Source: Adineta vaga (lineage: Eukaryota > Animalia > Rotifera). From it: a DNA stretch of 64,000 nucleotides. The translations under genes and the position numbers were made by a program. The stretch is from assembly GCA_021613535.1 (NCBI GenBank), contig CP075496.1, positions 12,834,001-12,898,000 on the forward strand, written 5' to 3'. Each line of letters begins with the position of its first letter. Position 1 is the first letter of the stretch. Of this stretch, positions 1-64,000 are shown piece after piece. Below the pieces are notes generated by a model. The model saw only the letters and a list, made by a program, of their open reading frames with translations. It searched no databases and was not told where the DNA came from.

Positions 1-6
1 AATTAC

Positions 7-381
7 CTGTCCAGTAAACATTATAGTAAAGAATACCCAACGACATAATTGCAAGGTAACGCGAAGATATCCTTTATCAAAAAGAATAAAAATAAAGAAT
101 TCAAATAATCGTACTGTATCGAGAATACAAATAATTGAAAAATAAAGTTGAAATGTCGTATGACGGAAACTGCGTGATGCACGAAAATATAATAAACTTA
201 AACAATTAAATGTCAAACCGAATAGAAATAATAAACTGCCAATACCAATTTGTATATATGTATTAAATGCATCAATAAGAACTTGTTCACGTTGTGGTAT
301 TCGACTTGTCGTACCACGACTAAGAATCGTTGAAGTTAAAACGACTGAACGATTCAAATCACTCCACGTTGTTTCATTCAT
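7..381 (-). CDS. Class A (rhodopsin-like) GPCR, first coding exon (TM1-TM3); gene continues beyond position 1
   Basis: Not in the ORF track. Manual translation gives MNETTWSDLNRS...IGIGSLLFLFGLTFNCLSLLYF...TFQLYFSIICILDTVRL...LCRWVFFTIMFTGQ, then a GTAATT donor. N-glycosylation sequons at the N-terminus, TM1 Asn, TM2 Asp, and Cys at the top of TM3. Confidence 0.85.
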
Positions 382-3300
382 TTCATTGACAAAAACTATC
401 TAGAAAGAGAAAACAAAACGAAAATAAAAATCAATAATATTTTTATCTAGACAAGAGAACGATTTGTGTATATAGTTACATTCTGATTGTATCAAGGGAA
501 TCCGTTCAAATTATTGATGTGATCACACGAGAGAAAAAAGTACTCATAGATTCAAATGGCACATTAGGAAAGAAAGACAGAGAAAATCTCAAAACATCTA
601 ACACTAATCGATCAATCAATTCATTTTTTTTCTGTTCTTTTTTTTCTTGCATTTGAAAAACATGAAAAGAAACGCAGCAGTTGGACATGAATAGAATCAT
701 ATAAATCAAAACGGAAAAAAATACATGATTTCATATAATGCATACTTTTCTTCTTCTATTCTGTTTTTTTTCTATAGATATATGATGATAATAATAATAA
801 TAATGATTTAATGTTTAGCGTCTTTTTCTTTTCGTCTCTTCATTCTTACCCTTTGCTCTTGTCATGCTAATCAATTTCACCAAGTTATTCACCTGCAATT
901 ATCCACGACATCATATTTGTCTGTTCTGTTCGTATGCACGTTTGATTACGATTCTCCCTCTACAAAATATCTCCCTCGACATGTCGGCGACAATCATCCA
1001 TCTTGTTTTGTCTCTCTCTCTCTCTAAGCATCATTCTTGGCTAGCAGAGCATTATAATTACATCCTCACTTTATTAATCTATCAGTCAAATATCTTGATT
1101 CATTTTTCAGTTGAATATGATGTGAGGAATACAAAACAAAATGTCCTAATATCAGTAGATTGACTCTATCATTCAGTGAATGTTTTTCTTTACTTGATCG
1201 TTTTCGTCGCAATAGATACTATCGATATGTATCGACAAGAGACATTTTAAAAAAACAACACAAAAAATAAAATGACGCTTGTAATTAATCATGAAATACC
1301 ATGGAAAAGAAAAGATTCTTAATTTCTAATTTAAAAACTTCATCCATATATGATTTTTAATAATATGTACTGTTATAATACCTGTTCGCGTAATTGATTA
1401 TATACGATCTGTAAAAATGATCGACTAATTTCTTACTAATAAATGATTTATTTCGTTCTAGATATTTTCTTAAATCTGTTTTTCATGATAAAAAAGAAAT
1501 ATACATAAACTGTAAAGAACAATATTTACAAATCAATGGTTTTTATTTAAGTAAAATCATGTTTTTTTTCTAAAAAAAGTTCTTTTTCTCGCTTTACTTC
1601 CTCGCTTATATTTATGAGAAGAAAAATGTATCGATGAGTAAATAATATGTAAACTTAGTGATGAAGAAAAAGCATGTCGAAAAAACTAACAACAATCACC
1701 TTAGAAATCTTATACGCTTGTACGAAAATGTCTCTGTTACTTCCCTTTCTTACTAGTGCAAACTTCCGTAAAGATAAGTCTGTTTTGTTTTGCTCAACTA
1801 GAATAGTAATTCTGTTCTATCTGACATATCCGACGAAAAAGACTAAATCTTTCTAAGCCTATTACAACTAGTCTTTTCTTTTTGAAATCTATCTATTTTT
1901 TTAATATTCTTACTTCATCATGTATGTATTACTTTATCCGTAATAACAAATCGAGACAATAGAAGACTTTACTCGAATACATTGTATATATATATATATA
2001 TGAATTCACATACATTTTCTTTTATTTATAAAAGCAGACTTTAAAAAGTTGCCGGTCGAGATGGCCTTCGTAAGAAATGGCCTCAGCCGATCAAACGGCA
2101 TACAGACTAATCATATTAACGACGAAAAATGTTCCTTAAATTAGTTTCATCATTGAAAAGAATATCACCTTGAGACATTAAATAATATCAAGAAAATCTT
2201 ATATAGAACAATGTCTTCGATAAGCAGATCAATATATTGTAAGTCTCATACAGAAGATGTTCAGTTTGAAGACATAATAGAGTTTCTAATTTCCCAAGAG
2301 AAAAATCTTTCTTCTTAAGATAAAGAATTCTTAGCTATTCAACAAAAGATATCTGTCGAAATCGTTTAAGAAAATTTAAACTTAAAGACTTTGTTCTTCT
2401 TCAATGAAAATGGCTGATTTCTAATCATCAAGCATATACGAACGATTTCTTTTCTGTTCTCGTCTATCTTTTGTACTGACTAATGTCTTCTAGTTACTCA
2501 CTTAGTTTATGCAATAAAGAAATCATTGAATGAATTGATCATCTTAACAATGAAAATGTCGGATATAAATAGATTGCGATTGTTCTTCTCTGTCTTTTCC
2601 TTAACAAAAGAAATCAATACTAAATTTCTTTTTATATCATTATGACATTTTATCGTTAATTGAAGATTCAGTTTAGATGAGGATAACCTAAGAAGAAAAA
2701 ACTTACAACTAAATTAGATCTTAGAAAGAATGTCAAAAAAAAAATCTTTCGTCTATGATTACTTTAGCTAAAAACATCTGTATATGGATATAAAAAGTAT
2801 CTTAAGAACAAATCAAGAGAAAGAACGTATGGTGATAAGAGAAATTATGTACGCATCAGACACACTACTATTTAGGAAAAGCAAACAAACAATATTGATC
2901 GAAAGAAATTTATGCATAACTGCTATTACTGACTAGGACTATAATCTCTTTCTGATTACTAGTTGATTGAATCTTCTCAATAACTATATATTCGAAATAG
3001 ATGGGGAAAAAAACGCTTATTGTTCTATTGAACAATACAAGAAAAAGAAATACGTCAGAAAAATTCTCTTTGAAAGCAATAAGATTTCTTTACTTACACA
3101 ATATTATTTAATTGTGTACTCGATTCTTTATATATATATATATATATATATCTTTGAATGAGAAGAATAATCTGTTTTCTCTTTTACTCATCATCGAATG
3201 CATGTGTTCACAATATTGTTCAAGATGTGACTAACGGGCATGCATGATTATGAAATGACATAAGCAATCTGGAGTAAATGATGAACATGTTTTTCTTATT

Positions 3301-6300
3301 GAGAGAAAAAACCCATGGATCATCGCTATCACACATTAGTCAATGTCGTTTTTCTCTTAATCAATTGTCTTTGACTTTCCTCATCATTATGTTACATAGA
3401 TGAGCGGGAACATCAATCGTTTTAGACATACGAGAAAATAATGCGAATCAAAGATTTGAGTAACATAACATCAAAGAAGTATCATCACAATAATATGACA
3501 AACAAGGAATAAATGAATGAATGGAGACACACACACATACGACCGAACATGATCATATTACCTAATTGATCATATATACAAATGCATAAGCACATCTAAT
3601 AATAATAATAACAACAACAGATGAACTATTTGATGATGTGTCACAATAGATTGTTAAATGAACAAACGAAACTTTACATGACAATGTTGATGATGACGTG
3701 TAGAAGTGTTACATATGCAATCAGCAATCATGGTACACAAGAGAGGGAGAAGAGAGAGAAAGAAAGAGAAAGAGACAGTGAAGTGACTTCCGCAAATTCT
3801 TGTTTTAAGTAAAAGAAATACAATTATAAATGAAGAGGAAGATCTCTGGTATGTTTGATGGGCTTGATGCCCGAGGCACACAAGACAGAAATCAATGTTT
3901 TGTCGAAATGAATCCTTTACACTAGTCTATTGGGTTTCATTTATCTAACTATTACCTCATTTCTATCTTTCATATCATCGTTGTCAAAAAAAAAGAAGGC
4001 TTTTTTGACAATTTGATTACTTATATCCATCAAATATTAAGATATGATAAAGTACTAAGTAGTATGACATTAAATGAAAAAGAATAGTGATATCAAAAAA
4101 AGATATATATTATCAATAAAATATAGAAATGTATTTTTAACATACCTAATATTATCATTCATGTGAATAGTTCTCTTTTGTAGAGTTACTTACGTAGAAT
4201 ATGACAGGATGATGATCGATTCGTCTCGGCAGAAGTACGAATTTATTTTGTCTGGCGTGTCACTATCATCATTCTTCATCAGTTCCATTCCTTCTTTTGA
4301 CAGTTTCCATGTGAAAGAATAGATGGTGATATATATTCAAACCGAATGAATGCCATTGATAACCTTGTATCAAGGTTGGTCCATACAATGACATTCTTTC
4401 TTCTTCATTTTTTGTGCTTTATGTCCATCTCTGTTTCATTAAAAAATGTCTATTGTCTGGCGCTACCTTGTCTTACTTCTGAAGGAGACTTCGATGATGT
4501 ATGTGTTACTGTTCAATATTGTAAACTAAGATAGAACAGGCAAAGCCTGCATAGCGTAAGAGGTTTTTTCTCATACACTCTCTTCTCTTCTCTTCCTCTT
4601 TCATTCTTTTCTTTCCTATGCCTGTTTGCATGTATGTACGATTATATCTCGTAAGCCACTAATAGCTCTAATCACGAAGGATAAAGAAAAGAGAACCGGT
4701 TCATTGCCGTTAGCACACATATTCATGTAGACATTTGACAATTTCTATCAGATTACGGATGTTTATTAATGACTACAACTAGGCACCTATCTATTCTTCT
4801 TTTTCTTCACAAGTGATCGAAGGTTAAATAAAAACTACCTAATTTCATCATGCTTAATGGATTTTCTGCTCTCTCTTTATATTCCATAATCAAAATGTTT
4901 ATATCTGTTATACAAATCCAATAAAAAAGAATGGTTGATAAATGTCCCTGAAGAAAAACTAAAATGTTCGCTCTACCGAATATAACCGAAATAGACGATG
5001 GAAAGACAAGTTATTAGACTATATATCGTAAAAAGATAATTTGATCGTTTATTAAAACAGATGCGACGTTTCTCTCGTATTTCCAAGGCTGAATATACGC
5101 AACAATGATTCGCAATCGAAATTAAAACTTCTCAAAGTACTTGTGACATTTCATATATTATGTGTAGAAAGAAGAATAATTAACTGATATTAAGTCTTAT
5201 CAATTGATATCAATTTCTGTTTTTTTTATCCTGTTAAAACTAGACTTGTCAAATGATCTCTTATTTAAAAAATCTGTTATATACAAATGTAGATTCGTCT
5301 TTCGATTTAGTCGAATATGTCTCGTTTATCAAAGAATATAACCTTCGGATATTCTCAAACACAACCCACTCATAAACTGTATTGACATCCATCTTGCATT
5401 CCAGTAGATCGACTGACAGATGTATGTAGCCTATTAAAGAACCTAAAAAAGACAATATAGATGAAGGCTACATAATTTCAACTTACATTTGTTTTTTCTC
5501 AGTTGATAAGATATATAGATATATATAAAGAATAACAATAACAACATGAAAAAGTCCAAGACAATAGAAGTATTGCTAAAAAATAATCATCAAACGATAA
5601 GAACAACTACGCACAGACGTTGATATATATATATATGTACATGAAATCTCTCAAAGGACAGATAAATAATGTCTACTACTGTTTAGTATATCCGTATTAC
5701 GAACTATATAACCTTGTGAAACTAGAAGAGAAGATTTCTGCAGAACAATTATTAGAATCTCTGACATGAGATTCGTTTTTCTGTTGATCATCTGTATAGT
5801 ATTTCATCAAAATTATACTTATTGTCTTTCTTCTAAATATCTCAAAGATCAGATGATATATGCAAACAAGAAACGATTATTTAGCATGAATTTATTGAAA
5901 TGATATGAATAAGACGATGTAAAAACAAACGATTTCATGTTTATTCTTGTATAAATTCCAAACGAGTTAAAAAAATATTTGATATTGTGAATATTAAGAT
6001 GACGTAAATACCATACACGATATAACTATTTCTTGCTCATTATTTTCGCCTGATTAGATTCTTTCTTATCTCAATTTCTATACGATCAACAAAAAACAAA
6101 TATTTCTTTAGCAATATGTTCTCATATTTCCGCATCAATTACGATCATATAACTTCAATCTAGTAGAAAAAAACAAACGTATCTTGCATTTTTTCGACTA
6201 CTTACTTTTCGAAATTCTTCGAGTTTGTTTTTCTCTTCGGTCACATTGAAGGTGCATGTCAATTCTGTATATTTATATTACGAATAGTCAAATAAAAACA

Positions 6301-7436
6301 AGAAAAATTTCTGCATCATTTCCGCATCTGGAAAATATTCTCCATTATATATATATATATATACTGCTGTTAAGCATCGAATATATTATGATTCATTTGT
6401 TAGCTATTCAAAACTTCTTTTAGTATACAAAAGAAAAATAAATATGGTAAATCATTATGATAAACGTCAATCTAGTCTGAAAAAGATTAAAGTGCTAAGA
6501 AAAGATAAAGATGCTGTAAATAATACATATCTAACTGTGGTAGATCTTAATAAAATATTCGACTTTTATTCGATGAATAGAATAGATGATTTAATTGTCA
6601 AAGGAACATATGAAAGCCTATTTAAAGATTAACAAACGAGTCAAAAATCTTTCATATCTTTTAACATTAAATTCCAGGCTTTTAGTATCTCGAATGATTT
6701 GTTTGAAATATATCGGTTATTAATCTTTCTGATATATTAGATCAAAACCAGATGCCTTGGTTATCTGGTTTACAGAACATTAGTATTACACAATTTGGAT
6801 TGGTTTGTACTGAGAAAACTCAATGAATTCGTCGCATTAGAAATTAAGATTCATCGAAAAACGACTTACTTATACATAACGAACCTTTATTTTCTCCCAA
6901 GAATGCGACAAGGTCGAATGCTTCCAAAATGACATATCTTTACAATGAAGCTACTATTTAGTGTATGTAAATCGAGTATTTTCTACTAAATACATTAACT
7001 TCTATCTAATGTAATCATCTAATATTACATTGATAGAACTAAATATCTCCTCGATCTGATTGAATTATATGAAGAGAGAAGATAAATTATTCAAACGATA
7101 ATAACGACAAATCTCATTCATGTAAAGATCATAATGCATATCTCGGTTTTTGTTACAGAAAAACAACACAAATATGTGACAAAATTATAAAAATAAATTT
7201 TCAAAAATGCTTCCCATATCTATTTATATGTTTCACTAAGTTAATTACATATATATTCAACAGTAAATACGCTATGTCATACTCTATATTAAAGATTATA
7301 CGCGCTTTTCTACGATGTTTGTAAACAAAAAAAAAAGATTATTATTATCTGTTAAAAGTTGACATTTCTAAAAGAGATGAGGTTGTTTTTTTAATTAGGA
7401 AAACGTAATCAATACAAAATAAGAATCAAATAATGG

Positions 7437-8406
7437 TCAATTAACTTTTCGTACACGTGATAAACCTCGTTTATATCTTTCTTTACGAAGGCTTTCTGTT
7501 AAACATTTACAGAGATGTGACCAGGGACGAAAACCATCTCTACCAATACCTGGATAAACTTTAAAAAGACTGTGTCCAATCGCTTGATATTCGGATTTGT
7601 TGGGAAGATCCGATCTTCGACTTAAAATCCAATTAACAAGTTCTTTGATAAATGCACGCCATTCATTTAGAATTGTATTATTTTCTAATGCTTCCGTAAT
7701 TTTCGGAGAAAACAAGGGTAATTCTACAGGATAACGAAACGTCACATTAGACGATGTTTTCAATTGATGTGATTTGTCAATTCGCGATGACGTTGCCGTA
7801 GTTTGAAGATTATCAACATTAATCGTATTACTAACATCAGCATCATCTATCGACATAGTTGAAGAAATTCTTGGAATTGATGATGATGAGAAAGGTGAAA
7901 TTATCGCATAATTTAATGGTTGAACTTTGATAACTTCATAAATATCCTAAGAAGAAACAAAACAATAATTCATTAGAATTAGATGTTATTTTCGCTTCTA
8001 TACAGGCATTTCATCCTTCTCTTCTTCGTTGAGATAAATAACATCAGATTTCTTATTTGATGGTCGCTAAAATAAACATATACATAAATATATACAAACA
8101 AGAAATCTTTATAGATCTCAAAAGCATACGAAAGTTCGTATGGTATTCCAAAATTGTTTTCGAGCAGCAAATGTAAAGCCATATTCATTTTTAAACAAAT
8201 GTTCTACATCATCACGATCCATTGTTTGTAAATCTATATAATTAATACGTTGTTCTACAAGAATATCAAAAAAATGATTTCAATATTCGAAAAAAAACAA
8301 ACAAATCTTGTATCATACTTTCTAAAATTGAAATCATTGAAAGAGATATACCTTGTTGAAAAAGATATGGAATAAGTTCTTGCTCATGATGATTTATCCC
8401 TGACAT
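7437..8406 (-). CDS. SAM-like N-terminal domain plus SAMD3-like helical domain protein, paralogue 1 (4 exons)
   Basis: Spliced: MSGINHHEQELIPYLFQQGISLSMISILE|QRINYIDLQTMDRDDVEHLFKNEYGFTFAARKQFWNTI..|..|..FRYPVELPLFSPKITEALENNTILNEWRAFIKELVNWIL..SEYQAIGHSLFKVYPGIGRDGFRPWSHLCKCLTESLRKER. GT-AG introns keep the frame. The domain names are inferred from pattern recall. Confidence 0.75.
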
Positions 8407-10273
8407 CTTATATGAAACAAGGTCGCATTTTGAACAATGATGATACGTTCAATGTTACTTTTTTTTAGTTATTTTGTTCTATATGATTGATCGTTGTTGA
8501 GTACATTTGCACGAATAAAATATGATCAAATCATATTTGCTCTAGTCGACGATTGTAAGTGCAATGATGCGTACGAATGAGTATATTGCGATTTTGCGTC
8601 GTTATAGATGATTAGTAATAGCGGCAATATCTATACCTATGTGTACATAAAGGAAATAGTTATTCATAGATGATGAAACTCAATGAAACTCAAAAGAAAA
8701 GTTTGTTTTCAAAGTAATACTATGTGAAAGCAAAAATCTGATACATTATGGAAAACAATATTCAATAGAAAAGATCGAAAAGCTTCTATGTGAAAAGACA
8801 ATATCAAGTCTAAGTAATATACTGATTTCTTTTTGAAGAAAGTATTATTTAGCTTATTATTATCAGTAATATTTTGGTAAAAGCTATGTATCATTATACA
8901 AAGGGGTCAAGTATCGTCGTAACAACACATTTAAACTATGAACTGCTATTTTTCTCAAGCAGGAATCAATTATTGTCACAAGTTTTTATTGCTTCTTCTT
9001 TCATGAATGAAATCGATTTAAAGCAACAATTAGATGCAGTATTCACTCAACTTTGATTTTGTCAATGATATTGTTCATCGTATCAAGCAAGCTGATTAGT
9101 TGTATAGAGGATTAACAAAAAATTCTTCTATAACTTTTTATAAGAACCTAATCGGCTATATAGTTTTGATAATTGGATTGACCATTTTATGTTGATTATG
9201 AATTTTTTTATCCTGAATTTGATTTATTTCTAAACGTAACTCAAGATCATTTTTCATTTGTTGTAAACCAGAAAGCTGAAGGAAAAAACTTTTTTAAACA
9301 TGTTTTTGTTAGAAAAATCAGACTTTAACTTTATTAAATAATATTTTCGAGAGAAAGAATTCCATTTTGAGTAAAAGTTAAAACTTATCTGTAGTAGAAA
9401 TATAGATGACTTGACATAAAGTGAGGGAAAAAAGTTTAGAACGAAATATTTTTGATTCTTTTCAATGAAGATCAGTAGTTGAATCAAATCCAAAAAGTAA
9501 TTTAGATACCGCATAGAATTCTCTATAGAGGGTGTACGTGCAGATATGATTTATAACCAATTATTATGCTGCCATGTAAGGATTGCCCGAAGGGTAGTCG
9601 TGGACGGGAAACTCGAACCTGACGTTAGTTTTACTTGGTTACTTATTAATTGATTAGCTAATTAACAAATGATGAATTGTAATATATCATATAAAGTTCG
9701 ACAAAAGTGTAATCGAGATCGAGAAACTGAAATCCCTTATAGTAATACAAAGTCAGTGTCTTCTGAAGAGAAGACCACAGTAAATTCACTTATTCGTTTT
9801 AGGAATAAATCAAAAGTAGACGAAACAATGAAGGCGTTCATATTAACGGCTAGTCGTGAGTAGCCGACCAGAGAGGGAGGTCGATGGGCGATTAGACGTT
9901 TGTTGAAGAGCCTTATAGGAAGGAAAATAAATATGGATAATGTATTTTTGAGAAGAATCAAGCGATCAAATCCATGAATATTTATAAACAGTACTAGTTT
10001 TTGATCTTCTGTTTCAATAAATGATTTAATGATACTTTGAAATGGTAAAAAGATGAAAAATACTTTTAAAAAGCTTTCATGTATAAAGTTTGCTTGGACT
10101 GGGATCCGATCAAGTCCAAGTCTAGCTTGAGGACTTTACTGTGCACTCTTATCGTTCGTGCAGAGAACGGTCTGCGAATTCAGAGGATGAGCATTACTTG
10201 TTTATATCGATTACTATTAAGTGTCTATTAATACTTCCTTTATTGACATGATTTTATAAATCTCTTTGATTAT

Positions 10274-11241
10274 TCAAATTATAATTTCGAAATCTGTCAT
10301 ATGTTTATTTTGTTCAAGTTTTTTTCTTTGATTTTCTTTTCGGGTGTTCATTGTTAATGCTTTTCGTCGTTGCCATCTTTCGGTTCGAATTCGTTGACTA
10401 AGACTCCGACATAAAAATGACCATGGTTTAGGACCAGCTGTGCCTATATTCGGATATTTTTCATATAAAGTCTGTCCAATAGCTCGATATTCATGTTGTT
10501 CACGAAGACATGGTTTAATTGACATTACCCATCGTGCAAGTTCATTGATAAAAGCTGCCCATTGTTTATGAATTGTATCTGTTTGAAGTGCATGAATGAT
10601 ATTCGATGAAAAACTCGGTAAAACACTTGGATAAGTAAAGATATAATCCGATGTTAAAGATAAATTGGATATGTGTGATGAAGAATTTGAATGTTTATCA
10701 GCATCCTGTTCATCACGAAAGAGTTTATTTTCAAAGAGAGGATTCGCATGAGATTGTTCTTGTTCGGAATCATTGTTTTCAATGTCTTCTTCTTCGGCAA
10801 ACTCATAGATTTGTTCAAGAATTTCCTAAATATCAATTCGTTCTTTGTTATAAATAGAAAGACAAATAATTCACTACCGATGAATTTTCGAGTTCTTCAT
10901 TTTTTCTCTTCATATTTTCTGTTGTTGTTTGCTATATTAAAAACGAATGAAGATTACTAGAATACAAGAATGAGTTTATACAATTTTTTGTACAATATTC
11001 CAAAAATGTTTTCGATCACGAAAAGTAAATCCGTATTCATTTTTAAATAAATGCTCTACATCATCTCGATCCATAATCTGTAAATCTTCCTTCCGAATAT
11101 GTTGTTCTATTTCAAAGAAATATCCATCTAATTATTTTCTTCTATAATCTTCTATTTACTTGTCATTATTGTCATCATTCTATCCGATATTTCATATTGA
11201 AGAAGATCAGTTATAGATGATTGATTAATATTTCTATTCAT
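10274..11241 (-). CDS. SAM-like plus SAMD3-like domain protein, paralogue 2
   Basis: MNRNINQSSITDLLQYEISDRMMTIMT|QHIRKEDLQIMDRDDVEHLFKNEYGFTFRDRKHFWNIV..FTYPSVLPSFSSNIIHALQTDTIHKQWAAFINELARWVMS..EYRAIGQTLYEKYPNIGTAGPKPWSFLCRSLSQRIRTER. First two introns are at the same positions as in paralogue 1, and the block MDRDDVEHLFKNEYGFTF is identical. Confidence 0.75.
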
Positions 11242-11636
11242 TATTATCGCGATTGAGAGAATAGAATAGAATTGACATTGAATGTTCAGTTGAAAACTAG
11301 TGTAACTTTACTTGTTTTGATGATCTCTTGGCGCGTAATATCAAACATGTTATGATGAAATTTCAAAGCATTGAAACGTTATGATGAATAAAAAAAAGAA
11401 AGATATCATTTATGACAGATGATAATAAACATATAGAAAATGGCTCGAATTTCCAATGAACATATGTTTGATAAGTATCATTTTGCCAGAGAACAACACA
11501 TGTTGATTTTGCGATTTTCTATGAGAATGTTTCATTGAATATTTCTTAGTTTATTGATCAAGACATCAAAATAATAAAACAGACAAATCTAATAGAAGAC
11601 AATTTCAAGAGAGAGAAAAACGAATGTCCTATTTTC

Positions 11637-13827
11637 TCAAAAATGATATATCATTAGTAGAGAAAAAAATAGAATTATATAACTATATTGTTGATGAATG
11701 GATCGATTATTTCTAGCTGATATTTTATGTAAATTATAATAATCTTTGAAATAGTTATAAACTTCAGTATCATCAAATTCGATTGCATTATTATTTTCAT
11801 CAACTTGACGAACACAAGAATTACATTCTTGTTTTGTTGGAAATGGAACTTTTGGCCAAGATGGATCACTTGATAATTCTTCATGACGAAGTCGTTGATT
11901 GACAGTATTATGACCTAAATGATCCGAAATAGAATTTCTAATTCCATACAATAAAGTACGTATATCATCACCTCGCCAAAGATATAAAACAGAATCTTTA
12001 TACGAATGTACTTCATTTTCCACATTTGCTGTCATATTTGTAAAATGTTTGACACATTCTTCACAAAGAAAAAATTTACGAATAAATTCACGAATAGAAA
12101 CAAGAACATCAGTTGGTTTCACATTTGATGTTACTAGCAAAAAGAGAGAAAGATTGAAGAAGAAAAATTTACATTGTGATTCAATTACGTTTCTTATCAT
12201 CGGCAAGAAGAGCTTGTTTAACAGTCAGACTATGAAATAAAACCCATAATCCGCAGGTATAACCACGTTTTGTTGAATCTGATCCAAGACAATGATCGAA
12301 TTTGATTTCGGGTAATTTTACAGCCTAAGAATAAGATTTATATTAGAAATATCTTTCTATTGACATTTCCTTTGGGTAAATCTTATCAATCGAGAAAAAA
12401 AAGATTACCGAAGTTGAATTAATATATTCTTGTAATTCTTTGCCTGATAATGTTGTGCGACCATTCATGAAACTAATTAAATCATATAGAAAGGTTTTCA
12501 TATTGTCACTTCCTGGATAATACTATTTCAAAAGAAATGAAAAATTAGGTTCTTTTTTTCTCACATAGAAATGATTCTTATATTACCATATGTAGTACAT
12601 TAAGCCATGATTTTACATCCTGAAATAATACAGGTAACTTTCTGCGTACATCTTTAGTAATCATCCAAACAACAGTACTATCGACATCAGTAAGCATTGG
12701 TTTCAATGCTCCAGGCTTTTTTCTAAACAATGAAGCTAACCGTTATTTTTCAAAGAATATAAAAATAATCTTACGCTTCAGATTTATCGGTACGAGAACT
12801 ATTGTTTACATTTAATACAAATGTTTTCATTGCTTTTGTTGAATCCATTCTAAAAAGAAAACGATACGATAATGTTTATTCAATTCGTTTCTTATTCGAC
12901 AGACGGTTCAAGTTTTATATGTCCATGTTCATTTCGTGTTCCTTTCCAAAGACCAACACCTGGTTTAACAGGATTTTTTTCATGTAAACGAAAGATTGGT
13001 TCTTTGTAAACAGTTTTCGAATTATTCAATACATACTAAAAATGAAATTATAGATGAGATAGATAAATAAAAGATCGAATATTTACAAGACTATATAGAA
13101 GAATATCATCCGAAACGAATAATTGAAAATTTTTATAATTTTTTGAAATCAAATGATCTAAATCATCGATTGTTTTTGGTCTAGAAAAAAAATACCTCAT
13201 TTTAACGACATTATAGTCAAAGAAAATGAAAATTGTTTTACTCAATAACATGACGAATTGGCCAGTTTTTTCCGTAACATACATGTGCAATTTTATTGAC
13301 TTTTTTAATTGCCCACATTAAAATATCTTCTGGTTTGGTATCTGCGCTTCGTCGTGCAGAATCAAACGCTAATTGTGTTGAATTTGTCATGGGACAAAAT
13401 ATTCGCCATTGAGGATATTCTTCATCTGGACAAGTATCATTTTCAGATGATGATTCAAGAGCACAATCATGTGCACCAATTCGAAGATATCTTGACCAAC
13501 CTGAATTCAAATCAATGCGTCTCGAGAATATTGTTTTCCTCGTTGAATTAACAGAAAGATTATACCTGAAGCATATTGAGCAGCAGCTTCCCAACCTGGT
13601 TTTGCTTGTTTACAAAAACCACAATAAGTTAAATAGTGAAAAACAAACCAAACAGGTTGATGAATTTTCGATGTATTTGTATTGGCTTTTAATGTCGATG
13701 TCCAATTTGCTCGTGATATATATTTCGTTTTATGCCATAGCGAAGCATCGTCATCTTCAACCATGTACGAATAAGAAAATCCAATAAGGAGAAAAACCAC
13801 AAATAAATGTAAATACGATACGAGCAT
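11637..13827 (-). CDS. QSOX: Quiescin sulfhydryl oxidase (Trx plus Erv/ALR domains), multi-exon
   Basis: Signal peptide; thioredoxin CxxC (YCGFC); GYTCGLWVLFHSLTV; Erv CxxC (FFLCEECVKHF); LYLWR..HNTVNQRL; DPSWPKVPFP..CNSC; hydrophobic C-terminus. Confidence 0.92.
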
Positions 13828-14460
13828 CTAAAAAAGTATATTCGTTTCAAATAATCAATGCGAAACTGATTGAGTACGATCGTATATAGAAAAGAATGAC
13901 TCGTTTTTCTATGTCGATATGAAAGCGAGCTGTGATATGCATACATAAATTGTCGTTTATCTGATTTTTTTTCTTCTTCGTCTTCTTCTTCTTCTTCTTC
14001 TCTCCTCCGTTTCTTTTCCTTTATTTATTTAATGTTCGTTCTGTATATGTATCATCTTAAGCTCGACATACAGATATATACGTGTTTTATTAGTATCCAA
14101 ACATCAACTATATTCTGTGTAATGCTTTATGACTTGTTTGTTTCTTTCTTTCCACCAATATACTACGACGAATAACAGAAAGCAATCATCATTAGTATGC
14201 ATACTTTCTTTTCTTTTTCTTTCTCTCTTTCTTTCTTCTTTTCTTCATTCATTAACAAACGCATGAAAGATTCGTAATAGTATGTCTCCCAATAGAATTT
14301 AGTTCATATGTGTTCAATCATTACATGCCATGATTTTATTCATTCATTTCACAAGTCAAAGAAGAATCCATTTCCCTCAATTTCACACACATACACAAAC
14401 ACAATTATAGAATGACATAGAACACATAGCATAGAATAGAATATTTAGCTTTCGTTTAAC

Positions 14461-15199
14461 TTATTTTTTTGGTTTGACAGAAAATTTAATGTCATAACAA
14501 GCATAAATATTAGCGACTGTAGCTTTAAGATTAACATCAAAGTCACCAACACTTAACCATGATGCAAAGCTTAAAAGATAAATATAGAAATTAATTAATC
14601 AATAGTAGATACTATGCATAAAATTCCTTACTCAGGTGCTTGAGGAATACTAACAGCCATTTCAATATCAATATCATTTTTATTGATATTTATTGGACAT
14701 TCACAATCAATACCGTATTGAGCAAGATTTTCTGGACATTGACCTGGTTCATATTTAATAAGACGTTTCATTAATCCACATAAATCAGGATATGAACTAA
14801 AGAAAATGAGAATATCAAGAAAAATCACTCATTTGAAAACAATGATATACCATGAACCAACAAATTCACCTTCAACAATGTAACATTTAATTGGTAATTG
14901 GATACCACTAACTTTACGAATAATATTCAAATCAGCTTTAATAACACCTTTGATATTTTCAGTAGCGGCAACAGAAACTGAAACTGTTCCTTCTCCAGGT
15001 TGAATAATAGGCATTGGTGTGATTGATAATCGACTGATTTGAACATTTCTCGATCCTAACCATATGAAAGATAAGATAAATCGAATTTTCAATAGATGTA
15101 TAACATACCGCAATCTTTGAAATCTAATTTAGTATAAGTTTGTGCTGCTGCATACGCAATGAAGCAAAGAAAGATAACTGTATGACTTTGGAATAACAT
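14461..15199 (-). CDS. GM2A: Ganglioside GM2 activator-like / ML lipid-recognition protein (4 exons)
   Basis: Signal peptide MLFQSHTVIFLCFIAYAAA; FKDC|GSRNVQISRLSITPMPIIQPG; LPIKCY..VGSC|SYPDLC; CPENLAQYGIDCECP; ASWLSVGDF. Cys spacing matches the GM2AP family. Confidence 0.85.
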
Positions 15200-16293
15200 T
15201 TCGATATACAATATGTAGTGAATGTGTTTCTCAAATTTTCACTGGTGAAAACAAGCTTTATATAAATTCAAAAATCGAGCAGCTGTTTCAATTTCCAGAT
15301 TATTGTATTTTTTTTGTATTGAAACGCCTACATATATAATACTGTCCTTGATATACTCATACGAATAAGATTTTCATGATAAAAATAATACATGGATAAC
15401 GTTAGATTAGTAATCATTGTAAAAAAAAGAAGTAAATATTCGACAAAATGTCGATCATAGAAAAAGCATTTCATTGAACATGGTACATCGAACTGGAGAA
15501 TATCATTACTGATTGAGTAGATTTCTATAGTTTTTAATGATATTTTCAAATTATAAACAGATTTAAGATAAACTTTTCTATTTATTTATTTACTTAAAAG
15601 AAAAATCGAAGTTATTTTTGATACTTCTTTTAATTCTGTATTCTTAACAGCGCTGAGAAAAAAAACCTATCGCTGCGATCTTCTGATAACATGATTATAT
15701 TTTCAATAATATTTGAATAATTTCTTTGGGGATCTAAAATCGTCTTGTTCTTTTTCTCTTTTCGACTAGAAAAATATGAGTAAGACGTGATAGTTTTCTT
15801 CAAGAGATTATTTTTCGATGAATCTATAAATAATACAAAGTAGATAAGAATTTATGAGAATGTTCACAGATGAATTAACAATACTAATATCGAACATGTC
15901 ATTAATATTAACTGCGTAAGTTGATCAAGTAAATGTTTATGTATTAATGAAATGTACCTAGAGCACATATATCTCGTATAATGTTAATCACTGTTCATTT
16001 CTCCAAACAATTCAGATTGATTATAGATTGTTATCTGATTCTCATTGACATATCGCATATTAATATGAAAACTGATGATGGTCTGATTGATGAGACTGAC
16101 TAGCTTATCAGACATTTTATGACACCGATTGGTTATGCATATGTTTCGAATGAGAAAGACTATCTTATACGATTGACGAGATGATTCTTTTTCTGATAAA
16201 TTCAGAAATCAATCTTAATCTTAAATTCGTTTATTTTTTTCTTCGTTGAATCAATTTTCGTTTGTTTTTCTTAGAAAAATAAATTGTACATAT

Positions 16294-17820
16294 TCAAATC
16301 TTTTCATGTGTTAGATAATCTTGTAATAATTGACAAGCATCTGGATCATATTGGAAGCACTAAATTAAAAAGAAATGAAAATATTCAATGATAAATAATA
16401 GTTATTCTTACCTGTTTATACATTAGAACAGATTGTTTTGGATCTTTTTGGATTCCATAACCAAGTTCAAGACATCTACCAAGAATAAAAATTGCTATAG
16501 CAATACCTTTACGAATATATTGTGGTAAACAACATGATACTCTTGATAATTCATCGATATTATCTAGTGCAGCTACCCTAAATTCACGAGAAAATATATT
16601 CATATCAAAACATCTGTTCTTTGTCAAATTACCTTTTTGCTAAATCAGTTGCTTTAGTAAATAATTTTCTATTATAATAAGCATAAACAAGCAATCCCAT
16701 TGCCTAGAAATTGTCATTTTATTATCTTAGAATAATAATATTCATGAATGTTTAACTTACATAGATATTGCCTCGTTCAGATGCTTGTCGTAAATATTCA
16801 ATCGCTTGATTAATATTTTTAGGTATACCAACTCCAAATAAACTCATCGCGCCAACAGCACCTAAATTTCCACAATCGATACTTTTTTTATGACTATTAG
16901 AAGTATGTACATTATCTTACCAAGACTTTCAAGTGATCCACGTCGTGCTGCTTGATTATGCCAATACCATGCTTTACTTAAATTATAAACAAATGAACTT
17001 TTACGTGAATAGAAAAAAGCTAAAGCTGTTTGAGCTTCAACGACTGGATCATGTCCATCACCACTTGCAGCTAATAACCACCAACTAGAATGAAATATTT
17101 CTACTAAATACACGTTGAAAAATCATCATCACTATTACTGTTCAGCTTTATCTTCAGAATGTGCGACACCAAAACCTTGAAAAAAAGCTTTACCAATATG
17201 GAATTCTGCATAAGGAACAACAAAACAATTTGGATCTTTTCCTTTCGATGAAATTTCAATCATCATTTGATAAGCATCATCCTTAAAGAAAGTACAATCA
17301 AAAGTTTTCTATTACACATACATTTTTAACATACCGGTGTACATTCTTTCGAACCTACTCCATCAAAACCCATCGTAGCGAGTTGATAAAGTGCTAAAAG
17401 AAACTCACTTCAATTAAATGAACCTAATGAATATTCAAATAAAAATTTACCTCGTAGATCGATATCTTTAATTTTCGAATACCATCTCCATGCTTTCTCA
17501 TATTGTTCTGTATCATAATAAAATTGCGCAAGAAGAAAGATCCCTTCACGAGCTCGACATTTACATTTCGAAGGATCATATACATCCATTTGACATGCAC
17601 ATTCAGTTAATTCAAGTAAATCACTTTCATATTCGTCTTCTCGACCATTTTCACGTAATAATTCACGTGTATTATCTCTCTATGAGATCACTATTAATCA
17701 TTTATAATCTTTAATGTAAAAGAGACTTACTAGAATTAATCTTTCAATCATAAATTCTCGGGCACCGAGTGCTTGAGGAATGGGAGCTGCAAATTTTTCA
17801 CCAATACTCTGTGCCGTCAT
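16294..17820 (-). CDS. LRP2BP: LRP2-binding protein (SEL1-like repeats), multi-exon
   Basis: IFLLAQFYYD..; AWYWHNQAARRGSLESL|GAVGAMSLFGVGIPKNINQAIEYLRQASERGNIY; ELSRVSCCLPQYIRKGIAIAIFILGRCLELGYGI; C-terminus YLTHEKI*. Colinear with LRP2BP as recalled. Confidence 0.88.
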
Positions 17821-18604
17821 TGTTTCTAGAATCAAATCAAAGTAATAATTATAAGAGAAAAAAGAAAATTTCTATGTTACGAAAATAACAGTATCAAATT
17901 TCAAACTGCAAATAAAAGAAAACAAAATTGTTGATTGATGACGTAGCAGCAATTAAAGTACACGACTGAACTCAAGAGTTATATTCAACTTTGAAGTAAT
18001 TATAGGATAGGATAATCTTAGAGATTATCTAAGTTTAAAATATTTATTTCTTTTTCTGATCTATTGACAAATTCTGACAATGAGTTTACAAGAAAGAATG
18101 TCTGATTAAGTAAACAGAACGTATTTTTCTACACACGTTCAGCTGTTTTTGCGATGCCATTTACTAAGTATTTGCGATGGAAAAATCTCTTTCCAAAATC
18201 AATAATTTCAATTGAAATTTTCACAAATTCATCTCTGATATTATTTTTAATAGAAATCATTTGGTTTCATGATAAAATTCGAATTTATTTTTATATTAAT
18301 ATTTCTGTCAACTAGCACCATCTTGAATGTGTCATACCTTGAAAAGGTCATCCAATAAGGTTCAATAGTTTTTTCATATTTGTTTTCTCTTCTCACTCGT
18401 TCTCGTCAAAGAAACATAACATATAAATTTGAAAAGTATTTTTAAATTCCTTCTTTTTTTTGTCGTCTTCGAACATGACTTTATCTTATGACTCAATCAC
18501 TTTTTATTCATATCCATTGTGACTCATATTCAGATCGATCATATATATATATACTATATTACATTAATATACTTTTTATAGATTTTATTTTTATCATAGA
18601 AGTA

Positions 18605-19488
18605 ATGGCGGCATCAAATAAAACAGCAGCTGTCTATCGGCTAATTATGGTACGAAACTTTCCTAGAAAAATTATGAATATTTTTTGTTCATATAAATCA
18701 TTTAGGTTGGTAGTGGTGGTGTAGGAAAATCCGCTCTCACACTTCAATATATGTATGATGAAGTAAGTGTGAATCATTCATAGTAATTTTGCATACGTTA
18801 TGAAATTTAGTTTGTTGTGGATTATGAACCAACAAAAGCTGATTCCTATCGAAAAGCAGTTATGCTTGATGGTGAAGAAGTTCAAATTGATATTTTAGAT
18901 ACTGCTGGACAAGAAAATTATGCTGGTTGGTTGTTCAAAAGAATATTTCTTGTTTGTTATCTATTTTCTTTTAGCTATTCGAGATACATATATTCGTAGT
19001 GGTGAAGGTTTTCTTCTTGTATTTGATGTAACAGATGCTGAATCATTTACTGATCTCAATGAACTTTAGTAGGTTATTTTATTCATCGGGAAAGAAATAT
19101 ATTCAATTATTCGTCTTATTTAGTGAACAAATTTTACGTGTTAAAAATGGTGGAACAAATATTCCAGCAATATTAGTAGGAAATAAAATCGATTTAGCTG
19201 AACGACGTAAAGTTACGTTAGAAGATGCAGAACAAAAAGCACGTAGTTGGTCTATTCGTTATATTGAAACATCAGCGAAAACAAAACATAATGTTGATAA
19301 GGTAATATTTCGTAATTTTCTATTGTTCTAAACATTCATTTTGGATTTTTACAAAGGTTTTCTGTGAATTAATGCGAATTGTTCGACCATTTAAACATCC
19401 TGTTCGAGAAACGAATCCTACTGCACCAGCAGGTCGACCAAGCAAACCTCCCAAAGCCAAAAAAGAAAAAAAATGTGTTATTTTATAA
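18605..19488 (+). CDS. RALA: Ras-related GTPase Ral (6 exons)
   Basis: [18 protein letters not shown], Ral-specific effector loop [24 protein letters not shown] and CAAX box CVIL*. Confidence 0.95.
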
Positions 19489-20172
19489 ATCAATATTACG
19501 AGTTCTTCTTTCTCTTTCTTAATCATCAGATTTATCATCGTTTGTTATTTCTTTCTCTCTCTCATATTCAGTTCAAATTAACATCAAACAACAGTGAAGA
19601 AATATCCTAGAAAATAATAATAATCATTTCTTCTTCTTCTTTTTTTCTCTTGTGCAATTAATCGGTTTTCTTTTCTGTGCATGTGTAATTCACTCATGTT
19701 ATTGAGGATAAACACATTGATTCACATTAACACAATGGTTTATTTACTCTTTTCTTTCTTTTCTTTTGTACACAAGCACTTGTTTGTTCTGCTTCAAAAT
19801 TAATAAATCAATTTCTTACAATTTAAACGATAAACGATAGAATTTTTTCAAATGAAACTTATGATTTCATTCTTTTTGATATTCAAGGTTGTAACATAAT
19901 ACGTCGATGTTATTAAACTTTTATTGATTCAAAGTTTTATGTTGATTTGACGTGTTTTGTCAATATAAAATTCCATTTCATCTTTTTCATATTTAATTAA
20001 TTGATTTATGGAAAGCATGAAATTCTCGAGAGAAGAATTCTCAAGTGAATAAGATGAAATCTTATCGATTTGCATGAGAAATTAGTTCTTTTGTTATGTA
20101 ATAAAACTAGATTGGAAAATATTTTATTCATAAAATTATCGATTGATGTTTTTACTTTCAAATTCAAATGAA

Positions 20173-22536
20173 TTATTGTTGAATAATGTCATACATACGT
20201 TGTTCATGAGGAGGAAAACGCCATTGAAAATTTCTTTCCTTTCCTTCAATAACAAATGTTTCAATTTGTATATGATCTTGATTACAAGAAAGACGAATAG
20301 TTTCTAAATCAAATTTTCCTTCTAATTCATCATAACAATCCATTGATTCACCATCATCATCATAGAAATTCAATTCACTAATACCAGTTTTTTCAAATGG
20401 ATAAATACGAACTTCGAAATGATCATCCATTTCAAATGGTAATATAGCACCTTCGCGAACGAATAGAGGAAATATATCTAAAGCTGCTGAAACTGTGATA
20501 CTTTGTCCACCATCATAGATTTCATCGGTCCAAAAATTATACCATTTTGTTCCGAATGGTAAATATAATGTTCGACTAGTAGCATTTTCTTCATAAACAG
20601 ATGCAATAAGTAACCATGGACCAAGAAGGAATTCGAACGATTGTTCACGACATTTTTTATCCGATTGAAAATGATAAACAGTTGGACGAATAATTGGATG
20701 ACCACTAATCATCGCTTCATGTGAAAGAGAATAGAGATATGATTGTAAACGTTTTCGAAAAAGTAATGCATCATGAATTAATGGTAATGCATCTTCATAC
20801 ATCCATAAAGAATTTTCATTATTATCATCAGAATTATCATCTTGATTTGGACGCCAAGAATGAACACAAAATCTTGGATGAAAAATACCATTCTGTATCC
20901 AACGAACAAATAATTCTAATGAAGGTTTTTCACCAGCAAATCCACCGATATCATGTCCAATTAATGGATAACCACTTAAAGATAAATTCAAACCCATTGG
21001 TATATTGTATTTCAAGGTATGCCATGAACAACGATTATCTCCTGTCCATGTTCCACCATATCGTTGCGTACCTGCACATGCTGCACGTGTTAATAACCAT
21101 GGACGAGTTTTTGAATTTGCTTCAATTTGTGCATCATAGGATGTTTTAACCATTAACATTGTTTGTATAGGTCTTAAACCTTCAATCGATTGTCCATGAA
21201 AACATTTTGCATGAGAATTTCGTATATTAAATTCATTATTATCATTCCATGTACAATCAATTCCATTGTGTAAGATTTTTTCTATAACTTGTTTCTTCCA
21301 CCAGTTGACTGTATTTGGATTTGTGAAGTCTAAATGTGCACCTAATCCACCCCAGAACGGTGCTAAATCCGGTTGAGTTTGTTTTTCATTTTGTATAAAT
21401 AATGATTGACATTCATTAAAATATGGATGTGTAGTTAACATAGCTGGTTTGATATTTCCTAAAATTTTCATTCCAGCACGATGGAAATTTTCTGTCATAG
21501 TTAATGGTGATGGTACACGTTTCTTATCCCAAACAAATACATATCGTTTTCCATCATTACTATTCATAGAATAACCAGATGATAGGTGAAAACCTGTACA
21601 TTCAATATGATATTTTGAACATTTATCAATAAATGTCTTCAACATATCTTCCGCATTGATTGCATCCGTATATTTCATTGCTGAACCTAAATAACCCAAT
21701 GTCCATTTTGGTGCTAATGGACAGTGGCCTGTTAACTTTACATATTGTTCAACTACATGTTCAATTAAAGGTCCATTGATAAAATAATAATCTAAATCAG
21801 GATCTTTACTTTCAAAATAAACGATATTGCCAAAATAATTATCAATTTCACAACCAAAATCAAATGTACAATCATATGTTGTATCATAAAACAATCCAAA
21901 AGCATGTTCATGTCGTAATGTAATATAAAATGGAATATGTTTATAAAGTGGATCACTATGTTCAGCATTGTAACCCATGGCATCCATATTTCTCATACGA
22001 TATCGACGAAATTTCTTATCAATTAGACCACTTTTTTCACCTAAACCATAATAATAATAATCGTCATCAGTCGATGGTCGAGAAAGTGTATGACGAAATT
22101 GTTGTGTAGATAAATGATATTGATAACTACAAACAGGATTATCTTGTAGAAGAATTTCATTATTTATTATCCATGTTATCGCAAATGGTTTACGTAAATG
22201 AACTTTACATGTTATGTTATCTGTTGACATGATCACTTCATTATCAACTTCAATGACAGTGAAGAGACAAGTATCGTTTGTATAATTATTTCGTGGAATT
22301 TCATGACGAAGTCTACCCTCATATGGAACATCATTCGTTTCTTTATCGACAATAGCCCATGTACGTGTGGTAGTGGGTTCACCTTTTGGCCAAACTCGAA
22401 CACGAACAAGATTGTGAGTTAAAATAGTAATGACATAGTTTGTTAATAGATTTTCTTGAGAAAAAATAATAGTATGATTTGTCTCATCGTGTAACCATTT
22501 TAATGATACATTTTCAATCGAATCTTCAAAGAACAT
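20173..22536 (-). CDS. Glycoside hydrolase family 31 alpha-glycosidase, Aec37-like subfamily; intronless, HGT candidate
   Basis: 787 aa single ORF; YYGLGEK, DPLYKHIPF, GFHLSSGYS..KRYVFVWD, nucleophile motif WNDNNE, acid/base motif WTGDN, GHDIGGF, ELFVRW, HPRFCVHSW. Confidence 0.93.
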   Translation of the reverse strand: MFFEDSIENVSLKWLHDETNHTIIFSQENLLTNYVITILTHNLVRVRVWPKGEPTTTRTWAIVDKETNDVPYEGRLRHEIPRNNYTNDTCLFTVIEVDNEVIMSTDNITCKVHLRKPFAITWIINNEILLQDNPVCSYQYHLSTQQFRHTLSRPSTDDDYYYYGLGEKSGLIDKKFRRYRMRNMDAMGYNAEHSDPLYKHIPFYITLRHEHAFGLFYDTTYDCTFDFGCEIDNYFGNIVYFESKDPDLDYYFINGPLIEHVVEQYVKLTGHCPLAPKWTLGYLGSAMKYTDAINAEDMLKTFIDKCSKYHIECTGFHLSSGYSMNSNDGKRYVFVWDKKRVPSPLTMTENFHRAGMKILGNIKPAMLTTHPYFNECQSLFIQNEKQTQPDLAPFWGGLGAHLDFTNPNTVNWWKKQVIEKILHNGIDCTWNDNNEFNIRNSHAKCFHGQSIEGLRPIQTMLMVKTSYDAQIEANSKTRPWLLTRAACAGTQRYGGTWTGDNRCSWHTLKYNIPMGLNLSLSGYPLIGHDIGGFAGEKPSLELFVRWIQNGIFHPRFCVHSWRPNQDDNSDDNNENSLWMYEDALPLIHDALLFRKRLQSYLYSLSHEAMISGHPIIRPTVYHFQSDKKCREQSFEFLLGPWLLIASVYEENATSRTLYLPFGTKWYNFWTDEIYDGGQSITVSAALDIFPLFVREGAILPFEMDDHFEVRIYPFEKTGISELNFYDDDGESMDCYDELEGKFDLETIRLSCNQDHIQIETFVIEGKERNFQWRFPPHEQRMYDIIQQ

Positions 22537-22613
22537 AATCTAGAAAAGCAAAAAAAATCGCAATCATTGATAGAAAAAATCGAAAAAAAAAGAAAAGAAC
22601 GGAAAGATATAGT

Positions 22614-24293
22614 CTAATCGTTTGGATATCGTGTTCCATTGATTGTCCATGCAGTTGGTGTGAATAGTTTGACAAGTGTTTGTACATTTTTTAAATATTT
22701 TTCTTCAAGCATATCAGCAACATGGACTAGATTATTGTCTACTGCATAAGCAGCAACTAAACCTGCTGCTTGTCCTATAGAGAATTCGACAGGATGTAAA
22801 CGAACTGCAGAATTGACTAAAAATGATTGTGCCATGGTTTTACCGATTACTATCAGGTTATCTATGTCACGATTTGTCATAGCACGTAATGGTATATAGT
22901 AAGGTAGAATAGAATAAGGCGTTTTCATATACGATGGATAATTACATTGTGGCATTCTATGAATATCAACATTATACGCACCGATACATACACGATCATC
23001 AAATATATAACCATGCAAATCACGGGCATGTCCACTAATAGTTGTAATATTCATTAGAAAATTTCCAACACCAATGGATCGACGAGATTCTCGTAAGTAA
23101 GGCATTTTTGCGAGACCATGACATGTACCTGCTGCTGGAACCGAACGTACGAGTACGGTTCGATTGGTCCACTGTGTTGGTGCCTGTTGTCTATACCAAT
23201 AATGATATCCATAAGCTTGTCGTTCCGCATTTTGAATTGCATCTAAATTGACACCACCTTGCCATTGATTTGTATCTCGTTGATGTTGAGCATCCGATGG
23301 AGAGAGGAAAAAAAATTCTTTGTGATAATCATTTCCTCCTGACCAGTTTTGTATTGTCAAATCATTGACAGCAACAATATCTGAATTCGGTGCAGATGTA
23401 TTTACTCTTCGATATGTCCATATACGCTCCCATGTTAAAGACTCAAACGTATAATTTGCTCCTCCAGTTGGTTCAGGTAATGGATTGGGAGGTTCATCAA
23501 CAGGTGTCTCTCGTAGTTGTTGAAGAAAATCGAATGTAAATGATTGACCACAGGTCGAATCACCCATACCTGATGTATCACCATCGAAACGTTCCATTAA
23601 ACCTTGTAAATAACTTGCATTTGATAATACTAATACTTCACCCCATGAACTACCTTCCATTACGAATGATAGATTTGTAAATGTTAATTGAGTTTTTGTA
23701 AACCATGCACTATCTGTTGATGAATACCAATCTGGTAATTCTTCGGATAAGAATCGACAACGTTCCGACGATGATTGAATAGGTGTCCGTTGAATAGCAT
23801 CGATTTGAATAATTCGACGACCACTTTCATCTTTATTAATACGTTTAATAACAGTATTATAGAATATACGAATTTCATCTAATTCTGGTAATACGGCTTC
23901 TGAATGAAACAAATTTGGAACTGAACATTTTGGTGATACCCAACATCGACCAGTATCACCTAAGACCGTAAGCATTTTAGCAAACATTGGATTTTGATTA
24001 TTCAATTGTCGATCAATTGCACCAACATTCAAAGTAAAATTTGAATCTTTATCTTTTACTGTATGGTATGCAAAATCTGGTGCACTTAATAATTCAGCTG
24101 TTAATTGGCCACCAGCCCAATCGGTAGGTTCAAGTAAACATACACGTGTATGCAAAAATTTTGAAGCTGTTAAAACTGCTCCTAAAGCTGATGTTGTACC
24201 ACCAACAATCAACAATTCACAATTATCAATCGTACGAATAGATGAATTGATTGAATGAATAAGAAAGAAAAATATTAGAGTATAAAATAGCAT
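22614..24293 (-). CDS. Secreted FAD-dependent oxidoreductase (FAD_oxidored/PF12831-like); intronless, HGT candidate
   Basis: 559 aa single ORF; signal peptide; Rossmann-like LLIVGGTTSALGA..CLLEPTDWAGGQLT; PYLRESRR; PYYIPLRAM; NLIVIGK; AVRLHPVEFSIGQAAG. These motifs are typical of the bacterial family. Confidence 0.85.
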   Translation of the reverse strand: MLFYTLIFFFLIHSINSSIRTIDNCELLIVGGTTSALGAVLTASKFLHTRVCLLEPTDWAGGQLTAELLSAPDFAYHTVKDKDSNFTLNVGAIDRQLNNQNPMFAKMLTVLGDTGRCWVSPKCSVPNLFHSEAVLPELDEIRIFYNTVIKRINKDESGRRIIQIDAIQRTPIQSSSERCRFLSEELPDWYSSTDSAWFTKTQLTFTNLSFVMEGSSWGEVLVLSNASYLQGLMERFDGDTSGMGDSTCGQSFTFDFLQQLRETPVDEPPNPLPEPTGGANYTFESLTWERIWTYRRVNTSAPNSDIVAVNDLTIQNWSGGNDYHKEFFFLSPSDAQHQRDTNQWQGGVNLDAIQNAERQAYGYHYWYRQQAPTQWTNRTVLVRSVPAAGTCHGLAKMPYLRESRRSIGVGNFLMNITTISGHARDLHGYIFDDRVCIGAYNVDIHRMPQCNYPSYMKTPYSILPYYIPLRAMTNRDIDNLIVIGKTMAQSFLVNSAVRLHPVEFSIGQAAGLVAAYAVDNNLVHVADMLEEKYLKNVQTLVKLFTPTAWTINGTRYPND

Positions 24294-26410
24294 TTCTCGT
24301 TTTGAATATATCTAAGATAGGAAAAACACTGTATTTTTGCAATCAGAAATGATCTATTATTTTAAATAATATTATCAGTTGTAAAATTAATATAAAAATT
24401 CTCGAGATAATCGTTGTTAATTCGTATTCATTTGGCTTTCAACAATTTATAACATTCATTAATATTTATTGATCTATCGATAAGATTTTATTACCAATAA
24501 AAACATAGAAACGTGTTTGATTGCAAAAAAATCAATATTAGTGCATAAATGGTACGAATCCCTATCATGATATTTCTTCTCTCAACTCAACCTTCTTTTT
24601 ATTCTTAGATAAATAAATCTACTTAACATAGAAACTGTATATAAACGAGTTCTTTACAAATATAATAATGTCATTCATTAACGAATCGTTTCCTGCTATT
24701 ATTTTTTACTACAAAATACATCTTAATCTAGTATATACAATAGAAAGAACCTGTTGGCTTTATCACACTCTCTATTATACTGTTTTCTCCGTCATTATCA
24801 AATCTGGTAAGCAATATATGATTTTCATGTATATTTTATATATCATTCTGTCATGTAAATATATAAACACTTATATAAACATGTGAAATATCTTGAGTCT
24901 ATATAATATCAAGGCAAAGAAAACAAATATTTTTACAACATACGATTTACTAAATAAATTTGTTGATCTAAATGAGATTTTCGAAATCGAACGGATATAA
25001 ATCAAAGTTAGTTTTCCTGTAGAAAGAAAAAATTATTGTTTATCTAGATACATACTTAACAAGAAAATGAAGTCGTTAAACGCGGAGAAAAGGTAAGCAA
25101 TATACTTGTGAATAGTAAAATGTATTAAATAAAAATTGCGTATTTATCGAAGAAAATAAAATGAGATAAAAAATATTTATAAAATGAAAATAAATAGAAA
25201 AAAGACACATCTTTTGTTGCATTATAATAATTATCTCTCCTTATCATTGTGTTGCATTTCGTTTTTTTTTCTCTGGATAAAATAAGATAAAAAGCAGAAT
25301 TGAATGTAATTACTCTTGTGTTTGCCTATTTCGTTCATTGTCTTTATCTATTATAAGAATTCAAAATAGATTTTAAAACGATGTGAATAACTGTTTATTT
25401 AGATAAAACAATCTCTTGTGTGTTTATCGATAATCATCATGTATCAAAACTTGCAATGGAGCAGACAAATACGAATTTTGATGAGAGAGTTATCAAGATT
25501 TAAAGATATTTTAATTTTATTCATTTACTCTTCTTTGAGAAAACGTTTGACACTTTAAGACTGTAATGCAATTATCAATAAATCCATCTTACAATCAACA
25601 ATCCTTTCTCTCATCGCACATATATTTCATCTGTAACCACAAAACATTCTCCAAGTTGACCCAAATTACTCTTGAGATGGTTTTTCTCTTGTAATCAGTA
25701 GAAAGACACTCGCTAATGTTGATATGTCTCTGCATAAGTAGCGAAAGTCGTGTACGTGTCTCGAGCTCTATTCGATAGGTTTTTTCTCTTGTTTTGGTTC
25801 TAACTACATAGACTGAAAACAAAAATAACTTTTGTGTATGCTACAAAATCTATCCATCTCACATGAAAGACGTCAATAAGGATTTGTAAATAATTATTTC
25901 CAATATTCCAACAATACTTAGTAAACATAAATAAATCATCATGTTATTTTGTTAGGTTTTCTTCGTGTAATAACTGGTTCTTAATACGTAACATTCTATT
26001 AGAGTCTAGTTGGTAAATTGGAAAAGAATAGTTTGCTTTACTTGGAAAAAAAACAGTCTGGATTTTTCAACATGAATACAAAGCCTATAGAATCATTTCT
26101 ATATCTATGTTGTAGTGAAATCTTTTACATAAAGAATGAAGTTGATGACGAAATTCTTCTTTTTTTTTCCTTCTGTTTATTTTGTTTTCTATCTTAATTT
26201 AATCGACTGACAACTTGTATTGCATAATATATAGAAATAAAAACAACAAAACAGATGTAAACTTTTGTTTCTATTCTAGATCTTATGCCTTTCAGTAGTG
26301 AATCATTTATTATTGTCTCCTTCTCATGTCATGTTATTTTAGATTTTCTCTTCAATCTATGATTATTACATTTCTTCAATTGATGAGTACACGTCAAATA
26401 TAATATAATC

Positions 26411-27842
26411 ATGTCTTATTATCAAGTTTCTCGTAAGTTCTGTTTGTTTGTTTTTTCTTAAATAAAAAAAAAGTTACAATTAGATAATATTTAGTTCTCC
26501 TTTCATTAGTATTGATAATCATTCATATGAATTGTTTGACATATGCCAAAGAACAAGATTCCACTACTATTCATCTTGAAGCACCTCATTTAACTGATCG
26601 AATACATAGTGATCGACCACCAATACAACTTTCGGTGGATAAAGCACGAAAGAAATCGAAAACAATAGTCTCTGCAACTAAGAATCTATTCAATCCATGT
26701 AACGGGTCATATGTAAAAACAAATGGAACAACTTGTGGTCTTAAACAAATCATGCTCGGTCGTTGCTATGAATATCAGTATATTAAATATCAATTATTTC
26801 TCACAAATCGATCGTAAGATATTGTTTTCATATTTTCTATTTTATTAAAATTCAAAGAATTTCTTTCTCAAAAGGAATGTTAAAAATTGTTCACAACTTT
26901 ATCAAACATTTGAATCTGCAGTACGACATAAACAACATTGTAATATGAATATGAGTACATATCAAGCATATTTCGACTTAGCATTAGCCGATGTTCATGT
27001 GATCAATCGAGTAAATCAATTCAAAAGAAAATCTTTGAAGAGGTTTTTCTTATTCTTTGATTAGGCAATGTTTTGGAGTGGTACATATGGTGTTACACAT
27101 GCGTATGGTGGAAATGGAGCAAATTATATAACCTTAGAGGATACACTTGCTGCAGCTATGGTCAATGGTCTCGTTTGGTGTGGAAATGAAAATGCGACCG
27201 AAGGATTTGATTTTATTAGTTGTCCAAATAGTTGTAAAGATAATCGATGGGCTGATTTAGCATTTTGGGGCTTAGCATCGAAGACAGTGAGATCAAAAAG
27301 GAATGAAATAGATGAATTGAAATCATTTACTTTAGTTTGCTCAATTAGCTGCTGGTGAAATTTATGTTGTTCTTAATGGAAGTCAAATAAATCGATCAGC
27401 ATTTCGTAATAATTCATATTTTTCCGATTTTGAACTACCGAATTTTCGACGAATTGGTGAATATCGTGTTACGAAAATAAATATTCTTCTTCTCCATTCA
27501 CCCGATGCAAAAGTTGTGTAAGTCAAATGATTTCTTCACCAACACTTGTTCTCTTCTTCTTTTCATAGTGAGAAATGTGGCGAGAAAAGTCTGATTCAAT
27601 TAGAAGAATTAGTTTTAAATAAAGGTTTTCAATATGCATGTAAAGATGATCCCGAAGAATTAATTTTAATTATGTGCGGAAATCAATGGGAAGCACGAGA
27701 ATGTCAAATAGCCCGACGAGTATTACGACAAGCATGGGACACGAAACTTTATGGAACATCAATTAGCAAACAAAATTCCTATTCGTTTTCTCTCTTTTTA
27801 TTAACGTTTTTATTCGAAATCTTATCTTCAATAAAATTTTAA
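26411..27842 (+). CDS. ADP-ribosyl cyclase / NAD+ glycohydrolase (CD38/CD157 family), probably GPI-anchored (6 exons)
   Basis: MSYYQVS|LLSLVLIII signal peptide; IMLGRCYEY; FWSG; signature TLEDTL; GLVWCG; FWGLAS; VLNGS; catalytic-Glu motif FSDFELPN; hydrophobic C-terminal tail. Confidence 0.92.
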
Positions 27843-28178
27843 TAGATCAATATTTTTCAATACAGATCTCTTCTGTCATTTATTTCAATTAAATCTTCTT
27901 TTTCTCTTTTTCTTTTTGACGTATGTGTAACAATGAATAATTATGATCAATCTATTCGTATTATTAAAGAAGACATAATGAATTGATCGAATGATAATTA
28001 TTCATCGATAAAACGAATTGACGTTTTATTCAAAGTAAAAGTCTACGATATTATAGATACAATGTTTCGAAGAAAAAAGAGAAGAAAACAAAGCACACAA
28101 AAAAGACGAATTTTTTGTCTGTGTATACATCCAGCACCATTGATTTCACAAACGAAAGAGATACATATTTGACTTATG

Positions 28179-31100
28179 TTAAACAACCGTTGTTGGACTA
28201 TCGTGAGCAAGGACGAGCTAAAACAAAAAAAGAAAACAAAATATGTTTAATTTCTATTCTTAATGAAAGTGAAAAATATTGAATTCCGTTTCCAATAGCC
28301 CAGTAATAAAGAGCGGTTATTCTCATGCTCACAAAAACATAATAAAACATCAATCACTCATGCAAATCGGATATAGTCATTTAAGACAATTATAAAAGAG
28401 CAGCAAAACCCACTTCATCCTCAACAGTATCAGCCAATGGTGTTTCTTTCCGTGGAAAACGCTAAATTATATAATGGAAGAAAATATTCAATGAGCGAAA
28501 ACAAAAAGACAGAAAAGAAGTATTGAAGGATGACAATTTCTACCTTTAAGCTTGGTGATATTCCATTTGGAATGCCATTTTCATTCATTGGACAAACTAA
28601 ATCATCAGCTTCGACCGAACGTGTTCGTCGATGAGCGAATAAACCACGTGAAAATTTGATTTTTGTATGTGCAGTTAATGGTTGATAATTCGGCGATTTT
28701 TCATATTGATTTTTACGATCTTGTAAATCATTACCAATTAATTCTTGAAAACGCATTGTTAAATGTCGTCGTAATAGGGTTTTCGACATTGGTATTGATA
28801 GAATTTCCGCTAATGTTGAAGCATTGAAACGTAATTCAAGAATCTTTAAGAAATAGATATGATTTTTTTAAAAAGAAACAAAAAAAACGGTGGCTTTTAT
28901 TTCTTACAATCAAAGCACCACAAACACCTGATCCACGTAGATTTGGTGCATATTCCGATAAATCAATCGATCGTAACCATTCCATAACACGATGGTTTGA
29001 CCAATGCATGATTTCTGTCATATCATTTTTATCATCTGAACCTGGTCGACGTTTAATACATGATGGATTAAAACCATTTAAACGTAACACTTGAATAGCA
29101 CGTTTTATACTCAAATGATGAAGTTCATTTGTTATATTTAAATAAATAATATCTTCCTAAACAAAAATAAGATGAATAACATACTATTCAAAATGTTTGA
29201 TTTCTGTTTTCATACAAGAGTTAGATTATTGAGAAGACGACCATCAATTTTCGATTCAACAAAATATTCTTTATATTGAGGTAGACCAATATCATCAAGC
29301 CATTCTTAAGAATAATTTGTAGAAAAATGTTAACAATGATTATTAGAAGAAAAAAACAATTTTTGAATTATACTTTGAACCCAATGTGTATCGAGAATGT
29401 TTGCTTCAGTTTGTCGTGTACATAGACCATTTAAACATAATTGAAGTTTTTTTCGATGCAATGGATTCCGCATGCCAATTTTCTAAAGATCAAAATGTTT
29501 CTCTCTTTTCAAGTTTGTCTTCTTCTTACTTTTTCTAATTCTTGTGGTGAAGCATGTAAAAGTTGTAAACCATTTTTGAAATGTTTTCGACATTCACTGG
29601 CATATTGGCCAAGACCAATACCATATAACCAATTTACAATTTGTTCAGTTTGCCAACGAGAAAATGTCGTTTCCAAAGCACTGAAAAAGACAAGAATACC
29701 ATGACAAAATTTCATTTACAATCAAATATTAATCACAATATAAAGAGGCAGTCTTTTGTATCAACATTTCCCCAAGATAAGTTCATGGACATGAACATTA
29801 TTAAGATTTTTTCGGAACATCTGGAAACTGCCTTTAGGCCAGAAGACACAGATGAAATTTTTCTCATCAATTTCATAACAGTTTATCGATTAACAATAGG
29901 ATAGATAAGAGATGATAAAAATCGAACAGTTTTCTTACCTAAGTGGTTTAATTGATGTTTTACCACCACTAGTTGTTGCTCTTAAACCACCACGATTAAA
30001 TGGACTTGCAGTTTGATGTTCACTATCTTCACGAAAATTTCCTGAATTTGTTCGAATAATTCTAAAACATGAAGAATAAGTTTCACATTGAATTTTTTTT
30101 CTTATCATACCTTCCAAAAATACTTCTTAATCCTTTCGCACTTGATGATTTACTCTTATCTAAATTTGTTGATGATGATTTTTTATAAATTGAATATTTA
30201 TGACTTGGTCCATCGGATATATAACCACTTTGATCATCTAAAATTTGTAGAATCAATAATTTTCTTCTGATTTTCATCACTTTCATTCTTACATGTACGA
30301 TTCATTCTATCATCAGACGGAAGTGTTCGAATAATTGTCGATTGTTGTTGTTGTAGTTGTTTATCACGAATAGGTGTCTAGATAATAACATAGCATAGTT
30401 TATTTTTCCAAAGAATTATTTATAAAATATTGACATACATTGGTTAATTCTCTGGTCATCATTGGTTCAGCACTTGAAGCCTAAGAGATAAGACAAAAGA
30501 ACACTTTTTCTAGACAAAATACATATGAGCTATTTACTTACACGTTGTAGGACGTCAAGTTTCAATTTTGCTAATGGATTTTGATAGGCATTTAAACACG
30601 AATCATGACCATTATGGGATGATCGAGTTAATAGACAAGATGATGATGAAGGAGGCTTTTGAGATGGCTATTAAAAGTATATGATTATGTAATTATATTC
30701 AAAGATCTATATTATTACCGGTAAATCTTTATCACTATTCACGGATGGCAATGAATTTGAATCAGAATTATCACCGTCTGCTTCGTAACCAGGTTTTTGA
30801 ATAAGATGATGATTATTGGTATTAGTATTAACTAAATAAATCGATTATAGCTCAAGTTCATTTCTTTTTTTTTGTGACATTTACCAGAATTTTCAATTTT
30901 TTTTGTATTTATTGAGGATAATACTGATGATGAAATTTCGTTTGTGGGTGTACTAGTCGATAATCCAATAGATTGATATTTCGATATTTGACTTTGTAAA
31001 TCTTCAATCTTTTTTTCCTAAAAATAGATATGGATAAGTAGACAAGAAGAAGAGAGATAGAGTGTAATTATAGTATCGTAATTACTTTTTCGTCGTTGGA

Positions 31101-33484
31101 TTTGACAAGAGATTCAATACGTCGTTTCAAACGTTCGATGTCGCTTTCTAAGAAAGACAGACGAATTAACTACAACTGTTTGTTAATGACATTGGAAAGA
31201 AAAAGGAAAATGAATATGAGCAAATGTGAATGTATGTATGAGCAGAAAATCGAAGACGAAAAATAGACCAACAGAAGGCGATAGAAAAGAAGAGAATGTT
31301 GATAATTTGAACTCGACAAGATGTGAATATAGAATGACCTCGACAATCATCAGCTGACACGCACGTACACGGACATATATACATAGATCGCCTATTTTAT
31401 TATCACTTCTACTTCTTCTTTTTCTTGTTCGTACTTACCACGACGAATAGAACAGTGTGATGGATATCTAGGTGGAAGCGAACTATTTGTAGTATATGGA
31501 TAAGCTAAGATCCATGGTTTGGTATTGATCTCGGACGTGACATAGGATGACATTTGATTTCTAGGCAATATTCTTCAGTAGGAGACGCGATAGAGCATAC
31601 GATAATTGCTTGATCGATCGAACAATCTTGTACATAGATATGATAGAAATAAGAACAAAGAAATGGAAATACGATGGGAAAAGAAGAGAACAGAAAAATA
31701 TCCAGGAAAAAAGTAATAATAACAACAACAACATCATCATCATCATCATCGTGGTGGATCTTCTCTTTCTCGCATCATTTTTGTCCATGAGGGAAAATTT
31801 GACCTTGCCTTAGAAAGATTGATCAAATAGAAATAAACTTTTATAAATGCCTTTCTCTATATGAGATAGGAGAAGACTTCTTTTGCCTCATCAAACATAT
31901 CTTACCCATAACTGATGATGGTGTACCACGTCCATTCAATGCTGATGTAGATCGAGAACTAATCCAGTCATGATTTCCATTAGCTAGACGAGCTTTATAT
32001 GCTTCATTTTCTTCCTTGAAATTAAGAAGTTATCTTAATTTATCGAATAGGAGAATACTAAATGAGACATACTTGAAGTCGTCGAACTTTATCTTCAAGT
32101 TCATAACGTTCTTTTTCTAATGTATCCAAACGAATTTTGAAATGATTAATTTCATTTAAAAATTGTGATGGATCAATCATTGTTTGTGCCGAATCCTAAA
32201 AATAATGAAATAATTTCTTAATAAGATTTATTTTTCTCTTTTATATATAAACTTTCGAATCTAAATATCATCACATACTCTGTTTTAGTATCATTAACAT
32301 ATATGCTTAACTAACCTTTCGTCTTTTAGATGACATTATTCCACCTGTATTTTGATGTATATGCATACATTGTGTCTTATCACCGTTATTAGTATTACTA
32401 TGACTGAAATTGCTACATGATATTGTCTTCACGACGATACTCATTTTGAATCAAATGAACGTATGCAACTGTTGGATTAAATATTGACCATGGTGAAGGT
32501 ATGAAAAGTACAGACGTAGACAAGCCAAGCGTCAACCTGTTCTCTTTTGCTTTCTCGTCCTTATTTTTTTCCTTCTTTCCTTTAGTAATATTTTCGTATT
32601 TTTCTTTGTCTTTCTCTTTCTTTCTCACTTCGTTATATGTCCTTTCTTTGCCTAGGAGTGTTCTGTTTTCGATAAAGTTGATGACGCCGACGACGACTCA
32701 CACATTCGGCATCTGCTATTACATTGAGCAACTACGGATGTATACGAAAGTATAAGCAATGCACAAGTCTATTTCATTGTTCTTTTTCTTTGTCGATATA
32801 TATGTATATTTTGCATCTGATTCAGTATGTCTGACCGAAGTAATATTACTTTTGTACTATTCTGATTGAACCATCTAATGAGATGTATAAAGAGAAGGAG
32901 AAAGAATACATACGTGCTGGATAAAAGACGACTGTTGATGAACATGCGCAGAATGGATATGTGAAGCGTTCATTGTTGAATTATGATACTTTGGTTTTGT
33001 TCGACGTTGTAATTGTTCAAATTCTTGAATAGTATCTTGTTGAAGTTCTAATTTTTCTGTTAAAACTTGAATTTGTAAATTCAATGAACTTCGTTCATTT
33101 TCTAATCGATGTAATTTGTCTGTTAAACGATTCGAATCCTGATCATATACAAACAAATAGAGAAATAAAAAAGAAGGTCATTATTGAACATCTGGACTAA
33201 TAAATTCATAAAAAAAAATAGATAATTCTTTATTTTTTTTATCATTCATTAAATCTGTTGTCTCCATGTGTGATTGTATATATTCGGCAGGCAATGTTTT
33301 TTTTAGAACAGAAAGGTCTTTTTTGTTTTCTTTTTCTTCTTATATCATAATCATCTTTCAACAGACATTGCATAGTTTTTCATCAGAAAAAATACCGTTG
33401 TATAATTAGATAGAAAACAAGAAAAAGTATTCTTACCCAAAATGATTCCATTGGAAAATGTTGATGTTTATCATCTCGTGGCAT
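28179..33484 (-). CDS. PPFIBP: Liprin-beta (coiled coils plus three SAM domains), multi-exon
   Basis: LHRLENERSSLNLQIQVLTE; IERLKRRIESLVKSNDEK; FNRGGLRATT; FSRWQTEQIVNWLYGIGLGQY; WLDDIGLPQYKEYF; WSNHRVMEWLRSIDLSEYAPNLRGSGVCGAL; KTLLRRHL. Both termini are uncertain (see findings). Confidence 0.92.
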
Positions 33485-34104
33485 CTCATCTATCGTCTAT
33501 GATACTGAAAGAAGTTAATGAACACGATTATACTCATTTTCTTTTCTTTTTCTTACTGCATATACACATATGTTTTATAGCTTTCTGAACAAAAATCAGG
33601 CAGACCAATGAACTGAATGTATATGTATATGTATATGTATATCTTGATGTACATAGGAGAAAGTAGAAATGGATGTATAATAAGAGAAGGAAAAGGGCCA
33701 AAAAAAAAGACCGATAACAGACAGCGATATGTCACAGATATGTCGAGAGAAGAATGGTATAAAAGTTGATGCAATCTATATACAAATAGATTTTAGCAGA
33801 AAATGAACATTAGCACATGTCAGAATCATTTGTTAAATTACAAAAAAAGAAAGAATTTCAATTGAAGTAAACGAGAGCTTCTTTTACTCCGATTCTTCAA
33901 TTATTTGATCAAATAATGTATAAAAATGATCAATTACTTTTCTTACTATCTTGTCTTCGATGACATCTCAATCTAATCAAAGTCAACATATACTATCTTG
34001 TTATTTATAATTATTATTTATTATCATTTGATTTCTATTAAAAATCAATTTGGACTTTTTCTCTCATCCGATGATTCATTGGAAATAAAACGAATAGAAC
34101 CTAC

Positions 34105-34344
34105 CGTTTGCTTTGGAACATAAGAATAATCTCCAATATTTAAGGATAATTCCGTACGATAGCGTTGATTATTTAGTAAATTTGCTGCAAGTTGTTCAGT
34201 AATGTTGTTATTAATAGTAGCCATATTACTACCAGCTGTAGGAAGATTAACATTAGGCATGGAAGATGCTGGTAATTTGAGCGGAATTCGACCGAAAGCA
34301 ATATTTGACCATTTTGTTGTTTCACCCATTTTCATTCCAACCAT
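34105..34344 (-). CDS. Candidate distal first exon of liprin-beta (or a stand-alone 99-aa small ORF, 34045-34344)
   Basis: AG acceptor shortly before the ATG, coding-like composition, and an internal phase-0 donor ACG|GTAGGT at 34105 that is compatible with the phase-0 liprin exon starting at 33138. Confidence 0.45.
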
Positions 34345-35508
34345 GATGAAAGATTAGTATCGTCTTCTAATCACTATTTGTCAAATGCGATTAAACTAGG
34401 CAATGATTAGAACATCATTATATATGATATTGATGTGATGAACAGAAAAAAGACCTCGTATATAAATATATAGATATATATCAAATGTATGTTGTAATAA
34501 ACGTAATTTGAAATCGGTCTATCTTGCTCTAACAAAACTCGTATAAATGAATGTTATCGTTTAGTTTGGTCAAAAATATAATGAAAGTAAATGATCGACC
34601 ATCATTCGTCGTATGGTCATATGGACAATATCATTACATTGAAAGAGCAAAAAGAAGAAGAAGAAGACGAGACTGATGTATTTTTTTTTACGTTCATATT
34701 GTGTTAATAATCTCGAGTATATATATATATATATTACGATTGATGTTGAAGATGTAGTTGATTGAAAACATAATTTTTTCTAACAAACGTGACTGTATCT
34801 GTCTATTTTCAACAAGTACAAAGAAATGAATCGGCTTCCTATTGTATCAACTAATTGTCATTCTTCTTTTGTCATCTTTACTTGTTCGATATATTCGCTT
34901 TTATTTATTCATGTCAAAATATTCACATCTATTCTTTTCTTTTATATGTTAATCAAGAATACATATTGTGAACAGAGTTACATATGGAGTTTGATGTTTA
35001 ATACATCGATTATACATTACATCATATATGATTTCATTGCCCAATAAAAGATATGTGTTCTTAGATTCGAAAGAATTTATTTATCTAAGACAGATCATAA
35101 TGTCCTTCTTGCATTTTATATTCGATCAATTTCAATCGTAACAGACACTTTTATTTCTCTTCTTCTTTCTCTTTGCACAAATCAAAAAAAAGAAACGGAC
35201 AAACATGCAAAAAAATAGTTTATGTGTGTGTGTGTGTGAATGTTGATAATGCTGTTTTAACAATAAAATAGGAGAAAAGGGTAATAAAAAACGCCGTTAG
35301 TAACGATCAAGTAGAAGAAAAGAAAAAAAACGAGAAGATTTTGATCTTTTTTTTTAAGTGTTTAGAACCAACTCTTGAAGAATGAAGAAAAGTATATGGA
35401 TATGAGAATGATCTTAGACGCATATACACACACACATCCATACATATAAATATGAATGTTTGAGATCAGAGAGAAAAGAAGAAGTAGAAGAAAATGTCTA
35501 AATATAAT

Positions 35509-36466
35509 TTAAACTTTTGATGTTGAATCCGTTGATTTATTTCGTGTATTGGAATTTGTATCCGTATTTGAAGAAAGTTTTGATTGATCTAACCAGAATT
35601 TATCTACCTAGAAAAAGAAAAGTTCAGTTTCTTTTACACATTATTTTCGTTTATTTCAAATAAAAATTTACCAATTTAATAATGTGTGTTTTTGTATCAT
35701 TATCTCCTTTAGCTGATAGTTTGGCATTTGCTGTGTTTGCTGAATGAGATGGTGTATCGATCGATACGTGTTCTGCACGATATGGATCAACAATTCGAAC
35801 ACTATTATTAATAAGAATATCATTATTTGACCAACGAATAACTTGATTCATTCTAAAGAAGAAAATAATTTAATCATTTTAATGAAGGATTAAGAAAAAT
35901 AAATTACGTCTTTTTAAGATCGCGAAAGAGTGCTTGACCAGTTCGACTAGCTTTTAAATTAACAAATGATGCTTCTTTTTTCTTTTCACTTTCATTTTCA
36001 GCTTGACGTTTTTTCAACTAAAATAAGAATCAAATTAACTTCTCGAAAAGAACCATAATATATTGATATACTTTGCTAATATCAATTGGATAAAGTGGTT
36101 CAAGTGTTTCATCTGTCGGTTCTTGCATAACAGTCCATTCTCGACAATGAATTAGATTAATAACCGCAATAGATGTTAGACCTGGTTTTGAACCTTTCAT
36201 ATCTAAATTTACGAAAACAAAATAAAAAATTGGTCGTTCTGATCTATGTATCTCTTGTTTAACTTACGTAATGTAACTAAGTTTGATCCATTATCAAAAG
36301 CGACGACTTTTCCCGTTCGAACAATGTCAAATATAGTTGTTAATCGAACAATACTATTCACACGTAAATTATTTGAAGGTGGTGATGGTGTTGGTATTGG
36401 ACTTGAATGATTACTATTGTCTCGTTTGACAAGTTGCGGATTTTCATGATGATCCATCAAACGCAT
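35509..36466 (-). CDS. LSM12: LSM12-like protein (LSm plus anticodon-binding AD domain, 5 exons)
   Basis: VNSIVRLTT..GKVVAFD..LVTL; TGQALFRDLKKT|MNQVIRWSNNDILINNSVRIVDPY; THIIKL|VDKFW. Confidence 0.88.
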
Positions 36467-36811
36467 TTCATTAAAAATAACCGAACTAAAGAAGAGAAGA
36501 ACTTTTCAAACTTCAATATATGAAAAGCAAAAAAACAAAGAATCGTTTTTCATTTATTAATCATTATTGAATTTGTATCTGTCTATGTATATACAAAAAA
36601 TGATTCATTGAATAAAAAAATTTTGAGTATTTCAATCTGAGATTAGTACATAAGAAGTAAAAATACACACACACACACATGCAAAAAGTGATCTGACCTA
36701 AATGAAATGTGACAATACAAGATTAAATATGTAAACTAGCAAAAAGAAGTAGAGAGAAAAAACAAATAAAGACTAGAAAAAAAAGTATAGAATAAACGTG
36801 TCGAAATATTT

Positions 36812-39800
36812 TCACTGATTGTTATCTAAGGCAGCGGCTACTTTGTAGCCACGATAAGTTGGATTTTGATATTTGACAGTTGCTTGTCGATAGAGTGGAT
36901 TAACGTCCTACGAAACAATCGAATAAGAAAGGAGTTTTGGATGACTTAAACTTACTGTTTCCCATTTCGCCTTTTCACGTTCTTGTTCAAATTTAGCAAA
37001 TTCTCGTCGATCATGTAAAGTAGCTAACATACGCCAAATCATTAAACAAAATAAACCAAATGCTAATATACTTGATACAATGATAATTATTGTTGAACGA
37101 ACTGATAAAATACGTCGACAATCTTCGAGAAAAATAAAAAATATATATATGAAATGAGAACTAACATACAATGAAATGTTTTACTTTTTGTTTTTTGAAC
37201 TCGAAGAATTAATTGATCTTTTTCATTATGGTATGTATAGAAGAAACGGCATTGATCTTGTTCATCATCGAATTGACATAAACGATGATAACGATCTTCT
37301 ACAAAGAAAAAAAAATATCATTTTATTTGATGAGAAGAAAAAGAGATGATTCGTTACTTCGAGCATCATCAATAATCTCAAAACGATATGGACATTGTTC
37401 ACATTGTTCATCTGTTAACGATCCACTATGAAATACTTTACAAAGAACACAATCTTTTGTTGCAGCACAACGATGTTCACATGTCTAAAAATTTTGAATT
37501 TAAATATGTTCATTTCTTTTCTTCTACTTCAAATTAAGTCAAGTTAAATTGCTTAACTGACAAATTCTCATGAGAGACATATAATAAACTTAATTAAGCT
37601 TACACAAATCTTTAGGGAAATCACTTTTCATATGACCAAAATGAGAATAAACAATGAATAATGTATTAAACAACTTACCGGACAATCTTCACATGTAGGT
37701 CCAAGATATCCCGAATCTTTATTACATTTACATCGACCACATTCGCATTCACCTTGTTTATTGCAAATAGTCTAAATGAAGAAAAAAAGGATATTTTAAT
37801 ATAAATCAAAGAACAAATGAAGTTCTATTTACATTATTCACAAGACAACCATCCTTTTTTGTTGTACATGAACAATCATCTCCTGTCCAACCTTCTTGAC
37901 ATTTACATCGTTTATCACAACCACATATACCATGATCTGGTCCTAAATATTTTCTCAATCATAAAACAAATTGAATCATTCTTTTTTGCTTTGTATACCT
38001 GAACAAACAAGATCATTTTTTCTTGGACATGAAAAATCATCACATTCACAATAATCTCCATAGATACGTTGACCCGACTAGAATTATAAATCATATCCAA
38101 TCTATTCTTAATATCTTCATATTCTTACTTCAATTGTTGCTGTTTCACATTTACATCTTCCACAAACACATTGTCCTCTTCCCGAACAAATATCCGATGA
38201 TCCTGGTCTAGAAATTTCACAACTTTACAATCGCCGAAAGAGTCTTTGCCGTTCGTTATTCTTACTTTTTGCATTGTTGAATCTTTGATTCAACTGTTGG
38301 TGAAGCTGTATCACATTCACATTCACGTCCATAAAAACCTTTCGCACATGTACAAACTCCACATTCATATGTACCATGATTAGAACATTGAGGACTATTA
38401 ACTTGACGTGGTACTTTTGAGCATGAACATGTACAATTCGTTTGAACTGTAATACGCATTTTATCATTTAATCCATGAGTATAAATTGAAAATGTCGTTG
38501 GTGCACCATTATTAATACATTTCGTAGCCAAAATTTCGACTTCGAAATTGACTAAATTGACATATTTTATTGTGAAATGAATAATCAATGAATTACACTT
38601 ACAACGCCACCAACACTAACAGTACATTCAGGTTTATCTCGTTTATTTCTATATAAAAAATAGTGAAATGAGATTATTGATAGAGATGTTAACTTACTCT
38701 TGACAATCGGGTGTAAATTTAACAGTTAAACCATCAGGTAAATCATTTGAAACCATCATCATTACTGATGATGAAATTTTCTAAAGATCAAATCAATTTC
38801 CAAACTCATGTAATGATGAAAGGAAAAAAACGAATCTTACTCGATAGTTTTGACTGATTAAATTAACAATATTACTTGAATCTTGTTTTAATTCACCAAC
38901 AACAGCGCCATCAATTAATTCGGTTAATGTTTGATAAAGTACTAATTGAGATTGTGTTACAGCAAAGATAATATTCACATTTTTTTCACTTAATTTCGCA
39001 CTTATTTGACCAATCGATGGATAATCCTTGAAAAATCAAAACATTACTCATTGTTTATTTCAATTCAAAAGCAAACAAACTACTCACTTGTTTATCACTA
39101 TGAGTATATTCATTATTGACCATATGACATTTACCATCATTAGGTTCAATTATACCAGCCAACTAAACATTGTAGAAGAAGAAGAAAGAAAAATGATAAT
39201 AATTCATTTTATTTCAAAGAAAATCAATCATCTCTTATCGATAATCTTCAAATTCATTTTTTTCTCATAGACAAATAGATCTCTTCGAGTAAATCATAAT
39301 ATTTGATTGCTCGAGGCAAAACTACTAATGTGTTAATCTCTTTAGTACATCTGTTACATACTCTTCCGTCGCCTGCATAATGAAAACCGGCATCTGTTGA
39401 GAAAACAATTAATTTTCGTGAATCATTTCTCCAACCAATAACATCCTTGAAACAAAACAATAAAGATCGTACTTTATCAAAGATTTACTTACATCACAAA
39501 CAATGGCTTGCATAATTGCATCTAATCCACCTTCCGGTGCATCGATATTTCCGGAAACGGGTGCTTCTCGTACTTGATACTAAAAGATCCATATATACAA
39601 TATTTTAAGATTTGTTTTCAATGAAATTCTCACTTCAAATTCAGCAACATCATCTGATAAACTCATATGATTTTTAAATCCATAAGCTTTTACACATGGT
39701 CCAGTATAACTAGTTGGACATGGACGTTCGACACTAGAGGAAAAAAGTGGTTTCTTTGAATGAAATTTGTTTTCAAAATAAAAAAGTCGTACGTGTTCGG

Positions 39801-40526
39801 TGCAGGTTGAACAAATGGTGGAACATTTTTATCAACAAATGAACCAAATCCAAGACGAAAATTTTTTGTTATCGACTGCATTTGTGTTGCTAATATTCGG
39901 CCTAGATAACTCAATTTTTCTTTATCATCAAGCATAGAATGTGATAAATCCATGAGAAAATATAAATCAACTGGATAATCTTCTGCTTGACGAAATCTTA
40001 TTGGAATTTTTTCCGAATCATCTAAATAAGTCAATGAAACTATTGGAAAAGATAAATGATTGCCTTACTAATTCGTAAAATAACATGGACAGCTTGAGGT
40101 GATAATTGAACAGCTTGTGATGTACTATTAACTGCATTGGAGAGTGAATCATTTTGTAAAACATAATGATAACTTTGAAATGAAATTAAATGATCCGAAC
40201 AAACTGATTGTAGATTATCAATTGTGTCACAATGAAAAAATGAACCATTACGTGATGAAATATCGGTTGAATTCTATTTGAGAAAAAGAAAAGTTAATAA
40301 TTGATTTTCTTGAATCTTCATTTGAATTTACCTGAGTACACCAAGCACATTGATTTGATAAAGATAAACATGTTGAACATGTTTCTTTTGAATTACATTG
40401 TTCTATAATGAGAAGAATTGTTTATTCAATGAAAAATATTCGTCATTTACCTAGACTTGTGATGACATGAATTACGAATAGAAATAGAATGATTAAATTA
40501 ATTAAAAAAGATGTTTTTATCAGCAT
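36812..40526 (-). CDS. ITGB: Integrin beta subunit, multi-exon
   Basis: Signal peptide; PSI cysteines; YPVDLYFLMDLSHSM (MIDAS DxSxS); FRLGFGSFVDK; SGNIDAPEGGLDAIMQ; STDAGFHYAGDG; I-EGF repeats; TM; HDRREFAKFE; two NPxY motifs (NPLY, NPTY). Confidence 0.97.
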
Positions 40527-41156
40527 TGTTTAAATGGAAAGAGAAGAACAGGACACGGAATCAAATTGTATCTATGTATGTGTTGCGATGAGAAGAACAA
40601 CAACAAAAAAAGATATAGTGTACAGATCGATGGATGGAACGAACGAACGATGAATGAAGAAGGACCGACCAAAGAAATACAATGGACAAATCATCTAAAG
40701 GTATATAGATGTCGTTCTTGAGTTGAAAGAATTTTTCTTAGAACTGTACATATCGATTCAGTAGTAGTAAAAGATAATTATATGATCTTAACATGAGATT
40801 GTTTCATTGAAATTCAAATTTTCTATATTACTGTTATTATTAGCATTTAAGATCATATATATATATATAGTATTCATTGATACTAAAGATAAACAGTATA
40901 ACTATCATATTCAATGATTTCCGAATATTTTGTAAATACTAAACTAAAAAAGTTCTTCGCATTTGTTTGTTTATCTTTGCTAAGTTAACATCATATGTTA
41001 CCTTGATCATTTTTTTTTACAACAGATTGTTTTTTCTCGTTCTATTGCGCTTATTCTTTACTATCAAGAAAGGAGGAAAAAACCTTGCACGTTCTTTTTT
41101 TTATGCAAAATGTTTACTTCTATTTCATTTTACCACACAACCATTCGACAAGAAAT

Positions 41157-42072
41157 ATGTCGTCATTATTATCTTTACCATGTGTAGCTGATAAATGTGA
41201 ATTAGCATCTCTTGCTCTATGTCAATGTTGTAAAAAAGATCTATGTATTGATCATCTAAATGAACATGCAAATCAACGGAATGAAAAACTTTTACCATTT
41301 GCTGATAAAATCAATGTACTATTAGAACGTTTCAGTAAGTTTTATGATGGAGAACAATCTGTTTTGAAACAATTAGATGAATGGAGACAAGATGCATATA
41401 AAATTGTTGATAATTTCTACGAAAAAAAACGACAAGATTTTCTTGGTGAAACAACAGATAAACAACGAGAACAATTAAATGAAATGCAAAATAAATTAAA
41501 AGAATTAATAAGAAAAAAAGGTGGCACACAACAAGATTTTGATGAATTTTCTGAAAATATGCAAACAATTGAACAACATCTTGATAAACTTCAACAAATT
41601 CAGGTGATTCTTCCTCCATTAACCATTGATGAACAGTGTATTCTTCGACCAGTTGTTCAACAAAATGAATTAAATGATAAAATCTCAACTGAACAATTGG
41701 ATAAAACATCGACTAAAAAGCGAACTTCTGAAAAATCTTCGAAAAAGAAGAAAAAATCTTCGCGTCATTCGGATGATTCATCCGATAGATCTTCACGTCA
41801 TCGAAGTCGTTCTCCACGAAATAACAGTGATCGGTCTCGACGAAGTACGTACTTCAAATATAGAAACAAGTAAGAAGAAAATCCGTTGTTTGTTTTCTCT
41901 TGCTTCAGGACGCGATAGATCACACGATTCTGATTCTTCTCAATCAACAAATAATAAAAACAATTGTAATGATTGTCGTGGTTGTCGTTTCTATCAAGAT
42001 CGATTCGGACCCGGTTTTATGGATGCATTTGGTCCATGTTCATGTGATTGTCACAAATGGGCATATACTTAA
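41157..42072 (+). CDS. B-box-like Zn finger plus coiled-coil protein with RS-rich and Cys-rich tail (intron 41845-41908)
   Basis: C..C..CQCCKKDLCIDHLNEH, then a coiled coil (LKQLDEWRQDAYKIVDNFYEKKRQ), a basic NLS-like run, RSRSPR, and after a GT-AG intron CNDCRGC..CSCDCH. Confidence 0.75.
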
Positions 42073-42705
42073 ATCATTCTCTCTTCAAAAATCAATAATC
42101 TTAGAAAATATTGAACTTATTTGTAAAATTATTTGTTCTTCTCTGTGATTAACTCGTGTGAGTAGTTGCTTGTTTTTATATGGATATACATTTGTGATAC
42201 TTTTTCTTATATGAATGATTCGATGAACTGTGCAAAGAACATCAATCCTAGATAATCTCGATTTATTAATAAAAATTTAAAAACACCAAGGAAAAAGATC
42301 GTGTGAAGTGAGCCAAAATCAGTGTGAGCCCAACTAGAGTTCATAGTCCACATTTTATCGCATAGATGCAATTTGTGGAGAAAACGACTGTTGTTTGTTT
42401 TTTAATATGTTTCTAGCAAAAACCACATACTCTTCAAGAAAAATGAATCTGCCTCGCAACAGAGAAGCTTCGATCTTTTGTGTCTAAACGTTAAAAGTTT
42501 TTAGCCTCTTAACAGTGGAATTTTTTTAAACGACACAATAAGATTTTCGCAAAAGAACCTGTTAGATATTGAAAGATCTTTGAGAATACCAGGAAAATTT
42601 TGTAAACAAATATACTTCATTATTTTACGTAGAAAATATAAATTGTTTACATCGAGAAAGCACAAAACTTTAATCTCACAAGTGTTTTGAAATTCAGAGT
42701 TTTGT

Positions 42706-43038
42706 TCAGAAATTTAGTACGGTATGATAAGCATGAAAACATGGATCAACACAGAATGCAACATCACAAATTGTACATTCGAGTCTTGATTCATGTCTTG
42801 TTCGACTTATCTAATTTTGTGTATGACCATAAACATAATATCGCTTCGTTGGATGCCGCTTGTTTTCACTGGAAGGAATAAAGGATGGAAAATGCCGTTA
42901 AGTTAACCGTACTTGTGTAGGCTCATTTGACGGTCTCCCTCTTTTGATTAAATGTCCTGGAAGACTATCTTCTAGATTTTTCAGCAGTGTTTTTGAAACA
43001 TTGACAAATAGTATTCGAGAATTCATTACATAAAGAAT
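42706..43038 (-). pseudogene. piggyBac (PGBD4-like) transposase C-terminal fragment, disrupted
   Basis: Manual translation: VNVSKTLL..KRGRPSNEPTQVRLT*RHFPSFIPSSENKRHPTKRYYVYGHTQN*ISRTRHESRLECTICDVAFCVDPCFHAYHTVLNF*. This is the piggyBac Cys-rich domain, with in-frame stops at 42898 and 42811. Confidence 0.85.
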
Positions 43039-43165
43039 TTACATTGTAAATGAATAGTTCTAAAGTCGACGGAGAGTGGCGCAATCGATATGAGACATCA
43101 GAAATTATATAGTGAGCTCCACTTAGTGTAGAACGTTAGATTCGATATAGACCATACAAAAAAAT

Positions 43166-43400
43166 ACGTAGGTGAAGTTGGCACCATATTCGAGTAAATC
43201 CTTCCCATATTCGTTTAGGTAAGCGTTCCAACTTTTCCAACTAGTGTTCCAGATTCAAATCGACGAGCTCTATCGAATGGTGTCCTTGAAATTATCATAG
43301 CCGCAACCGGCTCTCTGGAAAACCGATTGTATCGAGTTTTTCCCTTGGTTATAACAATAACTACTTAGTAAAATGACCCTATATTCGTTTAGGTGAGTAT
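43166..43400. mobile_element. MITE-like remnant
   Basis: 14-bp direct repeat ATATTCGTTTAGGT at 43207-43220 and 43381-43394, a partial CATATTCG copy near 43186, and higher GC than the flanks. Confidence 0.4.
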
Positions 43401-43845
43401 TGCAGGTGTAACTTAGCGGGTTATCTTCATTGATGACTTTAAATTCCCATTTTTGGGAAATGTTTCATTGATTAGTCCATCATTTCGATAATTTACGTTC
43501 TAGTAGCATGCTAGATGTGAATGGCATTTTTGTATCATTCAATCGGAAGTTCTGAAAGAGTGAAACTGTTTCTTTGTTACAAGTGTGACTATGTGTAGTC
43601 CTTAGACAATGAATGCTCTGGAATATTTGACATTTTTGCTAACCGCTTTTTTTGTGGTAAAATAAGCTCGAGTTTAGTAATATATTTAATATGATATTGA
43701 ATTTTTGAAGATAGGAAAGATATAAAGAGATATTCTGTTGAATAACAATTTTTTTTAAAAGTAAGTTATTATTTTATATATAATGAATACACAAAAGCAA
43801 CAAAGAGACAAATATATAAATGACGATGTCAAGAATGAACTTGGG

Positions 43846-45029
43846 TTAATGTTTATTTTCTTTGTTTTTAGCGAATGCTGCTAATAAGTCATAGAGACTA
43901 CCCATATTGTCTTTTGTTGATTGTGCTGATGAGTTGACAAGTTGATCTGTTGTGGTGCCAATGTTTATTATTGATGTTGGAGCGTTATGAAATTTTCGAC
44001 GACATCGACAAAAAAAATAGACCGTGACGACGATGACTATTATAATAAGAATAGTCATTACAACAGTGAAAATGATAACCAAAGGTCTTGTTGCACTCAG
44101 ATTTCCTTGCCGAGACAAACTAATACCAGTGCTTTCCGTTTCTTTTATATTTTTTTGTTGAGTTCTCATCTGCTCTTCTAAAGTAAGTAGAAGGTTTTTA
44201 TCCGTCGCAAAAGGATATACTTTCGGTAGAGTCATATTCAACGGGCGAATGGATTCAACGGTCTGAACAATATCGTCATTCACAGTTTTTATTATGTATG
44301 ATTTTACTGGTAATTTAGTTACAAAACTTAATGAAATTACATTCAAGGAGGGAAGTTGATTGGGATACAAAAGATATTTACGAGAAATAAAGAACATTCA
44401 TACAAACATAATCGAAAAAGGGTAAGCTCAATTTCAATTTTAATTTTTAATATTGATGAAGAATTTAATAGGAATGGATGGCTTTGCAACGGAGAAGTGT
44501 TTAGTGAAGTATCATATTTCGTTCATGAACCTCCACCATTCCTTTTCGTAGACATTATACATCCTACTATGGATGATTCGAATAGTGAGGGAATAGTACA
44601 GGTGGATCTCAACTTCCATGATATACAGCATCGTATTGCAGTTGGCACATCACGGTAAGTAATCATAACGGATATATATAATTTGCATGATCAAATAAAT
44701 TTTCTCCATTTTTTAAAGGTATACTTTACGAGCAACAATTAATCACAAAGCTGATCATTTCACAACAACTATTATTGATTCAACCAATCGCTTATATTTT
44801 TTACAATGATCTTGAAGGTGTTCGGGAAGTTGACCAATCACCATTTTGTATTGAAACAGCTCTATATATATTGAACAATTAATACGTTATTGACTTTGTT
44901 TTCTCATCACATGTTTCCTATAAACCTGTCATATCTGAGATCATCAAAACAACTGGAAGCATTTATCGATGTGGCAAACATCGATAATAAAACAAATAGC
45001 ATCATGTTAACTGATGAATACACAATCAT
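43846..45029 (-). pseudogene. Decayed type I membrane glycoprotein, envelope (env)-like
   Basis: Signal peptide MIVYSSVNMMLFVLLSMFATSINA at 45029; Cys-containing ectodomain broken by stops and frameshifts; intact 3' ORF with N-glycosylation sequons, a 23-residue TM, CRCRRK and a short tail; no evident introns. Confidence 0.55.
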
Positions 45030-46208
45030 ATTAAGAAGAAGTCAATAATCAATATCAATAAGAATACAGAGAATAGATGGCAATAGGATGGAAAATGTAT
45101 GTTATATAGCTGATACTAAAACAACAATTACACAGATATACCGACTTCATTACTGTACACTTCTTTTCTCTTCTCATCCATGATACGAAATAATAGAAAA
45201 TAAAACTATCGTTGAAATAAGAATTAGAAAACTATTAAATCTGTTTTAACTTCAAATAATATTACAGAAAAGACTCTCTGATATTTAAAATTAAGAGATT
45301 AAAAAATTGAATCTTTTATCTAAAACTGTCCACTAAAATCGATCTATTTTCTTTTCTCAAAAAGATTTTCCCCTCATTGTTAGATATGCGTCATTATTTC
45401 TATTAAGTGAGATAAGTTTGACTTTCATCATTTAGGAAAAACCTTTCTCATTGTGAAATAATTCGATTTTTATCTGTTGAAACCGAAACACAATTAGTAA
45501 CAAAAAGAATGACTTATTGATCGATTTCATACATATTTAATCAATTAAAATCACATTTGTTTAAAATTTATTTCTTAATTCATCGATTCTAATTGATTAT
45601 AGTCATGAAATTTTCCTTCGTGATCTTTCCTCCATATCATAATAATACATCGAATGGTGGATGACACGATAATCAAGAAACAACAGTGATAACGTTCTGC
45701 ATTATAACTAAAGAGAACTCGACATTTCATCGTTATTGACACGAGTAATTATATGTAAAATTTTCTCACAAGAAAATCGAGAAAACAAGAGTAAATAATT
45801 CTTCGTTATATTATTTCATTCAAGTTTATATTAGTGTAACTAAAAATAATGTTTTAAATACTCTTAATACCTTATTCTATGCTAGATAGTAAATATAACA
45901 AACACATTGTTGTTATTCAGTTTGTACATATGATCATAATTACATCGCTATCGTGTATGCATGCCATATAATTCATGAATAAATACTGATAAAACTGAAA
46001 CGCAATTCTTCTGAACCCCGGGAATCTAGGATTATCGTCAAACTTTTGTAAATATAGCCGACTTCAATAGTTAAAAGGTTATTTTACATGAAAAATCAGC
46101 TTTGATAAGATAACTTTTTCTATATGAAGTGAGCCAAACTTCTTTAGCTAACGTGTTTGGCTCACTTCTTAGGACCAAGGAAAAAATACAATAAATATAT
46201 GATTTTCA

Positions 46209-47256
46209 TTATGATAAGAGAGTTTTTGTTTGAATATCAATCTTTATGCATTCTTTTTTTTCGATTTTGTCATCAATAAATTGAAATCCTGGTGTGATCC
46301 ATCGACCACATGAACATTTCAGACCATTCAAATGGTACTGTCCAATAATAGTTGAACATTCTGGACATTTTATCCAGTCACCATGCGTATTTTCTGGTGT
46401 ATCTATTTGAGACATAATCCATTCCATACAATGAGTAAAGATTCGTTGTTGACATTCTTTTTCTGCAGACAATTTCGTACGCTTATCATTTCCATGTTTA
46501 CTAAACCAATCAATCAATCCTACACCTTCGAAATGGCGTGATAAATCAACATTAGTAAATAATTCTCTCTGACAATGTCGGCATACGTATGTATCTGTGA
46601 TTGTACATTGCGCATGACCATAGGGAAGTGTAAATGCTTGGCGGTATTCTTGACGGAGTGTATTTTTTTGATCGATACCATTATTTTCAATGTCATGATC
46701 AAGATAAATCAGACGAGCACGTTCAAATTGAAATTCTTTATATAAAGTATGATTTTTATCGAGTTGACGATTCATCTGTTCGAATAAATATAATTGAGAA
46801 GTAAAACTTGGATTCGGTTGAACACCTGGACGTGCATTTCTAAGACGTTTCAATGCATCATCAACGGATAATTTATATCGATGCATTAGCCACATACATG
46901 CAATAGTGGCACTACGAGAAACACCTAAAATAAAGAAGTTCATCAGTGAATCAATTCAATGACTTGAACAAACCGACGAGACAATGAATAAGTACATTAT
47001 TAGTTGAATTTTCCGTCAATGCATTTAATATAAAATCATAACATGCATCAAATTCTGTCAATAGATCTGTTGTTTCTATATCTTCAACACGAATATGTTT
47101 ACGAATATAATTATCATTGGAATCAATCGGTAAATCAGATTCAATAAGACTTAAAATATGTGTGATATGAAGACTATCCAAAGCTATAGTATTCTGCATT
47201 GCAGCAAAACTTCCAAGCCATATTCGATCATCAATCAAATCTGCATTAAATTCCAT
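46209..47256 (-). CDS. DUSP12: Dual specificity phosphatase 12 (YVH1-like) with C-terminal Zn-binding domain (2 exons)
   Basis: VLIHCLV|GVSRSAT catalytic loop split by an intron; PNPSFTSQL; CRHCQREL; CPECSTIIG..CSCGRWITPGF. Confidence 0.93.
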
Positions 47257-47409
47257 TTCTCTTTTTTACAAATACTAAATCTAAAATAATCATTTTTCTT
47301 TTCTTTCTATGACAAAATAATCCTTTTAAAGTTAACTTAGTAAAGAATTATCAATATCACGCTTTATTTTGTAATCAATTGTTTATTGAAAGACAAAAGT
47401 GAAAAATTA

Positions 47410-47766
47410 TTAATTAAAAATATCAATATCCAATTGCCAATCATTTTTGTCCGCACCAGAACGTTTCCAGATAACTTGATAATTTCCATGATCAAGTGAG
47501 TGTTGATAAGAACTTGTTTCAATCAAACGATCGTGTCCACCTTCAATCACAGTACCTGTCGTCAAACGAAGATTATCAACTCCAACATCTCGAGCACCTT
47601 GCCAAAATTGTTTGATATTTTCACGTCCTTCATATTTATTCTTATTTGATGGGAAAAGTCGTCCTTCAGTTGTGTAAAGCCCTGCTAATTCATCGATTTT
47701 TCCACTATTGAACAGTTGCTCAAAATTTCGATTTGCTGCATCAATCGTCTGGAATGGTGTCGACAT
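47410..47766 (-). CDS. DUF4440/SnoaL-like (NTF2-fold, YybH-type) protein; intronless, HGT candidate
   Basis: IDAANRNFEQLFNSG..LAGLYT..GRENIKQFWQG..DHGNYQVIWKR..WQLDIDIFN matches the pattern of bacterial DUF4440 proteins. Confidence 0.8.
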   Translation of the reverse strand: MSTPFQTIDAANRNFEQLFNSGKIDELAGLYTTEGRLFPSNKNKYEGRENIKQFWQGARDVGVDNLRLTTGTVIEGGHDRLIETSSYQHSLDHGNYQVIWKRSGADKNDWQLDIDIFN

Positions 47767-48291
47767 ATTTTATTATTCTAATGATTTGAAAAAAGTACGA
47801 ATAAACAATCGTATTTATATGGGTCAAATTTGTTATTAAACACTCCAGAAAAGAAAAAAAAATAGGGCTTTTTCTTCTCCTTTTATTAAGCAAACTGCGC
47901 AATTATGTATATGTATGTCAGCAGTTTTCTCTCATTGTTTTACGCTTCAATAATCTTTTTGTAATAACACAAATATTAAATTTGATTGTTGACGTCGAAT
48001 ATAACTTTTAATACTACAAAATGAATAAAAATTACAGAGAAGATATATCTTTTTTTTCATTACTTATTCTCATATTAATATGTACAACGAAATAAAAATC
48101 ATCGAAATCATATTTACAGATAGTTGTAACGCCAAGCGATTTAAAAGAACACATGGATAAAAAGAGGATATGATTGTAAACACATGAAAAATTGTTTGAG
48201 TAGAGTAAAAAAATGGAATAGGAGAAATTTTAAAAATTTTGTTTTATCATTTTGAAATTACACTGAGATCATTTAACTGTTACTTTACCAG

Positions 48292-50150
48292 TTAGATGTT
48301 GACTAGATTCATCTGTGAGTGTTTTTTCTCTTCTGGAGTAGTTGTAGTTACTGTTGGCACATTTTGTCGATCTTCTTCATCGCTTGATGATAGAGCCGAG
48401 AGTGATGTAGCAGATGAAATCATTTCTGGACTTGAGATAGATTTCATTTCATTTCTTAGATCATTAGAAGGATGAGGAATGTTTGATGAAAGTTTACGAG
48501 CAAGTTCATATTGATCATCATCTGTATTTGTAGTTGCGATCGATTGACTAGAACGATTCGATGAGGAATAAATTGAATCATTAGATAGGTTTTGATTCAC
48601 AGATTCTACAAGTTCAACTGTATGTATTCGTCTAAAAGATAAAGATTCATGAATAAGCTGTTGAAGAAATGAGAATTACATACGCATTATCGGTTGGTGT
48701 TGATTTTTGACTATTAGGCTGCGATGAATTTTTGGGAGGTGTGATTGAACCAGAAGGTTGAGTTTTCTTTCGACGAAGTTCGGCTTCATCTCGAGCTGTT
48801 CGTCTATTTTGATAGAAAATAGAAAGAGAATTAATGAGAAATTTGTTGTAATTTTAAACAAACAATTCAAGTTGAAGTTCAAGAATAATATTTTCCATTT
48901 GTAAAACTTCACTTTCACGTTCAGCTTGTAGAGTTTCATATCGAATTTTTAATTGTTGCAATTCTCGATCACGATGTCTAAGCAATTCTTCGAAATATTT
49001 CTAAAATAAACGAAAAAATTCGATAAACAATAACTTCTTTTTCACTATAACAACATTTACCCTTTGTTCAACTTCGAGTTTGTATTTCTCTAAAGATATA
49101 ATGTCACCGTCTAATGAATTCATTGATTTCATTTCATTGATGGATGATAGTCGTTTATTTTCTTCATTACTATTCTGATTTTTAAATAACTGTTGAGTTC
49201 TACATAAGAGAAGAAAACAGAATTGAAATAATGAAGTATTGAAAGTTTTTACTTTTTCGATTTATAAGATAAAAATGGTGTTAAATCGATGACATCAATT
49301 TCGGAATCATTCATCATCATAAGACCATCTTTTTTAAAGCAAAAACTAAAATCGAGAGTATTTAATGCAGCTAATTGATCACATATAATAAATGCTTGAG
49401 ATGATGTCATAATCGAATCATCATGATAGAATTTTCTAAAAACAAAAAGCTTTGATTTTGTGAAGAAGAATGAAGAAACATACTGAACAAGATGACAATC
49501 GGAAATGACTAGTTTTAAAAGTTCGGAAAGTTTCTTTTCCATCAGAGCAAATTTGAGCCATGCTCTACCCTAAAAGAAAATCGATATGAAGATTATATCT
49601 CAATTGATTATATAATGGTAAAAAAGGTCAAATCCAAAAGATTTCTGTAAACATCATACCTTATCTTTGATGCATCGAGAATTTGTTACTTCTTCGACTC
49701 GTTCGACAACTAGGAGAAAAAAAGAGAGAATGTGTACAATAAGATTACTAATGGTATGTATTCTTACTAGTTTGTCGACAAGAACCAATACATGCTGGTC
49801 GAATAAAATCCCAAAAATATTGTCGTCCTGTCAACCAAGTTCCTATTAAATCAAAGAAAACAATTTCTTAAGATTAGATTTTTGTTTTATATTACCTCGC
49901 ATACGAAAACTAAGAACACGTTCGAGTGTAATGATAAAATTCGTTACATCGTTATTTCGATCATCAAGAGTTGGTGTTACAGTTACAGATGAAGATTGAT
50001 CAATCAATGTATTCAATGTTAATCTAATTAAAAGAACTAAATCTTCTCATTTCCAAAACTATCGAACAACAAAATTTACTTGATTAAACAAAGTAAATTT
50101 GCTTTTTCTCGTTCGATATTTACACTTCCATCATAACTGAATGTTGCCAT
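48292..50150 (-). CDS. RUNDC3: RUN domain-containing protein 3-like, multi-exon
   Basis: FIITLERVLSFR; FWDFIRPAC; GRAWLKFALMEKKLSE; FYHDDSIM; LNTLDFSFCFK..VIDLTPFL; EQR|KYFEELLRHRD coiled coil. Confidence 0.85.
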
Positions 50151-50496
50151 ATCTTCTGTTCTATTCAAGAAGATGACGTTACAGTTCGATAGAAATCTGA
50201 AACAAACTAAATAAAGCAATTTTTTTTGTTTGTAAATAAACATAAAGGATCATCAATATTCTCCTTCATATCCATGCATCTACATCGTTCTCCCGGTTCG
50301 TCTGTTTCTTCTTTTTCTCTCATTTGTTTTCTTTTCGTAATCGATTTGTCAACCTATATATCGTTCGACAAAAAAAACAAAGAATTTTTTCACAAGACAA
50401 GGAAAAAAACCAAGAAATAGATAAATCCATATGTACATACAAAATAACATGAGATACTGACGAATAGGAATATAACTTTTTTTTGTTTTCAACATT

Positions 50497-50754
50497 CTAA
50501 CGGTAATAATTATTATATCCTCCTCCACTTCCTCCTCCTCCTCCTCTTCGTTGTTGATTATAATTTCCATTACGTTGTTTCGTATGAGAATAATCTTGAT
50601 CGTTTCTATTGTATGGATGATATGAATGTTGTTTTCGGCGTTCAAATCTTTGTGGTGCCATTCGATCCTCATAGGCGAACTGTGACTGCACTGGATAGCT
50701 ATTACTCTCATGATTATTAGAAAAGAGTGGAATCGGTAATGGTGGTTGTTGTTG

Positions 50755-50785
<31 letters not shown>

Positions 50786-51203
50786 TGTGGTGATTGCCAA
50801 GGAGCTGCTGAACGATGTAATAATGTATCACTAACATAGATTTCTGGTGTATATGGTTCATTAGGATTATTATTAAAATCTTTATTTGCAGAGCGAGCTG
50901 CTAAACGTAATGGCCGATTAAATAGAGAGACATTTTCCATAATAGCTTCAGCATATGGAATTGACTCTTCATGTTTAAATGTAATAAAAGCAAATGATCG
51001 TCGTCCATCACGTTTCATTGTAACTGCTTCTAAAGGACCACTCTATTCATAGAAAGAAATGACAAGGTTTTTTTTATAAAGAAGAATCAAAATTATCGAA
51101 TATTTACTTGAAGAAAAAGTTCAAAGAGCATTTCTTCTGTGACATTTTCATGTAAATTTCCACAGTATAAGGTTCGACGTTCTTTATTATCACGATGAGA
51201 CAT
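50497..51203 (-). CDS. RBM7: RBM7/RBM11-like RRM protein (2 exons) with polyQ and G/R/Y-rich tail
   Basis: RTLYCGNLHENVTEEMLFELFLQ|SGPL..FAFITFKHEESIPYA..VSLFNRPL. Confidence 0.88.
50746..50787 (-). repeat. Coding (CAG)8(CAA)6 repeat encoding 14 Gln in RBM7
   Basis: Read directly from the sequence. Confidence 0.9.
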
Positions 51204-51566
51204 ATCTAAAAACGACTAATTTGACATGAAATACAATGAGATAGAAAGAAAATAAGATAAAAATGAAAAAAAAATCGTTTTATTTATTATTATTGACATT
51301 CTTTCATTCGTTCACCAATCAGAAAATAATTCATCAAGAAATAAATTTATTTTCAAATGAAAAATTTTATTTGAATATTTAAAAATAGTTTTTCTTGAAG
51401 AAAAAAATAAAATTTATTTGAAAGACATTTGTAAAATGACATCGAAAGTTATGCTCAATTTTCATTGGTCAACAACGAAAAGTTGATGAATCATAAACAC
51501 GCGATAAAATTCGGTCATATCATTTCTTTTTTTAAGTACAAAATCAAACGTTTCCTTGAAAAAACA
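51204..51566. promoter_or_regulatory. Putative bidirectional promoter between RBM7 and ECM29
   Basis: Divergent start codons 363 nt apart; ATTGG (reverse CCAAT) near 51465 and CCAAT near 51315. Promoter function is inferred from gene geometry. Confidence 0.5.
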
Positions 51567-54500
51567 ATGACGGATGAAATCATCTACCCACTTGATACAA
51601 GTATTGATTGATTTTCAAATGAATAATTTATCAATTTGGTTTATTTCTAGCAACATTGAATCGATATTTTATTCAATTGATTTCTTGTGGAGATGATTAT
51701 CAATTTCAAGAATTGATTCAAACATTTCTACCAGTTTTAATTCGTAGTATTGAAGTACAAAATGAGGATTTTAGAAAAAAAGTAAATGATAAGATAATTG
51801 AATCACAAAAATTCACGTTTCTTTCATAGGCATTTGAAGTGTTTGTTCATGTGAATAAACGAGTCAAATCTCGTCCAGAAATACAAATACCAGTGCAAAG
51901 TCTTTTAGAAATTTTTACAACATCAACACAATGTTCACCATTTGCTTCGGTGAGGAATCTTCTTTTGTTTTTTTGAAAAAGACGAATGTATTCTATTTAG
52001 AATTTTTCTATAATGTATATTAAAATGGGTTTTATGCGTTTAAAATCTGATCTTCAAGTTGAGTTAATTCCTCTTCTTTTTCAATCATTACCAAATCGAT
52101 CAAATTCTCATCAAGAATTACTCATGGGTCTTATCGTTTATGCTTTGCAACACGTTCGAATCATCCCGAATATGAATGAAAATATTACCAAATATGGTCT
52201 TGTTGATCAACCAACAATTCGACATTTATTTCTTAATTTTCTTCTCAATGTTCTTCTTTTACCTTACAAGTATGTTCTAAACATCTTCTCGAATAAATAA
52301 TTTCTCGATTTTCCTCTCGGCAGATTTGATGAAACAAAATCTCGAACTACGACCAATACACAACGCGCTCATGTTGAACCATCTCAAGCACCTGTCGATG
52401 AAGTTCTTTTTTCCACTATGGAAGATGCACCCAGTAAAGAACCAGAAGCATTTAAACAACCATTTCCATGTATGAATGAGCCCTTATATAATCGAATAAC
52501 TGAAGCAATTCAAACCGATGATTTAGATCAAGTTGAAAAGGTAAATACTCAAATCTAGTCAAACTAAAGATTATCAATTGAATTTTAGCTCAAAGCTGGA
52601 ATATTGAAATTTCTCAATGGAAATATCTATTCTGAAAATGAGATTGTCTTTCATTTTGTTCTATCAACAGCTGATTCAAGATACTCGTAGGTATGCTCAA
52701 CTGATTGTATTAACAAAAATTGATAAATTCTTTATTTCAGTGTTGTTCTAGCAGCTGAACATGACATCAAACGTTTAACAGTTGCTGTAGATTGGAATCT
52801 AATGCAACATATTCAACATCTATTTGAATTCTTCTTAGGAACAGCCAAAACGATTAAACAACAACAAAAAGTAATATTTTAACATTTAATTTCTCTTGAA
52901 AATCTTTATGTCAATATTTAGAATGAAGAAATGATTCGTAATCCATCAAATACACGTATTCGTTTGAAACTTTATCCTTATCTACTTAAATCACGCATAG
53001 CTAGTACAATATTTCCACATTCAATTCAAGTAAATTAATTAAATTTTCAAAAAACTCTCTTGAAAAATTTCTTTGCTTCTTTCAGATTCTTTATGAAAGT
53101 CTGTTCGGTAATTCAACAAATGCTCGGATCAAATATTTTTCATTACAATTCACACAAAATATCATTCAAAAGTGAGTTTGTTTTTGTACTGCATAATTTC
53201 ATTTCAAAACTACTTTTTCTTTTTCAGTGCTGAATTGAATCATTTAATCGGTGTATCAAAATTATTATTGAATGCTTTAGAAAAAGTTTTAAATACTGAA
53301 ACACATAAAACACATGATGCATCACGTTTAAGAAGTTTAACATATGTTTTAATTGGTAAACTTTCCTATCGTGTACCGAAATTATTTGCTGATGATATTC
53401 GTTTAACTCAACAATTTTTTGAAGCATTAAAAACTGAAGATAATGATTGTTGTTTAAACATTCAAGAAGCTTTAAAGTATGTCTAATCACATATTTCAAC
53501 GATTGAATACTATTTTTTATCTTCTAGTTTATTAGCTTATTCTCAAAAAGATGCGGGTGTGTCAAGTAAACTTATGCTTCAACAATTATTAACACAACAA
53601 GTTATTCCAAATCCAACTTCAGATGCAGTTCCAATTGATTATCCAAATTGTCGTCAAGCTGCTGTTTCATATGTGATGAATGTATTTCCATCAAATGATT
53701 GTACATCACGTTTTATTCTTCTTACAGCTTGTTCAGATCGAAATGAAGATATACGTTTATTAGCCAATCGAAATCTCTTCAATAATCAAGATGAGAATTA
53801 TCCGGATTTTCAATCGTTATTAAAATTAATTCTTTTAAATGCACATGGTGATTATCCAATGGGTAGACAAACGTTAGTTTATCATCCACAAACATATCAA
53901 GAAATGATTTATTATTTGCATCGGTGTTTGATACGACAAAATTTCAATGGCGAAAAAACAACACCTTTATGGAAATATGAAGAACAACTTCCATGTGTTG
54001 CGGAAATAGCTCGACAGAATCCAACGATTTGGTATAATTACATTCAATTCCTTCTGGATTTTGTTCTTGTTATACATGATTGTTTATCCACATATTTCCT
54101 ATTCGAAGCAATTCTTATTGGTTATCATTTAAATGATACGAAAATCGAAGATTTAATCAATGAAAATTTTAGTTCATTTCGACAATTATCTCTATTCTCA
54201 ACACGTGATGATACTCGACGTTATGCATCATTACTCTATGCCTATATTCTCTCGAAAAAAGACTCGAATCTTTCATCTCTTGATGAATTAATAAAAATTA
54301 TTCAAAACTCAAATCAACGTTTTGAACAACGTGAAGCAAGTATTTTCGTTCTTGGTTACGTTTGTTCATATCTTAATCAATCAAATTCATACGTTAATTC
54401 TGGCAAAGATATTTTATTGAAAATGTTTTTGAATAATTTCAATGAATATAATTTTGCTCTATTGATTGCCATTGGTCAATTAGCACGAATGAAATGTTTT

Positions 54501-57500
54501 ACTGATCGTGATGAGAATCAAATTGAAATTTTTATTGACAAAATTCAATCGAAAATACGAACAATAAATGAAACAAATCGATTGAAAGAAAAAGCAATTC
54601 AAACATTAGGCTTTCTTGCTGTTTGTTATCGAAAACGAAGTGAAAATATCATTGAAATATTAACACAATCACTTGTTGATACTAAACAAATTGAACTACA
54701 ATTAAATATAGGTAAGAACAGACATTTTCCTCCCATGATTCATTCATTCTCTCGTCTTATCTTATCCTTTCAGGTGATGCACTTATATGTTGTATTCTTG
54801 GTGGTGAAACACCATTGGTTGATGATCCCTATCTTATTCTTGATCATAAGTCCTCAGTTTCGAATCAAACGACTTCTAATGAACATGAATTATGTTATGA
54901 ATTAATTAAATATCTTATCAATCGTATTCTTCATTATTCATCGGATATTAACAATCCTCATAGTCGTCAAGCAGCATTTATTTGGTTATTAACATTTCTT
55001 ATACACTGTCGTCGTCCATATTTACAAAAAACATATCGTAATCTATTTGAATCAGAATTATTTCATTTACAAACAAATCTTATTTATGGTTTACTTGATC
55101 AAGATGAATTAAATCAAGAATTGTCATGTAAATGTTTAATTTATATTTATGAAATCATTGAAAATGATGAATTACAATTGAAATTTAATTCGAAATTATT
55201 TGAATATTTTACTGATAGTACACGTTCATTTTCTAGTCAACAAACAACAATTGCCTATGAACATAATATTCAACAATCAACTATTGATAATAATCAACTT
55301 GTACTTTATAAAGAATTATGTTCATTAGTTGAATTATTAAACGCATCGAAGAATATTAAATCACAATTATTCTATTCATTTCTTTATTTAGCTCATGAAA
55401 ATTCTATTTGGTCAACGACACGTTATGGACAATTGTTTTCTTTAGATAACTATGAACAAAAATCTATTGATTATATATTAATCTACATTGAACAATTCAT
55501 ATCTCGACTCTATCGTCTTCTTTACGATCCACAAATACGTATTCAACAATGTATTGAACGAATATGGAAGAAATTATTTGGGTTAACAAAACAAATTCAT
55601 ATTGTTGACAAATATTTTTCATTGATTTTCAATGAATTATATACTGATATGTTATCAACACGTTGGCGTATACGAGAAAGTATTCAATTAGCTTTCTTAG
55701 ATATTTTTCGAATGTCAAATCGAAAATTGATTGATAATCAACAATATTTAGAATTATTTCATGAATTATTTCGAAGATTATTAGCTGTTTGTGATGATAC
55801 GAAAGAATCTGTGAGAAAAGCAGCACTAACAACAATTAATTCATTTAAACAAAATTGTTTACTATTAGCTTGTGATCCAGCTACAACTATATCGAATTCG
55901 TAAGTTTTTTTTCCGTGGCAAAAAAAAGTAACACAAATGATTGTTTTGATTGTGTGATAATTTAGAATGAATGAATTGGAACATAAAGCACGTGGAAGAT
56001 ATGTACTTGAACAGATTTTACCAGTACTTTTAAATGATGGACTCTATAATAAAAATGAAGATATTGCGAAGTTTTCGTTAAATACAATTAGTAAGTTAGG
56101 ATTGAAAACAAAGTTTTTTTTAACGAGAAATACGATGGGAATATGATCTGTTTTTCTTTTTCTTTTTTCTAGTTGAAATCATTCGTTATGGTGATCGTGA
56201 AACATTAAAACCTTATTGTACTGTCATAATTATTGCTCTATTCGAAGCATTATCTTCCATTGAACCTGATATATTTAACTATGCATCAATGAAATTATCT
56301 GCTGCCGAAATGAAAGAACAAATCGATGTTGCACGTTTATTATGTGCACGTTCATCACCATTAATGGATGCAATTAATACTTGTACAAATCAATATGTTG
56401 ATGAAAATATTCTCGATGATCTTTCAGGAAAATTAATTGAAACAATTAAGCATTCTGTTGGATTAACTACAAAATGTCTTATTGGACAATATTTTATAAC
56501 ATTAGCTAATCTTTATCCAACAAATTGCTCGAAATATGTAGGTAAATGGATGGCGGTATTAGTAAATACGATGAGTGTCAATTCCAATCGTACATTAAGA
56601 AAAACTTATACAAGTGTATTAGGTACCATTGTTCGAATAGCTAAACGTTCATCGATTGAAAATCTTCTACAGAAAATTTCGACGTGGTATTATCAAACGG
56701 ACGGTGATTATCAATATGTTTGTGCATTAACATTGAATTCAATTTCTCAATCGAATCAAGATTTATTAATGGAATATGGACAACAAACTTTACCATTGAT
56801 ATTTGTAGCGATGCAAGAAAAAAGTCTGACGAATAAAGTGGAAGAGGAACAACAGGAAGAATTGATTTGGAAAAATCTATGGATTGAACATACTGGAAGT
56901 TCAATGACTGGCATACAAATGTATATGAAAGGAATTATTGATAATATTCGTTTAGCAATTGAACATAGTTCATATGAAATGAAAATAAAAGGTGCACGAG
57001 CAATACAAATGATTGGAGAAACATTGAAAAATAGTTTAGATCGTGAGAATTTGATTGTTTTAGTAGATTTTCTGTTAAAAGGATTATATGGACGAGTTTA
57101 TGAAGGCAAAGTAAGTGTGAATTGAATTTTTTTACATAAAATATATTAGTTATTTTCTCGGTATATGCTAGGAATGTTTCCTACGAGCAATTGAAACAAT
57201 CTGTACATATTGCAAGTAAGTAAACATGATCACAGAATAAATACACAAAAAAAGTTCCTTTCCTTTCGTTTTTAATAACGAGAATTATCTATTGACAAAA
57301 TTCTTCTTTGACCTTTCATCTTCCTATAAAATATTTTATTAACACGATTACGTCATTTTTACACATCGTTGTGAAATTTATCCTCTTATTCATATGACAT
57401 GTTTTCTTTCATAAAATTACTGTGCAACGTAGTGTGAAGTATGGATCAAATATATTGTTAATTCTTCTTTCATAGAGATTCATTAAAAACTTCTCCTGAT

Positions 57501-58277
57501 CTCATTCAACGTATTTATGATCACATTCTGAAAGAATGTAAAAAAGAATTGCTTACATATCGATCTATTGCAATACGTGTATTGTCATTACTTGCTGATC
57601 AATATGATTTTCAAGTTTATGAACTTTTCTGGACATGGTTTGAAAAAGCATTGAAACAACCAGTAAGTATCCTTTCTTTCATTTGAATTCATTAAACATA
57701 TGATATTTAGGATTCGGATGAAGAAGAACAAGGAATGAATGATAATGATGAAGATCCTGTTCTATCCGATGCATATCATCGCACATTAATCGAATGTTTA
57801 CCACGTTTTTGGCCAAAAATATTTGAAATTGAAAATCAATACAAACAATCGACTTTTAATCTTCTCAATGAACTTATCTATCATTCCAGTTGGCAACTTC
57901 AATTACTTATTATTCAATCTATCAATAAAATTCTAGAAAATACTTCCACAATAATCTCATCTGATATCATATCTTTAATAGAACCAATTGTTAATCTTGG
58001 TCCACGTACAAAATCCACTGGATTAAAACGTGAAATTTTAAAATTTCTTCATATTTTCTTTGGTAACTCTCGATATTCCAATTGTCTATGTGAAAATGAA
58101 AATCTACAAAAAGTTCTTCAATTTAATATCGAAGAAATGATTCATGATAATCGTTCATCTGAAATCAGTGAACAAGCAAAAGAAATTAAAAAATCCAATG
58201 AACATTTCTTTTTAAAAACTATAAAACATGAAGAATCTATTCAACCGACAACTGTTGAACAAAATGATTTATTTTAA
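51567..58277 (+). CDS. ECM29: Proteasome adapter and scaffold protein ECM29 (HEAT repeats), multi-exon
   Basis: FLPVL..FRKK|AFEVFVHVNKRVKSRPEIQIPV; NFSIMYIKMGFMRL; TRIRLKLYPYLLKSR; HSRQAAFIWLL; YKELCSL; RLYRLLYDP; WRIRES; DDTKESVRKAA. Confidence 0.93.
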
Positions 58278-58317
58278 TGATAAACTTATTTGAATTTTTT
58301 GTTTTGTTTTGTTTTAG

Positions 58318-58784
58318 ATGAAAAGAAATCTTCTTAGTTTAATTACACGAACTGTATTCAATCAAAATTTCATTTCTCAAAGATATACATCGAACACAAT
58401 TCCATTTGTTAATGTTAAAGTAGTCGATCGAGATAACAAAACAGTCGAAGTAAAAGCAAAAATCGGTACAAATATGCTCGATGTTGTTCTTGATAATAAA
58501 ATAGATATCGATGGATTTGGTGCATGTGAAGGAACACTTGCTTGTTCGACATGTCATGTGATACTTGATAGTGATAATTATAAAACCTTACCTGAACCAG
58601 TCGATGAAGAAAATGATATGTTAGATTTAGCTTTTGGTTTAACACCGACTTCTCGTCTTGCTTGTCAAATTATTGTAGAACCAAGAATGAAAGATTGGAC
58701 TTTTGTTGTACCGAAAGTAAGAAGAGAATTTTTAGAATTAATTTTACTGATTGTTTTTCTTAGGATGTGAACGATCAACGTTAA
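58318..58784 (+). CDS. FDX1: Mitochondrial adrenodoxin-type [2Fe-2S] ferredoxin (2 exons)
   Basis: Basic/hydroxylated presequence; DGFGACEGTLACSTCH; DEENDMLDLAFGLTPTSRLACQ; last exon DVNDQR* at 58764-58784. Confidence 0.95.
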
Positions 58785-58932
58785 TAGAAAAATCAAAGAA
58801 TAATTGAAATTTTGTTTTTTAGTAAACTATATTTTTATATTGTTACTAACGTTGAGAGATTTGGCTATAGGAAACCGTTTGTTTTTTTGCTTGTCCTATA
58901 TAATCTTTATTCTAGATGACGATTCTTTGTTG

Positions 58933-61900
58933 ATGGGAAATCAAATTGCACATATACCTAATCAGATTCTTAACGTCGAAACCTACTTTAATGATTTAAG
59001 TGGATACGACTATGTTAAAAAGTATTTTCGACATAATTTTTATAAAATATCAATTGTTTAATTTTTTTCAGTTTGGGTGTTACTCGATTTTTAAAAGTAG
59101 CAAAAGGCAAAACCAGGTAAAATAAACAACATTTTCTTATTGAATTTTTCTTATTTTCAATATCAAAAGAAATGGTTATTGTGTTCTCAAAATTTTTCAA
59201 ATTGTCGATCAATCACTTCCATATGATCAATACAAAGCACAAATTCAAGGTATATAGATTTTCGTTTCGATCTAATCTTTTCCACAAGCAATATTTTAGA
59301 AATCTATTCAATTCTTCATGAAAAAGAAGTTGCACCATCTCCATTAAAAAACTGTCTACCATTTCAAATTGTCACTGTAAGTTTAATCTTATTCCTTAAC
59401 TATATTTCGTTCTTTCCTTTCCTTTCCAGAAAAATGATCGTTCAATTATTTTAACACGTCCTTATATAAAAGATAACTTATTTTATCGCTTACAAACTCG
59501 ACCTTATCTAACACGAATTGAGAAGAAATGGATTGCATATCAATTGTTAATTGCATTGAAACATATTCATCATGTGAATATTACTCATGGCGATTTAAAA
59601 ATTGAAAATATTTTATTAACAAGTTATAATTGGATTTTATTAAGTGATTTTGCAAATTTTAAACCAACATTTTTTGCTTATGTAAATATAGAAATGAAAT
59701 CTTAGAAGATAAATGTTAATTTCCTTGTTTTTTTTCAGGAAGATCCAGCGGAATATTATTATTATTTTAATGCATCACAACGAAATGTTTGTTATTTAGC
59801 TCCGGAACGTTTTTATGATCAAACAAGAATTAAAGATGATGTTAATAACGATACATTTTCAACTAGTTTCGGAAAATTAGGTACACCTGCTATGGATATA
59901 TTCTCTCTCGGGTAAAAGTTTTCACAACACAAAATTCTTTCAATCTATTTTTTGTTTTTAATTTCAGATGTATCTTGACAGAGTTATTTACTGAACAACC
60001 ATTATTTACTTTAACACAAATGCTTGATTATCGAAATGATACTTATGATCCAATGCCAGTGGTTAATAAGATTGTTGATGTTGATATACGAGTAAATGAC
60101 AGAGAGAGAGTTTAAAGCGTATATGAGATTACTTTTTTCTTTCTATGAAGGCTATGGTTGCTAGTATGATTGATCGTGATCCATCGAAACGTCATACAGC
60201 TGAACAATATCTTGACGAACAAACAGGCAAAGCATTTCCATCATGTTTCCATACATTTATTTTACCATATGTACAAAAAATTTTGAAAGAATTTTCACCA
60301 GATTTCGTTATTTATAAGTATATGAAGAACCGAAATAAACTTTGCCTTTTCATCATATCGATTTATGTTTAGACTTCATCGAGATTTTTCAAATATCATG
60401 AATAGTTTATTTGCGGATAATAATCAAACAAATGAAAACCAAATAGATACGGATGAAGAAAAACAACGAGAATCATCCGAATGTTTATTAATACTTCTAT
60501 CACTTGCATTATCTTGTATGAGAAAATTAAAAGTATGATTATTTACAAAGTAGCAAGTTTTTGAAAAAAATTATTTCATTGTTTTTTAGCATTTACATTC
60601 TCGATTAGTAGCATTGGAACTTTTACGTTTAATGATTCCATTAGTTGATGATCAGATTATACTCGATCGAATTTTACCTTATGTGGTAAATAATCACATC
60701 GATCAATCATTTCCATATCGACTATTTGTTTGTTTAGAATGCAATGTTACATGATTCTTATCATCGTGTGCGAGCGGATGCCATACGAACTCTTGTCTTT
60801 GCTATAGGATCAGTAAAAACTATCAATCAAGAAAATGCTGATCTTTTCAGTGAATATCTATTTCCAACATTGGTAAATTTTTCTATTCTTTCTCAACTAG
60901 TTTTGCATGTTTCTTTTTTTTTGTTCTCCGATTTAGTCAACATCATATATTCAAGATGATTATTATGTACAATCAAATCTTGCGAAATATCTATCAGTAC
61001 TTGCTGAACAATCATTACGGTAATATTGACGATTGTTCTTTAATGTTAACGGTATAGATTTGTGTTTTCCTTGAATAGGTTTCTGGAAAAAACGTATTTA
61101 ATTGAAGAACGAAATCATACGATAAATAATGATTATTTTGTAAATATGAAAACTTCCTTCTCTTTTCTTTCTTCGAACAAATAAACAACTAATGATTTGT
61201 TTGATTTTATTCTATAGAAACTTTATGAAGAAGAATTGAAGAGTGTTCAAACATGGATGCAAGGTAAATTTGGTGATCTCATACATGGTGATAATGAAGA
61301 TCAAAATGGTCAATTAGCAGAAGCTGTATGTCGATCGGATCTTATACGATTATGTACATTTTTTGGCAAACGAAAAAGTAATTAAAGAAATTCTTTGTTT
61401 TTTCTGGAGAAATAATGTTTTCTTTTTAGCAATCGAAGTTATTTGTGGACATTTAACAACACTGTTAAGTAAACCTAATTGGCGTTTACGTGCAACATTA
61501 TTTGATAGTTTGGTTACTGTTGCGTCGTATATTGGACTTGAAAGTGAATTATTCATTCAACCATTATTAACTCAAGTATAAATGAAATGATTTTGTTTTA
61601 TATCTAAAGAAGATCTATTTATTAAATTTAAGGGCTTGACGGATGAAGAAGAATTTGTTGTTCATCGAGTATTAAAAGCATTGGCATGTTTTGTTCGTTT
61701 GTCATTATTAAAACGAAAAACAATTTATGATTTTCTTCGACAAGTTGCACCACTTGTTTGTCATCCGGTATGATCAGATTGATTGATTGAAGAATTGTTT
61801 AATAATAAACTTAATTTGTATCTAGAATCTTTGGCTTCGATTAAGTGTCATTGAATTTATTAGTAGTATTTGTGAAAAGTCTCATTTAGCTGATGTACAT

Positions 61901-64000
61901 GGATTTGTTATTCCGGTGATTGAAAAATTTTTCAAATTTCAAATTATTCAAGTGGAAAATCCAGTAAGTTATTCCTAGATATTGAGAAGAACTTTAAAAG
62001 AAATAGATGAATTGTTTATTATTATTATTATTTAGGACATTTTATATAATGCTTTGATTGAACCATTATCGCGTGATTTATTTGAATACATTCAACAAGT
62101 TCAACCGAATGAAAATCTCTTTCGACATTTAACTGATCGATCAAATGTTCGACAAATGACTGGTAGTGGATTAAAACCAGCTTATACAGAACCTACAGAT
62201 CCGTTTGTTCGTGACGTAAGAATTATTTTCTTCTAAAATTCTTATTTTACTCATCGATAATCTTCTTGTTTTTCAGGCATTTGATAAATTAATTGAGTTA
62301 GGAATGAAAGAAGAGGATGAAAATAAAATTTTAGCTTTAAAATTCTTTGTCAAACAAGTTCCACAATATAAATTAGAGTAAATATTTTCTTATTCATCTA
62401 ATGTAAAGATATATTCATTCTATTTAGTGCCAGTGCATCAACTGAAGCAGTAACTAGACCAGGTACAATCCATATAAATATTCCTCCTGGACGTCGACAT
62501 GATTTAAGTTTAAATATCAATCGTACTAATATGGAGAATTATCCTGCACGAAATTTAAATAATGATAGTGTAAGTATTAAAATCTTTCGAATATTATTGT
62601 TTTGTCATTAGCAATTTTTTTTCTCCATCATAGTCCGATTGGTCTGAAATGTTTGGAGCTGTGACAATGCAAGCACCAAATCAACAAGAAAACATTCCTC
62701 CTAATTCAAATGACAAAACAATTCAAGAAAATACAGATGAAGCAATGTTAGTTGATACGGTACAATATCAATTACCCTCAACAGAAAATATAACACAACA
62801 TCGACAACATTATTTTATTGAACCAACAACAAAAATATTACGAACAGGTTTGAAGAAATTCATTCATAAACGAGTTCTTGTAATTAAATCATTTTCATTG
62901 AAGGTCTTCGTTTACAATGCCTGACAGAACAAACTAATTTAGTATTAAAACATCAAGCTGTCTATCGAGAAGATTGTCAACGAGCAAAATTACTTAAACG
63001 TAGTGTACCAACGAATGTTTTTGAAATATCAGATCAAAAACTTTGGACACCACAAGGTACTCTTCTTGGTCATGTTCATTTACATAATGGCAAAATAACA
63101 AAGTAGAAATGAAATTTTAATGAGAATTTTTGAATAGAAAGATCTATTGATTTTAGATTAACATCAAGTCTTGTTTCACCATCGGCTACATATTATACAC
63201 AATTTTTTGCTACCGGTGATTCGAAAGGAGCAATACGATTATGGGATATCAATCAATTCCAAAAATCGCTAATCTTTCGACCATCAAGAGCAATTCGTGG
63301 AACACGTATGTATAGATTTTTCTTTTGTAATGTGAAGTTTACCTACTGAATAAGAAAAAGAACTATTGTAATTGTTGATTTTGTTTTAGCATCATCTGTT
63401 CGTGGTTTAGCATTTACATCGGATAATAATTTAAATCTTGCTTCGCTGAATGAAAATGGTCAATTGAATATTTTTGAGTAAATACAAACAAAATTTTTTA
63501 TAACTAAAATTTATTTCAATCGTTTGTATTTTTTTTTGTTTAGTCTTAGTTCAGCAACGGCAGATATTCGTGAACCATTCTATAATTTAGAATTAAATGT
63601 TGCTGATGTTGGTGTACCAATTGATTTAAAATATTTTAATACAGGTTCGCAAGATATTTTAGCATTAGCTACATCTCAAGGATTAATTGTTGGTATTGAT
63701 ACTCGATGTTCATCACCAGTATTTCGATTTAAAAATGATTTGAATCATCGTAAGAAAATCGATTCTTTTCATTGATAATTTAGAATTTAGTTTTATTTCT
63801 CTTTAGGTTTAATAACTGCATTAGAAGTTGATGAACTTCAATCATGGTTAGCTGTTGGTACGGGTAGTGGATTTATTGATATATGGGATATGCGTTTTCA
63901 ATTATGTATACAAGGAATGAGACATCCGACAGGTAAGGAAAAGAAAATCTTGAAATATAAACTAATTTTATTTTCAATCATTTAGGTGCACGTGTTATTA
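58933..64000 (+). CDS. PIK3R4: PI3-kinase regulatory subunit 4 / VPS15 (kinase, HEAT, WD40); incomplete at the window end
   Basis: Myristoylation start MGNQ; SLGVTRFLKVAK; RLQTRPYLTRIEKKWIAYQLL; HGDLKIENILL; DFANFKP; CYLAPERF; ILDRILPY; GLTDEEEFVV; HP|NLWLR; WD40 repeats (WLAVGTGSG..WDMRF). Confidence 0.96.

What the first reader, a model, noticed from the sequence alone, without database searches (positions are those of the whole stretch)
20173..24293. Two bacterial-type intronless enzyme genes arranged like a eukaryotic operon (secreted FAD oxidoreductase, then GH31)
Seen: both genes are intronless (559 and 787 aa) among intron-rich neighbours, on the same strand and only 77 nt apart. The spacer is almost all pyrimidine tract, ends in TTTTCTAG|ATT-ATG, and has no convincing donor or room for a promoter plus 3'UTR. 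Known: both carry motifs of mainly bacterial families (PF12831-like; Aec37-like GH31), and bdelloids have extensive HGT and SL trans-splicing. Inference: a horizontally acquired glycoside-processing pair that was either kept or newly assembled as a bicistron resolved by trans-splicing. One enzyme is secreted and the other lacks a signal peptide.
Basis: partly seen in the sequence, partly recalled or inferred. Interest (0 to 1): 0.8.

Follow-up and report, generated by a model that had tools for sequence, protein, structure and literature searches.

The report
Two foreign enzyme genes, operon-like pair
In a bdelloid rotifer genome (it fits Adineta vaga), two enzyme genes that came separately from non-animal donors lie head to tail 77 bases apart, and the second starts right behind a splice acceptor kept in all ten rotifer lineages examined, so they probably form one transcription unit cut up by spliced-leader trans-splicing, though no leader-joined RNA was seen.

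Summary
Two intronless minus-strand ORFs, a PF12831 flavoprotein with a signal peptide (24293-22614) and a GH31 alpha-glycosidase (22536-20173), are separated by a 77-nt pyrimidine-rich spacer that ends ...TTTTCTAG|ATT-ATG.

Both genes are foreign. GH31 nests with full support among Anaerolineae (Chloroflexota) sequences. The flavoprotein's nearest relatives are environmental sequences and anaerobic protists, then Planctomycetota and Myxococcota. None of 80 bacterial flavoprotein loci has a GH31 within 10 kb, so the pair was not inherited as a bacterial operon.

The pair and its flanking genes are kept in seven bdelloid lineages, with spacers of 48-99 nt in six and 753 nt in one. A pyrimidine tract plus AG sits 1-3 nt before the GH31 ATG in 10 of 10 lineages, while the rest of the spacer cannot be aligned. 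The genome holds 59 spliced-leader exon copies.

RNA assemblies show two colinear, separately ended mRNAs. One contig bridges the spacer, and another ends exactly at the acceptor AG. No leader-joined read was seen, so co-transcription is probable (about 0.55), not shown.

A functional link between the two enzymes is unsupported, because one is exported and the other cytosolic. This scan has already flagged three other operon candidates in this genome.

The parts
24570..24822 (.). Low-depth RNA contigs 280-530 nt upstream of the flavoprotein ATG. They may be the outron of the primary transcript. A TATATAAAA lies at 24842-24834 on the minus strand.
   Evidence: X1 record 6 (depth 2.7) and X13 record 11 (depth 2). 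Sequence. The strand of the RNA is unknown, so this assignment is an inference.
24312..24329 (-). Pyrimidine tract plus AG (tttttcctatcttAG|a), 18 nt before the flavoprotein ATG. Candidate SL acceptor of the first gene.
   Evidence: for the sequence. A comparable Yn-YAG lies 6-18 nt before the ATG in the six lineages compared and in L106. The X13 RNA contig ends at 24311, the first base after this AG.
22614..24293 (-). Intronless gene for a 559-aa PF12831 FAD-dependent oxidoreductase with a signal-peptide-like N-terminus (residues 1-18) and 10 N-X-S/T sequons.
   Evidence: AlphaFold model with pLDDT 92.7. RNA contigs X1 22644-24297 and X13 21359-24311 are colinear with the genome. It is single copy in the genome.
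22537..22613 (-). 77-nt intercistronic spacer. It is U-rich, has no AATAAA and no donor-like GT, and cannot be aligned between lineages except for its last ~20 nt.
22540..22557 (-). Pyrimidine tract plus AG (ttttttttgcttttctAG), 3 nt before the GH31 ATG. Candidate SL trans-splice acceptor.
   Evidence: TCTAG|A is conserved in 9-10 of 10 bdelloid loci, including loci where the flavoprotein gene is absent. The X1 GH31 contig ends at 22541, the last base that a leader ending ...AAGAG would share with the genome.
20173..22536 (-). Intronless gene for a 787-aa GH31 alpha-glycosidase without a signal peptide. The catalytic residues Asp432 (WNDNNE) and Asp500 (WTGDN) are present.
   Evidence: RNA contigs are colinear with the genome. 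This clade is single copy in the genome.
20108..20172 (-). GH31 3' UTR, with AATAAA at 20128-20123 and the RNA contig ending about 15 nt further on.
   Evidence: for the sequence. The X5 contig ends at 20108 and the X1 contig at 20148.

Best explanation
Two genes of independent foreign origin were acquired before the split of the sampled bdelloids. One is a cytosolic GH31 alpha-glycosidase from a Chloroflexota-like donor. The other is an exported PF12831 flavoprotein from a clade shared with protists and Planctomycetota/Myxococcota.

In the ancestor of the non-Didymodactylos bdelloids the two genes came to lie head to tail, between a divergent multi-exon gene that contains an ADP-ribosyl-cyclase-like exon and a convergent Ras-like GTPase gene.

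Proposed mechanism (inferred): transcription starts in the 2.2-kb region upstream of the flavoprotein gene and runs through both ORFs. The 22-nt spliced leader is joined at the acceptor 18 nt before the first ATG, and again at the acceptor 3 nt before the GH31 ATG. The upstream mRNA is cleaved and polyadenylated within the 77-nt U-rich spacer. The result is two monocistronic mRNAs.

Shown here: the gene content, the foreign origin, the conserved adjacency and acceptor, the presence of the SL genes, expression of both genes as separate colinear mRNAs, and RNA that crosses the spacer in one data set.

Inferred: the single promoter and the actual joining of the leader.
For: Foreign origin:
- For GH31, the hits after the bdelloids are all bacterial at 43-50% identity, and the named ones are all Chloroflexota.
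- In the GH31 tree the bdelloid clade (100) lies inside a 100-supported clade with two Anaerolineae sequences. The genome's own animal-type GH31 paralogs are 28-36% identical and far away.
- Flavoprotein: no other animal appears among the 120 best hits, and the genome has no paralog. The bdelloids form one clade (99) whose sisters are environmental sequences and then protists, separate from the named bacteria.

Integration in the host genome:
- GC is 30-37% like the surroundings, on a 15-Mb chromosome-scale contig.
- Flanking synteny is kept across lineages.
- One RNA run (X5) shows a poly(A) tail plus adapter on the neighbouring gene, so it is true RNA.

Operon reading:
- The same order and strand occur in seven lineages, with spacers of 48, 56, 69, 77, 81, 99 and 753 nt.
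- A pyrimidine tract plus AG lies 1-3 nt before the GH31 ATG in 10 of 10 lineages, while positions further upstream are at background conservation.
- The genome has 59 copies of the leader exon ...ACTTACCAAGAG followed by GTAAAT, against 0 in the control.
- The X13 RNA contig 21359-24311 crosses the spacer although the flanking intergenic DNA has no coverage.
- The X1 GH31 contig ends at exactly 22541.
- The 3'-biased run X5 covers the 3' parts of both genes but not the GH31 5' half, so the mature mRNAs are separate.
- In L103 and L104 the flavoprotein gene is missing from the same syntenic slot, yet GH31 is intact with its acceptor. It lies 2.2-2.4 kb from the upstream neighbour, the distance at which the flavoprotein gene lies elsewhere. 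This argues against a GH31 promoter inside the flavoprotein ORF.
Against: - No read or contig carrying leader letters was seen on either gene, and a pattern scan for the SL-GH31 junction in metagenome contigs found nothing.
- All RNA evidence comes from assembled contigs, which cannot show strand, true ends or single molecules. A bridging contig could arise from overlapping UTRs.
- In X1 and X5 nothing was laid on 22542-22643, and the upstream contig stops at 22644 for an unknown reason. The coincidence at 22541 could therefore be the edge of an unresolved allelic bubble.
- The contig ends at the first gene (24311 and 24297) are 1-2 nt off what the leader-sharing logic predicts.
- One lineage has a 753-nt spacer containing AATAAA, which leaves room for its own promoter.
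- Operons have not been reported in rotifers (PMC7986045).
Confidence: 0.55

Rival explanations
1. The two genes are independent, tightly packed transcription units. GH31 has its own promoter in the spacer or in the 3' part of the flavoprotein ORF. The conserved acceptor only serves ordinary SL trans-splicing, which trims a short outron.
For: The genome is compact, and SL trans-splicing of single genes is known in bdelloids. Lineage L004 has a 753-nt spacer with AATAAA. GH31 is kept without the upstream gene in L103 and L104. X1 and X5 show no contig across the spacer.
Against: Six lineages have only 48-99 nt between stop and ATG, about 20 nt of which is the acceptor tract, and nothing else in the spacer is conserved. 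A promoter inside the flavoprotein ORF would have been lost in L103 and L104, where GH31 is still intact. The X13 RNA contig runs across the spacer.
Confidence: 0.3
2. The acceptor before GH31 is used in cis. Either a donor in an upstream non-coding exon or a donor inside the flavoprotein ORF is spliced to 22539.
For: A polypyrimidine tract plus AG cannot by itself tell cis- from trans-splicing. The RNA contigs break at both 22644 and 22541.
Against: No joint was reported in four runs. There is no GT donor at or near 22644. Joining 22644 to 22541 would be non-canonical and out of frame with the GH31 ATG. The letters at the two breaks do not fit a shared junction. The short spacers leave no room for an extra exon.
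Confidence: 0.07
3. A stable bicistronic mRNA is translated twice, by reinitiation or internal entry, without being processed.
For: The X13 contig spans both ORFs.
Against: In the 3'-biased run X5, coverage sits at the 3' parts of both genes (22644-23414 and 20108-20911) with none on the GH31 5' half. In X1 the two genes are on separate contigs with different depths, 54 and 25.
Confidence: 0.04
4. The stretch is bacterial contamination or an assembly artefact.
For: Both protein families are mainly bacterial.
Against: GC is 30-37% like the rest of the window. The stretch is embedded in a 15-Mb contig between multi-exon animal genes, with synteny kept in 10 loci from independent assemblies. There is polyadenylated-RNA evidence, splice-acceptor motifs, and introns gained in Didymodactylos.
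Confidence: 0.01

Closest known systems
Spliced-leader-resolved operons of nematodes, tunicates (Ciona, Oikopleura) and chaetognaths
   Same: Same-strand genes with unrelated functions are separated by a spacer of tens of bases. A 3' splice acceptor lies directly before the downstream ORF. The spacer is U-rich without a clear poly(A) signal. The mature mRNAs are monocistronic, and the genome has an SL RNA gene family.
   Different: Neither the polycistronic precursor nor the leader junction has been shown here. I found no sign of an operon-specific second leader like the nematode SL2, although only variants within 2 mismatches of one leader were searched. Operons are not reported for rotifers in the papers I could search (PMC7986045; PMC12460157, lists rotifers only among trans-splicing lineages). 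Both cistrons are foreign genes.
Horizontally acquired, domesticated genes of bdelloid rotifers (Gladyshev et al. 2008, cited in PMC6053224; Boschetti et al. 2012, PMC3499245)
   Same: These are intronless ORFs of bacterial-type carbohydrate and redox enzyme families. Their base composition matches the host, they are expressed, and they are conserved across bdelloid genera.
   Different: The published cases are described gene by gene. Here two acquisitions with different nearest relatives are joined into one tightly spaced unit that is conserved between families.
Transfer of a whole bacterial operon into a eukaryote (yeast siderophore cluster, bioRxiv 10.1101/399394, title and abstract seen)
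   Same: Adjacent foreign genes sit on one strand in a eukaryote.
   Different: In that case the gene order was inherited from the bacterial donor. Here the two families are never neighbours in 80 bacterial loci and have different nearest relatives, so the arrangement arose in the host.
GH31 alpha-glucosidases: Sulfolobus MalA (PDB 2g3m) and uncharacterised Anaerolineae GH31 proteins
   Same: Three-domain architecture (N-terminal beta-sandwich, TIM barrel, C-terminal domain), with both catalytic aspartates aligned to MalA.
   Different: The match to any characterised enzyme is only about 1e-70, far below the NCBIfam equivalog cutoffs (318 against 800 bits). The substrate (alpha-glucoside, alpha-xyloside or other) is open.
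PF12831 exported flavoproteins of Planctomycetota and Myxococcota
   Same: 40-42% identity over the full length. The GG-T-x-A dinucleotide-binding motif and about 60 other columns are invariant. The N-terminus carries an export signal: Tat-like RRxFL in bacteria and a hydrophobic signal peptide in bdelloids.
   Different: No member of this family has been characterised or solved. Only the FAD-binding domain matches known folds. The bacterial neighbours are GHL10, a sodium:solute symporter, Gfo/Idh/MocA enzymes, a XylR-type regulator and AnmK, never GH31.

Membership tests
Glycoside hydrolase family 31 | PF13802 N-domain + PF01055 TIM barrel + PF21365 C-domain above the Pfam thresholds | tested here: met
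   115.9, 257.6 and 89.0 bits against cutoffs of 27, 23.5 and 24.4.
Glycoside hydrolase family 31 | Catalytic nucleophile Asp in the W-x-D-x-N-E motif and acid/base Asp in the W-T-G-D-N motif | tested here: met
   WNDNNE (Asp432) aligns with WLDMNE of MalA, and WTGDN (Asp500) is identical to MalA.
Glycoside hydrolase family 31 | Substrate specificity (alpha-glucosidase, alpha-xylosidase or other) | not testable with these tools
   NCBIfam equivalog scores are far below the cutoffs. The nearest relatives are uncharacterised MAG proteins.
PF12831 FAD-dependent oxidoreductase | Pfam model above threshold, with an N-terminal dinucleotide-binding beta-alpha-beta unit followed by an acidic residue | tested here: met
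   130.8 bits against 27. G31, G32 and E55-P56 are invariant; the FAD domain aligns with fumarate reductase and GR2-type flavoproteins (Z about 14).
PF12831 FAD-dependent oxidoreductase | FAD binding and redox activity on a defined substrate | not testable with these tools
   No sequence relative has a solved structure, and the substrate domain has no structural match.
SL trans-splicing-resolved operon | Same-strand genes with a short intercistronic region | tested here: met
   77 nt here, and 48-99 nt in five further lineages.
SL trans-splicing-resolved operon | One promoter and a polycistronic primary transcript | tested here: inconclusive
   The X13 RNA contig crosses the spacer, but X1 and X5 have a hole there. 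Contigs cannot prove single molecules.
SL trans-splicing-resolved operon | Spliced leader joined to the 5' end of the downstream mRNA | tested here: inconclusive
   The acceptor is conserved in 10 of 10 lineages. There are 59 leader exon copies in the genome. The X1 contig ends at the AG. However, no leader letters were seen.
SL trans-splicing-resolved operon | Mature mRNAs are monocistronic | tested here: met
   Separate contigs with different depths in X1. In the 3'-biased run X5, coverage sits at the 3' ends of both genes. This rests on contig-level evidence only.
Horizontally transferred gene | Nested with support among non-animal sequences and far from the host's own paralogs | tested here: met
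   GH31: (100 support inside the Chloroflexota clade). Flavoprotein: (all relatives are non-animal, but the donor is unresolved between a protist-like and a bacterial source).
Horizontally transferred gene | Physically integrated in the host genome and expressed | tested here: met
Bacterial operon inherited whole | The two families are neighbours in donor-type genomes | tested here: not met
   0 of 80 bacterial flavoprotein loci has a GH31 within +-10 kb. The neighbours of bacterial GH31 loci were not examined.

The most novel reading that the evidence does not exclude
This would be a true rotifer operon, a layout not yet published for the phylum, built in the host from two foreign genes of different origin. 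Spliced-leader trans-splicing would let a newly arrived or relocated promoterless ORF be expressed behind another gene, giving a concrete route by which bdelloids domesticate foreign DNA. The loci where one partner was later lost while the acceptor stayed (L103, L104, L105) would then record how such units are built and taken apart.
Probability: 0.45. Interest if true: 0.65.

Novelty: new member of a known kind. Interest (0 to 1): 0.5.

Why it matters
Bdelloid rotifers are the animal group with the most foreign genes, and how those genes become expressed is an open question. A conserved unit in which two unrelated acquisitions share one transcription start and are separated by trans-splicing would tie the phylum's two known oddities, massive gene transfer and spliced leaders, into one mechanism. 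It would also add rotifers to the animal groups with operons. The locus is easy to test: an SL-primed PCR and one RT-PCR across 77 bases would settle it. Taken one at a time the genes are ordinary, one more GH31 and one more uncharacterised flavoprotein among many bdelloid acquisitions.

Tried and rejected
1. Inherited bacterial operon: rejected. No GH31 lies within 10 kb of the gene in 80 bacterial flavoprotein loci, and the two genes have different nearest relatives.

2. Cis-splicing between the two RNA contig breaks (22644 to 22541): rejected. There are no GT..AG sites, no joint was reported, the junction would be out of frame, and the letters at the breaks do not fit.

3. Poly(A) site at 22644: rejected. 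The next genomic bases would shift the break to 22643, and the site lies inside the ORF.

4. Direct search for the leader on these genes led nowhere. No loose leader letters appeared in four runs. An SL-junction pattern found 0 matches in metagenome contigs. No homologous protein begins with a translated leader.

5. A second metagenome scan for more bdelloid loci found nothing, because the peptide patterns were too specific.

6. Function of the flavoprotein from structure: the AlphaFold model is good (pLDDT 92.7), but Foldseek and VIA-align match only the generic FAD domain. A sequence search and a profile search of the PDB gave the same result.

7. The original rotifer SL paper (Mol Biol Evol 2005) is not held in the library. 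I recalled the leader sequence from memory and then verified it against the genome.

8. Contamination: rejected (see the rival explanations).


Full report
WHAT IS THERE

The window is part of a 100.8-Mb, six-contig genome at about 30% GC. The best protein matches are to Adineta ricciae at 84-85% identity. This fits the chromosome-level Adineta vaga assembly.

Two uninterrupted ORFs lie on the minus strand:
- 24293..22614, 559 aa.
- 22536..20173, 787 aa.

The 77 nt between them are U-rich on the coding strand and end ttttctAG|att-ATG. They contain no AATAAA, and the only AG is the terminal one.

Pfam gives PF12831 (FAD_oxidored) for the first ORF and the full three-domain GH31 architecture for the second. 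RNA contigs are colinear with both ORFs and show no joints, so both genes are truly intronless. The flanking genes appear as strings of short exons. The only addition is that both genes read on the minus strand.

THE PROTEINS

GH31:
- The nucleophile Asp432 (WNDNNE) and the acid/base Asp500 (WTGDN) both align to Sulfolobus MalA.
- No characterised enzyme is close. The best PDB match is 1e-70, and NCBIfam equivalog scores are far below their cutoffs. It is an active-looking alpha-glycosidase of unknown substrate.
- It has no N-terminal hydrophobic segment.

Flavoprotein:
- The N-terminus is signal-peptide-like, and there are ten N-X-S/T sequons.
- Planctomycete relatives start with Tat-like RRxFL signals, so the family is exported in both kingdoms.
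- The AlphaFold model is confident (pLDDT 92.7), but only the FAD-binding domain matches solved structures. Foldseek gives TM of 0.31 or less. VIA-align gives Z of about 14 over 170-300 of 559 residues. Sequence and profile searches of the PDB find nothing beyond the Rossmann-type N-terminus.
- In 80 bacterial loci the recurrent neighbours point to sugar or amino-sugar metabolism:
  - GHL10 putative glycosidase, 32 loci.
  - Sodium:solute symporter, 16 loci.
  - Gfo/Idh/MocA oxidoreductases, 15 + 15 loci.
  - XylR/AraC-type regulator, 12 loci.
  - AnmK-type anhydro-sugar kinase, 12 loci.
- None of the 80 loci has a GH31 within 10 kb.

A shared substrate for the two rotifer enzymes is therefore unsupported, and their predicted compartments differ.

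ORIGIN

GH31:
- After 16 bdelloid hits (57-85% identity) every further hit is bacterial at 43-50%, and the named ones are all Chloroflexota.
- In the tree the bdelloid clade (support 100) sits inside a 100-supported clade with two Anaerolineae sequences. The genome's own animal-type GH31 paralogs (28-36% identity) are very distant.

Flavoprotein:
- There is no paralog in the genome and no other animal among the 120 best hits.
- The bdelloids form one clade (99) whose sisters are two environmental sequences (100). Pelomyxa and Paratrimastix follow with weak support. The named Planctomycetota and Myxococcota form a separate clade.
- Foreign origin is solid, but a bacterial donor is not established.

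Both genes are present in Didymodactylos, the deepest bdelloid branch sampled. There each has gained an intron, and they lie on separate short contigs.

THE ARRANGEMENT THROUGH TIME

The order flavoprotein then GH31 on one strand recurs in seven lineages:

| Locus | Lineage | Spacer (nt) |
|---|---|---|
| window | this genome | 77 |
| L005 | A. ricciae | 81 |
| L106 | JGI contig | 56 |
| L006 | Rotaria socialis | 99 |
| L002 | Logan contig | 69 |
| L001 | Logan contig, 53% GC | 48 |
| L004 | ENA contig | 753 |

The pair is bracketed by two conserved blocks:
- Upstream block U (window 26467-29600) contains an ADP-ribosyl-cyclase-like exon. It appears to read divergently: the Pfam-bearing ORFs in L104 and L105 lie on the opposite strand.
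- Downstream block D (window 16400-19514) is a Ras-like GTPase gene. Its poly(A) site at 19834 shows that it converges on GH31.

Three further contigs keep U and D but hold only one partner:
- L103 and L104 have GH31 alone, 2.2-2.4 kb from U. That is the distance at which the flavoprotein gene lies in the window (2.17 kb).
- L105 has the flavoprotein gene followed by a GDSL lipase gene, and no GH31.

A second flavoprotein paralog in Rotaria lies elsewhere.

The simplest reading is an ancestral U-flavoprotein-GH31-D unit in non-Didymodactylos bdelloids, with later loss of one or the other partner in duplicated or diverged copies. This is an inference. Whether L103-L105 are ohnologs or separate species could not be settled.

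EVIDENCE FOR TRANS-SPLICING AND CO-TRANSCRIPTION

1. Conserved acceptor. With the ATG as anchor, TCTAG|A, or TTCAG|A in L002 and CAG|C in Didymodactylos, is conserved in 9-10 of 10 loci. A pyrimidine tract precedes it. Positions beyond -20 are at background, and the spacers cannot be aligned. Only 0.86% of ATGs in the window carry such a motif. The acceptor is kept even where the upstream gene is gone.

2. First-gene acceptor. The flavoprotein gene has a comparable Yn-YAG 6-18 nt before its ATG in the paired lineages compared.

3. Leader genes. The genome holds 59 copies of the leader exon...ACTTACCAAGAG followed by GTAAAT, against 0 matches for the control pattern. The window has none.

4. 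RNA assemblies.
   - X5 is true poly(A) RNA, because it shows a poly(A) tail plus adapter at 19834.
   - X1, X5 and X13 cover the genes but not the flanking intergenic DNA.
   - X13 has one contig, 21359-24311, that crosses the spacer.
   - The X1 GH31 contig ends at 22541, exactly the last base that a leader ending ...AAGAG shares with the genomic ...TCTAG.
   - The X13 contig ends at 24311, the first base after the upstream acceptor.
   - In the 3'-biased X5, coverage sits on the 3' parts of both genes, so the two mature mRNAs have separate 3' ends.
   - GH31 has a normal AATAAA (20128-20123), and its contig ends about 15 nt further on.

5. Promoter location. Loss of the flavoprotein ORF in L103 and L104 did not destroy GH31. 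This argues against a GH31 promoter inside that ORF.

WHAT IS MISSING

- No leader letters were seen on either gene, in a junction-pattern scan, or as translated N-termini.
- Contigs cannot prove single molecules, strand or true ends.
- In X1 and X5 nothing was laid on 22542-22643, and both upstream contigs stop at 22644 for a reason I could not establish (see the notebook entry under 'unexplained'). This weakens the 22541 coincidence.
- One lineage has a 753-nt spacer with AATAAA.

I therefore put the operon reading at about 0.55. The rival of two tightly packed independent units, each trans-spliced, is at about 0.3. Cis-splicing and a stable bicistronic mRNA are both low.

COMPARISON WITH WHAT IS KNOWN

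The layout works like SL-type operons of nematodes, tunicates and chaetognaths. Of that class's defining features:
- Met: short same-strand spacing and monocistronic products.
- Inconclusive: the polycistronic precursor and the leader junction.

The papers I could search state that SL trans-splicing occurs in rotifers but that operons have not been reported there (PMC7986045). Searches for Adineta or bdelloid together with operon or polycistronic terms found nothing further.

Foreign gene expression in bdelloids is well documented (PMC3499245). The idea that trans-splicing may ease functional gene transfer has been raised for Paulinella, with rotifers named as a parallel (PMC6053224).

This scan has already noted three other operon candidates in the same genome. 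All rest on conserved acceptors, and none has the leader seen. Those are unchecked notes and were not used as evidence.

VERDICT

- Foreign origin is confirmed for both genes, with different sources.
- Assembly of the pair in the host is supported.
- Trans-splicing-resolved co-transcription is probable but unproven.
- A functional pairing of the two enzymes is unsupported.

I class it as a new member of a known kind (an SL-type operon candidate made of domesticated foreign genes), with interest 0.5.

Noticed in passing
G000 C5:9.88-9.93 Mb and 10.91-10.93 Mb, C2:8.68-8.69 Mb and others; example L018:1340-1530: The 59 spliced-leader exon copies mostly sit as head-to-head pairs about 154 nt apart, in clusters. 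Each exon reads ...GCTTATTACAACTTACCAAGAG followed by GTAAATACC. Several copies carry single-base variants (A for C at position 10 or 13).
   Followed up: partly
window 22542-22644: Two independent RNA assemblies (X1, X5) both end the flavoprotein contig at exactly 22644, 30 nt before the last base of the stop codon, and lay nothing on the next 102 nt. X13 runs through with only a G>A at 22620. No explanation was found. It might be filtered low-complexity bubble arms.
   Followed up: partly
window 24570-24842: Low-depth RNA contigs (24570-24822 in X1, 24649-24799 in X13) lie just downstream of a TATATAAAA at 24842-24834 (minus strand). They may be the outron and start of the primary transcript. 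The strand is not known.
   Followed up: no
window 19773-19834: A poly(A) tail plus Illumina adapter follows 19834 in run X5. This marks the 3' end of the plus-strand Ras-like GTPase gene (exons at about 16400-19514), which converges on GH31 with about 270-310 nt between the two 3' ends.
   Followed up: no
L105:6681-7891: In a GC-rich (47%) bdelloid contig, a GDSL-lipase ORF 152 nt downstream on the same strand takes the place behind the flavoprotein gene. Blocks U and D are kept and GH31 is absent. In contigs L103 and L104, GH31 is present and the flavoprotein gene is absent.
   Followed up: partly
L009:5040-6789 and L007:391-2754: The Didymodactylos copies of both foreign genes have each gained a short intron. 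The GH31 there still has ttttttgtttcAG directly before its ATG.
   Followed up: partly
L001 (whole locus): One bdelloid-type contig carrying the pair has 53% GC, against 30-37% in Adineta and Rotaria, which shows a wide range of base composition among the lineages that hold this unit.
   Followed up: no
I did not examine it.
   Followed up: no
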